A stretch of 63,977 nucleotides of DNA, the filler included, from Trichomonas gallinae (taxonomy: Eukaryota): NCBI GenBank assembly GCA_008369845.1. It is 8 parts of 8 records of this genome, joined end to end, with 100 filler letters (N's around TTAATTAATTAA, not from the genome) between each part and the next. Parts side by side here need not be neighbours in the genome. Positions count along the whole stretch, not along the records: positions 26,867 to 39,509 come from MRSU01000429.1; 7 more parts are not named here. One strand, written 5' to 3'. Below the pieces are notes generated by a model that ran no database searches, was not told where the DNA came from, and was given only the letters and a program-made list of their open reading frames with translations. Below are positions 1-63,977 of this stretch, one piece after another (the stretch's first letter is position 1; each line of letters begins with the position of its first letter). A program made the position numbers and the translations under genes.

Positions 1-216
1 GTCTCCAAGAAGCGCGTCCCACACCAGCGCAAGAAAGAGAAGCTGAAAATCCTCAAGCTCTTCAAGATCGGCAAGGATGGATCTGTTGAGGCTCAGCGCC
101 AGGAGTGCCCGAACTGCAAGGGCTGCTTCCTCGCCAAGCATAAGGATGGCCGCCAGTACTGCGGTAACTGCCACTACACAGTCGACAAATCTGGCAAGCC
201 AATCAAGTCCAAGTAA
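1..216 (+). CDS. RPS27A: 40S ribosomal protein eS31/S27a, 3' part (5' end outside window)
   Basis: Manual translation from base 1: VSKKRVPHQRKKEKLKILKLFKIGKDGSVEAQRQECPNCKGCFLAKHKDGRQYCGNCHYT...KSK*; C4 zinc finger (CPNC...YCGNC) typical of S27a; GC-rich codon use; stop TAA overlaps TAAA. Confidence 0.93.
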   Translation, partial: VSKKRVPHQRKKEKLKILKLFKIGKDGSVEAQRQECPNCKGCFLAKHKDGRQYCGNCHYTVDKSGKPIKSK

Positions 217-641
217 AGAGCTTAACATATACTAACTTAAAACTTAGAATATTTATTACTTTAGAATCCTATTTCTATCATGTGTCACATGATAATTCCG
301 GAATTATCAAAAAAGAAGTTGATAATAACATCAGAATCATCAAGCTATCATCATAGATAACGTATATCTATAGTGTAAAACAGTTTCTGACGAAATAACA
401 AAAATCAAAAAGATTATCTAAAATAAGAAGTCGAGAATAGCACCTATATCACACCGGCATACCATTTTCGAAATAATGTATCTCAAAAGCAAAAGGACGA
501 AATCGCATATTATTTTTGCATTTATATAATGCAAGTATATAAGACGTTTATTTACCAAAGTTTCAAGCCCTAAAAACATACTCTCATGTGTTACGACATC
601 TCTTGCTTTTGATATATTGATGACTAAAAAATATATGACAG

Positions 642-652
642 TTTACATGTCA
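642..652. promoter_or_regulatory. TTTACATGTCA upstream motif (copy before the Rab gene)
   Basis: Identical 11-mer recurs 40-75 bp upstream of five start codons in this window. Confidence 0.5.
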
Positions 653-692
653 AAAATGTAGTGACTCCCCCTAATATAGTATTTCAGAATTA

Positions 693-1310
693 ATGGGGGA
701 GGAATTTTGGACATTCAAATTTATTCTTGTTGGCGACTCTGGAGTTGGCAAAACATCAATGTGCAAAATGTTTTGCGAGAATATCTTTGAAGAAAACCAA
801 GTTCAAACAATCGGACTCGAATTCAGCAGACGAACAATCGATATTCACGGAAAAACAATTAAAATTCAATTTTGGGATACAGCAGGCCAAGAAAGATTCC
901 GCTCTATCACTAAACATTACTTCAGATCAGCTGCCGCGGTTTTCGTAGTTTTTGACGTTACAAATCGAGAAACATTCAATAGCATCGGAGATTGGATAAA
1001 AGATACGATTAACTTATCACCACCAAATGCTGTGAAGGTTATGGTTGGAAATAAAACAGATTTGCTATCAAAAAGAGAAGTTCCTTTTGTTGAAGCCAAA
1101 GACTTGGCAACAGAGCATCATTTTGCATACTATGAGACTTCTGCTCTCTCTGGTGACAAAATTGAAGATTTATTCCTCAATACAGCAGACCAGATTTATT
1201 CACAAGCAAATGCAAGAGAAATGACTCTAAATTCATCAAGAAGAGATAGTCTTGATCACCAGCTCGATGAAATTACTATCGGAGGAAGCTCCAAAGGATA
1301 TTGTTGTTAA
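693..1310 (+). CDS. Rab family small GTPase
   Basis: GDSGVGKT, TIGLEF, WDTAGQERF, NKTD, ETSA motifs; C-terminal CC prenylation site. Confidence 0.95.
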   Translation: MGEEFWTFKFILVGDSGVGKTSMCKMFCENIFEENQVQTIGLEFSRRTIDIHGKTIKIQFWDTAGQERFRSITKHYFRSAAAVFVVFDVTNRETFNSIGDWIKDTINLSPPNAVKVMVGNKTDLLSKREVPFVEAKDLATEHHFAYYETSALSGDKIEDLFLNTADQIYSQANAREMTLNSSRRDSLDHQLDEITIGGSSKGYCC

Positions 1311-1679
1311 TTTTCTGTTCTTTTGTTTCTACATACTAGATTTAAAACGCCTGTCTTATACATATCATACACAACGTGGAAAATGCCAAATAATGCAAAT
1401 GATTTTTTTTATATTTAATTCGATTTTTCTATCTCACACCTTATTCATCAATTCATATAGTTTTATTGTGCGTAATGCTGATTTTGATATTGAATTATAA
1501 TTGCATCGATTTGAATATCTTTAATTTAAACAATTCAACTTAATTGATATTAAAATGCTGATTTAATAAAGAAATGAAGCAATATCAAAAGATTAATATT
1601 AGATATAATTTCCATTGTAGCATATAGATTTGAATACATTGATTTAAAGAGTTGATAATGGTGGTGAAGAATATAATTT

Positions 1680-3857
1680 TTATTCATTGAAAAATTCAAG
1701 CCAGAAATCTTGGAACTGGTGGCAAATTTCTTCTGTTTCAGCCTTGATAACGAAAGACATCTCACCACCTTGTTCTGTGCATTGAATGAGTGCGACATTG
1801 CCTTCGACGTAACCGTAGGCATAAATCATGATTCCGCCTTCTTCCCTCTCGCCTTTAGCGATGATCTTGATGTTTGACTCTTCGACGGCCTCTGCGAATT
1901 GTTCGAGCTCGAGTTCGTAACCGAGAGAAATGGAATCTTCGACTGTAGCTGTGCCTTCTGAGCCCCACATCTCTTCGAATGTCTCTGGGCTGATGGCCAT
2001 TTCATCAGTAATTTCGTCAAGCTTGTGATCTTCGCCTTCTTCCTCTTCTTCGTCGACCAATAACTCGATTTCCTCCTTCTGGATGTTCCAGTCAGCTTCT
2101 GGCTTGTCGAAGACAACAGAGAATGAGTTGAACTCATCGAAGACCATATCGACGTTCTCTGCATCAGCATCCTCGACGAATGGTTCCTGGGAAGACTTAG
2201 ATGTCAACAAAGCGGCGCGGGCAGCATCGATGTCCTGCTTCAAGAGCTGGAACAAGAAGTGTGCGCGTGCTTTGACACCTGGATGGTTATCATGGAGACC
2301 CATAGCTAAGGCTGCAGCGAGGACTGGGCGTGCTTCACCTGGAGAAACGAACAAAAGTTTAGCGAGTGATGTCATTAAAGAGATCTTCATCATCGAGTTT
2401 TCGTCATCTGCTGATGGAAGATACATTCCAGCGACGCCTGTCTTCTTCTGGGCATCCCAGAACTTGAGCATGATGTGCTCCAGGCAGTAGACTGAGTCAG
2501 AAACTCTGTCGCCATATTCGCCCAAAATCCATGCATAAGCAGCAAGTGCTGGACCAGAGAGTTCAGCTGGTGGCTCGCTTGGGATTAAAGCGACGAGATC
2601 TGGGAGTGCTGATGGTATGCGGCGCATAAGATCTGGAAGAACAATGAGGCACTTATCGATCAAATTCTTTCTCTTCATGTCGAAGAATGCGCGGAATTTA
2701 AGGATGACGAACTTGATTGCGCCTGGGATCTTAAGGGCAATGTCGCGAAGAAGTTTGACTGAGCCTTCGATTGTGAAAGGCTTCTCAAGAAGTACATAGC
2801 GGGCTGTTGTCTCAATGACATCGCGTGCGAAAGTATCATCTGTAATGATCTTGAGGATCTCGAACTTGGCTTCAGCGATGTATGGTGTATCATTGAAAGC
2901 AACTAAGAAGTGTGGAACGTGTGGCTTGAAAGCAAGTGGGAAGCGACGAGCCAAGACGTGGAGATTCTTGAAGATTGCGTACTGGACTTCCGGAGATGAA
3001 GCATCTGTGTGAGTGATAAATTTAGGAATAACGCGCTGGACGACTTGGTTCTGGAGTTCCTGCTTTGAGTCTGTGAGAGCAAGAAGAACCTTTGTGGCTG
3101 CAATGAGAACAGATGCAGAGGCAGAAGAAAGGTATGGATCAACGATGTTCATGATATCAAAGCGTTCTTTGTCTGAATCTGGTGTATAACGAGAGATGAC
3201 GAGGAGAGCTTCTGACTGAGCCCACTCAGAGAACTTTGGAAGCAAGTTAACAAGATGATGAATCAATTTCATATCGAAAGCAATTCCACCATCGTTCTTA
3301 AGGATGTCAGAAAGTGCGAAGAGGGAGTTGCAGATGATCTGTGGATCTCTATCGCGAAGAAGCTCGTAGAGACGATTGACAATACCTTTTTCTTTGACTG
3401 CTTCTGGAGAAACTTTGTTGAGATGGATTGTAGCAAGTACAGCCATACGGCGAACGTATGGGTTAGATGCAGCAAGGCCAATGGCAACAATCTTTGGAAG
3501 TTCATCTGCCATTGTGGAAATTTCAATATCGCAAATGGCGCGAAGAGCCATACCTGCGATGATTGGATTGTTGGATGAGCAATCCTTGAGAAGTGAGTTT
3601 GTAACAAGAATTGCCATTTCTGGATCTTTGCGTGCGATGGATGTGAGAATTGTATAAACCATACGCTTGCATGGAATATCGTGAGCTTCTGATGCGCAGA
3701 TGACTGATCCAAGAAGAGGAGAGACATCGACGCCAAGTGATAATTGTGTAAGAATCTCCTGAAGACCAGTGCGAACGCCTTGGATGTCAAACTTGGTTAA
3801 GGCTCTATCAAGGTCTTCTCTTGCCCATAAAAGATTATATGGAAGGGGATCAGACAT
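1680..3857 (-). CDS. AP complex beta subunit (beta-adaptin; possibly AP-4 beta)
   Basis: 725 aa; Adaptin_N motifs (GVDVSPL, KRMVY, NSLLKDC, NPYVRRMA, EWAQ, WILGEYG), acidic hinge, short appendage with FEEMW; AP-4 suggested only by size and short hinge. Confidence 0.88.
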   Translation of the reverse strand: MSDPLPYNLLWAREDLDRALTKFDIQGVRTGLQEILTQLSLGVDVSPLLGSVICASEAHDIPCKRMVYTILTSIARKDPEMAILVTNSLLKDCSSNNPIIAGMALRAICDIEISTMADELPKIVAIGLAASNPYVRRMAVLATIHLNKVSPEAVKEKGIVNRLYELLRDRDPQIICNSLFALSDILKNDGGIAFDMKLIHHLVNLLPKFSEWAQSEALLVISRYTPDSDKERFDIMNIVDPYLSSASASVLIAATKVLLALTDSKQELQNQVVQRVIPKFITHTDASSPEVQYAIFKNLHVLARRFPLAFKPHVPHFLVAFNDTPYIAEAKFEILKIITDDTFARDVIETTARYVLLEKPFTIEGSVKLLRDIALKIPGAIKFVILKFRAFFDMKRKNLIDKCLIVLPDLMRRIPSALPDLVALIPSEPPAELSGPALAAYAWILGEYGDRVSDSVYCLEHIMLKFWDAQKKTGVAGMYLPSADDENSMMKISLMTSLAKLLFVSPGEARPVLAAALAMGLHDNHPGVKARAHFLFQLLKQDIDAARAALLTSKSSQEPFVEDADAENVDMVFDEFNSFSVVFDKPEADWNIQKEEIELLVDEEEEEGEDHKLDEITDEMAISPETFEEMWGSEGTATVEDSISLGYELELEQFAEAVEESNIKIIAKGEREEGGIMIYAYGYVEGNVALIQCTEQGGEMSFVIKAETEEICHQFQDFWLEFFNE

Positions 3858-3953
3858 TTTTTTGAGTATTAAATACGATTATTTCGCCTTCAAAAATAAT
3901 TTATTTGAAATAGATTATATATAATATGTAAATGCATTCATTGCATTCTTGTA

Positions 3954-4240
3954 TTCTTACACGCCTGTATGGAAATTCAATGGACAATAGCATTTTTCAT
4001 TTTTATTACATTTTTAGAGTTATTTCATGATGTTAATCCCAAATCTCAAATGAAATAGAAGTTATATTTTTTATCGTTTAATTAGGGTCCACCCTCAATA
4101 ACCATTTCTTACACGCCCGTAAGGATCTCATTTTTCATTTTTATTTCATTTTTGGAATTATTTATCAATAAAGAATCCAAATATCAAATAAAATAGAAGT
4201 TATATTTTTAATTTTTACAACAGGAGCTCCCCCTCAATAA
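3954..4240. repeat. Diverged tandem duplication, two ~140-150 bp units
   Basis: Units start TTCTTACACGCC(T/C)GTA at 3954 and 4106, share CATTTTTCATTTTTATT and AAATAGAAGTTATATTTTT, and end CCCTCAATAA. Confidence 0.85.
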
Positions 4241-4815
4241 ATTTCTTATTTCCTCCAATCTAAGAGATTATGGATAACAGCTTTTGGCACAAGCACAAAT
4301 GATGTGCGAAGTCTTAAATATGATTTTTAGTTATGATGCCATATCACATGTTTTTGCATCAAATTATACTGTGTATTTGATAGTAATATAGATTTCTATA
4401 TCAATAAAGCGAATATGATGAAGTTTTGATATTGTTCGATGACGATTTAAGCCAATCATGCCAATTAACCGCTGAATAGTTTACTTTAAAAGTGTGCTTA
4501 TGATGACGAACCACAACATACTCTCCAAAATCGACAAAAAATTCGGTGATCATTTGGAACGCGCCGGAAACAAGACCGTAAGTCCATAACTTGCACTATA
4601 ATCGTGTTATTTACACAAAGCAGATCCTGAATATACAGATATAACATGGAAATGAAACCATTCGAAAAAATGTGAAAATTCGGAACCGCCTTTTTACATT
4701 TTAGCATATTCTCCATCAAAAACAAATATGATCATGGCAAAGAATATTTAATATCATATAATAAATACAAACAATACAATGCATAATATGCTATCGGATA
4801 TAAATTCAATTTGAA

Positions 4816-5853
4816 TTATGCAATAACCTCGGCTTGGACAGGCCCTTGGAATCCATGTGGATTGATCTGTAGCAAAGTCTTTTTGACGTTGAGATAAGTT
4901 TGAGATACTGTTGGGCTTGTGAGATAGTCACTACTATCATCATCTATGTTAGTGTCTTTTTCGAATATATAATCTAATTTTCGAAGTGAAGGTGTTGGAT
5001 GTGGTGCGATTTCTATATCGTTATATACTGACATCTTATAATATACTGGAAGTGCATCTGATAACCATTCATGGTGAAGAGCTTGTTCAATTGTTAATCT
5101 ATAGTCTGAATTGACAGTCATCAATCCAGAAATAAAGGATTTGCAGCTTTTGCTCAAATAATCAGGTATCGTGTATTCTCCCCTTCTTATCTGCTCAAAT
5201 AATTGCTGCTGGTTTCTCTTTGTCCATGGAAGCTGGCCAGTAAGTAAGGCATAGCATATTACTCCGCAGCTCCATATATCACTTTTACGACCATCGTACG
5301 GCTGCCCAGACACACATTCTGGGGATGCATAACATGGGGAGCCGCAAGGAGTGCTTACGAGTCCATTTGCACCGACAAATCTGGAAAGGCCGAAATCTGA
5401 TATTTTAACTCGTCCATTTTGATCAAGAAGTAAGTTTTCTGGTTTCAAATCACGGTGACAAATTCCGAGAGAATGTACATATTTTAATGCAAACAATAAT
5501 TGGCAAACAAAGATCTTTGCTTCTTGCTCTGATAATTTGCCACTACTGACAACGAGATTAAATAACTCTCCATTTGGACAAAACTCGATAATAATATAGT
5601 AATTATGATCATCTTTAAGAACATCATAAAGGGCAACGACCCCAGGATGTCTAAGTTGCTGACTGATTCTGATTTCATTTTCAAATCGCGCTTCCAAGTT
5701 GTGCATTAGCAATCTTGATCGAGAAACTATCTTGCAGGCGAAGTATTTCCCTGTTTCCAAGTTCTGGCAAAGACGCACCGTAGAAAATGCACCGTGCCCT
5801 ATATCCCCTTTGATCTGATATACGCCGCCAATGAGATCAGGGCAAAAATTCAT
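4816..5853 (-). CDS. CAMK-group Ser/Thr protein kinase
   Basis: GHGAFS, ACK, HRDLKPEN, DFG, CGSPCYASPE, DIWSCG; first ATG at 5853 (the ORF track starts at an upstream TTG). Confidence 0.93.
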   Translation of the reverse strand: MNFCPDLIGGVYQIKGDIGHGAFSTVRLCQNLETGKYFACKIVSRSRLLMHNLEARFENEIRISQQLRHPGVVALYDVLKDDHNYYIIIEFCPNGELFNLVVSSGKLSEQEAKIFVCQLLFALKYVHSLGICHRDLKPENLLLDQNGRVKISDFGLSRFVGANGLVSTPCGSPCYASPECVSGQPYDGRKSDIWSCGVICYALLTGQLPWTKRNQQQLFEQIRRGEYTIPDYLSKSCKSFISGLMTVNSDYRLTIEQALHHEWLSDALPVYYKMSVYNDIEIAPHPTPSLRKLDYIFEKDTNIDDDSSDYLTSPTVSQTYLNVKKTLLQINPHGFQGPVQAEVIA

Positions 5854-7887
5854 TCGAATATTTTTTTGAGCCGACGATAGAAACAATTTGATTATTAATC
5901 AAAATTATTTATATAGACACCATGTATGGCATTAGGAAATGTACGCAGATTCAAAATTTTTGAGGGAATTCAATATCTCATTCAAATGAAATAATCAGGG
6001 CATTCTATTTTATATTGTTATGATTAATGAATTTCATTGAGTTTTCTTTGCATGTCAAAAAAATTGAGAGAAAAATCTGAAATTTTGAGAGCGGTTTTCG
6101 ATATGTTCTAAACAAAGCGGATGAAATAAAGCATTCTAAAAATTTAGCTTTTAAGTTCGATATCAATTTTTCTGAGCTTATTTTGTTTTTTGTTTGTTTT
6201 GAAAGCATATTTAGTTTCTGAGAATATAATTGGTTTCACCATGTAATGCAGTTCTATGATTAAAAATTATTTAACATTTTTCGATTATTATTGGTTATTT
6301 CACTTTCTTACAGTCTAAATAGCACCATAAAAATAATTATTTTGGTATTCTATGCTATCTCATTTTTTAATGTCACATTTTCTTTAGATGCGCAGAATTC
6401 AATTAAGCGTCTAAATTTTTGCTTATTTCACCCGTACGACAGTTATTAAAGCAAATATTACGGAGCGTTTTTTGATCAAATATGTCATTTGTAAACTTAC
6501 CAAATGCAAAATATTTTTGTCATATCTCGTTTTCACGAATAATCTCCATTAATCAGCCAATTTAACACATTCATACACCTTCTCTATATATAGCTGCATA
6601 TGCTAACATTCTCAAAAATATATATTTTGCAAGGTTAATTAATGTTATGTTTTAGATTAACAGGTTATCCTTGTGGCATTCACAAGTAATAGTTTATAAA
6701 TCATCCCTTATACTAAAAACACTAAACACTAATATTATATAATTTTTGTTTTTCTCTTGAGATTAATAGGAATCAAAGGTAGCCATCAGTGTTATATAGT
6801 CAAACTGTGTTGTATATTATAAGATTAGAAAACCGTGTTAAAATATATTTCTAATTTTTTTTGTAATGGATTTATGGCAAACATGCTTTATGTAAATAAC
6901 TATCTATCGCATGCTTAGTGCAATTTCACAAATGGTATGAACAGATTTTTACTTTTCTCAAAAATTAAATTTATCATTATCAAACTGAATAACTCCACTC
7001 GTTATATGAAATATTACGATACTATCAAGAATATGCTGTTTTGCAAATGCAGTTCTTTCCATGCATTCGTGAATTTTCGAACATCACTTGATTTTGATCG
7101 AAATATATGAATTATTAAGTATTAGTTAGCAGAAATATTATGATTGACGAGAAGATTAACTGTGATGTAACAAAAATATTTGAACAAACACGAAGTATTC
7201 AAATTTGGAACTAACACAGTAATATTTCGCACCCAATTTTCATATCTATTTCTTAACCAACTGTTTGTAATTATTAATTTCAATATTTAAAACCTAAATG
7301 TGCAAATATCTTTTTCAAAATATGAAATGAATTATCAAGCCTCAATAACGTCATGTTATTATCTATAAATGGTTCCTGTGTGAAATCATTGAGCTATGCA
7401 ATGAAATTTGAAGAAAAAACCAATGAAAAAATGTTGATGAGAACAAATTTGTGGATTACTGGATAGCATTTCATTAAAATGAATAATTATTAGTAAATAG
7501 TAATTTCCCATGGAATTTCATTTTGTTTTCGTTTATCAACTTATTTTATTTGAATCATATCTTTAATATCATAATTTCAATTCGAGAACTATACTATTGA
7601 ACAATTTATATAACAAGGAATACATAAATCTATTCAATTTGATACCACATTATTGAATTTGGAAAAATTCAAAATTATATCATTTTGAATGTGTTAATTT
7701 TGTTCAATGAGGAAATTAGGGATACTGAAGACTCAGTTGATACTTTTAAGAGCAGCTCCAAAATAAATGCTAATGTTACAAATATCGACATTGGCACAGT
7801 AGTTGATGGTGATATTTTACCATATGATAGCATTGATAAAAGCAAAGATTTCCAAATGCTGTAGAAACTTATGCATTATCCAATCCA

Positions 7888-8136
7888 TTCATAGGCGACA
7901 AATACTACGCATGCCTTGGTATCTGGCTCTCTCACAAGCAATTAGTTCAGGAGCACAACTCAGCAAACCTCGGTTTCACACTTGCACTCTACAAGATTGC
8001 TCATCTCACACAGACAGAGTACAGATCCCTCCTCGACTTCCGCATGAACATGGCAGAGAGGAATGCAACAGCATCGAATTCAATTGCCAACGACGCCATC
8101 AACTGGAGATAGAAGGGCATTGTTAACCAGTTCAAA
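7888..8136 (+). pseudogene. Fragment of a papain/cathepsin L-like cysteine protease (I29 propeptide and start of mature domain)
   Basis: Manual translation FIGDKYYACLGIWLSHKQLVQEHNSANLGFTLALYKIAHLTQTEYRSLLDFRMNMAERNATASNSIANDAINWR*KGIVNQ resembles C1A propeptide plus DWRxKGxVN; in-frame TAG at 8110; no start and no catalytic Cys region. Confidence 0.82.
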
Positions 8137-8159
8137 ACCAAATTTTTATTCGATTCAGT

Positions 8160-8453
8160 TCAATTTGAAATCTCATCACTTGTAGCAAATCTTATTTCTT
8201 TAGGAGCAAGTCTCAAAATCAGAGAAGATTATGATTATTATAATCAATTACTGGTTGCTGCACATTTGGATTTGATCAAATACCGAGCAAAAATAAATTT
8301 AATAGATGAAGATGGACTTACTCCATTAAATTGTGCTGCATTGAAAATGGAGCAAAAGTGAATATTACAGATTATGGGAAAACTTCATTAGATTATGCAA
8401 GGGAGAAAAATCATAAAGATGTTGTTGCAAAGTTGATTGAATATGATACATAA
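8160..8453 (+). pseudogene. Degenerate ankyrin-repeat gene 3' fragment
   Basis: LISLGASLKI..., AKINLIDEDGLTPLNCAA, frameshift, IENGAKVNITDYGKTSLDYAREKNHKDVVAKLIEYDT*; internal deletions relative to the 33-aa repeat. Confidence 0.75.
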
Positions 8454-8482
8454 CGTTAAAATATGTGCCATTATTTTTCATT

Positions 8483-8635
8483 ATGTTTACTTTCTTCTAC
8501 TTTGCCGATTCTTTGTCTGGGACTCCTGTCTTTCACCAAGCTTTTGCTTCGCGATATTGTGATCTACATTATCATAATATTACAAAGGAGCAGCGAGAAA
8601 GCTTCCTACTCGGTTCGATGTATGCAGATGGAATT

Positions 8636-8636
<1 letters not shown>
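8483..8636 (+). CDS. N-terminus of a putative secreted protein, truncated by an A-run at the contig end
   Basis: TCATT initiator directly before ATG; short hydrophobic leader, then H...FLLGSMYADG, loosely like the zinc-dependent phospholipase C N-terminal motif. Confidence 0.45.
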
Positions 8637-8682
<46 letters not shown>

Positions 8683-8782
8683 NNNNNNNNNNNNNNNNNN
8701 NNNNNNNNNNNNNNNNNNNNNNNNNNTTAATTAATTAANNNNNNNNNNNNNNNNNNNNNNNNNNNNNNNNNNNNNNNNNNNN
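8683..8782. other. Artificial contig spacer
   Basis: N44-TTAATTAATTAA-N44, stop codons in all six frames. Confidence 0.98.
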
Positions 8783-8907
8783 TTCGAGATCTGCTTTATC
8801 GCAACTTTTGTTCCAGTTTTCAAGTGTATTGCTGCATATACCTTTGCGAAGCCACCGCTGCCGAGGGTGGTAATGATTTTATAACCTTCAAGCTGCCTGA
8901 CTTCCAT
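8783..8907 (-). CDS. Protein kinase, N-terminal part only (cut by contig edge)
   Basis: MEVRQLEGYKIITTLGSGGFAKVYAAIHLKTGTKVAIKQIS: glycine loop and VAIK lysine. Confidence 0.85.
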
Positions 8908-10373
8908 TAAATAAATGAATATTAAAATCATTCAAAATTGAAGCAATAATTTTCACAGTTTTGAGAAAACACAGAAATAAGCTTATTCAAATATTTGATC
9001 AAGCTTCAAACCAAAAGTTGATATTATGTGGAGATAGATGAGGCTGTCAAAATGTCGATGAATTTATGGATTCAGGTTCTTGAGTTTTGAGAAGCCTGTG
9101 AATACGATACATTGAAAATTATTCAGCAGGATAACTGTGACACAGAATGCATAAATTTATTAGCCATAAACAATGGCTTTTTATTTTATATTTATAAATT
9201 TACAGATTTTATATTTTCTGAAGTTATTTTCTGTTTGGATATTGTTTTAGTTGCTCCATAGGAGTGTGAATATTTTACCAAATTTAAATTTATCTTTGGA
9301 ATTTTATTTCATCAAAATACCTTAACAGAACTATTGTATACTTTATAAAATTATGAATTATCAAACTTTTAGTTGATTTGGTTGTGAGATAAAATTTGAT
9401 TCAAATCACAAATTCTAGATTTAGGCATTTTTCTTAAGCGTTCAGTTTTCTTAGAGCAATTGTATAATGATGGTATCAATTTTTGCTAGCTGTTATGTTC
9501 GATTAGGGTTAATTAAACCCATCTTTGGTTTAAAAATGATCTTAATTCTATTCTTAGTCTATAAACAGATATATAACATATTCGTGTTATGTTCGGTTAA
9601 TTTTTCAGGCAGCAATTTGCATTTTTATGTCTTTTCAAATGTGATCTAAAATCAAAACCATTAAAATCAATTATAACTCCCAAAACTATAAATGAGAAAT
9701 CGTTGGAGGATCTTCGCATAAACAAAATTTACGATACTCTGAACAAATTTACGCCCAGAAGTTAATTAAAGAAATTTTTAGAACTTTTAGGATCATAATT
9801 TTCATCCCACTCGTAAATTGTTATTTTGTTTTCGAAAGCAAAAAGTTTGCCCTGACTTTTCATTATAACTGTTGTATCCATAATATCAAATCTATTCCGA
9901 GTTTTTCTTACAACCTGTAAAATAATCATAAAAGTGTTGAAAATATTTGCATCTATTATATTGTCCAATCCGTATTTTACAAATTATTTTTAAGATTTTT
10001 TTTCAGTATTTCAAAAATTGAAAAATGGTCTCAAAAATTGACAACTTTTTTATTATCAAACCGCCAAAAAATAATTTGGCAATATCATTAGATATATATA
10101 TTTACAGTATAATTCTTCGATATTTTAATCCTAACGTATGAAAAATCATCTCGATAGATTTTTGCAGTTACTAAAATACAATATGATATGAATATTTTTC
10201 TTCAATTTTTGACATCTTTTCAAATAATAAAAATTTTATTCACAAAACTTTAAAAACTCGCATATTCAAATCTGAAAAAGCAACAGTTTTCTTCCATATT
10301 CTTATTCAACAGCATCATAATAGCAAAATCAACTAAGTATTCAAAAATTGCTTAGAATTTTCAAAAAACTGAA

Positions 10374-11360
10374 ATGAGCATATTACAGCCATATGTGGAG
10401 CCGAATCTGGGAATGATAGGCAAGTACATCATAGAGAAGCAGCTTGGTGAAGGAGGATTCGCAAACGTCTTCTTGGGAAAGCACATTAGAACCAATCAAA
10501 AAGTTGCTATAAAGGTTATTTCTCGCAAGAGAGTCACTGACTTGAATATGCTGTCATACATAGAAAACGAGCTTCGCCTGATATCACGGTTCGATCATCC
10601 TAACATTATCAAAGTTTATGACATGATTTACACACAGGAGAATATAAACATCATCATGGAGTATTGCCCAAACGGCGATTTGCAAGGCATGCTTAACAGT
10701 GGGAATTTTGCCTTCCAGGGCGATCATATTAGGATTGCCTGGGAAATACTTGAAGCTTTGAACTATCTGCATAAGCGAGGAATATCGCACAGAGATATTA
10801 AGCCCGCTAACATCATGTTCGATAGCGATATGCATGTCAAACTGATTGACTTTGGGTTAAGCAAAGAATATTCCAATAACAGCTCAACAATCTGCGGAAC
10901 AGAGCCTCTTATTGCACCTGAAATACTCATGGATGGCCAATACGATGGCACAAAAGCAGATATTTGGAGTTTTGGAGTTACCTTAAACCTCATGATTAGC
11001 CATTGCTTGCCGTTCAACTACACCAATAACGCCATATTCTTAAAGGATCTGAAAAGGCATACCTTGAAACTAAATATTATTACCGGAGGTGTGCTTGGCT
11101 GGGTCCTTAAAAACTCACTCATTATTGACCCGAATGAGAGACTAACAGCTCAAGATCATATCGACCACATCAAAGCCTTCATGCAAAAAACCAATGCTCA
11201 ATTTCGCAGAAATGCTTTGGTGAGGAAGGTTAATACTTCAACGGCATTAATGCAATTGAAGTCTCCAAAAGATACTCCTGTTATTTTGAAGGTGCGGATG
11301 AATGAAACAAATCTTGGATTGAAGAATCCACTTGTAAGGAGTCGTGCTAGATTCTTCTAA
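10374..11360 (+). CDS. CAMK-group Ser/Thr protein kinase
   Basis: GEGGFA, VAIK, HRDIKPAN, DFG, APE, DIWSFG. Confidence 0.93.
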   Translation: MSILQPYVEPNLGMIGKYIIEKQLGEGGFANVFLGKHIRTNQKVAIKVISRKRVTDLNMLSYIENELRLISRFDHPNIIKVYDMIYTQENINIIMEYCPNGDLQGMLNSGNFAFQGDHIRIAWEILEALNYLHKRGISHRDIKPANIMFDSDMHVKLIDFGLSKEYSNNSSTICGTEPLIAPEILMDGQYDGTKADIWSFGVTLNLMISHCLPFNYTNNAIFLKDLKRHTLKLNIITGGVLGWVLKNSLIIDPNERLTAQDHIDHIKAFMQKTNAQFRRNALVRKVNTSTALMQLKSPKDTPVILKVRMNETNLGLKNPLVRSRARFF

Positions 11361-13160
11361 TACATTTACATCTTTTATTTGTAATAATTGTTTGTAAATT
11401 AAATGATTTTGCTATCTTTTCAATGAAAATTGTATTAGTTGAGAATTTTCATGAAATGTTCGTATCTATTATGAACATCACTCAATGAAATGGAATAATG
11501 GATCCTTTTCTTAGAATTTAATGAATTGGAATATTTGTTTTCAGAATAAAGCAATGGTTATTAAATGCAGTCTGAAATATACCAATCAATGCTTTTGCAG
11601 ATGGTGAATGATTAGCAATAAAAAATATTTCAATGAAAAAAAAAATGTGACTTGTATCGGTTTTAAGCATAAAATAGTAATATGTCAACATTATACTTCT
11701 CTATATATCATGACTAAAGTTAGTATATGTGTCCAATGTGAATATGGAACTGACAATAATATAATGTCACTTTTCAGAATAATGAAAAAATAAATTCGAT
11801 TTGATGTTTAAAAATAAATATACCACTGTATTAACAGTGAAATTTTGGGCGATTTTTGGAAAATTCGAAATTACAAATTATCAAAAGAAAAATATCTCAG
11901 ATATTTATTGTAAATCGCAAGAGCATAGCATCCGTTCATTGCATAGAATTATATTTATACGAGATATTTAATAATATACATATTGTTTGTGTATAAATTT
12001 TGTAAAATCGATTCATAAATGCTTTATTTGCTTGGTATGTATAAATAAACTTTACAACTCGTATATATGTACTAGATAACTGATATTGAGATCACTACGT
12101 ATCTACACATTCACAATTTTACGGCATCAAATACGAATAGTTTATTCCTCAATAATTTACCTCTATATCATGTATGAACAGTATGGAACAATATATAACC
12201 TCATATTTCATTTACAATTTTGAAAACATCGACTAACTCTTTCTTAATAAAGAACTATCATGTAACTGACTATGATGTAAGTCGATATTGGGGTAGATAA
12301 TATTAGATAGTTTGTTGATCAGATTCTTCATTCAATATTGATGATATTATTTCATGCGATTTAATTTTTTTACGTTGCGAGAAAACTTAGATAATCGGCA
12401 ATAACTAGTTGTACACGACATATCACACTTAACCTTAATATAAAATCGCATTCAAAATGAGCGGAACCAGATTTATATTGAAACTGATGTTTTCAAATCT
12501 AATGGGTTGGTAATGTGATGTATTGTGTCTTATTATTGTCATGTAACAATTAAAACATAAAAATTGGCCATGTTTCTATCTACAACATTTTTCTTTCTTT
12601 TCTACGTTTTCGTTATACATGATTTCCTTTTAAAATTATAATTTCCACTATGAGTGAATAATATTTTTAATCTGTTTATGTTAGCATTTTTTTTAATATT
12701 TTGCAAATATTTAAAATCTCACTTTATCATGCATTAATTGCCAGATATATCATAGACTTATTGAATTTTTATTAAACTCACGGCTGTTTGATGGAAATAC
12801 AATTACGCAACAAACAAAAAAATTTGAAAATAAAAAAATAACCACTCGATTATTTCATCATTAGATGAATATATGCATTATATTCCAATGATCAAACGTA
12901 AACTTCTTTTTCTTTCTCAATTTTGATCAATTGGAATAAGAGAATCAGAATCATAATATGTAATGGGAATCCACGGAAAAAAGATGATGTCAAAATGAAT
13001 AATTTTTTTGTAAGAAAATCCCCGATGTCCTCTCATGCTTATATTAATGCCATATCTAAAGAAAAATCGCAATTATCTAAAATCAAAAATTTGATAGATC
13101 TTGGTTCGAAAAAAATGGATCAAAAATGTCATACCATAAAATAATCTGATTAAAAGAAAA

Positions 13161-13208
13161 AATGGGACTATCGTCCCATTCAAAAGTCACGTAAAAGCAA
13201 AAAGTGAC
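13161..13208 (+). promoter_or_regulatory. Promoter region: 8-bp dyad plus AAAGTGAC motif
   Basis: AATGGGAC-TATC-GTCCCATT at 13161-13180; AAAGTGAC (known T. vaginalis upstream motif) at 13201-13208, just before ATG 13220. Confidence 0.5.
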
Positions 13209-13219
13209 ATAAAACAAAT

Positions 13220-14023
13220 ATGGATAAGAGTTATGAAAGCGTAGAAAGACTCTTATTATCTATATTCAACACACATGAATCAGCAATCCTCAGCACAGAC
13301 AATATATGCGAATACGTTCATCAGCTCGACTCTTTTGTTCAAGTTGGTTCCGAATTAATTGCTACCGGATCTCTTTTGAAGCGCCAGATTATCTCAGTTA
13401 TGTCTGAATCAGATAGATTCGTCCATATAAACAAGTCTGGAGATGATAAGTGGGCTCTGAATCTTCAGTCCACAAATGCTGTTTCTGATGGAACGATTTA
13501 CGACATGATAAATACAATGCTTATGGATGAAGGTCCAATGACCATCAGCCATATGCTCGTTAGAATAAACAGACCAGAATTCGACTCAAGAATGCTGATG
13601 AGATTCTTCACAGTTCACTCAGAAGAGTACCAAGCAACAGATACAGGAGCCTGGTGGTATAAGGGTGTACCAGAGCCACAGGCAATTGAATACTTTTCCC
13701 TGAACGATGCGGTAAATTATGCTCTCAATGAACTTAAAGAAGCCCACCCACAAACTATTACACAGATGCTCTGCCTTGCAACTGTCGGAGGTGAAAGATT
13801 AACAGAGTCACAGATATCGTATCTGTTAACACATAACCCAGAATCCTATTTACAGCTCAGGAGAAACGTGTTCTGTGTTAACAAGCGGGTTAGCTATAGA
13901 TATGGTTTCGCCCAAGAATCATCTGAATCGGATACCACCCAAGTAGAACATACAGAGGTCGAATTCGATCCATTTACCTTCTTTAACGATCATAGTCCGA
14001 TCAAATTTGCGATTACCATATAA
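13220..14023 (+). CDS. Hypothetical protein (267 aa), possibly tandem winged-helix-like modules
   Basis: Long ORF with coding-like composition; three ~65-aa segments each ending in F/Y-x(6-9)-W/F; no family firmly recognised. Confidence 0.75.
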   Translation: MDKSYESVERLLLSIFNTHESAILSTDNICEYVHQLDSFVQVGSELIATGSLLKRQIISVMSESDRFVHINKSGDDKWALNLQSTNAVSDGTIYDMINTMLMDEGPMTISHMLVRINRPEFDSRMLMRFFTVHSEEYQATDTGAWWYKGVPEPQAIEYFSLNDAVNYALNELKEAHPQTITQMLCLATVGGERLTESQISYLLTHNPESYLQLRRNVFCVNKRVSYRYGFAQESSESDTTQVEHTEVEFDPFTFFNDHSPIKFAITI

Positions 14024-14381
14024 TTCTCAGCGTTCTTTGTTTTTAATATTTTCGATTATCGTTTGTTATGTGTTTATATAGTCTTTTCAAGGTTAGAAAT
14101 GCGTAGACTTACACCTAAGCAATTCATAAATACTTGATATATTTTTTTTAAACTTTGCTTTTTTCAATTTGCCCTGTAACTTGGCTTTTAAAACATGACA
14201 TACGCTGTTACCCTTCTCATATTCAAACAGTATTGGTGCTTTTGTAATAATTTTAAAGTCTTGCGCTAGAAAAAATTTATCAAATAAATATAATGCAAAA
14301 AAATGGCCTGTGCAACAGAAAATCACTATAGTTAAGGCTTCAAAATAGTACTTCCATAAAGATAATAAGTTTATGCAAAAA

Positions 14382-15779
14382 TTATAATAGAAGGTCAGTA
14401 AAATCAATAAATGCGTCCTCTTCTTCTTCATCGAAATCATGTAGTTTCTCTAATGGCTCCATATTTTCCTCTTCTGGCTCTGGTCGCTCTTCTTCTTCCA
14501 TGCCTTCATCGAATTTTTCGTTCTCAGATGGCAAATCATAAACAGTTGGTGATAACAGGCACTTTGTAGGATCTGGCGATGTTGGTATATTCAAATCTTG
14601 GAATTCTTCATTTGCGGTAGAAACAACATCAGGTCTGTTGTCATATAACTTTTTAATCTGTTTTTCTGGCGTCATTGGTTCCAATGTTGGTGCATCGACT
14701 TGTTCATTTGTTTCCTGAACCACTCTACGAGGAACAGGAATCTGATCATTCTCATCTAAGTTATTTTCGTAATTTGGAGTAATTGATTCGAAAACAATGT
14801 TCTGTTCGGCCTGTTGTGCGCTGTCATTGGCTGGCTCGAGCTTCACCTCGTTGTCATTATTCTTATTTTCTTCTTCTGAGTGAGTAACTTGGTCTGCAAA
14901 AATTGATTCCTTGACGAGGTTCTGGAATATTTCATCATCTATAGGATTACTGTCTGCTGATGTAATAACTAAATGAATCTTTTTATCTGACTCTGTAACT
15001 ATCGGCTTCACCATTTTCAAAACCGAAAGCCTAGTTGATTGTGATTTAACTTTATTATCAGAATTGTCTGCTAACGTTGGAGATTGTGGAACTCTCTTCC
15101 TCGGCGAGTAATCATCAAGACTTGGCGTGCATCCTGGGAGGAATCTCGGTGATCTACGAGGAGCCATTGTTGAATTCGGATCACGCTTCTGTCCTTGATT
15201 GATAGTTGTTTGGTAAATCAATCTAGTCATTGCATAAGGCGGGATTATGTCGTTTTCCTTTTGGTAGACCCTGTAATTCCTTTTGATCTTTGGAGTTAGT
15301 TGAACATTTGTTTCTTTTTGTTCTGATTTCTTCTCTTCCTCTTCATTCTGCGTCATTTTCTGCTTAGGGAGAAGCTCATCGTGGAAGTAGCGGTAAATTT
15401 GCGGTGAAGCGTTGTAAATGGTTGTTGGAATTAATTTTCCGGAATCATCTGGTGTTTTAACTGTAATTGGCTTTGGTGGCTCGGTACGTTCGCACTTCGC
15501 AGTAACAGTCATGCCTGGAGTGACTGCTTTAATGCTATTAATTGGCTCACCGTTATCGTCAACTACGTAAACAGATTTGAACTGTTGGTTTCTCATCAAA
15601 AGGAGGACTTGCGTGATCAAACCGCGCATTGTCTTAGGAAGAAGAATTGAAATCGATCTTTCATCTTTCTTCATGTAATCGAAACGAATGTTGATTGAAG
15701 GATTTTCTATGCTCCAAGGCTGCTTTGTGGGCGAGGAATTGGAGGCGTTAACTTCTTGCAGATTTTCTTCATTTTCCAT
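14382..15779 (-). CDS. Hypothetical protein (465 aa), N-terminal DCX/KHA-like ubiquitin-fold segment and acidic disordered tail
   Basis: LLPKTMRGL...VVDDNGEPINSIKAVTPGMTV resembles the DCX/KHA pattern; rest P/E/S rich. Confidence 0.75.
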   Translation of the reverse strand: MENEENLQEVNASNSSPTKQPWSIENPSINIRFDYMKKDERSISILLPKTMRGLITQVLLLMRNQQFKSVYVVDDNGEPINSIKAVTPGMTVTAKCERTEPPKPITVKTPDDSGKLIPTTIYNASPQIYRYFHDELLPKQKMTQNEEEEKKSEQKETNVQLTPKIKRNYRVYQKENDIIPPYAMTRLIYQTTINQGQKRDPNSTMAPRRSPRFLPGCTPSLDDYSPRKRVPQSPTLADNSDNKVKSQSTRLSVLKMVKPIVTESDKKIHLVITSADSNPIDDEIFQNLVKESIFADQVTHSEEENKNNDNEVKLEPANDSAQQAEQNIVFESITPNYENNLDENDQIPVPRRVVQETNEQVDAPTLEPMTPEKQIKKLYDNRPDVVSTANEEFQDLNIPTSPDPTKCLLSPTVYDLPSENEKFDEGMEEEERPEPEEENMEPLEKLHDFDEEEEDAFIDFTDLLL

Positions 15780-17815
15780 TTTTAATTTGAAAACGTGACG
15801 TTAAATATATTTTATTTGACAATTTTTATTTACATGTCATTTTTTATATTTTATCTCGAATGAAAGTTTCCTAAAATGTCAGTGAAACAATATTTATTAA
15901 ATGCCAGCACTGACAGTTATGGCCAATTTAGCGAAAGAAACATGTTTGATTTGCAGAGGAAACAAAATTACAGAGAATAATATTTGATGAGAAAATTAAG
16001 AGGTTAAAAGATGGTGACCGCAAAAATTATTCGAAGAACAATTATTTTTCGAACAAAATGTTCGATTATGATTCATCAAAAATTATCGCAAAAATAAAGA
16101 GGCAAATTGGATATGTAAAACCGGAAAGACTATGTATTATAGCTGAAAGAGAACCCAAAGTCGAGAACTACATGGCTCAACTATGAAGTAATCAAAATAA
16201 TACGAAAATTAAACGGAAAAAGACCTAATGATGAAAGACCGTTTGAACAACTTCTTAGAGAAGTTTAGATCCTAGTCAAGAAAATTTTTTCTATGATTAA
16301 CCATAAGTTGAGCAGCATCTCATCAAAAAGTAAAAGACAAGCATTGCTGTATCTTCATTTCATGTAGAAACGAAAATGAAATGATAAATTTCAAAACAGC
16401 CAAGTTCTTCAAGCACTAAATCAAGCTTTACTCTCCAAAATAATCGCAATTTAAAATTGCAATGAATGCGCATAATATCCATATGACAGCTCGTAGAAGT
16501 CGTCATTACCTGCAAGTTACGCAATACAATTAAAATTAAAATATAACGATATTAAATTCGCTTTCAATATTATATTTATTTACCCGAATACAATTAATGC
16601 TTCTTGTAAAAGAAGTAATTTCTCTCTAAAATATATACTTTCATATTTATTAGCAATAATTCGATATTTAACAGGAACTATCTTTCATGTAAACGGTAAT
16701 TTACCTTAAAAGCATATACACCATTGAATTTTTCATAGTATTTGGAGATACGGTTGCGCATCAGAGGAATAAAGAAGATAATTATCAAAGTGAGTGAAAA
16801 TTGGTATAACTGAATGAATGTCCATTTGTCTACCTATCCCTGCATTGGAACGCTTTCCAGTTTAAAAATATATTTTGAGGATTTAATAACTTTCATTTCT
16901 CACCTTGATTACGAATAAAAATTAATCTTTTCCTCGAGTTAACCCCATATCTTCGTAGTTGGAAGATCCATGGATTTTGCGAAACGAAAAATATAAGATA
17001 ATAAAATGACAACTTTTACACTGATTTTTAAATTTTCTAGTTTTTCTTAATATGAATATTCAAAATTAAATCGACAAATCAGATTTATTATTAATAAGCG
17101 GCATAAGTAAACATTAAATCAAATATCATCTCCATAAAAGCAATCTTATCTTACATTTATTCAACAGTGGTACAAAACAAAAACGGTGCGTTATGTAGAG
17201 AATGTGTAAAAAATCTATATCAATGGTGTATTATCATCGTAGCTTCATATTATCTTAAATTGGAAATTTGTAATAATTTGCTTGGGTTCAAATGAGTCAA
17301 CCTAGAACATCTCCTTCAAAGATAGTTTTATTCTATTACTAAAAGTTCTGTTGTAATCGATAAGAAATAACTGTTAGAGGATCAAAATACAAGTAAATCA
17401 TACTGTAAAATTGTTTATATTGTCGATTTGATTCGATTGTGAAATGGAACTCTATTAGGCTTTCATTCAAATTGTAAATAAATCTAGATATTGTTGTTTT
17501 TAGTCATAAAACTGTACACTTTCTGTAGTATCAGCTTCTCTTGCATGCAAAACACATGTTTCTTTTAATAAGTCTGCATGGATTGAAATGAATCCATGAG
17601 GATATAAAAATGCCGTTTATAATTATTATTTATTATCAGCGTCTTCATCTTGTTTGAAGATTAGCTCATTGATGTCAAGAATTCATTTCCATTCATACCA
17701 AAGGATGTACATAAGTCAATTCCATTTAGAAATACGAAAAATAAGTAAAAAAAAAGTAAAAAATATGAAAAATATATTTTACAAACATCATATCGCGAGA
17801 ATGTAATATAAGAAA

Positions 17816-19042
17816 TTATTGGGCGAGAATTGAATCAACCGATTTATACTCGTTTTTGACTTCTCTAAGAGAAATCAGACCAACATTAGGTGTAATAACC
17901 TGAAGGTCAGTGCTCGAGTTATAGATAGGAATTCCCTTATCTATTGGCAATTTGCTCAATGGATACAAATGTGCAGAATTTCTTCTCATCTGTTTCTTGG
18001 GCATTGGCCTTGCAACAGCTGCAATTTTTGTTTGAAGCATGGAAGAGCCAATTCTCCTCAAGCACAACGGAACAGTCTGTTCTGTCTGGATGAGTTTATA
18101 TTCAATAAACTCTCTTTGTAAGTGATCAATTGGCTTGCTTATTAATGGTTTAGCAATGTTGTCTGTTATGTTGATGATTGCCGACATATTTGGCGGGAAT
18201 TTGCAGTAATTACTTGATGAGAAAACTGTAACACATGCTCCTCCAAACAACTCTTCATAGCCATTCGTAATGCATTGATGAGCTCTGATGAGGATTTTGA
18301 TATTGTTCGAGTGAATAAAACTAAGCATTGCGTCAATTCCAAAATTGACACCAAAGCCACGAGGATTTTTCGAATACAAAGGAGTAGCTGTGCTTGGATC
18401 AGACCACATCAGGTCAGAAATCAAGACTGCGTCGCTGCCTTCCGTAAAAGATGAGATTGGTCGCTGCAGATTTGCAATTTGATCTATTGTATGAAGATTG
18501 GGGCTTAATCCACCATGGACAAGGAAGTACTTTTCATTTAGAACAGCCGCAATTGGGAGAAATGAGAAGACTTTGTTGAATAATCCGTAAATTTCTTCAT
18601 CATAGTCTTTCATTACTTGGGCTTTGAATCCATAATACTCGTTTATTAATTCGAACTCATGATTTCCTCTCAATAGATATATATTGTCTGGGTAAGCTAA
18701 TTTGAAAGCGAAAAGCAAAGTAACTACTTCTATAGATAGATCTCCTCTGTCAACGTAGTCACCCATAAAAATAAATCGTTGGGAGGATGGATTTCCCAGG
18801 TGTGAAAATATTCGTAACAAATCTTTTAAGTTTCCATGGATGTCTCCAACAATATTGAAGTCGCCAGCAAGTTTAAGCAACGTATTTTCTTCTTTAAACA
18901 TATAATAAACATTTGAAAGCAAATTTATTAAATCTTCTCTTTTCAGTTTCGGAATAGCTAACAGTCCAGAGCCAATCTTGCTGAAATTCGTCGTATTCAA
19001 CATCAACGGCATATACGCATCAAGAATGCTCCTGGATAGCAT
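17816..19042 (-). CDS. PPP-family Ser/Thr protein phosphatase (PP1-like) with C-terminal extension
   Basis: GDIHG, GDYVDRG, LRGNHE, VHGGLSP, DLMWSDP, RAHQ, TVFSSSNY motifs. Confidence 0.94.
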   Translation of the reverse strand: MLSRSILDAYMPLMLNTTNFSKIGSGLLAIPKLKREDLINLLSNVYYMFKEENTLLKLAGDFNIVGDIHGNLKDLLRIFSHLGNPSSQRFIFMGDYVDRGDLSIEVVTLLFAFKLAYPDNIYLLRGNHEFELINEYYGFKAQVMKDYDEEIYGLFNKVFSFLPIAAVLNEKYFLVHGGLSPNLHTIDQIANLQRPISSFTEGSDAVLISDLMWSDPSTATPLYSKNPRGFGVNFGIDAMLSFIHSNNIKILIRAHQCITNGYEELFGGACVTVFSSSNYCKFPPNMSAIINITDNIAKPLISKPIDHLQREFIEYKLIQTEQTVPLCLRRIGSSMLQTKIAAVARPMPKKQMRRNSAHLYPLSKLPIDKGIPIYNSSTDLQVITPNVGLISLREVKNEYKSVDSILAQ

Positions 19043-20799
19043 TGACGTATTCTATATTTGACAGCAGTGAATTTTTTCAGAGTGAAGATAAATGCATTCA
19101 AATCGCAAAGACCAATTAGCAGCCAGTTAATTAACACAGCATTTTCGATAAAATCCGGATAACTTGATATTTTAAACCGTTTTCTAGAAAATGTTTGTAC
19201 TAAAAATATAATGAATTTTACATGATTATTTTTTTCAATATGATTTTTGAATAAAATTAACGTATAAAAGATACTTTTTAAATTTTTGACTATTTCTTAA
19301 AGTAATCATTGTATATATACTAATTATTAAATTGAATACTTTCAAGAAAAAGTTTCGAAAGTTATATTATATTTTTTTTGCATATATAGTATATTTTTCA
19401 AGCGATTTTAATAATCACAACTGTAATCAAAATATTTGAATTCAATTTTGTCATCTTTAATTTTTCGATTATTTTTATCAATACCATCTTATTATTATAT
19501 TGCAAAAATTTGAACAAAAAATTCCTATCGTTTGAGTAAAGGTTTACCGGTAATTTTAATTTATTATAAAATAATAATGTTTTTGCAATTAGATCACCTG
19601 AAAATTTATCGGAAATTTAGTTCTCCAAGTGAATTTCAAAATTTTGTCACCAAAAAATATTGCAACAAAATATTACAAAAAATTATAGCAAACTTTTTTT
19701 TTTGATTCAATTGATTCAAATTCTTTCAAAATTTCGATTATGATAAAATGGATATACATGTTATTGTGGTTTATAAATATATTTGTCATTTTTCTTCACT
19801 CACAGTACTTTGATATCTCTGTTATCCCAATGATTGGCACACATCAATAGATGTGGTATACAAGAGATGAAATATCAATTCTCAAACGTTCACTCGGAAA
19901 TATTTTGAAATGAAAATAACATGTTTAATAGTGATATTATTTGATCCATATTATACTTATATTGATTTATAATTGAATTTGCTTGCATATTATCCACCAA
20001 TTTACATTCATATTCATTTCGAATATTGATCTATATCAATTTTACACATTTTACATTGCTAACTTAGATAAACACATTATATTTATATAATATTTAATGT
20101 ATATACTATTATTCTATCTTAAATATCGTTTTTTCTTTAAATTATGTTTCATCTTTCATAAAAATATGAATAATCTATTAAATCCATCTATGATATACAT
20201 TAACTTCAACTTTTATGAAAATTATGCATCGTGTAACTTTAAGAAAACAATGAGATTATAAAAATTTCTATATTTTTTAAATTTTAGCAAATTATCATCA
20301 AAAAATCGTTATATCTACGTCAATATATTAATGGATATCACAAGGAAATGGTAGTTTGGCCAAATCATCATTTCGATATTTCAAAATCTCTGAATATATC
20401 AATCTATTCTTATAGCATCGAAGTATTATGAAAATGATCGATAAATAATCCAATACTTCAACCACATCGAATTTTTTGAAAAAACTTAACCAATGGCTCC
20501 ATAGCAATGTATACATCGCAATGAAAGCTATGCGAAAGCTTAATTTGACTTAACTGTGGCCGACCGAAACATTTCTCAAATTTTTTTTGAACCCTCTCAA
20601 TTCCTATCGTTTTAGTTTCAACCCCTGCATTTCCCAATTTGTTTTCCACGACACCCTACTGAGGCAAACAAGCAATATTTCAGGTCCAAAAATTTGGTGA
20701 ACGCTGCATTGAAAAGTTTACACTCCAGAATTTTCATAGACCAAAGAATTTTTTTCAGTGTGGTTCACAAAATTTTTTCTTTTCATTTTTTGGTTGAGG

Positions 20800-21897
20800 A
20801 TGTCCCGCGCACCATCGCTTGCTCCAAGCCTAGCAGTCGACTCGGTCTTTGTCGAATCGGAAGAGCTCACTACTCCACTGTGCCAGGGCTACATGCCATC
20901 AGACGACGGCAATTTCGATTTCGAAAAGATGCTCCAGCAGATGAAGTACTGCGGTTTTCAGGCAACAAACCTCGGTTTAGCCATCGATCAGATCAATGAG
21001 ATGCTCCATTACGATTACACACCAGAGCCAGGCGATGAGAAGAAGATCTTCGGCTTAGGCGGTGGCATTGAAGGCATCAAGTACAAACCACGCGCATGCA
21101 AGATATTCCTCGGCCTCACATCGAACCTCATTTCCAGCGGCATGAGAGACTATATCCGCTTCATCGTTAAACACGCCCTCGTTGACGTCATCGTCTGCAC
21201 AGCAGGCGGCATCGAAGAGGATATCATCAAGTGCCTCGCACCGACACACATGGGTGATTTCGCAGATGAGGGCCACGATTTGCGAAAGAGAGGCTTGAAC
21301 AGGATCGGAAACTTAATCGTTCCGAACAAGAACTACTGCCTCTTCGAGGACTGGATCATGCCGATTCTGGACAAGTGCCTCGAGGAGCAGAACACGCAGG
21401 GAACGAAATGGACGCCTTCGAAGTTGATTCACAGACTCGGCCTCGAAATTAACAACGAGGACTCAGTCTGGTATTGGGCAGCAAAGAACAACATCCCTGT
21501 TTACTCACCAGCACTCACAGACGGATCAATCGGAGATATGATATACTTCCACTCTTACAACAACCCAGGCCTCGTCTTGGACCTTGTCGAGGACATCAGA
21601 GACATGAATAACGAGCCACTCTGGGCAACAAAGACAGGCTGCATCATTTTAGGCGGCGGCGTCATTAAGCATCACATCATGAACGCGAACCTCTACAGGA
21701 ACGGCGCTGATTTCGCTGTTTACGTCAACACATCGAATGATTTCGATGGTTCTGATTCCGGAGCAAGGCCAGATGAGGCAGTTTCTTGGGGAAAGATTTC
21801 TCTCGAAGCTAAGCCAGTAAAACTCTACTCAGAGATAACTTTGGTCCTCCCTCTCATCGTTGCAGGCACATTCTCAAAGTTCCTCGCCGAGAAATAA
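20800..21897 (+). CDS. DHS: Deoxyhypusine synthase
   Basis: GFQATNL, TSNLISSG, TAGGIEED, GLNRIGN, TDGSIGD, DGSDSGARPDEAVSWGK with catalytic Lys intact; TCATTT initiator before ATG 20800. Confidence 0.97.
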   Translation: MSRAPSLAPSLAVDSVFVESEELTTPLCQGYMPSDDGNFDFEKMLQQMKYCGFQATNLGLAIDQINEMLHYDYTPEPGDEKKIFGLGGGIEGIKYKPRACKIFLGLTSNLISSGMRDYIRFIVKHALVDVIVCTAGGIEEDIIKCLAPTHMGDFADEGHDLRKRGLNRIGNLIVPNKNYCLFEDWIMPILDKCLEEQNTQGTKWTPSKLIHRLGLEINNEDSVWYWAAKNNIPVYSPALTDGSIGDMIYFHSYNNPGLVLDLVEDIRDMNNEPLWATKTGCIILGGGVIKHHIMNANLYRNGADFAVYVNTSNDFDGSDSGARPDEAVSWGKISLEAKPVKLYSEITLVLPLIVAGTFSKFLAEK

Positions 21898-23279
21898 AAC
21901 ATAAATCTGTCTGTTTTAATTTTTTTTTGTTTTATTTGTTTCTAAGTCTTTTTTAATCGATACTCTACAATTACGGCGTTTTTGGATATTCTGCATCTAT
22001 AGAACTAGTTTTTTTTTCTCAAAGTTATGTGTTATCTGTTGATCTTTTGCAGAATGTCGAAAATCATGCTGCCACTTTATGTTGTATTGGTAATAGCAAT
22101 AAATATCAAGTCATAAATGCCAGAATTTCTTGAAAGTTAAATAATGTTGATTATTTTTAAATCGAATATAGCGGCTATTTGTAAGTGAATTGTCTATATT
22201 TGAGTGTATCTAGTATTGTTTTGACAGTTTCGATGTTTTTTAATGATAAACTTATTGAGATATACTGTTGCTCATATTGTTTTGACAGTATGGCGAAGTA
22301 CATTATATCAATATCAATTATACATGATTTGGCTCTCAAACAAGCTTTTCTTCCTTGTAACATAGTTTGCGATAAATTTCCATTCTTGGGAATGAGAATA
22401 AAAAATTGAATTTCTCTCTATCTCATTCACGAACAATATACTGATACTGCTCTGGCAAAGCGTATTTGAGGACTAAATTAATGTCGATGAGCAGTGCAAA
22501 GAGAATTCATGAAATCTAATGATTAATATATTCTTTCAAAATGCGTGATAATTGCAATTCTGCAATCTTATAAACTGGTAAAGATACAGGCACGCCGAAA
22601 ACATAATGATATCGTATATGAATTTGAGGGTAAAAATAATGGTACCACTAGAAAGGTTGCATTTCGATAATACTATATATGGTACTCTCACGCCATAACT
22701 AAAATTTGACATTTGGCAAAAATTAGGAGGCCATAAATTTTCAATGAAACTTGGGGTTATTTGATTATATTATTGATCTGAGAATATATATCTTCAATCT
22801 ATAAGCACAATTTAAATAAAAATCGATTTTTTTTTCAAAATCTCCGTGAAATTTAGAATATAGGTTCTATTATGGATGACGATCCTTGAAAACATAAAAT
22901 AATGTCGAATTAGTATTAAAAATGGGGTGGAAAAACTACTCGATTACGCTATGAAAAATAGATTGAGAGAAATATTCCATTTTTTGTTGCCATTCCACGA
23001 TTATGGTACTTGATTAATGGCAATCTTGCATGAGTTCAAGAAAAACAAACTTTTCTAAGAAACATTTTTGATTCATTAAATTTGCGTCACTTTTCCTTAC
23101 ATTATTTTTGGCATTGTAGTATATTAGTTATCTGCAGCATATATTAATTGTGTCAGTTCTCAATTTTTGAATGAATTGATAAATTAATCAGTCTTTTTTT
23201 ATTTCTAAATGTACTCTTACAACGATATAAAAATAATTCTGTAAAAAAAACTGTGTGGCCGGTTACAATTTCATTTTTC

Positions 23280-23786
23280 ATGTCGCAGATTCCACAGAGC
23301 AGACTCCTTATTAAGGTAATCTCCCACAGAGAAGGTGGTAAGTATTACGCAGTCGATCCCAACATGCGCATTTGCACTTTGAAACAGTCACAGTCTGACA
23401 ATAGTGTTTATTTTTATAAAGGTGTTTATCTCTCTGAAAATTTCACCTTTAAAGACTATCAGATTGCGGATGGAGATATAATATGTTCTCACCCTCACAT
23501 TGAAAATACTAAATTAAATAGACTCCTGGAGTTTGAAAAGATAAGAATGGTTGACATTGGTATCAAAAAACTGCGCGGTAACTTCAGGCTATACAGGAAG
23601 GCATATAATGAGTGGATTAAGGTACAATACGATAAATTATTGGTTGAAGCTCCAAATAGTACTCCAGAATTCATCGTTCCTCCAAAGTTGGATGCACCAT
23701 CAACAACACCTCTTCCCACCTTTTGGCTCAAGCCCGAAAATGAGCACAAAGATTCCACAAAAGCCAAGTCTGCTAAGAAGCTTTGA
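23280..23786 (+). CDS. Ubiquitin-like-domain protein with C-terminal PLPxFW motif
   Basis: YFYKGVYLSENFTFKDYQIADGDII matches the Ubl pattern; ATG 23280 follows a TCATTT initiator. Confidence 0.72.
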   Translation: MSQIPQSRLLIKVISHREGGKYYAVDPNMRICTLKQSQSDNSVYFYKGVYLSENFTFKDYQIADGDIICSHPHIENTKLNRLLEFEKIRMVDIGIKKLRGNFRLYRKAYNEWIKVQYDKLLVEAPNSTPEFIVPPKLDAPSTTPLPTFWLKPENEHKDSTKAKSAKKL

Positions 23787-26394
23787 ACAAAGGATGGTGC
23801 ACAAAACATCTTCAATCAAAAGAATAGAAAAATATATGAGAACAACAATGAATAATTTATGTTTGTAATATTTATATTGTCGAATTGAATTCCTTTTTTA
23901 CTAAAAAATGCTTCATTGTTATCATATGATGTTTATCTAAGAATTGAAGTTTTTTTATAAATTATAAAGGATAGAATCGTTCCTTTTTCAGATTTTAGCT
24001 CTAAATAATGATACAATATCGATAGATACTCGTAATTATAGAAGTTGTGAATGCATTCGTTAGGCATCAAATTGTGGATATGTATATTCTATTCATTCTT
24101 TGATATTGCGATTCTCCACGTTGAGGTAACACTGATATGGCGTTTATTTGACCTCAATATCATGATATTTTCTTGAATATTTTAATTTTGATTTTAATAA
24201 TGACAATCGTTTAGATTCATGCTAATTAACATATTTTTGAACGCATTTCATCCGAAACATGAAAGATTTTAACCTTATTCCAAAATATTTTGTAAAATTC
24301 ATATGGCAAAAGTTCATTGAGCCTTGGAAATGGATACAGGTAATGTGGGAAAGGCCATTAGTACCGTAAAAAAACCTAGAAAGGAGTGTACAGTTTTAAA
24401 TTCGAAATATTTCGAAGGGTTAGTGAGCTATTTCTTTAGAATCCAACTCCTTTATGATAGGTAATACAATATTTCTGTTATTTCGTTCAAATTGGATGAT
24501 GAAATAGTATTTCCTGATAATTTTTGCTTACATTCGCGACGAACTCCTCATCCATTCTACAATTTTACGTTTCTACGTCTTTCTACTCTGCCTATGGCTT
24601 TTAATGCCGAAATACTCGTTCATTGAAATATGTTATTCATAGTTAACCAGAACAGCCATTTTTCACTGCGTAATGTCATCATGGAAGTGGGATGGTGTTT
24701 TTACAGCGATAATTAGCTACTCTTGTCGATTATTATTTCCTGAAGAATTGATTTCGACTTCCATAGGGTAACAAACAACATTCATTTTGATATCACTATG
24801 TATCAAAGACCTATATGATGATATTCTGCTCTTGGAAGCCATTGAAGTGCTTAAGATGCAAAATTGCGCGAAAATCGATAGAAAGCAATAAATTTCCGAC
24901 CGATGTAACAACCTTGTATTATATCATGATTGTGTATGCAAGATTTTAGATGTTTTGATCATGAATAAAGCAATTGAATAATTAATTAACATTACCAAAA
25001 TAGCTTGTAAAAGGTAAAATATCGATGCTTTAAACAATATTTCTATTGTGTATGCTCGAATGTTGTCGATGTTTATGAAAATAAAATTTTGAAATTTTGA
25101 AAGCGATATAACTTATTTCACACTCTCTGTTCACTCTTTATTTTTCGTCAAACTATATTATTAATCTTTCCTCAATTGGATGAAATTTTAGGCTGGAAAA
25201 AAGATCGCAAAATGGCAATGCTGCTATGTAGAGCAGTGTATATATTCTTTTATTCCGTATTTGCTTGAGCATCTTGAATATTTTTGCCATACAAAATTTT
25301 TTCAACTCGATGAGTGAACAATTATTGCCTTCGAAGCTTATATCGCTACATCGGAGATCAATGAAGCAATGGCGCAGGTTTCAGTATCCTGTATCAATCA
25401 CACGCAGACTTCGAAATAAAAAAACCTATCTCATATCTCAATTTTTCACTTCAACCAGGGATTTTTGTGAGGAACAATATCGTCATTTCCGGTTATTTGC
25501 CGGGCCCAATGATTCTCTTTTTCCCGATTTACAGAATTCCAGACTTTTCATTGTAAATTATTAAATATGTAAGCAATTTTCTTGATGTTCCGTGATACTT
25601 ATCAATTGCTTCCACCTCTACACCAAATTCTTCTCGTTCATCTTTTTCTGCATCTAGTTGCGGGAATAGATGAGATTCATTCTCTTCAATATTCTTATTT
25701 TCATATTATAATATTGAACTTTTAAAGGAATTTACATGACTATAATATTTTATGGGTCAAATAATCACACAGCATTCAAAAGGTCGAGCTTTTTGATTAA
25801 TTTATGGATCGGGCGGAATTTTTTTGAATCAATTTCTAATAGATAAGTAGTTAAATATCTTCATTATTTATATACTTTGCATTCTTCTCATCATGTGTCG
25901 CGAAACATTGTCCTGTGTTCCGTACGAAAATCCGTCACGAAAAAATCAAACGAACGCGCAAAATAAAAAAATTACTGAAAACAAAGGTAGAGATGACTAT
26001 TTTACTCTTACATATTTGTTGTGGGTGTCAAACACGACCGGCTCTCAAAGCTTTCAATTGATTGAAAGGTCGTTAAATAATTTGTGAATGAATTCAAAAA
26101 AATTGAATGAGTATATCAAAAGTCAAGATTTGAAAGGTAAAGAAATATTTCGAATCTGAACAGAAAATAAAAATATTATTTATTGATATAATATTGTATA
26201 CGATAATGTATGCTACATTATTTACATGTTTTTAGAGAAAAAGAATGAAGCAATTAATTTGAATGCTGATTTAAAAAATAAAAATGATAAAAACTGTAGA
26301 TTATAGATCACTGCTATTCATAGTATAATATTTCAACATTAAATTGTAAAAATTGGATATAACTAGAGGAAAACACAAGAATCCAAATTTATGA

Positions 26395-26589
26395 CCAGCA
26401 TTATGTGAAATTTTTCAAAATCTTATTAATGAATGCGATGATAATGATGAAATAGATACAATTGGTTTCATCACTCAAAAGATAGTCACTACAATGCTCA
26501 GCTATCCGGATACTAACGAAGATATAAATAATTTGCTTCAATCCACTTATCTATCGCTTGTAAATAAGGTCGGTCAATTTGCAATGTAA
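26395..26589 (+). pseudogene. Possible orphan 3' gene fragment
   Basis: 65 codons without a start, PALCEIFQNLINECDDNDEIDTIGF...GQFAM*, protein-like composition in very AT-rich DNA. Confidence 0.3.
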
Positions 26590-26766
26590 GAATATGTAAT
26601 TATTTAACATTTATAAAAGAAGTTTTCGATAAATAAATTTGAATAAACATTTAATCCATTATTAACCTCTTGAAAATACACCAATGTACTTATATTAGTA
26701 AAATAAATAAATATATACTGTTATGATAAGTATAAACAGTTGAAGACTTATTATGAATTTGGAATC

Positions 26767-26866
26767 NNNNNNNNNNNNNNNNNNNNNNNNNNNNNNNNNN
26801 NNNNNNNNNNTTAATTAATTAANNNNNNNNNNNNNNNNNNNNNNNNNNNNNNNNNNNNNNNNNNNN
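26767..26866. other. Artificial contig spacer
   Basis: N44-TTAATTAATTAA-N44. Confidence 0.98.
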
Positions 26867-27637
26867 AATTTTTTTTTTTTTTTTTTTTTTTTTTGTCCGT
26901 TACCGTTGTTTTCAAATAGTATTGTTTTTGACGTGTAAAGCTATTTATTCTTTGTAATGTCAGGAATAATTTTAATGCAATGAGATGTAAATAATTGGCT
27001 GATCCGTGCTCTAAATCAGATTGATAATCACTGTATCATTACATACTGCATGACCTGCCTTTCAATGTAAATCATTTTGGTTAAATATGATCCAACTTCT
27101 ACTAAGGATGCGTGGAATCCCGAAATATTGCGATTATTTGTAAACTATTCTGCGATTTATCTTATCAACTGTTATTAATAAGTTACATTTAATTGCGATT
27201 GAATTCAATTTGCTGTTCGCTTTTGAATCAGGGAAAAATTACCCATATTTAGATGTAACCAAAGCTTATAGATGATTGTAATGATCAAACAATTATAAAT
27301 CTTCTATTCGAAAAAATATATTCTAATAGCATGCACTATGCAAATGAAAATTCATATGTTGACTAAAATTTTGCAAATCACTCTCGGATGAACAAGATAA
27401 TATGGAATTTAATATAAAAAAATAATATCTTAAGTTTCCAGTCCTCTTCAGTATATTATTAACTCTATTGGAGGCTAAAAGACTGATTCTAATCAGATAT
27501 TATCTGTTACATAATGATTATGAGAATTATTTTGTCAATTTTTTGTAAATAATGAATGAACTTTGCTATCTGATACCTAATATTTCTATATTTTATGTTA
27601 CTCATCCAAAATAAAATCAAAAATGACACTTTTTATA

Positions 27638-27850
27638 ATGGCAAGGAGTTCGAAGTTTTTGATGTGGTACGGTATAGCCGTGGCAATCTTCATTGTTATC
27701 ATCATCATTGCCATCATATCTGTCTATATCTACACAATGAGAACTTCTCCGCCAGCTAAGCCACGCGAGAAAAAGGTTGTCAAGAATAAGAAGGAGGAAG
27801 AACTTGAAGATATTGAAAGTGCATCCGATGGCCATAAGCATAGGGATTAA
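27638..27850 (+). CDS. Small single-pass membrane protein (~70 aa; alternative ATG at 27623)
   Basis: Hydrophobic stretch WYGIAVAIFIVIIIIAIISVYIY followed by a charged tail; coding-like GC content. Confidence 0.65.
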   Translation: MARSSKFLMWYGIAVAIFIVIIIIAIISVYIYTMRTSPPAKPREKKVVKNKKEEELEDIESASDGHKHRD

Positions 27851-28032
27851 TCAAGGATTTTTTTATCGATTCTCTCTTTAATCAAATTATACCTATATCT
27901 TTTTTGTTGCAAATTAATAAACTTAAGTAATTCTATTGTATAAAGCCTTTTGTTAAAAATAGTAATGATTCGCTAACATACATAAAATTTAAAACAAACA
28001 ACTACAAAAGTGGTAATTATTAAAAAACAAAC

Positions 28033-28623
28033 TTACCATGTCCACCCGCTTTTCTTCCTTTTTGTAAGAAGTGCTGGTGACCCATCTGCAGGGCTTAAGT
28101 AATTTGATTTATCTGATGTATCATCAAAATCAGCAAAATCGTCATTTGTGTCCCAAAAGGGAGGAAGAGGACTTGTAGGAATTGTCTGAGCCTTAACTAT
28201 TTTCGTTGGCTCTTCTTCTTCGGGCTCGTCGCTTTCCTGCTCAAGCCTCAGGAGTTCTTCGTAGGCGAGCTTTCCATTTGGATGGCTCTCTAGTAAGTCA
28301 TACTTAAGATCGTTGAGCCTTAATGATTCGACGTAAAGCTCTTGAACTTTTTGTTGAAGATGAACTGATTGAACAATTTCGGAGACTGTTGAGCCTTCTG
28401 GCACAAACTCGACGTTTAACGTTGCATTGTCATCGATGTATTGGTCTTCGAGTGTTTCGTTTGGGTTTAATAAAATTCCTTTGTAGATAAGGAATAACTC
28501 CCAGCCATCAGACACCGAAAAGCGTAATAACTGGATTAGATCAGCTCCTTTGGCATCCTTTCTCATTCTGACTGGTAATATCGTGCCCTGTGGCCATAAC
28601 ACGGTCAGACGGAGGAAATTCAT
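28033..28623 (-). CDS. Ubiquitin-like-domain protein with PLPxFW motif
   Basis: LFLIYKGILLNPNETLEDQYIDDNATLNV is a Ubl pattern; IPTSPLPPFW near the C-terminus. Confidence 0.8.
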   Translation of the reverse strand: MNFLRLTVLWPQGTILPVRMRKDAKGADLIQLLRFSVSDGWELFLIYKGILLNPNETLEDQYIDDNATLNVEFVPEGSTVSEIVQSVHLQQKVQELYVESLRLNDLKYDLLESHPNGKLAYEELLRLEQESDEPEEEEPTKIVKAQTIPTSPLPPFWDTNDDFADFDDTSDKSNYLSPADGSPALLTKRKKSGWTW

Positions 28624-30144
28624 ATATTTATTGTAATTTTAAATAACTCAGAGACGATATTAACAAAAATTACCCTTTTCTGAGAAATTTTACCCTTCAG
28701 GGTGTCAAGCCGAAATTTGATATACAATTTTATGCCTCTCAAAACTAACTTTTTATTTAAAAAATATTCCTTTACAAATGATTAGGAGATTAGTTACAAA
28801 TAAAAAAAATCTTTCTTTCAAAATTTTATTTTATGAATTATTAGCACAAATAAGATATAATGCGATATTAATGAAAAGTGACCAATCAAGAAAAGTGACA
28901 TTTTAAATTTTGTTTAGTTTCAGGTAGAATCGGAATTCAATAAGAATTTCCGTTCGGTTTATCTCTGTTATTCGTTCGTGGTGTCATTTATAACGGAATA
29001 ATAAAGCAATTTAGCGTTTTGGTTGTTGTTCGACTTAATTTTCATCTGTGTTGCTTGATATATTAATTATAGCGCAATATGCCATTTAAACGAAAACCTC
29101 ACCCTCTTATTACCTAGTTTGAACGAAAGTTATATTTGATTGAGTTATTATGATGGTAATAATAGTAATCTTCCTTAATGAATGTTAATATCTGCAAGAT
29201 CTCTTTGGTATTCTATTCTATTTATGAGTATCAATTGTTGACCGTGGAATAATATTGAATTAAGACAACAATTTAGAAACAAGACATGGAAATATGTCAT
29301 TATGGTCAGGTAATATGATGAATTAAATTGTGCATTTTTATAGATAGTAAGCAATATTATTAACCTATTTCTTATGATTTTCATTAGAAAATAAAGTCAA
29401 TAGAAGAATGGCTACATGCTGTAGTTTATTGAGAGTTCAATGAAAATAGCGGAAAACATATAAATATAATCACAAAAATATATTCATAATCGATTTTCCA
29501 ATGTGATGATAGACATTATATTGTTTATCAATTTCTTCAAAGATATGTGCCGTAAATCAGGCGTATGACGGTAGATATCTCAAGTTTGATGAAATTTTTC
29601 ATTTGAAAGAGTTTACAAATTATTTTTCGTTTATTTAATTATCAGATATAGTAGATTAGCAAATTTTAAAAAATGTTTTTCGAAATTTTTCAAAGCACAA
29701 AACAATTTAGAAAAATGTGTATATTTTTGATAGTTGTTTAATAATTTATTAATTTTCTTGAATTGAATTCAATATCGATTATTTTTCAGTCAAAAATTTA
29801 TTATAAAAATGCTATTAATTTAAATAATTATTGTATAAAAAACATTTTTATTCGATTTTTTACTTCTATAACCGATTTTATACATTCAAAAAATAATCAA
29901 TTTCGAAAACAAAATTAACGTTATTGGCATTAAAAACTATATTTAAGATGATATTTTTCGCTGACACGCCTGTAAACAATTTAAACTTATTGGTTAAAAA
30001 TGTGGATCAAATATATTATTAACTCTAATTCAGCAATTCAAAAATAACGAACAAAAAAATTACAAAAATTAATATTATGTATAATTCCCATTGCATTTTA
30101 AATATTTTGACTAAAAAAGCAAATGTTGTCAATTTTTTATAATA

Positions 30145-31254
30145 ATGGATCCAGCAACTCCATTATATCCGCAGAAACTTGGGCAATTTTATTTAGAAGA
30201 TGTTGTAGGTCAAGGTAATACGTGTATTGTAGTTAAAGCACGTGATGCAAACAATAGAAAATACGCTTGCAAAATTATATCAAAATTAAAATTCACATCG
30301 GTAACAAATATCAAGCATTTTCACGACGAACTTAAGATTATGCGAACACTTTCACATCCAAACATTGTTAATTTAGTTGATATTATTCAAGATTCGAACA
30401 ATCTTTACATTTTCGAAGAATTTTGCGAATTGGGCGACTTATCTCGCATGCTTGTGAGAGATAAGTCAATCCCAGATGATCGTATTGGACAAATATTTTC
30501 ACAAATCGTCAAAGGTTTAAATTTCATTCATGAACATCGAATTGCTCATCGCGACATCAAGCCAGAGAATATATTTATGTGCGAGAATGGCCTTGTTAAA
30601 ATCGCTGACTTTGGATACTCTGCATTAAATTCTGATTCAGATTTTCGAAGCACTGTTTGCGGAACATTAGTCTACATTGCTCCCGAAATACTCGAACAAA
30701 AGCCATACAATGCTCTAAAAGCCGATTCATGGAGTTGCGGAATATTATTATATGCAATGGCATCAGGTACATTCCCATGGGAAAAGAAATCACAAGCAGG
30801 AATGATGGAAGAAATCAGATTTAAACCGATAACAATACCTGAATCGGTTTCTCCAGAAATCAAAGATTTAATTTCTCATTTATTAGATAGAAATGTTGAA
30901 ACACGCTTCACTATGGCGCAAACACTGCAGTCGGAATTCATTAAAAAGTATTTAAATGTCGAATCTCCATCGCCACCCACGGGTAACATGAGTCACCAGC
31001 TCAAAAACCAGTTTTCGAAGAGTGCTTTGAACTTCAGTCAAATAAAGGAAGAAAGCATTGTTAATATGCTAAACATGGCTAATCGCAAGCCACCAAAGAT
31101 TTTATCAAAGAAGCCGAAGATTCTCACACCAATCATTGAATCTAACTCGACAATGAAGCTGACGGCTATGGTTAATACTAACAAAATCAAATGTCGATCA
31201 ACAAAGCAAAATACTTTTGGGTATAATACTGTTACTGGTAACTTTGAGTTATAA
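30145..31254 (+). CDS. CAMK-group Ser/Thr protein kinase
   Basis: ACK, HRDIKPEN, DFG, CGTLVYIAPE, DSWSCG; atypical glycine loop GQGNTC. Confidence 0.93.
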   Translation: MDPATPLYPQKLGQFYLEDVVGQGNTCIVVKARDANNRKYACKIISKLKFTSVTNIKHFHDELKIMRTLSHPNIVNLVDIIQDSNNLYIFEEFCELGDLSRMLVRDKSIPDDRIGQIFSQIVKGLNFIHEHRIAHRDIKPENIFMCENGLVKIADFGYSALNSDSDFRSTVCGTLVYIAPEILEQKPYNALKADSWSCGILLYAMASGTFPWEKKSQAGMMEEIRFKPITIPESVSPEIKDLISHLLDRNVETRFTMAQTLQSEFIKKYLNVESPSPPTGNMSHQLKNQFSKSALNFSQIKEESIVNMLNMANRKPPKILSKKPKILTPIIESNSTMKLTAMVNTNKIKCRSTKQNTFGYNTVTGNFEL

Positions 31255-31487
31255 TGTTTGTTTATGTGTATATATATATATATATAATTATCATGATTGT
31301 CTTTAAAACTTGTATTTTATGTCGGTTTTATTAATTTTTAGATTTTTAAATATCATTATGTGGAAATGCAAGTTCTCTATGCGTCTATTATAAATATGAA
31401 TCCGACAAATCGAAAGGCAGAAAATATATTTCTGATGATTTATAATAACAACAATAATATGAAAAAAAAAAATATAGGATATATCTA

Positions 31488-32645
31488 TCATACGTCTGGG
31501 CTATCTCTAGAGCTTAATACTTCAACGAGAAAATCATATGCGCAAATATTTGAAGGAATTTGAGCGATTGCATACCAAACTAGGAATGCCAATATTACAG
31601 GATAAGCAACAGAAAACATAATTTTTCCTTGGTAATTCCCAAAAATGTTATCGAATCCAGCAACATAAGAAAAAACAGCGCAAGGAATGAAATAACGAGA
31701 AGTATCAAGATGACGTAGAAAAGACACATATAAATAAAAGAAAGTAGAGAAAAATCCAACAGGTGAAGCTATTGGTATCAAACTGAGAGATCCTAAGAGT
31801 CCAAGTAAATATTGTGTTGCTATATGCATGGTAATCAACTGATTGCCGTAAAAAGAAGTAAAGAATAAATCGAAAAATAATTTTCCCGAGAAAATTCCCT
31901 GATTTCCGCTATTGAAGTGTATATACGCCATAGAATCATTAAACTGAATCTTGTGCATCCAAACAAGGAATAAATCTGGAAGAAAAGTTGAAAACATTAA
32001 CATTGCGCTTGGAATTTCAAATCTTATTAAATAGCACAATCCAATAATAAATCCTACAGACATTCCTTCTATTCTAGTGAAACATCCACACCAAACAAAC
32101 AGAATCATTAAAGATTTATTATTGAATTTATAATTAATTAATGCTAGACATATAAATGAAACAAATAGAGGTTCACTTGCGAGAACTGAATGATAAATAA
32201 GAAATCTAATTGGAATTAAAGATAAAACAAAAGTAGAGAATTCTGGATAACGAACACATTTGTATGCAATCATGAGTCTCCTGTATGAATAAGCTGTGAT
32301 GAAATTTGATACGATAATACTAAGAAACGCTCCAATTTTATAATTTCCCATGCAAAAGAAAGAGCAAATGCGAATTAACATTGGATATCCTGGTAGATGG
32401 CAAGCAAAATAAGATGAATCGTAGTTGAAATATCTTTTCCAAATATAATCATCTGGAATTCTGTACATTGTTATAGCTGCATATATATAATTTGGACCAT
32501 CCCAATATTGAAGGATTGTATTTATCGATGATTTGTATGCTGTTACGCTCCAAATTATCAAAGTTGGTAATAAAAATGCAGAAAAGCATATGAAATCATA
32601 CTTGTTGATATTCCAAAAACCTTTTGGTTGCTTAACGGGCAGCAT
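31488..32645 (-). CDS. Polytopic membrane GT-C fold glycosyltransferase (PIG-V/mannosyltransferase-like)
   Basis: Many hydrophobic segments; YWDGPNY after the first TM, HLPGYPMLIR, SEPLF and TRIEG parallel PIG-V/GT-C motifs (WD, FPxYP, SExLF, RxxG); first in-frame ATG at 32645. Confidence 0.7.
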   Translation of the reverse strand: MLPVKQPKGFWNINKYDFICFSAFLLPTLIIWSVTAYKSSINTILQYWDGPNYIYAAITMYRIPDDYIWKRYFNYDSSYFACHLPGYPMLIRICSFFCMGNYKIGAFLSIIVSNFITAYSYRRLMIAYKCVRYPEFSTFVLSLIPIRFLIYHSVLASEPLFVSFICLALINYKFNNKSLMILFVWCGCFTRIEGMSVGFIIGLCYLIRFEIPSAMLMFSTFLPDLFLVWMHKIQFNDSMAYIHFNSGNQGIFSGKLFFDLFFTSFYGNQLITMHIATQYLLGLLGSLSLIPIASPVGFFSTFFYLYVSFLRHLDTSRYFIPCAVFSYVAGFDNIFGNYQGKIMFSVAYPVILAFLVWYAIAQIPSNICAYDFLVEVLSSRDSPDV

Positions 32646-33942
32646 TCCATCGTATATTAATCGAAAACAGCGAAGAATGTTTTTGAGTTCCAAAACTTTT
32701 TGACATGTAAAATTAAAAAATTTGTCATTGTAAATTTGAAAAAGTCAAATTAATTTCTCATTGATTTCTAAACTGGGTGCCCTAAGGTGGCCTTTATTGA
32801 GAGGAATTGAGAAAAAAAATTAAAAAAAAAACCTTCAAATATAGGGATCACCTTAGTGAAACTTCTTGTCCAAATTTTTTCTCATAAAAGGAGTTTATTT
32901 AGAACAATAAAACAAATACAGTATATATTGATATAATATGTAGTTTGGAATAGGCATATTACTACCTGCATATCTCCTCTGTTTGAGGAAGATCTGGTCT
33001 GATTACAAAAATTTAGGCGAGATATTATTGCAATCACAACACATCAATCTCAGCCTAGCTATAAAACTGGTTTTGAAGGGTAAAGATGGTTAATTAATCA
33101 AATGATGCAAACATTTGTGTATTCAGGTCTCATTCTATTCTAGAGCAAGGAGATTGCGTATTTCCTGACAGCAATCAACATTATTATAAAAAATTCAAAA
33201 ATCTTTAAAAATTTTGATCTAATGAAGCTGAATAGTAGTCATGTATTCACAAATACCTTAGTATTTGGTATGATGAAGTTGCAATGATGCTTGCATGATA
33301 AGAAATTCTAGCGAATTGTGTGGATCATTTTTTGAGTAGGTTTCGGTATGTAAAAGTTTGTCGCTATGCTTGGTGTATTAATTTATTGGTATTGAAGATC
33401 TGGAGACTTGTGGAATTTAATTTTTTTGTTTTATATTGAGAAATATTTTTTAAATTCGAAGAATTGTTAGGGTAACTCGCTTATTTAAATATGCTGAGCT
33501 TTTGTGAGCATTTGTAGTCTAACTTGGAAATTATTATGCTTATTTCGAATAATGATTTACATTATTCTGTTACGGAGTGTTGTTTGTTATTAAAAATAAG
33601 TAGTTTTCACTCAGTCTGAACGGATGATTTAATGACTCCTGTTGGATCAGTAGCTTGCTTTCAGTGGACAACTTAATGAAACCAATTTATAATAAATGGT
33701 TGCAATATTGACCAGAAATTGGATGTTTATATAGAGATTTATAACATAATTTAGCATCATATATATTGGATAAGTCATATTCATTTAATAAAATGCAATG
33801 TAATGATATTTATTTAAAAATTTGATGGTTGATATTTATATTCGGTTGTAATAAATAGAATTTTATGATTAAATTATGTTGTTATCATAGGAAAATCATG
33901 ATTTGATTTGATTTTTATTTAAAAAATCTGTCACTTTTTATT

Positions 33943-35598
33943 ATGGACAAGGAAAAAAATCGGAATATTATCCATAATGACACAAATTATATCGTGAATA
34001 TTAATAGGCTTCGAGAGTTATCTGATGTCACTAGCAAGATTATTGACTCGCGTGACACGGATCCCATTAAATTTTCTGATTCTCTCGATGAACAATCTTT
34101 TTCGACATTTGTACAATACATAAATGAGATCAATTTCAGAATAAACAGCAATAATGCACTAAATTTACTCAAAGCATCGATGTTATATAACTGCAAAAAT
34201 CCGTTTAATCAAGTTCAACAATTTTTATCCTCGACAAAATACACTGATTACGCCATTCAAGCATTAGAATTATCATACAAGTATCAGAAAGTACTCGAAA
34301 TCCTAGAAAAATATATAGCAAACAATTTTAATCATTATATTCACAGACCTCAGTTTCCAAACTTGCCATGTCACATAATATACAGATTAATAACATGGTA
34401 CATTCCTGATTTCGAAATTACAAACGATATCCTCGAATTATATTTTAAAATTTTGGAGATTAAAGGCACACAAGCCACACCATTATTCCTAACTATCGAT
34501 TACTCGAAGCTTTCACCATTGACAATTACGAGAATCATCGGAATGAGCCAATTAGATTTTGATTCTATTGGCCCTCTTATTATGAAATACGTAGAAAAGA
34601 CACAACAAGACCGTCAGGCCATGGAAGACTTGTTGAGCCAAAAACGCAACCAAGTTTCCGTTCTTAAATCAGAATTTGATCGAGTAAATACAGTTTACGA
34701 ATCAACAGTACAGCGCCAGCGCTTATTAACAAGCAAACTAGCAGATTTAGAGTCCAAGCGCGATGCCCTTATATCAGAACTTAAAGCTCAAACTGAAAGA
34801 GCTGCGCAATTAGAAGAACAAATCACACAAAGAAGAAACGAAACAGTGCAAATCAACAAGCAGAGGGATGATATAAATTCGCAGAAACTCGCCGTCCAAA
34901 AAGAAACAGATGAAGTCCAGAATGACATCGCAATCTTAAAACAGCAGATAGCAGACAGAGAAATGCAGCAAAAAGCCGCGCTCGCTGCCAGAGAATTTGC
35001 ACGTCGTGATGAAGAGATGCGCAAAGTCGCAGAGCGCCAGCGCCAAGAAGAGATGAGGAAACAAGAAGAAATGGAAAAGCAGAAAATCATAGAAAACTCT
35101 TCACAAGTCGAACAAAAATCTCAGTCACAGACAGAAAAAGTGAGCGATAATAACTACGTGGAGCCATCGCTGACACTAATAGAGTTCGATGCTGAATCTT
35201 TCAAGCGTGCCTTCCTTGAGAAAGACATAAAGCCGCAGATATGTACACCGCCGTCAGCTGAGTACTGCCTCAAAGCGTCCGGTTTCGGTCGTGCATGCGA
35301 ACTCGAGTATATGTGGACGTGCGTGCAAAACATGGACGCTGTCTACAGGAGTGGATATGGTGCACTGCTCCTCACTAATGATCCGCAATCGCTGGACCTC
35401 GCTGCTACTTTAATATGCCAGGCAGCGGAAAAGGATGAACCCTACGCATTATATAATTTAGGCGCTTTAATTGTTTCTGGCTTAGTTGACGGAGAAAAAG
35501 AAGAGGCTGCTGATTATATATGCAGGGCAGCTATGAAAGGCGAACCTGATGCGCAGCTTATCGTCAAAGAACTCGTTCATTGGAATGCTTTGAAATAA
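33943..35598 (+). CDS. BTB/BACK-like N-terminus, long coiled coil, C-terminal Sel1-like repeats
   Basis: INSNNALNLLKAS...YIANNF...LPCHII pattern, E/Q/K/R heptad region, AAEKDEPYALYNLG and AAMKGEPDAQ Sel1 motifs. Confidence 0.75.
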   Translation: MDKEKNRNIIHNDTNYIVNINRLRELSDVTSKIIDSRDTDPIKFSDSLDEQSFSTFVQYINEINFRINSNNALNLLKASMLYNCKNPFNQVQQFLSSTKYTDYAIQALELSYKYQKVLEILEKYIANNFNHYIHRPQFPNLPCHIIYRLITWYIPDFEITNDILELYFKILEIKGTQATPLFLTIDYSKLSPLTITRIIGMSQLDFDSIGPLIMKYVEKTQQDRQAMEDLLSQKRNQVSVLKSEFDRVNTVYESTVQRQRLLTSKLADLESKRDALISELKAQTERAAQLEEQITQRRNETVQINKQRDDINSQKLAVQKETDEVQNDIAILKQQIADREMQQKAALAAREFARRDEEMRKVAERQRQEEMRKQEEMEKQKIIENSSQVEQKSQSQTEKVSDNNYVEPSLTLIEFDAESFKRAFLEKDIKPQICTPPSAEYCLKASGFGRACELEYMWTCVQNMDAVYRSGYGALLLTNDPQSLDLAATLICQAAEKDEPYALYNLGALIVSGLVDGEKEEAADYICRAAMKGEPDAQLIVKELVHWNALK

Positions 35599-36026
35599 TA
35601 ATATTTTTTATGTGTGTGTTTTATATAGATTTATTGTTAAATGTTTTATTCTTGTACCTGATTCTTGTTTAAATGTTTATTATTTTCATGAACAATCAAA
35701 ATTTAATATTGAAATTAATTTTCATCAAAAAATCAAACAAATGAAACAAAAATTTAATATATCAATCAACTATATTTTTCATTTTCAAAATTCCCATCTA
35801 ATGAAATAATGATAATAAAATTATTTTATATATCTTTATAATCTTTTATATGGATGAAATATGTTGTAGGGATTTCAAAATTATTTAATGTTTATGTGAT
35901 AAAATATTGGAATTATCTGTAATATCATGAGAGAAAGAAAATGAAATATATTTGACATGTAAAGTATTTTACATGACAGATATAAAATTACGTGTCAATT
36001 ATTTTAATTAACGTATATATTGGTGT

Positions 36027-37441
36027 ATGAGTGTTTCACCAGCAGTTATTGTTAAATTTATCCAAGCAGCAAAGGACGGTAATGTTGAAGCATTGAAGAA
36101 ATTCATTGAAGACGGTGTTCCAGTTAATACTGTTGATAAATGCGGAATTCATTTTTATCTTTTTTTACAGCACTCCATTGGGCAGCAGCATCAGGACAAC
36201 CAGAAGTTATTACTTACTTAATCTTTATCGGAGCTGATCTCGCAGCGAAAGCGAAAGATGGTGTTTATTTTTAATTTTATTCAACTCCACTTCATATTGC
36301 CGCACAGAAGCATAAACTTAACGCCGCGCATTTACTTATAGAAGCAGGAGCCTCAGCAGTCGAAGAGAACGATGAAAAGAAGACGCCAGCCGATCTTGCG
36401 AAAGATGATCCTCCCATGTACTCATTACTCGCCGGAGTCGAGCGCTCCATAGATAACAAGAACGATGACAACATACTCGATGCAGCAACAAACCTTTTAT
36501 CGTCTACACTTGATCCTGTGAAGTCCGCAGAAGAAAAAGTTATGCTTACATGCCAGAAAGTCATTGACGAGGCGCACAGCATCGAGAGACCACCACTAAA
36601 TCAATACAAGAAGTGCAAGGAATCATTGGTTCAGCACGCAGCGATAAATAATCAATTTAAGCAGGCTTTCGCATCTATTGGAAAATATAAGGATCAAGTT
36701 GGTGTCAACTGTGAGAACGTTTCGTTAATGTGTAATACACTCGAAGAAAACGAGAAGGCGATGAGAAGTCGCATGCAAGCAAGCAGAACAGCAAACTGCG
36801 CTACTCGTGAATCTCATCGTGTCGTTACTGACCATCTCACACAGAAGCAGGCTGAATTAGCTTCAGTTTCTGCTGAATTAGAAAAATACCAGAAATTAGT
36901 CGAAGAATTTACAGCAAAGCGTAATGAATTACAGAAGGAAGTCGATGAACTCACTAAATCTCAACAAGAACTCAGCAATTCTAACGAAGATGAAACAAAT
37001 AACGAAACACGCTTAACAATGCACCAAGAAAGCCTTCAAAACACACGCCAGCTGATCGATAAAGGCGTTACATCGCTCAAAGAGCTCGATTCTAACACAA
37101 CCGACAGAATGCTTAGTACTGGCCTCGAATATCTCGATTTCCTGCGTAAATACAACGCGTATGTTAAGAGCATACTCAATACAATGGACAGTAGAATTAA
37201 GACGATGCATGATCGAATAGATATGCAAGCAGCGAATATCGAAGAAATTCCTGTGCTCGAACTGAATATGGATAAAACTAAGATTGAAGGTGTTGTGAAA
37301 GAATATGAAATTAACGTTGACAAGTATAATAGAAGAAGGCAAAAGATTATTAATTTATTGGAATCAATTCAACAAGATTATTTGAAGCTGAAGGATGAAA
37401 TTTCTAAGTTTGGCAGGGAACTTGATCCGCTCGAAGAATAA
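36027..37441 (+). CDS. Ankyrin-repeat plus coiled-coil protein (~459 aa) interrupted by two short inserts; proposed join 36027-36146, 36164-36262, 36281-37441
   Basis: Joined translation ...VNTVDKCG/FTALHWAAASGQPEVITYLIFIGADLAAKAKDG/STPLHIAAQKHKLNAAHLLIEAGA...KKTPADLA runs in frame into ORF 36416-37441; 1415-35=1380 nt. Confidence 0.8.
36147..36163 (+). other. 17-nt U-rich intervening sequence 1 (non-canonical intron candidate; exact ends ambiguous)
   Basis: ATTCATTTTTATCTTTT between DKCG and (F)TALH; shifts the frame. Confidence 0.65.
36263..36280 (+). other. 18-nt U-rich intervening sequence 2 (non-canonical intron candidate; exact ends ambiguous)
   Basis: GTTTATTTTTAATTTTAT between AKDG and STPLH; contains an in-frame TAA. 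Confidence 0.65.
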
Positions 37442-37723
37442 TCGCATTTTTATTTGATTTTATTATCTTAAAACTGATTTTATCTGTGTTTTGAAAAATC
37501 AACATCATTAATCAAACATATTACTATTAACTAGAATATTTATCATAAAGAAATGGTTTTAAAAAACTAAATTTAAAATTTCATAAAAAATATTAACTTA
37601 AAAATTCATTTTTTTTTTTTTACATAATAACAATATCTTGTAACAAAAACACGATTTGTATTAATAAAAATTCTCTATTAATAAAAAATTAAAATATTCT
37701 ATTATTATGATAGAAAACATGTA

Positions 37724-39016
37724 TTACTGTGATTGGAGAATGTTTTCATGGCGATGTTTCTTATCTTTCGCTTTCCATATTTTAACGAGATTATCTTTTG
37801 ACGATGTTATTAGTTTATCACCCATATAATTGATGTCAAGAGTCAGAATTATGTCGGAATGAGCTCTAAGCAGTTCTTCCATTTCGCATGTTTCTGTATT
37901 CCATATCCTTGCCGTTGTGTCACTGCTTGTTGTAACTAATTTGTAGCCTTGCGGCGTAAATCTTACTGATGACACCTCTCCTGCGTGTCCATAGCATGTT
38001 CCAACTAGTTCTCCCGTCTCAGTATTCCAAATTTTAGCTGTTTTATCTGATGAACATGTTGCAACTCTTTTTCCATCAACAGAAACAGCTGTGTCAACTA
38101 TAGGACCTTCATGGCCTTTCATTATATATTGTGCAAGTGTCTGTCTTATGTCCCAGATTCTTGTTGACGCGTCTAATGAAGATGTAATGATCCTTCTTCC
38201 TTGTAGATCGAAATGGACATTAGATATTTCTGCCTTATGTCCTCTTAGAGTTGAAACGCATTCTCCTGTCCTTATATCCCATAATCTCGCTGTATTATCC
38301 GCTGATCCAGAAATAAACAAAGGCTCAGTGCTGCAAAACTCAACACACTGTATTTCTCCAGCATGCTCGTCGAATGTGTGCAAAGTTGCGCCTATTTCCA
38401 CATCATATAAAATGCAAGAAGAATCAAATGATCCTGAAACAACATATTTCGAGGATGGATCGAATCTTATCGTAACAACTTCTTTCGTGTGTCCTGTAAG
38501 TAAATAAATGCATTTTGCGGACTGCAAATCCCAAATTCGGCAAGTTCTATCGAATGATGATGTGGCTGCGAGATTTCCTGTTGGTAAATTGAAGCAGCAA
38601 TCGGATACTGCATTAGTATGGCCGTTTAAAGCGCAAATCAATTGACCTGTTTCTGAATCCCAAAGTTTTGCTGCTCTATCGTATGAATATGTCATGAAAA
38701 TCTCTCCTCCTTTATTAAATTTCGCTCCAATGATAGGCATTACGTGCGTTTTGTAGGATTTGACATCGTTATAATTTGAATATTCAAGAAATTGTGAATT
38801 TGTTATCTCTTTTAGGGCCTTCTTAATGTAATTTTCATTTGTTGGATTAAAGTCTTCGTTTTGAGTCATTATTTGAACTGTTAAAGCAGGAATATCTGTC
38901 AAAATGTTTAATTCTGGTATGTTGAGATTTCTTTTAACCAATTTTCCACTACCATCAACTACTTCAGCATATAAAGCAGGTGGATAATATCTTGCGTATA
39001 ATTTCTGCAAAGCCAT
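37724..39016 (-). CDS. DAW1: Dynein assembly factor with WD repeats (ODA16/WDR69)
   Basis: N-terminal RYYPP motif, FNKGG...SYDR, FNLPTG...SFDRTC and ~8 WD40 repeats; 430 aa. Confidence 0.85.
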   Translation of the reverse strand: MALQKLYARYYPPALYAEVVDGSGKLVKRNLNIPELNILTDIPALTVQIMTQNEDFNPTNENYIKKALKEITNSQFLEYSNYNDVKSYKTHVMPIIGAKFNKGGEIFMTYSYDRAAKLWDSETGQLICALNGHTNAVSDCCFNLPTGNLAATSSFDRTCRIWDLQSAKCIYLLTGHTKEVVTIRFDPSSKYVVSGSFDSSCILYDVEIGATLHTFDEHAGEIQCVEFCSTEPLFISGSADNTARLWDIRTGECVSTLRGHKAEISNVHFDLQGRRIITSSLDASTRIWDIRQTLAQYIMKGHEGPIVDTAVSVDGKRVATCSSDKTAKIWNTETGELVGTCYGHAGEVSSVRFTPQGYKLVTTSSDTTARIWNTETCEMEELLRAHSDIILTLDINYMGDKLITSSKDNLVKIWKAKDKKHRHENILQSQ

Positions 39017-39509
39017 TCAATAAAAATGATCATATATGATTACAGTCGCATGTATAATAAATTTCTATCGCAATATTTTAATTTAAACAAGAAATTCAAA
39101 TATTTGATTTAATAAACGTGCATCATTTCTCATATCTAATATCTATAGACAAAGAAAAAAACTATGCCACGATAGATGGCGTTTTCCAAGAAGCTAATTC
39201 AACTGAAAATCGTAAAATATTAATTCAAACTGAAGAAGGATAAATATCTCGTATTAATTATGAAATATTTTTTATGTAATGAAAAAATAATAACAGAATA
39301 GCTGACATCATTTGTCCTTTATGTGATTATATAATATTTTGCAAATTAATAAATAAAAATATCAAACAAATAGAACTTTATAAGCGTATATAAACAAAAA
39401 TTCTCTATTATAAAGGTATGAATATGCATAATTAGAAAGTTGTAAATACTTGATAATGGATATAAGCTTTTCCTTCATTTTCTCTGAAGCCAATGTAAAA
39501 TGTACAATG

Positions 39510-39609
39510 NNNNNNNNNNNNNNNNNNNNNNNNNNNNNNNNNNNNNNNNNNNNTTAATTAATTAANNNNNNNNNNNNNNNNNNNNNNNNNNNNNNNNNNN
39601 NNNNNNNNN
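39510..39609. other. Artificial contig spacer
   Basis: N44-TTAATTAATTAA-N44. Confidence 0.98.
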
Positions 39610-39616
39610 AAACATG

Positions 39617-39651
<35 letters not shown>

Positions 39652-39754
39652 ATTTAGGGGCTGATACTGGTATAGACCCTAATTAAGGGATTATTTAGGG
39701 GTTGGCACTTTTGCGGACCCTATAAGAGACCGTTTAACAATTTTCATTACGAAA

Positions 39755-41125
39755 ATGAGTATAATGTCAAGTGCTTCGCTTGGCGAGTCATCTCACTCAA
39801 GGCAGGACTCCAAAGCGATAGTTGAATCTCTCAACCAGACAAGGAAAGAATATAACGAAGTGAAAATGAGATACGACAAATTATTAAAATTAGCTGAGCA
39901 ACAAAATGAAAGTTCATCTTCCAGTTGCAACCCAGATGGTAAATCAGGGCAAATATCGCAAGGACAGGATTCAATTGAACTCCAGCAGTGGAATTCTATG
40001 TGGACAAGATTAATCACAATGATTACTAGATATGTTCCTTATCCATCCGCACCATCGCGCAGTGATTCAGAAAAGAGAGCAATCCTCATCGATCTTGTGT
40101 CGAAACTCTGTGATCAAGTTACTAATCAAAATGAATTCGAAATTTTGAAAAAGAAATACTCCAAGGCAAAGAAAAACCTCCATATTCTTAATTCTAAATA
40201 CTCAGAACTCGTACAAACAGTTCATATAAATTCTAAAATCTTGAACGAGAGAATAAACAAAGTTAACACAGCAGAAAGCGATAAATTTGCCCAAAAACTG
40301 GATGAACTTGGCGATATTATAGCTCAGCAGCTGAAACAAGAGGAACAACTAATAAATGAAAGTTATACAAGGAAAAGTCATCTTAAAGCCGCACTTTCCA
40401 AGTTGAAATCGAAGAAAGTCGGATCAAGCTCAAGTGATGAATCTAATGACGAGGAAATCAACCAAAAACACCAGAAACAGAAGTCGAAGAAAATTTCACG
40501 CAGCCAGTTGTTCGAAAACGATTCAAGTGAGGATGAAGTTGCTGCACCAAGGAAGAAGTCCCAGAAACGCTATCATTTGATCTTGGAATCAGAAAGCAAC
40601 TCAGATTCTGAAGAAGAATTCGATGTCAAGCCAAAGAAAGCTCAGCGCAGCATGAAAAAGGTCGAAGAAGATGGATCTGAATCAGAAAGTGACGATATCG
40701 CACAATCTCGCTCTAAAATGAAATCAAAACTCAATTCAACATCGAGAAAGTCGCGTGTAATAGATTTATCAGACTCTGATTCGCAGCAGGAAGAAGAATC
40801 CGAACCATATTATGAAGAAACAAGATCTAGAAAGAAATCAAGAAAATATGAGACGGAAGAAGCTGAGAGAATTGCTGACGAGATGGCAGGTAAGTCAAAA
40901 TCCAGGTTATCCAAGTCTAAAACAGCAAATTACTCTGATTTCAGATATCGTGTCGGAAACCACGTAAATGACTTAATTGAAGTAACAAATAAGCTTGGAG
41001 AGAACTATAAGCACTTAAAACACCAGATTTCTTCATCCGATTCTGATGATATTCCAAGCCCTTCAATTTCCAAGATTTCTTACATCCAAGACTCTGTTGT
41101 TAAGACGCATGGAAGACATCATTAA
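39755..41125 (+). CDS. Hypothetical coiled-coil, S/K/E-rich protein (456 aa)
   Basis: Long ORF; upstream GACCGTTT (Myb-like M3 element) and TCATT initiator. Confidence 0.8.
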   Translation: MSIMSSASLGESSHSRQDSKAIVESLNQTRKEYNEVKMRYDKLLKLAEQQNESSSSSCNPDGKSGQISQGQDSIELQQWNSMWTRLITMITRYVPYPSAPSRSDSEKRAILIDLVSKLCDQVTNQNEFEILKKKYSKAKKNLHILNSKYSELVQTVHINSKILNERINKVNTAESDKFAQKLDELGDIIAQQLKQEEQLINESYTRKSHLKAALSKLKSKKVGSSSSDESNDEEINQKHQKQKSKKISRSQLFENDSSEDEVAAPRKKSQKRYHLILESESNSDSEEEFDVKPKKAQRSMKKVEEDGSESESDDIAQSRSKMKSKLNSTSRKSRVIDLSDSDSQQEEESEPYYEETRSRKKSRKYETEEAERIADEMAGKSKSRLSKSKTANYSDFRYRVGNHVNDLIEVTNKLGENYKHLKHQISSSDSDDIPSPSISKISYIQDSVVKTHGRHH

Positions 41126-41267
41126 ACTATTTGACTAAATTTTTCTGTTATAATCTTAATCAAAATATTCATAATATTTTAATCTTCAAAAAACTAACAA
41201 TGATAATGTAAAAAATATAAAATATAATTTTATATAAAACAAAACAATAAAATAATATATAAAAAAG

Positions 41268-44200
41268 TTAATGATTGATTAATGCAGCGTAATTCTTTCT
41301 TACTTGTCCAAGTTCATTAACTAGTTCCGATTGCCTCTTCAATTGCTGCTCGAGCTGAACGTTGAGATCATCAACACTTTGCTTGAGGACTGCAATCAGT
41401 GCATCTTTCTCATCTACCTTCTCTTCTTTGAGAGGCAGAGAGATGGAAAATGTATCGCCGCGCGAAAGTTTATTTTGCGATGAAATTTTCGCGAAGCTGC
41501 AGATTCCTGATACAGACAATGTAGTGTTCTTCTTGATGACAGATAAAGAAATGTTCGGATTTGAGATAATCAGCGGCTTCGGGCTGATCCTTCTTGGTGT
41601 GTTAATAATCTTGAAAACTTCTGGAGATTTGGCTATTAACCTTCTTGGCGGTGACAAAGGAGCTCTTATCTGGCTGTTGAGGTCTCTCTGCGTGGAAGCG
41701 AAGTAGTTCGCGAATGGATCTGTTTCCATAATAATTGGTGATGGTGAAATTGAGAGCGTTTGTGTTCTGGAGCTTTCCAAAACAATCAAGTTAGAGACAG
41801 CGAGCAGTGTCGAAACCTTCGTCGGTTCTTCGACATCTTTCTGCGTTGACGTCTCTGAGAACTTCTTCTTTGGCTGCTCGTTGAGGATGTGCGCCACTGG
41901 CTCTAAGACTTCCATGTGCATAATTCCTCTCTCTTGAGGATTGACTCTAATATGCCTGAAGTCAAATGAGAAGCGAGGCAAAGGCTTCAAGTAATTGAAA
42001 ACGTGCTGGCCTCCGATAGTTAAGAATGGTCTGTCATCGCGTGGTGCTATGCTAGACATTGTCATGGCGCCTGTCTGGTGGAAGAAGTTGAAGTGGCGAT
42101 CGACCCTTGAGAATTCCAATGTTGACTGCAAAGACAAAATAATCTCCTTTCGCGGAACTGACTGAACGACCACTGGATTTGGCTTGAATGGGATTTCGTA
42201 GAACTGTAAGTCTTCTGCGACAGACAATTCGTGGAAATCACTTTCGATTTCGTAAGATTCGGCAGATGAAATGTCACACATCGGCAAATACTTTTCTTCA
42301 TTTTGTTGCTTCAATATCTTCATTATCTTAGCTTCAGCTTGTTGTAAGATTGCGTTGTTACGCTGTTTGAGTCTTGCGTTTTCTATGCTAAGCTTTGCAT
42401 TCTCTGTAAGTAGTTCTTCTGATTTTTCTGCATTTTCTTTCATATTCTTAGCAAATTGTTCTCTGAGAGAGTTATAGCGATTTCCCAATGTAATAACTCT
42501 CATCTTCAGGGCTTCGTTATCATCTACGAGATTGTCAGCTTCAACTACTTTCCTTCCATATGCTTTCTCGAGTATATTCGATGATGCAACGCCTTCAGAC
42601 TCGAAATCAACAGATCCGTCGATCTTCAAATTCAGTTTTCTTTGTGTGTAATTGAAGTTTGCGAATTCTCTTTCGATCGAGAACTGCCAAGTATTTGTCC
42701 TAGAAAGTGGTGGAATTCTGTCCATATTCAGTCCTAATGTGTCTGATAATGCCAATTCTGCATCACTGGACATTGATTCGCGCGTATTGAGTCTGTCATA
42801 TCCGAAAGAAACAACATATGAACTAGAAATTATTGGATCATAATTTCCAAGTTTCTTGCTGCTGTAGAATGATTCATTGATGACTGCATGGCTGAATTCG
42901 AGATCAGGAAGATGCCTAATTGGTGGAAGATGCTCAATGAATGGCGTCATATCACCAATTGCGCCAATTTCGTAAGATACTGAGTTAGATTGTTTGACAA
43001 TATTCTTCTTTGTTTCGTCAATGTTGAATGAATAATTTGCAAATGACAAAGATGGCATCGATTCTCTAATGAAAATCTTTGTTGGCTCAATTTCGAATGA
43101 ATCTGATGTGAATGATAAAACTGGCTTAGTTCCTTTGACTCCTAAAATCTCTGTAGTAGTTGTTATGTCTGTTTTAGTTTGTGAAACATTGTCAATCATG
43201 TCGCTGTGGAATCTGTGGCTCTCGAAAACATCAGAGACATTTAATTTCGTGTTAGATGGCTCATTGACTGGTGGAGTATTGAAGAATGATGATGTTGATG
43301 AAATCGAGAATTTCGGTTCTTCATCAACTTCATTGACAATTATTGATTCTTCGACTTTGAAATCGGAAATATTCGAATCTTTAACTGTGTAAGAGCTCAC
43401 ATCTGAGAGTTTAAACTCTGGCTGTTCTGCGATTAATTGAGAAGGTTCATAGTCATCGAGCATAACATCTCTAATTGTTGAATTGGAGATTGATAGATTT
43501 GCGATTTGGCTGTTGAAACCAAACTCAACTTTGTTCCATTCGTCACAAATTTGTAATTGAGAATGTTGATTATTACTAGCAACACCAATTGAAATTGTCT
43601 CATTCACTGGGCTGTAAATCTTGTATTTAACTGGTAAGTTGTTGTATTTCATGTAAGAATATTCAGCGAGCTCGAACTTAGGAATTTCAACTTCTGTATT
43701 ATAAAGAGCTGAATTGTCTTGTTCAAACATTTGGTAATTTGTTTCGCTTATATCAAGTGAAACCGAATCAAGATTGGATCCTAAAACATATAATGTCGTT
43801 GTTGGTGTCATCTGTGATCTAATTGGTGTGTTAATGTTCATATCGAAAGCACTACCAATTTCTAAGTTAATTTGTGAATACGACAAATTGATTTCAGGTG
43901 AAACAGATGAATCAATGCTCAATGATGGATTGTAACTTCTTTGCTTATTCTGTTCGTTTGATGACTCTTCAGATTGACTTCCAACTTCGCTCAATGAGTT
44001 GAAAGATATTTCACTGAATGATAATTTCTCGTCATTTCCTATTATGTCTCCAATGATTTGTGTTTGGTTGGTTAGATCAATTGGAACATTCTTAGATATG
44101 TCAACTAACTCGCTAATTGATAATTGATTGATCTCTTTACCAACTTGGGATTCAACCAAAGATTCTGATACTGACAAGGACAAAGCTTGTTTTTCAAGAT

Positions 44201-47132
44201 TCTTATCTGGTGTCTTTTCTGTTGTTGATGGTGATAACTCAATTGCGAAAACATCAGCTGATGTAATTGAGAATTTATTTTCATTGTGAACTCGGATATT
44301 TTGGTAAACAAATTCACTTGTTTGCAAGTCATTGCGAGCTGGATGAATAGCAAATGATTCGTTTGGATTCATAGACAAAACTTGCTCTGAATACCTGTCT
44401 TCAATTATTGGCAATGAGCTGGATAAATGAATTTCATCTATAACAACCTCAAATGAGTTTTCTTCACTGCTCAAGTTCATCTTTGGAGAGTTAACAAACT
44501 CATGATCTTGCATTACACTACTGATCTGAAGAAGAGGATCGTAATTATGAGAAAGATTTGTGGAGCTTTGGATTAATGGGAATGTCTCTGATAAAACGTT
44601 GACGAACTTCATGCTTGGAATGTATTGGAACTCGATCTGGGCAGACGTGATGTATGAAATCTCATGGTGCGTTTCTGGTTTAGAAGAATCTTCAATGACA
44701 AAGGACTTGTGGGATGGAGCACTGTAATCGAATTTGGTATCGATTGGAGCGAATTCAAGTTCTTGTTGATCAGACAATTGCAGGTTGTTATCGATTGTTT
44801 TTTCTTCATATTCAGGTGCTGAAAATTCAAGATTAAGCTTTTCTTCTCGCTCGATCTTTGGCTGATCGTCTTGTTCATTATTGATATCATTTAATGTTTC
44901 TTCAGCATCATTGATTGACAAGCTTGTGACAGCATCGGATAGTGAAAGAGGAACTTGTGAAATATTGGATTCGATGTTGATTTCTGATTGGCTCTCGTCA
45001 ACAACAAGAGATGGATCATAGAGGATTTGCGATATATGCAATTCTGATGTTTGTAGATCAACATTTTCTTGGATTTTGTCGAATGTTGAAGCAAACTCTG
45101 TTGAAAGAACAGTGTTTCTTGGAACTAAATGAATTGTATCAAACTGAGACTTTGATAGTTTTCGTGGAGAACTAATCTCAAAGTTCTGAAGAATATCAAT
45201 GGATTCATGGGCTTTGTAATATGATAATGTTGGACTATTGATGATATCAGATGAGTTGAGAGCGGAAATTTCAAGGTTGTTTGCTTCCTTTTGTATTTCA
45301 AATTCATTTGGTTCGTTTGTTGACAAAATTGCTTTTTCTTCGAGTTCTCGAGGGATTTCGAACTCGTTTAATTCGACTGTTGACAAAGCAATTTTATCTG
45401 CATCGGTCAAGTGAATTTCGAACTCACTTGGTTCATTGGTTGACAAAGCAACTCTTTCTTGGTCATCAACTTGTTGAATTTCGAATTGATTTGGTTCTGT
45501 TGTTGATAATGTTGCCTTTTGAGTGGTTTCTGATTCATCTGGTTGTATTTGTGCTTGAGTAACTTCGAAATTGTTTGAATCGTTAATGGAAAGTGCAGCC
45601 TTTTGAGAATCTTGTTGAGATTCAGTTGGCTTGTTTTCAGCTTCATTGAATGAAACATCAGAGATTTGCAATTTCTTAGATTTATCGAGGTTTTCGTCGA
45701 TATCTGTGATATCAATATCAGTGTTCAATGATAATTCTGGGGTTGATTTGATATCATGTGTTGTAGATTCTGAAACATTCAACTGCAAAACAGGCTTCAA
45801 TGATTCGACAAAGAACAACTCTTCATGAACAGTGTTGAACTTGGATGCATTCAATATCTCGCTGGACATTGATTTGCTGATAAAAAGTGGCATAGCTGGT
45901 GACGGAGCATCAACATAGCTGTAGTAATGCACCTTGCTTATCTCGAAGTTTGATGCAATAGATTCTGCATCAAAAACAACATCGTCTTTCTTCGATAAGT
46001 CATTGCTATATAAGCTTTCTTTGAATGATGATTCACCGAGTTTGATGAATTCAGAAACTGTTGGTGCGAGCTGACATTCAGCAGACTTTGTTGCAATAAC
46101 ACTGTTCTCGATTTCGTTGTCTATTTCTAAGTTATGTGATTCTTTCTCTACATATTCTAAATCAACGGATGGCTCTAAGTACATCATAGCAAGATTTGGC
46201 TGAACCAAAGATTGGTGAATGCTAAGTTGAGACTTAGAAACTTCTAACTCAGTATTATTGGAATCTGATGTTCCAAGATAGAAAGGTTCACCAGATTCTA
46301 ATGCTGTATTTACTGAAGATTGCCTTTCCAAATCAGTTTCTGAAGATGATTTCGTCTCATTCATGAAATCGAAAACTGTGGATGAATAAACAGAGAAGTT
46401 AAGTTCATTTCTTGGTGGAAGATACAATGAATGGAAAACTTTGCTAAGTTCAAATTGCTGTGATGAAGAAGTGATGCTGATTGGTTCTGTGTTGTGTTGA
46501 AAAAGTGCTGGTGATTCTAATTTGACGTCGAGTTCTTGCGTGTTGAGAGATTCAGAAAGATGGATTTCGATTTCATTGATTTCATGAGAAATAATGTCAT
46601 TACTAACAGAAATTGGTGCTCTGGTAGCAGCTTCTGATTTGATATCAATCTCTTCAATGTCCTTCGATTCAGAAAGATTCGATTCAAGAAGTGGAATTTC
46701 GTGGATCAACAATTCCTGGCTTAGATTCAATGATGTATCATTATCTTCATTGATTTCATGAGAAACAACATCATCGCTGATAGAAACTGACCATTTAGCA
46801 GTAGATTTAGTTTCATCTGTTTGCAAATCATGTTTGACTTCTGTTGGAGAAACTGAGATTGGTTCTGATGTGAATGCGGACAAATTAGTTTCAATTGGTG
46901 AAGGATGAAGAACAGAGTAATATATACGACTGAGTTCAAATGAGTCACTTAAGGATGGATAATCAACTAATTCTGTGTGATATGTTGAAAGTTGTGGCTG
47001 TGATGATGCAACAACAATATCATGCTTGACTTCTTTGTGTGCAACTTCCGACTCAACATAAATGGATTCGGAGTTGAAGTTGGAAAGAGATTTGATTGAT
47101 GAGAAAATATTAACACTTTCATTGGATGTGAT
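41268..47132 (-). CDS. Very large S/E/I-rich repetitive protein, 5' incomplete (>1950 aa), two short C-terminal coiled coils
   Basis: Frame stays open upstream of the ORF-track start (46883) to the contig edge at 47132. Confidence 0.85.
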   Translation of the reverse strand: MTSNESVNIFSSIKSLSNFNSESIYVESEVAHKEVKHDIVVASSQPQLSTYHTELVDYPSLSDSFELSRIYYSVLHPSPIETNLSAFTSEPISVSPTEVKHDLQTDETKSTAKWSVSISDDVVSHEINEDNDTSLNLSQELLIHEIPLLESNLSESKDIEEIDIKSEAATRAPISVSNDIISHEINEIEIHLSESLNTQELDVKLESPALFQHNTEPISITSSSQQFELSKVFHSLYLPPRNELNFSVYSSTVFDFMNETKSSSETDLERQSSVNTALESGEPFYLGTSDSNNTELEVSKSQLSIHQSLVQPNLAMMYLEPSVDLEYVEKESHNLEIDNEIENSVIATKSAECQLAPTVSEFIKLGESSFKESLYSNDLSKKDDVVFDAESIASNFEISKVHYYSYVDAPSPAMPLFISKSMSSEILNASKFNTVHEELFFVESLKPVLQLNVSESTTHDIKSTPELSLNTDIDITDIDENLDKSKKLQISDVSFNEAENKPTESQQDSQKAALSINDSNNFEVTQAQIQPDESETTQKATLSTTEPNQFEIQQVDDQERVALSTNEPSEFEIHLTDADKIALSTVELNEFEIPRELEEKAILSTNEPNEFEIQKEANNLEISALNSSDIINSPTLSYYKAHESIDILQNFEISSPRKLSKSQFDTIHLVPRNTVLSTEFASTFDKIQENVDLQTSELHISQILYDPSLVVDESQSEINIESNISQVPLSLSDAVTSLSINDAEETLNDINNEQDDQPKIEREEKLNLEFSAPEYEEKTIDNNLQLSDQQELEFAPIDTKFDYSAPSHKSFVIEDSSKPETHHEISYITSAQIEFQYIPSMKFVNVLSETFPLIQSSTNLSHNYDPLLQISSVMQDHEFVNSPKMNLSSEENSFEVVIDEIHLSSSLPIIEDRYSEQVLSMNPNESFAIHPARNDLQTSEFVYQNIRVHNENKFSITSADVFAIELSPSTTEKTPDKNLEKQALSLSVSESLVESQVGKEINQLSISELVDISKNVPIDLTNQTQIIGDIIGNDEKLSFSEISFNSLSEVGSQSEESSNEQNKQRSYNPSLSIDSSVSPEINLSYSQINLEIGSAFDMNINTPIRSQMTPTTTLYVLGSNLDSVSLDISETNYQMFEQDNSALYNTEVEIPKFELAEYSYMKYNNLPVKYKIYSPVNETISIGVASNNQHSQLQICDEWNKVEFGFNSQIANLSISNSTIRDVMLDDYEPSQLIAEQPEFKLSDVSSYTVKDSNISDFKVEESIIVNEVDEEPKFSISSTSSFFNTPPVNEPSNTKLNVSDVFESHRFHSDMIDNVSQTKTDITTTTEILGVKGTKPVLSFTSDSFEIEPTKIFIRESMPSLSFANYSFNIDETKKNIVKQSNSVSYEIGAIGDMTPFIEHLPPIRHLPDLEFSHAVINESFYSSKKLGNYDPIISSSYVVSFGYDRLNTRESMSSDAELALSDTLGLNMDRIPPLSRTNTWQFSIEREFANFNYTQRKLNLKIDGSVDFESEGVASSNILEKAYGRKVVEADNLVDDNEALKMRVITLGNRYNSLREQFAKNMKENAEKSEELLTENAKLSIENARLKQRNNAILQQAEAKIMKILKQQNEEKYLPMCDISSAESYEIESDFHELSVAEDLQFYEIPFKPNPVVVQSVPRKEIILSLQSTLEFSRVDRHFNFFHQTGAMTMSSIAPRDDRPFLTIGGQHVFNYLKPLPRFSFDFRHIRVNPQERGIMHMEVLEPVAHILNEQPKKKFSETSTQKDVEEPTKVSTLLAVSNLIVLESSRTQTLSISPSPIIMETDPFANYFASTQRDLNSQIRAPLSPPRRLIAKSPEVFKIINTPRRISPKPLIISNPNISLSVIKKNTTLSVSGICSFAKISSQNKLSRGDTFSISLPLKEEKVDEKDALIAVLKQSVDDLNVQLEQQLKRQSELVNELGQVRKNYAALINH
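45290..45610 (-). repeat. Coding tandem repeat, ~60-84 bp period, ~5 copies (KxALSTNEPNEFEI-like)
   Basis: KAALSINDSNNFEV, KATLSTTEPNQFEI, RVALSTNEPSEFEI, KIALSTVELNEFEI, KAILSTNEPNEFEI. Confidence 0.85.
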
Positions 47133-47232
47133 NNNNNNNNNNNNNNNNNNNNNNNNNNNNNNNNNNNNNNNNNNNNTTAATTAATTAANNNNNNNNNNNN
47201 NNNNNNNNNNNNNNNNNNNNNNNNNNNNNNNN
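47133..47232. other. Artificial contig spacer
   Basis: N44-TTAATTAATTAA-N44. Confidence 0.98.
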
Positions 47233-47297
47233 TAGTGTAATGGTTATCATGTAAGATTGTCGTTCTTTTGATCCGGGTTCGATTCCCGGTGACCGAG
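47233..47297 (+). tRNA. tRNA-Asp(GTC), first ~7 nt lost at the contig edge
   Basis: D-arm TAGTGTAATGGTTATCA, anticodon arm AAGA-TTGTCGT-TCTT with GTC at 47259-47261, T-arm CCGGG-TTCGATT-CCCGG, 3' acceptor TGACCGA+G, then an oligo-T Pol III terminator. Confidence 0.9.
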
Positions 47298-47661
47298 CTT
47301 TTTTCTATTTTTTTATTTTGTTTCTTGTTCCCAATCCAATTATACAGAAAATAAGATTTTTACTATGACAAATCGAATATATCTATTGTTAATTTATGTT
47401 TGATCAATTAAATCGATATGAAATCTTTGATTCATATTGCAATTAAATTCTTTTGGTGATTATTGAAAAATAACATTCAATATAGCACCACATTTAAAAA
47501 TTTCCGATAGAAGATAAAATTTTATATTTGTATTTCCTTGCAAGCATATTTAGATAAACCAAAAGAATGAGAGTGAGTTGTGTGTTTGACATGTAAAATT
47601 ATACACGTCAAAAATCGATTTGATAAATAAACCTGACGATAGGAAACTAAAAAATTAAAAA

Positions 47662-50600
47662 ATGAAACCTTCATTCTTTCAGCCAATCGTTGAATTATAC
47701 AAGAATTCGGCCGCTGATAAGCAACGTAATGTTGTTGTGCAGCTCGCAAAGCATGGAAATCCTGAAGGATTCTTGGAATATTTGAATTCGAGAATTGGAC
47801 AAAAGAATTTTCAATCTCAAATTATCTTCTCGCTTGCTATAGAATACTGCTTGGAAGCACGTACCAATTTCAAGCACGAAACTCTTAATGGATATGTTGA
47901 TTTCTTTATTAAGATGCTTGAACAATATCCAACCCCGTCATCATTCACAAAATTCGCAGAATTTCTCGTCGCTGTATTCGCGAATGTAGATTCGTATGAC
48001 ACAGATAAAATGTTTAATATCTTGAAAAATCTTCCGAATGACATCTCAATTCTTCCACTCGCACACTTTTCTGTCCAAAACAAGCAATACATGCAGTATG
48101 TTTTTGACAAAGCAATAACAATGGATACAACACTTGATAATCCTTCCGTCCTTTTGTGGTGCCAGTCAATTTCTATTCTATTCAACAATGGAAAGGATTC
48201 TATTACATACGATAACGAAAAAGTTTACCAATGCATTGAGAATTCTCTTAAAAATATCAATTTGCCATTATCTCTTAAGTTTATGGTGTTTAATGCATGC
48301 CTTAACTTTTTGAATCGTGAAACATGCAATAATATGATAAATTCACACTTCAAAAATCTTTGTTTGGAGATTAATTCCTCTTCAAAAGGCGGAGACTTCG
48401 CTGAAGCACTTATTGCTGCATCAAATGTAATGAGCCACATCAAAGCAGAGAAAGTTATCGATCCAAGTGTTGTCTATGACACATTATTTAATCAAATATT
48501 AATTTATTATCGTCCTCTTGATGTTATTGATAATGCATTAGTTGTAGCTTGCAAGACTATTGACACTGAATCGCTCAAATTCTTGTTAAATCCATTCGTT
48601 GCTGCTAATGTTAATCCAAATTGCGCTTACTTCATTATTTCTCACTTTCCAGCTGACGAATACCTTCCATACTTACTTGGTGTTGACACAGATTTGTCAA
48701 TTACTGTCTGGCAATACAAACAAATTTTATATTATTTAGAAAACTTTTCTGTTCCTTCCACTTATATTCCACACCTGTTTAAACTCGTAACTGTTACAGA
48801 TATGCCAGTTTTAGATGCAATTCTCGACAGATCTCCACATATGTATTGCACAGCTGCTGCAAAGTACTTAGCAACATCAGATGACAAGGCGAAGATCGAG
48901 TATATAGCATCAGCACTCTCAAAGCGCCAGGTTCTTCCATTCATAAGATCCAGGCAGCTTCCTACAGCTTTCGTTAATGTTGCAATTCAAACACTTCAAG
49001 GAGAAGCGGCAACGATGCCGTTCGCAGTGATGATGGAGTACTTATACGCATGCTGCTCATGTGTCGAAGAGGAATCAGAAGAAAATGATAGAGTTATGAT
49101 AACGAACAAATTCGCCAGATCTCCGCAAAAGGTTCACCATGAATACGAAGAAGATGCAAACGAGCATAACTTAAGTGAAGAACCGCCAGTTTCTCCAGTA
49201 GCACAGAGTCCAGCAGAAAATCCAACCGAAGAACAACAAAATGAGCCAAAACAAGCTGAAGAAGAAGCTGAAAACGAAAATAAGCCAAATGAAACCGAAA
49301 ACAAACATGAAAATACAGAAAATGAAAATAATTTACCAAAAAGTGAAGAAAATACTGAAAAGCCTCCAAAGACTGATTCTCCGAAGCGTTCATCCAAGTC
49401 TATGCAGCTGAGGAAGGATTTTTCAACAGCGGTTTTATTCAAGCTCGGTGATGAAGCTGCTGCCGACTTCCCAACTGACTTCTTCGATGTTTCTCACGTC
49501 AAATGCAATGCTACATCTCCAGCAATGCTTGTCTACAATATAGTACAGCGCTCACAAGACTTCTGCACAACATTAACAAACATGGTTCTCGACGGAATCC
49601 GCGAAGGAAAGTCTGCGAACTGTATAATGATTGCTGCAATTTCAGGAGACCAGCAACTCTTAAACCAATGCGTGCAAGTCCTTTCTCAGACACCATCAAT
49701 GCTTGTTCACTTCTTTACAGTCTGCTGCTGCGTTTCACCAAGAATTGCTGCCGAAGAAATGGTCAGATACTTCACTAAAGTAGAAAAAGTACAATCTTTC
49801 TTTACAAAGAAGACAGTCAGCAGTGTTGACGAAATTAAACTCGAAACAGTTTTGCACTCATTGATATCCATGGCGCCATTCATCAAGATCACTCCTCAGA
49901 TAGTAGATCTTCTAAGGATGGTCTTCGAACAGTCCCGCGGCTCTTTCTTATCATTCGAAGCAATCGCAGCAATTTGCAGAAACGCTCTAGATAAATACGA
50001 CGTAGATATGCTTTTGACAACGATGGCGAAAGAGAAGAACAAGTGTGATTCTAAGACATTCATCGATGCTTTGACGTCTGTTATACAGATTGCTGTGAGC
50101 ATTTCACCAGAGAACGCAGAACTTGTTTCAGAAGTTTGGGTTAAAAACATGACGACCGGTGACATTAAACCAGACAAAACCTGCCAATTCGAAAAAGCAT
50201 TTCTCAACGAGAAATTCTCCGATGTCACATTAGTCCCTTATCTCACACACCTCGAGCGCGCTTTCATCAAACAAGAAGACTGCGTCGCGTTATACAGATC
50301 ACTATCCAGGATAATAGAAATGAAGACAGTCGACTTGAAATTCTTGCAAAGGTATATAACACTTTGCATTTCAAACTGCTTGTCTACTAACATCGAAATC
50401 AGAAACTTCTGTGTCGAAACACTTAAAACATGGCAGGGATTGGAGAACACTATATCGCCTGACGTGCAGCCCAGTTTCACCACAGACACAATCGATGCAA
50501 CTCGTCCTTTCTTCGACGAACTTTCTTCCAAATTCGCTCCACAGACTCGTCTTTTGCTGGCCGAGGCTGTAATGAAGCACTTCATGGAGTGCAAGGCTGA

Positions 50601-52185
50601 GAACAGAGTCGCCATTCTCATATTCTTGGATTGCTTGATAACACTCGACAAGAACGTCGACGTATACATGAAGAAAGGAAACTTCGTACATAATTTGTTG
50701 CAGATGACAACACTTTTCGACTTCAAGTCACCTTTGGCTTCTATGCATTGCAACATTCTCTACACGCTCGCTTGCACATGCCCGAGTGCTTTCTTCGATC
50801 AGATATTAGAGTTTTCTAACGACTCGGTTTATGTGAGACACTTTTTGGGTAGATACTACGGTGAGACATCATTCGCGAAAGCTTTCTCCCGCTTCATATA
50901 TTTCAAAGTCGAAGACTGCGTGAACAAGCAGGATGAGTCTGTGATGCCGAAATTGCTTCGCTATCTCGACAGAAATATTTCGAAGCAGATCTTTATGTAC
51001 ACTGAGCCAGATGAAATCGCGGTTTTCCTCTACACTTTGTTCCTGATTATATCTGATTTATATGACGCGAGGAGGAAGAACAGGAAGTCGCCATCTGAAG
51101 TCCAAGAGATGCTCGAAGTCTTGTACAGCGTCACTCAGAGATTTCAGGAGAATACAACTGTTTCGCTGCAAAGACAGCAGTTCGATTTCAGCAGTGAAGA
51201 CAGATTTTCTAACTGTTTGTCAGACTTTGTCAGAGAATTCTCTAGGTTACCAAACATTGCCGTTTCCCTCTTCGTGCAGAAAGTTTTCAAGCTCAGCAAC
51301 AATGCAACTCATTCTTCATCCGGTGGCATTGTTTTTGCTTATCTTCTTGCTTCGTATTCTCAGGCGTATTCGCAGGAAAGCCGCAGATTGCTCGCCGAAT
51401 ATCTTTCCATGTTCTTCGCATTCCTCAAGGATGGAAAGGCCACGGATCCAAGAATTGTTTCATCACTGATGTCCGCCATTATCCTCTTCACCCCCTCTTC
51501 ATTCAAGACACTCGATTTCACGCAGATTCAGCGCTTGTTGAATGTAACACTAGAAACAGCCAAATCGTGCCCGCAAAAGGCACTTAAAGTCATCAACCTT
51601 ATTGTCTCGGCTGCAGACAAGAAAGTCATAGAAACGCAGCTCGGCTCAATCGTCGGCACGATCAGAGTCCTCATACAGTCTGGCACAGACGAGAAAGAGT
51701 GCTTTGCCTTGCTGAGAGCAGTCCTCGAAGTCAGACGCGAAGCTGAGTGGTTCATTAAGGATGGAGCCGTTTCTCTTGGAAGGATGACGCAGATTGTTGT
51801 CTCGCAAAGAAACGATGACGTGGAGATGATACTCGCGAAGTTGATGTCTTGCGAAGAATTCGACCATCAGGCGATATTTACTACAATGATGGGCTTGTTC
51901 GCAGCTGTGGAACTCTCCCACAGCCACTACGCGAAGATATGCGAGCAGGTCCTCGCGAAACTTGAGCCGGCTAAGGCAAACGAGCACCAGGTCAGACTCG
52001 TGACGAGCATCTGCATTCCGCTCTGCAGCGTTGGCGATGGAAGTGGAGATTCTGCTCTAGATAAATTTGGTAATTTCCTCGTCACAGCAATGGAGAAGAA
52101 TCAAGACCAGTCGGTCCTCAGTGCTGCTATGGAAGGTTTTGCAAAACTCAGTATAATGCGCAGACCGCAAAAACAACAGCATTAA
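47662..52185 (+). CDS. Large alpha-helical (HEAT/ARM-like) hypothetical protein, 1507 aa, with acidic central linker
   Basis: Uninterrupted 4.5-kb ORF, amphipathic helical composition, E/N/P-rich linker at about aa 470-580. Confidence 0.85.
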   Translation: MKPSFFQPIVELYKNSAADKQRNVVVQLAKHGNPEGFLEYLNSRIGQKNFQSQIIFSLAIEYCLEARTNFKHETLNGYVDFFIKMLEQYPTPSSFTKFAEFLVAVFANVDSYDTDKMFNILKNLPNDISILPLAHFSVQNKQYMQYVFDKAITMDTTLDNPSVLLWCQSISILFNNGKDSITYDNEKVYQCIENSLKNINLPLSLKFMVFNACLNFLNRETCNNMINSHFKNLCLEINSSSKGGDFAEALIAASNVMSHIKAEKVIDPSVVYDTLFNQILIYYRPLDVIDNALVVACKTIDTESLKFLLNPFVAANVNPNCAYFIISHFPADEYLPYLLGVDTDLSITVWQYKQILYYLENFSVPSTYIPHLFKLVTVTDMPVLDAILDRSPHMYCTAAAKYLATSDDKAKIEYIASALSKRQVLPFIRSRQLPTAFVNVAIQTLQGEAATMPFAVMMEYLYACCSCVEEESEENDRVMITNKFARSPQKVHHEYEEDANEHNLSEEPPVSPVAQSPAENPTEEQQNEPKQAEEEAENENKPNETENKHENTENENNLPKSEENTEKPPKTDSPKRSSKSMQLRKDFSTAVLFKLGDEAAADFPTDFFDVSHVKCNATSPAMLVYNIVQRSQDFCTTLTNMVLDGIREGKSANCIMIAAISGDQQLLNQCVQVLSQTPSMLVHFFTVCCCVSPRIAAEEMVRYFTKVEKVQSFFTKKTVSSVDEIKLETVLHSLISMAPFIKITPQIVDLLRMVFEQSRGSFLSFEAIAAICRNALDKYDVDMLLTTMAKEKNKCDSKTFIDALTSVIQIAVSISPENAELVSEVWVKNMTTGDIKPDKTCQFEKAFLNEKFSDVTLVPYLTHLERAFIKQEDCVALYRSLSRIIEMKTVDLKFLQRYITLCISNCLSTNIEIRNFCVETLKTWQGLENTISPDVQPSFTTDTIDATRPFFDELSSKFAPQTRLLLAEAVMKHFMECKAENRVAILIFLDCLITLDKNVDVYMKKGNFVHNLLQMTTLFDFKSPLASMHCNILYTLACTCPSAFFDQILEFSNDSVYVRHFLGRYYGETSFAKAFSRFIYFKVEDCVNKQDESVMPKLLRYLDRNISKQIFMYTEPDEIAVFLYTLFLIISDLYDARRKNRKSPSEVQEMLEVLYSVTQRFQENTTVSLQRQQFDFSSEDRFSNCLSDFVREFSRLPNIAVSLFVQKVFKLSNNATHSSSGGIVFAYLLASYSQAYSQESRRLLAEYLSMFFAFLKDGKATDPRIVSSLMSAIILFTPSSFKTLDFTQIQRLLNVTLETAKSCPQKALKVINLIVSAADKKVIETQLGSIVGTIRVLIQSGTDEKECFALLRAVLEVRREAEWFIKDGAVSLGRMTQIVVSQRNDDVEMILAKLMSCEEFDHQAIFTTMMGLFAAVELSHSHYAKICEQVLAKLEPAKANEHQVRLVTSICIPLCSVGDGSGDSALDKFGNFLVTAMEKNQDQSVLSAAMEGFAKLSIMRRPQKQQH

Positions 52186-52296
52186 ATAAAATTATTGTGT
52201 TTTATTCCTGAACTAATTTTTTTAATATATAATATGAATTTATTGAATAAGAAAAAAAAAATAAAAAAATCTAACTCCGCTCATTTACTTTTAGCT

Positions 52297-52378
52297 TCAA
52301 TTAGTAATAAGAACTGTGCGAATAATTTCTTGTGATGATAACTCATCATAGTCCAAGGCTTTGAAGTAGATGTCGTAG
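52297..52378 (-). CDS. Possible 3' end of a gene cut by the contig edge
   Basis: YDIYFKALDYDELSSQEIIRTVLITN*, resembling the end of an Ig/cadherin-like repeat; very short. Confidence 0.35.
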
Positions 52379-52478
52379 NNNNNNNNNNNNNNNNNNNNNN
52401 NNNNNNNNNNNNNNNNNNNNNNTTAATTAATTAANNNNNNNNNNNNNNNNNNNNNNNNNNNNNNNNNNNNNNNNNNNN
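52379..52478. other. Artificial contig spacer
   Basis: N44-TTAATTAATTAA-N44. Confidence 0.98.
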
Positions 52479-52857
52479 CTTGATCAAAATAGGTGCAAAA
52501 ATACAAAATTTTTTCCGTTGTAAAGTTTACAAAAAACGGTTAGAACGGTCCCTTAAATGATTAAGTAACTATGAAAATTGTGTTCTTTATTGTCATTATT
52601 ATATATTGGTTATTATTCGAGACTTAGATTTTTGATATCTGTCAAAATTTGAACGAAATTGTAACCGAGATCGGGACTAAATGATATTATGGTTTTAGCT
52701 ATGAAATATCAAATATAGATAACAATAAGAGAAACGACAAATCACAAGATAAAAAAAAAAAACTAAATTGTTAGTTGAACAGAAAGAGGAAAGTATTAAA
52801 ATTTACAGAGTGCAAAGCACATAAAAAACAAATTTGGAACAAAGTAATAAATATGAT

Positions 52858-53217
52858 CTATTGATGATATTGGACATTATTGAACAAATAATCTGTAGGA
52901 TAGGGCACGTATGGAATGCGTCCTTGTGAGACTATTTCGAAAGAAGGCTTTTTAGGATGAATTGGCTCTTTCAACAAATACTCGACTGACAGCTCTTTAG
53001 GCACAGAACTTTCGCGTTTCTCTACCGTTGGAACTGTATATTGGGTTGGTGCTACAGGATAATACATTTGTTGGCGTGGTGGATAAAAATTGTATTGATA
53101 AAACTGTAGTTTGGCTGTTCTATAGCCTTTAGTTTTCTTGCCTTTCTTTGATTTTATTGAGGATGTGACGTGTGCAATTGTTGGTTTTTTAGTTACGAGA
53201 GTAACTTCTTCGTGCAT
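52858..53217 (-). CDS. Hypothetical small protein (119 aa), basic N-terminus, P/Y/Q rich
   Basis: ATG-initiated ORF with higher GC than its flanks; KSKKGKK basic patch, LSVEYLL motif. Confidence 0.65.
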   Translation of the reverse strand: MHEEVTLVTKKPTIAHVTSSIKSKKGKKTKGYRTAKLQFYQYNFYPPRQQMYYPVAPTQYTVPTVEKRESSVPKELSVEYLLKEPIHPKKPSFEIVSQGRIPYVPYPTDYLFNNVQYHQ

Positions 53218-55194
53218 GTAAAAAAATAATAAAAATTGAGATGAAGAAGTTAAAAAGTAATCAACTATATTCTATAAACGGAGTATTTTTAAAGCGAAAA
53301 AAGGTCTTGGCAGATTAATTGAATTTTTTGAATGGTGAATCTTCTACAAAAAATATCACTGCTAGTTAGTTAATATTCAGATTCATCGAACAAACGATAA
53401 AAATTTTGACAGAGATCAAACTAAATTTAGCTTAAAATAATAAAATATATGCTATTATGAATATAAATAGTTGAAATCCTTTTCTATTAATTTCAATTAA
53501 AATGACAGAATCGAAAAATTCGTTAAATAGCATCAATTAATTTAATATAAGCTAAATAAAGTAGTTGTGTTTGTGACTGGATCGACAAAAATGTCTGTGA
53601 TTCAAATTGAAACTGCAGCAGTATATAGGATATGTATTCATAATTTCTAGTTTTTAACGCATTAAATTTTCATGGGTGTATTTTAAACCCCATGTTTTTC
53701 TTCGAATTAAATTTTTGAGAAAGTTATCTTCAATAATTTTGACAAACGACAATTCTGCTAAATATCAAATCTACTAATGTTATATAGCCCTGACTACAAA
53801 TCAAAATAATTTTTATCAAAATGATTTTAAAAATAGCATTTATAAATGATATCCAACATATATATATCAATGTTTTCACAATTGCAACGATTTTCCTGAA
53901 ATTTAAGAAGGTTTTTGACAGTTGAGAATTTTTTTTTTTTTTTTTTTTTTTTTGAAATTGTTATCCAAATTTTCATTAGCTTATTAAATTAATCTTTACA
54001 ATTCATAAATGAATATTTGTATATATCTATTTTATAATAAGCAGATTACAACTTTTTGGAATTCAATGGGCAAAGAGTCTGGACTTAATATTAGTATAAA
54101 ATGCATAGTTTACATAGGACAACAGGTTAAATTTTCCGCTCATAATAATTTTGTCAATATTCAAAGCTCATTTAATTATTCTAAACTTCAGAGAACGCTA
54201 CAATTTATTTCAATTTTTGATAAGCAAATAAAACGAAAAAGTTAGTCGTAATATCTTTTTTAGGATTACTTATGACATATTACGCCCATAACTGGCGAAA
54301 TTATTTTCATTTTGATTCATTATCAAAAAACTATGGACCGTAAAAGTTACCATAAGAACCTATATGGTCTACAATGACTTTTCTCTTCATCTTGTCTATT
54401 TCTGACGGATTCGAACCGTTCAATAATTCTGTTTTTGGTTTTTCACGTTTCTCGTTCAAATTTAGTAGTCATATTATAATTAGATCCTATTGCACGCATT
54501 TCCAACATGAAAATTTTTATTTTTTGACAAATTTGTAAAAATCTATTAAATCTGGTTATTTCTATAAAATATATGTATTTCAATCAGATTTATCACTTAT
54601 TTTCACAAATTTGACATCAAATATCATCGATATTCGTAGTTTCATGACCATACTCAAGTGGTCTCATTTAATTAAATTTTGCAGTCGTTATTTCACGTTT
54701 TCAGCCCTGGCAAGGATAATTGAACAAAATTTCTCTGATCTTTATTGTTTCTCTACAGACACTGAAATTCTGCTTCATTTACTATTTTTATGACTATATC
54801 CATGAATTTTTTATTGAATTTCATATGTTCAATGAACATTCATCATTTTTTTGATCAAAGTCTTATTCTATAATGATCATTATAAGCATATTGTGTATAA
54901 TCACATTCATACGGAAATGCTTCGTTAATACTCGTTTTCATACGTAAACATATGTTTCTTGATAAAATTTTACAAAATTCAGCCAACATCGATTTGAAAT
55001 ACTTGTCTATATGATCAAAGAAACATATATTCACTCACTAAATCGAGAATGTAGAAAATCATTTAAACCATTCGCTTATTTAATGCTTTCTCTATGTGAT
55101 TGTACCTTCAAACATCGTAAAATTACTTATTTGATTGTGTTAATTATATATCCAATAGGATAAACTAGACATTTATTAATGTTTTTTCAATCAA

Positions 55195-58152
55195 ATGATA
55201 ACTGATCTTTATGATCTACTTAACAGTTCCCAAAATATCGACTATTTACAGCTATCAAACGATATAGATGCATTTCACAAAGATATTAGCAGTCTAAGTC
55301 AACTAGTTGATATTATAAATTTATCAACAAACGAAAATCATGTGAAATTGGCAGTAATAGGTCTAGGAAAATGTATAAAAACTAATTTTGATATTATTAT
55401 CGATAATACTCAGATTCTAAATTCGATATTCATGTTATCATTTTTTCCAAAATCAGAATTCGTACGAAACAATATACTTTATTACTTAGAAAACTATTTC
55501 AAAGATCCAAGAACATTTAGTTTTATTATTAATTTCATCGCATTCACACCAATAAATACAGTCATTGATATTGAAACAGTAATTAATATATTTTCGAAGA
55601 TTTATCAATATTATAGGCGTGAAATATCAGAATTAGAACAGACTCGATCATTTTTACAGCATTTAAATGAACAAGCTATAAGATTCGATTTTTATCTCGG
55701 ATATTTAAAGCTAGCACCAATATTAGCATCATTTATGATGATTAATTATGAGGTTGAATGTCCGAGTATCATCATGAATTCGATCCAAAAACTACTTTCG
55801 ATTGCAGAATCAGATGATTTTGATGAATTTTCTAAATTTTCAAAGGAATTCATTGAATTCATAGAAACAGAACTTAACTTTCTGATAATTAGCGGCTCAC
55901 AGCCTCTTATTGAATCAATTTCACAAGTTTTAACCAAAAGTTTCGAATTAGTTAAAGCAATACTTATTAATGATATAATCAACATCTTAATAGGATATAA
56001 ATTGTTTGAAGTCTGTGATTCATTGTTAACCGTTGCCTTCCCGGTAATTTCACAAAATTCTGCATTAATTAAGGATATTATAACAAATTATTGCGAATTC
56101 ATTGATGAAACGTATAATATAGAAGGTGATACATGTGATTTGCTCACTGACAATTATTTTCTCGTTTTCAGCAAATTCATTGATCAGAATAATGAAATAT
56201 TTGAACATATTTTAAGCATTATTTCTTCATTTTCAGTCAATGACATAACTCTTTATATCTCTTTGAATCTATTCGCAGCAAAATATTCGATTTCTAGAGA
56301 ATTACCATCTGATGAAGTATATTCAATGATATTAGAAGTATTACAAGCATCTTTCCTTAGTGAATCAAATTATATAAGATCTGCAGCTGCTTCTTTTATT
56401 AATATTTATTCAGAATTAAAAGATCCAAGAATTTCAGTATTGGCACCAATAATATACTCACTTATCAATGAAAACGCATCTGAACAACTTATTACTGCAT
56501 TTTCTTTGATAATTGATAATCATCCAAAAATACCATTTGTAGAAGTGATAGAATTAATGTTTAACATCATAATCGAGCAGCAAATAGAGTTGATAGAACC
56601 AGCATTTAAATGTATAATCAAACTCATTCAAAATGACAATATTGCAGTTCTGTATCATTTCGAAGCAATTTTAGCATTATTGACAGAACTAATAAATACA
56701 GAGAACGATATAATAGTGCAAAACTCGTTGTGTTCTATCTGTTTGCTTAACTCAATAGCTCCAGAAAGACAAGAAATAGATATAAATCAAATCTTTCATT
56801 TGTTGGCAAAAAGTTTAGAAGTTTACATGACAGAAAATGACACTTTACAAACAGAAATTCTAAAATCTTTGTCACTGTTGATTGAAACGAACAAAACATT
56901 TCCTGAAGATCTTCATGAGCCAATGATGCAGTTGATTCAAGAATATATCGATATTGAGTTTCCAATTTTACAGAAAGAATTCCAAAATAGAGAAGAATAC
57001 AAAATTTCATCAAATGATTTGATTTCAGAAGAAGATCTTATGAGTGACGAAGAATTTGCTATTAGATGCGAAAATATTGCATTATTGATCAAAGTTGCCC
57101 TTCAAATCAATAATAATCAAGATTCAATTTCAATTTTACAGCTTTTCGTTCCATTTTTCTTTAGTTTTACTGAAGAATCTCAAAAATATTTAGTTGATGG
57201 GATCAATAATTTATCTTTGAATGATATTGATCTTTGTTTATTTTTGTTCAATAACATAATTCAAAAAATAGAGAGTGTCACTTTTTGTGAATACCATAAA
57301 TTATTGGCAAGATTGTTGCAATTAATTTTCGATCAAAACATTGACATTGGAGCACTAGAATACGACCTCAAAGCACTTGTTTACAAGCTAGTTAATGAGG
57401 AGTTAAGCAGTATAGATGTCATCGCTGTTATATTGGCGAATCATGAAATTCTAGAATTATTCGAAAACATGGTAACTGAAAAAGTGACACAAGAAAAAAA
57501 TGCAAAATTGATAGATTCGAATTTTTGTAAATTGATCTCTAAATCATTGCATTTGTTTAGCAGGGAGTTTTTGGAGAATATGATGCAGTATTTTGCTCAA
57601 TATCCAACAAAACCATCAAATTCATTTTTGTATTCACGAGTCTTGACAGAAATAATGATTCATCTTGATGCAAAACCCATGTATGAGCAAATGATATCAT
57701 TTTCGATAAGCAATCTTGAATTATTATCAATTTCGAGTCCAAATGAAAGTTTTGAGATTGCAGTCAACTCCTGTTTGTTGAATCTCTATAATATTGAGCA
57801 AAAAGTTCATGATTTTCCATATTCTCTTTTGAATATAGACCTAATTGCAAGATTCTGTCTTCCAAGTGCTGAAATTGAAATTACAGGATATATAATTTCT
57901 TTTATGATCAATACGTGTTCAAAATTGAATTGTTTTGAGAAATGTTTGAAACCATTCGTTAAAATTTTTTGTTCGACACCAAAAAAGAATCAAGACAGGA
58001 ACATTGATGATAAACTGAAGAATCAAATCAAGAGCATTATACTTTCTTTCATTTCATCAGAGTTTCATATTTCTGATCTTCTAAAATCTGTATTTGAAGA
58101 TGAATTCAATGAGTATTATCTTTTCATGTTTGAAGCAAGCATAAAAACATAA
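55195..58152 (+). CDS. Divergent importin-beta-like HEAT-repeat protein (985 aa)
   Basis: Karyopherin-like size; N-terminal LVDII...KLAVIGLGKCIKTNF resembles IBN_N; acidic, I/L-rich helical composition. Confidence 0.65.
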   Translation: MITDLYDLLNSSQNIDYLQLSNDIDAFHKDISSLSQLVDIINLSTNENHVKLAVIGLGKCIKTNFDIIIDNTQILNSIFMLSFFPKSEFVRNNILYYLENYFKDPRTFSFIINFIAFTPINTVIDIETVINIFSKIYQYYRREISELEQTRSFLQHLNEQAIRFDFYLGYLKLAPILASFMMINYEVECPSIIMNSIQKLLSIAESDDFDEFSKFSKEFIEFIETELNFLIISGSQPLIESISQVLTKSFELVKAILINDIINILIGYKLFEVCDSLLTVAFPVISQNSALIKDIITNYCEFIDETYNIEGDTCDLLTDNYFLVFSKFIDQNNEIFEHILSIISSFSVNDITLYISLNLFAAKYSISRELPSDEVYSMILEVLQASFLSESNYIRSAAASFINIYSELKDPRISVLAPIIYSLINENASEQLITAFSLIIDNHPKIPFVEVIELMFNIIIEQQIELIEPAFKCIIKLIQNDNIAVLYHFEAILALLTELINTENDIIVQNSLCSICLLNSIAPERQEIDINQIFHLLAKSLEVYMTENDTLQTEILKSLSLLIETNKTFPEDLHEPMMQLIQEYIDIEFPILQKEFQNREEYKISSNDLISEEDLMSDEEFAIRCENIALLIKVALQINNNQDSISILQLFVPFFFSFTEESQKYLVDGINNLSLNDIDLCLFLFNNIIQKIESVTFCEYHKLLARLLQLIFDQNIDIGALEYDLKALVYKLVNEELSSIDVIAVILANHEILELFENMVTEKVTQEKNAKLIDSNFCKLISKSLHLFSREFLENMMQYFAQYPTKPSNSFLYSRVLTEIMIHLDAKPMYEQMISFSISNLELLSISSPNESFEIAVNSCLLNLYNIEQKVHDFPYSLLNIDLIARFCLPSAEIEITGYIISFMINTCSKLNCFEKCLKPFVKIFCSTPKKNQDRNIDDKLKNQIKSIILSFISSEFHISDLLKSVFEDEFNEYYLFMFEASIKT

Positions 58153-58633
58153 TTAAATTGTTGGTTTATTTAACACAACAAAAAATTTATTTTAATCATA
58201 TAATCACAATATATTTATAAGTACAATATTCAGTTTATTAAGATTTCATTATTATTTTATATAAGAATGAAATTAAAATTGCATCAGGAGATTTGGGAAA
58301 TTTTCCTTTTTATCTGCGAACAATTTTAATGAGCAGGTGAAGAGCTCTGCGTAATCATCTTCAAATATCTGTATTAAATGCAAAATATAAAATACCCCCT
58401 TTTAATTTCCTCTACAACTCTCAATCTAGCACAGAATTATAATTCTTTAATGAGAGTGAACAGAAAAGTGATATGATGCTATAAGGCCATCATTCTGCTC
58501 GACTTTACCATGAATTTTCATTATGATATATTCGATTTCAATTTTTTGAGTTATTTAATAAAAAAGTTATATATATCAAGAGAAAATAAATAATGTCTTG
58601 ACTAAATTTTTATTCCTCTCACCAAAAATTAAA

Positions 58634-59430
58634 TTATGTCAAGAGAGTTGCCTTTGTTGTAATCAAAGCCTCGTCCACATTCCTCCTCCTAACGACGAGG
58701 ATTGCAATGGCAACGACCAAAGCGATGATCACTGCGCAGCAACGCATCCAACAATTGCCCATACCGGGAAGTGGTTCTTGGACTTGCCTGCATCACCATC
58801 CTTTTGGCCTTCTTAGTATTCTGAGAAAACTTCTTCTTCGATCTTCTTGCCGATTAATGCAATGCTATCGAATCTGATGTATCCACCGTTTGCTTCGATT
58901 GCAACTCTGTTGAGGTCATCCATAAATGCTGTGAGGTTGACACTTGTGAAGTTGTAAATAATTGTGTCCATGGATGATGTATATGTCTCGATCTGTGGCT
59001 TAATGAATGACATGATATAGTCGTATTCGAACTTGAGATCATTGAAAATCTGCTTGGCTGTGGCCTTTGGACTGTTGACGTATTCTAAAACCTTCTTGAG
59101 GCCAGCAATGTATTCATCAGCCTTGCCATAGCAGCATTAGTGATGTTGTGGACTGTTGTGTGTTAGAGTTGAGTAACATTCTCGAATGGTGGAAGGACTT
59201 CGAGACCACGCAATGTGACACCCTTAAGTGCCTCTCTGACGGTGATGTCCTGTGTCTTGCTGAGTTTAGAATAAAACTGTGCAGCAGTGACGTAAATGTC
59301 GCCTTATGGGAGGCATTTGATGAGGTCGCCGAATGTGAACTCTTCTTTCAGTTCTTTTGCAATATCTTTGATGATATTTGCGATGTTCCTGAGTGTTCCA
59401 TGAACTGTGAGTGAGTCAATGATGATGAAT
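58634..59430 (-). pseudogene. 5'-truncated pseudogene of a single-pass surface protein
   Basis: GC-rich coding-like DNA with three in-frame TAA and two frameshifts; ends FPVWAIVGCVAA/AVIIALVVAIAILVVRRRNVDEALITTKATLLT*. Confidence 0.8.
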
Positions 59431-59991
59431 CACAATGATTGACCTGTTATAAAGATCTCATTATGCTAATCAAAATTAATTAGGAAAGAAAAAAATTGGA
59501 CTGTCAAAAAAATGGTTCGTAAAAATTTAGGGATGAAATATTGAATTTCAAGCATTTTGGAGTGATATGGAAAAAAAAAGCTTTCAACGCTCGATTTAGA
59601 TCCGTCATCAATGAAAAGCAGATAGATCATTCCAATGAACATTAGTGTTATAAAAATCATCAAATCCATATTTTCAATGTTCAATTAGAAAATAGTTCAT
59701 GCAAATTTGATAGTAAATTAGCGTTTCGATAGTCTTTTAATCTATATAATAGATTTATGTTGTAATTCGAATATGAAAAATGAAACAATATTTTTAATGA
59801 GAATAATGCAATTTTCATATATATATTAAGGATTACTTCCTGAATATATATATATTTGTATGATATTAATTTTTATTATTTATTTGTTTTTTATTTTGAT
59901 TTCAAATATTATAATTAGAGCAAAATGATATGATTTTTTCGGTTGGAATCTGTTGTGTTGATTTATCTAATATAAATTCGGTTCATTTTAT

Positions 59992-60531
59992 ATGAGTGAA
60001 GGAAGTTTAACGATTCTTGCAAAAGTTAGTCAAGAAAAATTCGCTAAACAGGAAAAGAAATGTGAAGAAAATAACGAAATAGTTGAAGCACAGCTTTCCA
60101 TTCTTAATGAATACGCACAATCGTATAATGGTTTTGAAAATATTGAAAAATCGATTGCTGAAGTTGACTCAAAAATAGCTTCCATTGATAAGGAAATAGA
60201 TATCGCACAAAAATTCATGAATCAGCTTATTTTAGATCGAATCGAATATCAAAAACAAACAGAATGCAGCGAAATGATGAAATTGATTATGGATTCTACA
60301 ATACAGAACTTTCATGATGCTATGAAATCATCAGTCGAGAACTCAAAGCCAAATGTCAGTCTTTTTACAGTTATCGAACTTGAGAACAATTTTGCACAAC
60401 TCATTGCCAAGCTGAAAGACCAAAACATGTATCCTATAAATCAAGAAGATGATCCGAAACAAAATCAAAAAGTTAAAGATCACAACACAAAAATTTTATC
60501 ATTCTTGAAGCAATTTGTTGGAAAGCAATAG
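59992..60531 (+). CDS. Hypothetical coiled-coil protein (179 aa)
   Basis: ATG preceded by TCATTT initiator; heptad-rich E/K/Q/I sequence. Confidence 0.78.
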   Translation: MSEGSLTILAKVSQEKFAKQEKKCEENNEIVEAQLSILNEYAQSYNGFENIEKSIAEVDSKIASIDKEIDIAQKFMNQLILDRIEYQKQTECSEMMKLIMDSTIQNFHDAMKSSVENSKPNVSLFTVIELENNFAQLIAKLKDQNMYPINQEDDPKQNQKVKDHNTKILSFLKQFVGKQ

Positions 60532-60862
60532 AGTTTTACAATTTTGTTTATATAAAATAACTGCTATCATTAAGATTTCTTACAATTTTTATTTGATATG
60601 TTATAGGCTCAATTAATTTTTCCATTTTCATTAGATGCGAATAATATAAAGCAAGCATAAGTAACGATTCCCAACTCTACATCATTATAACACTATAAAT
60701 ATTATATAATTTCAACATACATCACTTCTTCGGTAGAATCATCAAGAGGACATGATAAACTAGGAAAATTGATGATTCATAGATTTACATAAGGTAAAAC
60801 AGTTATATAAATTTTTGAACTTCGATATATGAAAAACAATGAACGAAATCAATGGAACAAGC

Positions 60863-60942
60863 TAGGGATGTGCGAACTGGCCGTTTAGTGATGGATTCGC
60901 TGATTTTGGATTCGGGGTTCGCTCGCGAAAAGTGACACCTTG
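60863..60942 (+). mobile_element. Candidate DNA-transposon terminus (hAT-like TAGGGATG)
   Basis: Abrupt GC rise starting at TAGGGATGTGCGAAC and running into the contig end; only one end visible. Confidence 0.4.
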
Positions 60943-61042
60943 NNNNNNNNNNNNNNNNNNNNNNNNNNNNNNNNNNNNNNNNNNNNTTAATTAATTAANN
61001 NNNNNNNNNNNNNNNNNNNNNNNNNNNNNNNNNNNNNNNNNN
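60943..61042. other. Artificial contig spacer
   Basis: N44-TTAATTAATTAA-N44. Confidence 0.98.
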
Positions 61043-61489
61043 GATACGATATTCTTAGTATTTGCGTCAATGCATCACTAACCGTAAATATTCATATATT
61101 CATATAAAGATTATATTTCATATATTAAATATGACTTCTGATGAAAAAAAAATAATTAATTCAAATTATCTCCAAAATAGACGTACGGCGAGGAAAGTCG
61201 CCGTTAGAGATCATATTCCCCTATGTCATATGTATCCAACAGGCATGGTTTCGAGTCGATCTGAAAAGGCGGAGGGAGTTCCCCCCCGCCTTTATTATAA
61301 AGTATCGTGGCATTGAATTTCAATTAGTTTTATCTCAATTTTGTCTTTTTGCATAATAATATGCAAACAAAAATGTATCTTTCTCGATAGATGAATACTT
61401 AGGAGGCCAAAAATCAATCTAAATGTCCATACTTCAGTATTTTTGAAAATAATGTTGCACTAGGAAAAGTCATAGACTATAATAAGAAC

Positions 61490-62825
61490 GAAAAAGTCAC
61501 ATACTATATCGATTTCAATAATGGAGCTGTCAATGATTCTAAAACTCTTAATGGTTCTGCCAAAGATCCAATATATGAAACATTCGAATACAACTTCAAT
61601 ATGCCACTATCAGTTGGCAAATAATTATTAAACATTACAGCAGTCGATATAGCTAACCTCACGTCAAACGTTTTCCTGAAGTATCTCCTTGTTAATGAAA
61701 AACCTAGAATAACAGTCACACAAGACAGCATCCGCCCAGAGTACTTTACTGGTGTTGTTGTTGAATTTTCTGGCACATTGTGGGATGATTTGAGTGCGAA
61801 GTTTATTATCGTTTCGATGAAGATTACAACTTTTTCGTCGATGAAACATTCGAATGCAATTCAAGCACAGTTCCATATAGTGTTGTATTCAATCTTCGTG
61901 AAAAGAAGCTCCAATATGGTACACACAAGCTCCATGTTTGGGCAGAAGACAACTTTGGTATTGAATCAAATGAATTGGTATACGAGTTCAATTATAGAGA
62001 GCTTCATGTTCCAAAACTCGAAATCATGAATCCATATGATAACGAACACACAGTTAATGATTACATCATGGTCAAAGGGAAAGTTTATGACGAGGATTAC
62101 GATGAAACAATAGAATTATGGTACAAAGATCCAATTTCTGATCCTACAGCACCATTCCAGCTTGCATCAGTAACACCTGAACGCATCCCATCAAAGATAC
62201 AAGGTGTAGAATTTTCTGTAATCTTCCAGATCCCAAGGTACCACCCAATAGGTACTAATCTCTTACATCTTCCAGGCACGTGACAACCACGGTGGATTCT
62301 CACGTGATGCTAAATACTATTTCACTGCCAAGAAGATTCCAGCTCCAACAGATCCTCCATAACCAACAACATATCCACTTCCTCCTAACTACTTACCATC
62401 AAATAGTACTGTACCAGAAGGCTTCAATCCATATAACTCCAGCTATACATCTTTCACAAAGACAAATGCCACTGTTTCTGAGGGAGAAGAAGAATACTCA
62501 ACATGGACTTTGACATCTTCTTCCATCCAAATTTATGCTGAAGTTCCACCACCGACTCCACTCCCATCTGAGACACCAGTTCCACCTGATCCAACACCAA
62601 AGCCATTCATTCCAGGCGGCGGTGATGGAGCAGCTGCCAAAATCGCACAGCCTCAAAAAAAGAAGCAAGAGAAGTCTAATCTCATTCCTATCATTGCAGG
62701 TGCCGTAGCAGCTGTTGTTGCTGCAGGTGTTGTTGCTGCTGTTGCTGCAGGTGCAATCATTTGGCACGAGGCTGCGAAGAAGGCGAAAGAGTTCGAGTTC
62801 AACGAAGAAGATATGGAAGCTTACC
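61490..62825 (+). pseudogene. Disrupted Bap-like/Ig-repeat surface protein gene with Pro/Thr stalk and C-terminal TM helix
   Basis: Beta-rich repeats (VEFSGTLWDD, HKLHVWAEDNFGIES, VKGKVYDEDYDE, FQARDNHGG), PTP-rich stalk, TM LIPIIAGAVAAVVAAGVVAAVAAGAIIW; split over several frames with in-frame stops. Confidence 0.78.
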
Positions 62826-62925
62826 NNNNNNNNNNNNNNNNNNNNNNNNNNNNNNNNNNNNNNNNNNNNTTAATTAATTAANNNNNNNNNNNNNNNNNNN
62901 NNNNNNNNNNNNNNNNNNNNNNNNN
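62826..62925. other. Artificial contig spacer
   Basis: N44-TTAATTAATTAA-N44. Confidence 0.98.
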
Positions 62926-63977
62926 GAGTTTGAATTCCAGTTACTTAAACCAGGAGAACCATTCCTCAGTGAAGTTGCATTATCCGAAGAGAGAGTCCCA
63001 TCTGGAAAAGATACAAAAATTGTCATCTACGGCGATGGCTCAGATCCAAACGTTCCTCAAACAGTTTCAATATATGCTAAAATAGATAATGATGAAACTG
63101 AGATATTTGTTGGCAATTTCACATCAAAATCTACTCTTGTTCCATGGGCAAACTTCTTCACAGTCCCATCAAAATTAACAAAAGGACAACACATGATAAA
63201 GGTCTTTTTGAAGGATGAAGTTGGAGTAAAGTCAAGCAGAGAATGGCCTCTGACTATCCTCGTCTGGCCAGAAGACGAAACACTTCCTCCAGCCGAAATT
63301 GGCCAGATTCTTGATGCCAGCAAGGAAACAATCCATGAACCAAACACAGCTTTGTTCAACCTTCATTATGTCAGCAAAGATGGCATCAGATCCAACATGA
63401 CATTCAACGACGAAGGTTTCTACGCAGCCTTCAGAGTGCATAAGCACCCAGATGGTGGACCAACATTTGGAACACACGTTATGAAGTACTCAGGAGAGAA
63501 GCACACAACGATGATTGAAGACAATGTTAACGTCACATTCTCAGTTGAAAACGATACATTAACAGGATACAAGAAACTTCAATGGACTGTTATCAACAAA
63601 AACTTCTTCCCGAAGTACTTTGATCTTGGTGTTTTCGCAGATTCAGATTTCTCAGGCGACGAAAGCAGCACAGTTCAGGAGAGACCAGATGGCTTGGGCA
63701 TTATTGTCACAAACACAAGATTGGGCATCCACTACACAGTCTTCACAAGAGGTGTTCAAGGCTCACAACCAGTCACAAATCACTTCATTAAAGGCATGGA
63801 TAGAACGGGAACAAATCACATTCCAGTTGACGAGAGTCCATTCTTCAACAAGACAACTAATGTAGGTGTGTTGAAGGGTGTTAATGCATTTTATGGATTC
63901 TCGTGGTCTCAAACGATCAATCCAGACGAGGAGACAACATTCGCTGTTTTGGTTGCTGCTCATGATAAGGTCAAGAC
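62926..63977 (+). CDS. Internal fragment of a large Bap-like surface protein (open at both ends; absent from the ORF track)
   Basis: Manual translation from 62926 gives 350 stop-free codons (EFEFQLLKPGEP...GQHMIKVFLKDEVGVKS...FDLGVFADSDFSGDES...YGFSWSQTINPDEETTFAV), beta-rich, coding codon bias. Confidence 0.82.

Follow-up and report, generated by a model that had tools for sequence, protein, structure and literature searches.

Two AG-less inserts of 17 and 18 nt in an ankyrin gene of Trichomonas gallinae as candidate ultrashort introns

The type B introns of Trichomonas, a textbook case of an intron-poor eukaryote, span 23–28 nt (PMC12316389; PMC13548475; PMC6260720). In the validated T. vaginalis set all 63 introns have GT and AG at their ends, none is shorter than 23 nt, and U12-type introns are reported absent from this species (PMC12316389). 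A preliminary description of the locus studied here had put the lower limit for T. vaginalis at about 25 nt, slightly above the shortest published intron. Type B introns are also listed near the starts of ankyrin genes; Table S2 of the same study holds eight such introns, each GT-AG and 25 nt long, behind first exons of 96–116 nt and with 6/8 in phase 0 (PMC12316389). Seven of these eight are from T. stableri and one is from T. vaginalis (PMC12316389, Table S2).

Tiny and non-canonical introns are known from other lineages. The tiny introns of Stentor retain GT-AG. They are handled at about 15 nt by the Stentor spliceosome, and their proposed branch point is a lone A close to the 3' end (PMC10946202). 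In Fritillaria borealis 95% of the introns are reported to be non-canonical, which has been linked to a duplicated U2AF (PMC13326754).

Here we describe two inserts in an ankyrin gene of T. gallinae. Their ends and their size fall outside every described Trichomonas intron. By analogy, they would act most like the AG-independent introns of Fritillaria while being about as small as the tiny introns of heterotrichs.

The gene and its two inserts

The gene lies in a 63,977-nt stretch of joined contigs (the window), in which an ORF survey found intron-free ORFs to predominate. From an ATG at 36027 it reads for 40 codons, the last one Gly, after which codons for Thr-Ala-Leu-His-Trp resume in another frame. 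From this run 32 more codons lead to a second Gly, and Thr-Pro-Leu-His follows after the second site. At site 1 the Thr codon follows the Gly codon after 20 nt, and site 2 has 21 nt in between. Once 36147-36163 and 36263-36280 are omitted, a 459-aa ORF free of other lesions is obtained, with the following parts.

Exon 1: 36027..36146 (+), 40 codons, from the ATG to the Gly closing ankyrin repeat 1
Putative intron 1: 36147..36163 (+), 17 nt, phase 0, AT..TT, 71% T; retention shifts the frame
Candidate branch A of intron 1: 36157 (+), position 11, -7 from the 3' end (predicted)
Exon 2: 36164..36262 (+), exactly 99 nt, one ankyrin repeat of 33 codons, phase 0 at both ends
Stop codon if intron 1 is kept: 36219..36221 (+), 64-aa product; an equivalent short ORF is predicted for P0279 and P0282
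Putative intron 2: 36263..36280 (+), 18 nt, GT..AT, or 36262-36279 with TG..TA; 72% T; in-frame TAA at 36272-36274
Candidate branch A of intron 2: 36274 (+), position 12, -7, within TTTAAT (predicted)
Exon 3: 36281..37441 (+), remaining ankyrin region and a long C-terminal part, likely coiled-coil, to the stop codon
Third repeat junction: 36368..36400 (+), 99 nt downstream of the second, without insert; Lys replaces Gly

The preliminary description had placed both inserts at these coordinates, with an in-frame TAA in the second, and had named two junction peptides that their removal would restore. Positions and stop codon were found as described, and the recomputed 459-aa ORF contains both peptides. 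It had also held that the third junction is free of an insert, which the sequence at 36368..36400 confirms, and that the inserts have no branch motif and no AG at the end restoring the repeat, with which our scans agree.

Ankyrin repeats were matched by Pfam in the gene region, and exon 1 gave a weak Ank_4 match under the curated cut-off. Of the 2877 T-[P/A]-L-[H/M] motifs in generic ankyrin proteins retrieved by searches, 1855 have a Gly two residues ahead, so both restored junctions are of the usual ankyrin type. The last 341 aa of exon 3 match, at 81% identity, T. vaginalis TVAG_083630 / TVAGG3_0983690, which is annotated at 342 aa without an ankyrin N-terminus. This protein has no Pfam match, which fits a gene model starting downstream of the breaks, and an ankyrin domain was likely missed in the annotation of this T. 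vaginalis orthologue.

The introns start with ATTCATTTT and GTTTATTTT and are identical at 9 of their first 11 nt. GGN followed by RTTYATTTTTA occurs at these two sites only when both strands of the window are scanned. Neither insert has a terminal AG (the ends are AT..TT for the first, GT..AT or TG..TA for the second) or a (T/A)CTAA branch box, and the shortened type B 3' consensus is matched at 3/11 nt by intron 1 and at 5/11 nt by intron 2. The donor of intron 2 fits GTWYWD and that of intron 1 misfits at +1 only; both introns have T at +8 and +9. An A at -7 is present in both introns and in the intron inferred for the related protein P0280; these do not count as three independent cases, since intron 1 is homologous to the P0280 intron. 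Judged from sequence, the spliceosomal features of the inserts are weak (no AG, no box, few 3' consensus matches), and the donor-like 5' ends point somewhat towards the spliceosome.

With type B introns the inserts share the genus, the T-rich short interior, the GTWYWD donor of intron 2, the T at +8/+9 and the A at -7 that the shortest forms are expected to have. They differ by one AT start and by their 17–18 nt, and were rejected as type B members since GT...AG, the fused branch box (TCTAAC..AACAG) and a length of 23–28 nt are all absent. The likeness to Stentor is one of size and of a lone A in the 3' part (PMC10946202); that lineage is unrelated, and the inserts lack AG. Fritillaria offers the closest working model, in which a spliceosome that recognises 3' ends in an altered way removes introns precisely without GT/AG (PMC13326754), whereas here two ultrashort introns in an intron-poor genome are concerned. 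The nonconventional introns of euglenids are similar in having no GT-AG and an unknown machinery, and this class was rejected because neither insert has the paired N3CDG...CH'GN5-6 signature or a fold (PMC12501133).

Two further classes were considered. U12-type (AT-AC) introns have an RTATCCTTT donor and an AC or AG acceptor, and Ire1 cleaves at the consensus CNG|CNGN in stem-loops. Neither insert shows the U12-type donor and acceptor. Like the inserts, the Ire1/RtcB introns of HAC1/XBP1 and tRNA introns are short, non-GT-AG and frame-switching (PMC5435141); the Ire1/RtcB class was rejected with the cleavage motif at 0/4 insert ends and stem-loops that are not significant (z about 0).

DNA contigs, a transcript-like contig and orthologues

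Contigs at the locus came from the runs X1 and X2; X3, X4, X5 and X6 yielded no contig, an outcome that counts neither way. The comparison covered 35900-37500 of the window. A 3820-nt contig of X1, a DNA-type run, aligned at 35953-37500 with 46 substitutions and no gaps. It retains both inserts, so that an independent DNA contig speaks against the assembly error that the preliminary description had kept in view. A 1270-nt contig of X2, spanning 36031-37335, had 40 substitutions and 35 gap letters, namely 17 at 36147 and 18 at 36262. Of the 38 listed X1 variants in its span it shares 31 and differs at 7; X2 is nearer to the insert-keeping X1 than to the window sequence.

Deletion coordinates give the first left-out base in leftmost placement, as was seen for 4/4 X1 deletions checked. 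Under this convention intron 1 can be placed in one way, AT..TT, and for intron 2 GT..AT is preferred over TG..TA by homology to intron 1. In-register repeats at the insert ends measure 0 nt for intron 1 and 1 nt for intron 2. The ends, formerly described as ambiguous, are thereby settled by the X2 contig for insert 1 and narrowed to one base for insert 2.

X2 behaves as a transcriptome. None of the runs listed for this locus is recorded as RNA; the kind of X2 is given in the run record as a guess, and its RNA nature rests on the behaviour of its contigs. In the ORF tally, which covered 8 listed of 11 pieces (whole or nearly whole contigs) at 26900-39500, 3810 of 3874 nt lay in ORFs, with 64 nt left over directly beyond a stop codon. 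Of the 12601 nt of this region 7556 belong to ORFs, and random placements did equally well in 10/20000 cases. Depth ranged from 3.7 to 87 in X2, whereas the listed X1 contigs had depths of 20–33 and bridged intergenic DNA. The remaining 7 listed X2 contigs were gap-free.

As with an intron, the inserts are present in DNA and exactly absent from what is likely mature RNA, seen in one contig from another individual. The insert-free form is one assembled contig of mean depth 6.05, for one gene, from an individual that differs from the DNA; as 11 substitutions of the comparison are outside the listed set, a mismatch might sit beside a junction. On this evidence we hold it very probable that the inserts are two introns currently removed at the RNA level, by whatever route. 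The preliminary description had left removal from RNA and ribosomal bypassing or frameshifting side by side: exact non-GT-AG removal is supported by X2 against the DNA contigs, and bypassing and frameshifting are disfavoured by the assembled RNA form without inserts.

For the 64-aa stub read without splicing, three of three candidates were relatives. Exon 1 is identical in 40/40 residues to P0279 and in 36/40 to P0280. Back-inferred from the proteins, P0279 (98%) and its cluster member P0282 have a 17-nt insert at site 1, and P0280 (74%) has one of different sequence in the 17-nt register. The out-of-frame tail of P0280 allows 24/25 identities in the spliced frame, with a shuffle maximum of 12 (n=300), and 11/17 in the unspliced frame. 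P0003 (49%) has an inferred site-1 insert of about 43 nt that starts ATTY and carries a pyrimidine at -7, the latter counting against a spliceosomal reading. The comparison of orthologues proposed in the preliminary description thus places an insert at site 1 in P0279, P0282, P0280 and P0003, as judged from protein. In P0281 (66%) the Gly is followed by Val-Ser-Phe-Asn-Phe-Phe, which translates back to at least 39 nt of T-rich sequence beginning with GT; identified from its upstream side in the protein, the site-1 insert is probably shared here as well.

P0003 was found to have no insert at site 2, so that intron 2, which lies at the matching position one repeat further on, would have arisen or disappeared since the two lineages separated. 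Counting against the intron reading, no full-length orthologue protein (about 460 aa) was found among four matches. P0004, P0008 and P0009 begin at a common downstream Met, on contigs that may be of DNA or of RNA.

In the spliced frame 36 of the 40 listed variants are synonymous, including 6/6 upstream of intron 2. The flanks are not neutral, in agreement with the earlier view that the inserts are unlikely to be random decay. Fixed position, free length and purifying selection together amount to intron-like behaviour.

Route of removal and rival explanations

We favour, with about as much doubt as confidence, that the inserts are introns cut by the ordinary spliceosome with relaxed end rules, as shrunken relatives of type B introns. 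The (G/A)TTYAT start would be read as a type-B-like donor, and the A at -7, which lies within the U-rich tract, would serve as branch point. The 3' cut would then be placed by its distance from this A and not by an AG. Such an intron may have been copied with, or between, ankyrin repeats; exon 2, with 99 nt in phase 0, equals one repeat unit, which would account for the common repeat position of both introns. The spliced product would be a predicted 459-aa ankyrin/coiled-coil protein. Unspliced RNA would yield the 64-aa stub, so that splicing would be needed for expression. The first exons of 96–116 nt published for ankyrin genes are close to the 120 coding nt of exon 1 (PMC12316389, Table S2), and these published introns of ankyrin genes may occupy the repeat junction of intron 1. 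TVAG_083630 / TVAGG3_0983690 was not found in the supplementary tables of PMC12316389 and PMC13548475 that were searched.

A rather unlikely alternative, and the one that survives best, is removal without a spliceosome, in which an endonuclease or guide RNA would read the ankyrin exon context or an exon-exon stem, two cuts would be made and a ligase would join the ends. It fits the X1 and X2 evidence equally well. The insert ends are unconserved (AT/GT at the start, TT/AT at the end), both sites have the exon context Gly and x-Thr-Pro/Ala-Leu-His in common, and the third junction, which has no Gly, has no insert. In addition, the minimum-energy folds at both sites pair the flanking exons and loop out the insert. 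However, this folding does not exceed chance (z -0.02 to 0.91), the exon-exon pairing was equalled in 31 and 18 of 200 flank shuffles, and the Ire1-type motif is lacking at all four ends. The type-B-donor-like 5' ends, and the GT start of the P0281 insert, also argue against it. Rfam found one tRNA alone within the window. More doubtful still is the extended form of this explanation, a second splicing system of parabasalids that would be spliceosome-free and guided by an exon code, would act on AG-less U-rich inserts of 17 to 40+ nt at one fixed site of the ankyrin repeat in a large share of the family, and would account for some of the 1,465 split genes of T. vaginalis.

That the DNA of the X2 organism itself has no inserts, through exact intron loss or a processed retrocopy, is improbable. 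X1 and X2 are separate samples, and the 7/38 differing variant sites would allow for a strain difference. Against this, insert 1 is kept in the window, in X1, in the P0279 strain and in the more distant P0280 orthologue, and the sequence of X2 resembles X1 more than the window. A spliced RNA template is the established route of intron loss, and an exact double loss would itself call for such a template.

Somewhat less probable again is an artefact of reverse transcription or assembly, with template switching across the U-rich tracts of X2. The single contig of depth 6 is assembled cDNA, and the U-rich inserts are flanked by T. But the end repeats are 0 and 1 nt, whereas template switching calls for direct repeats at both ends, two separate events would each have to bring back the reading frame together with the spacing of G-x-T-[P/A]-L-H, and the 7 other listed X2 contigs are gap-free.

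We consider it very improbable that the mRNA retains the inserts and that ribosomes bypass them, frameshift or read through. U-runs and an in-frame TAA do exist. Readthrough has been proposed for 118 curated T. vaginalis transcripts, and the described split or 'readthrough' genes, ankyrin genes included, have a single transcript across a frameshift or stop, explained by ribosomes acting on unspliced mRNA (bioRxiv 10.64898/2026.08.31.748405). Here, in contrast, the sole transcript-like contig is without the break, no insert-retaining contig was found in X2, and insert length varies from 17 to about 43 nt among orthologues.

A pseudogene, an assembly error or canonical introns (GC-AG of 29 nt, GT-AG of 45 nt) are largely refuted: split genes are plentiful in the Trichomonas genomes described (bioRxiv 10.64898/2026.08.31.748405) and in-frame GC..AG (36142-36170) and GT..AG (36263-36307) exist, but the independent DNA contig retains the inserts, the variants are mostly synonymous, a Gln-to-Arg change in the unspliced frame of P0279 would imply loss of the AG of the 29-nt form, and the two junctions, which the preliminary description had set out for checking, would delete the conserved TAL/TPLH while X2 lacks 17 and 18 nt instead.

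Further cases and meaning for Trichomonas genes

The window scan, and the matches listed from the collections, gave no second gene with such introns. The insert pattern matched at least 116 metagenome loci and 44 GTDB loci, with 0 and 4 loci in the viral scans. Among the matches listed, these were chance matches by translation apart from three, and no parabasalid example was present. Two of the three (L121 and L137) are bacterial ankyrins with in-frame linkers, and the third (L093) is an ankyrin exon after an AG-containing tract. A scan for orthologues in JGI metagenomes gave none among 255 pattern matches, and ankyrin searches with the region of insert 2 read through returned generic many-repeat proteins. 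From 77 motifs with longer linkers, the best 10 (at least half hydrophobic) were unlike the inserts. In the openly accessible literature we did not find AG-less ultrashort introns described for parabasalids.

Several other features of the window were noted. A second, decayed ankyrin-like gene at 7640-8460 (+) has several frame breaks and no U-rich insert at two Gly-x-Thr junctions. Genes with several frameshifts are found at 58637-59429 (-) and 61403-62824 (+), with no insert-like motif in the window scan, and are put down to assembly errors or pseudogenes. Loose GT..AG candidates resembling type B lie at 7195-7219 (+, 25 nt) and 58369-58395 (-, 27 nt). At 32767-33687 one X1 contig skips 921 nt and other X1 contigs pile up; the skipped stretch is likely a strain-specific mobile insertion. 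A partial tRNA match at 47233-47289 (+) lies at a contig start.

The way in which introns are called bears on such cases. By default, STAR counts gaps of up to 20 nt as deletions. The published intron pipelines drop junctions without canonical motifs (PMC12316389). The motif filters and the STAR default together would make AG-less ultrashort introns invisible to pipelines of this kind. Annotations of Tritrichomonas give 2,500 genes with introns and 7,715 putative introns, far more than the 63 of T. vaginalis; the second of the two studies judges them unsupported (PMC11978803; PMC13735942). As a speculation, some of these putative introns could be such inserts forced into GT-AG models.

If confirmed, the two introns of this ankyrin gene would be among the shortest mRNA introns known, with the terminal AG also missing, and would either test the minimal needs of the spliceosome or reveal another splicing activity. 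The split genes of T. vaginalis, 923 frameshifted and 542 split by a stop, are read as pseudogenes or as readthrough (bioRxiv 10.64898/2026.08.31.748405). Confirmation would make this question, raised by the 2007 genome, testable on existing long-read RNA data, and AG-less ultrashort introns may explain some of the split genes of Trichomonas.
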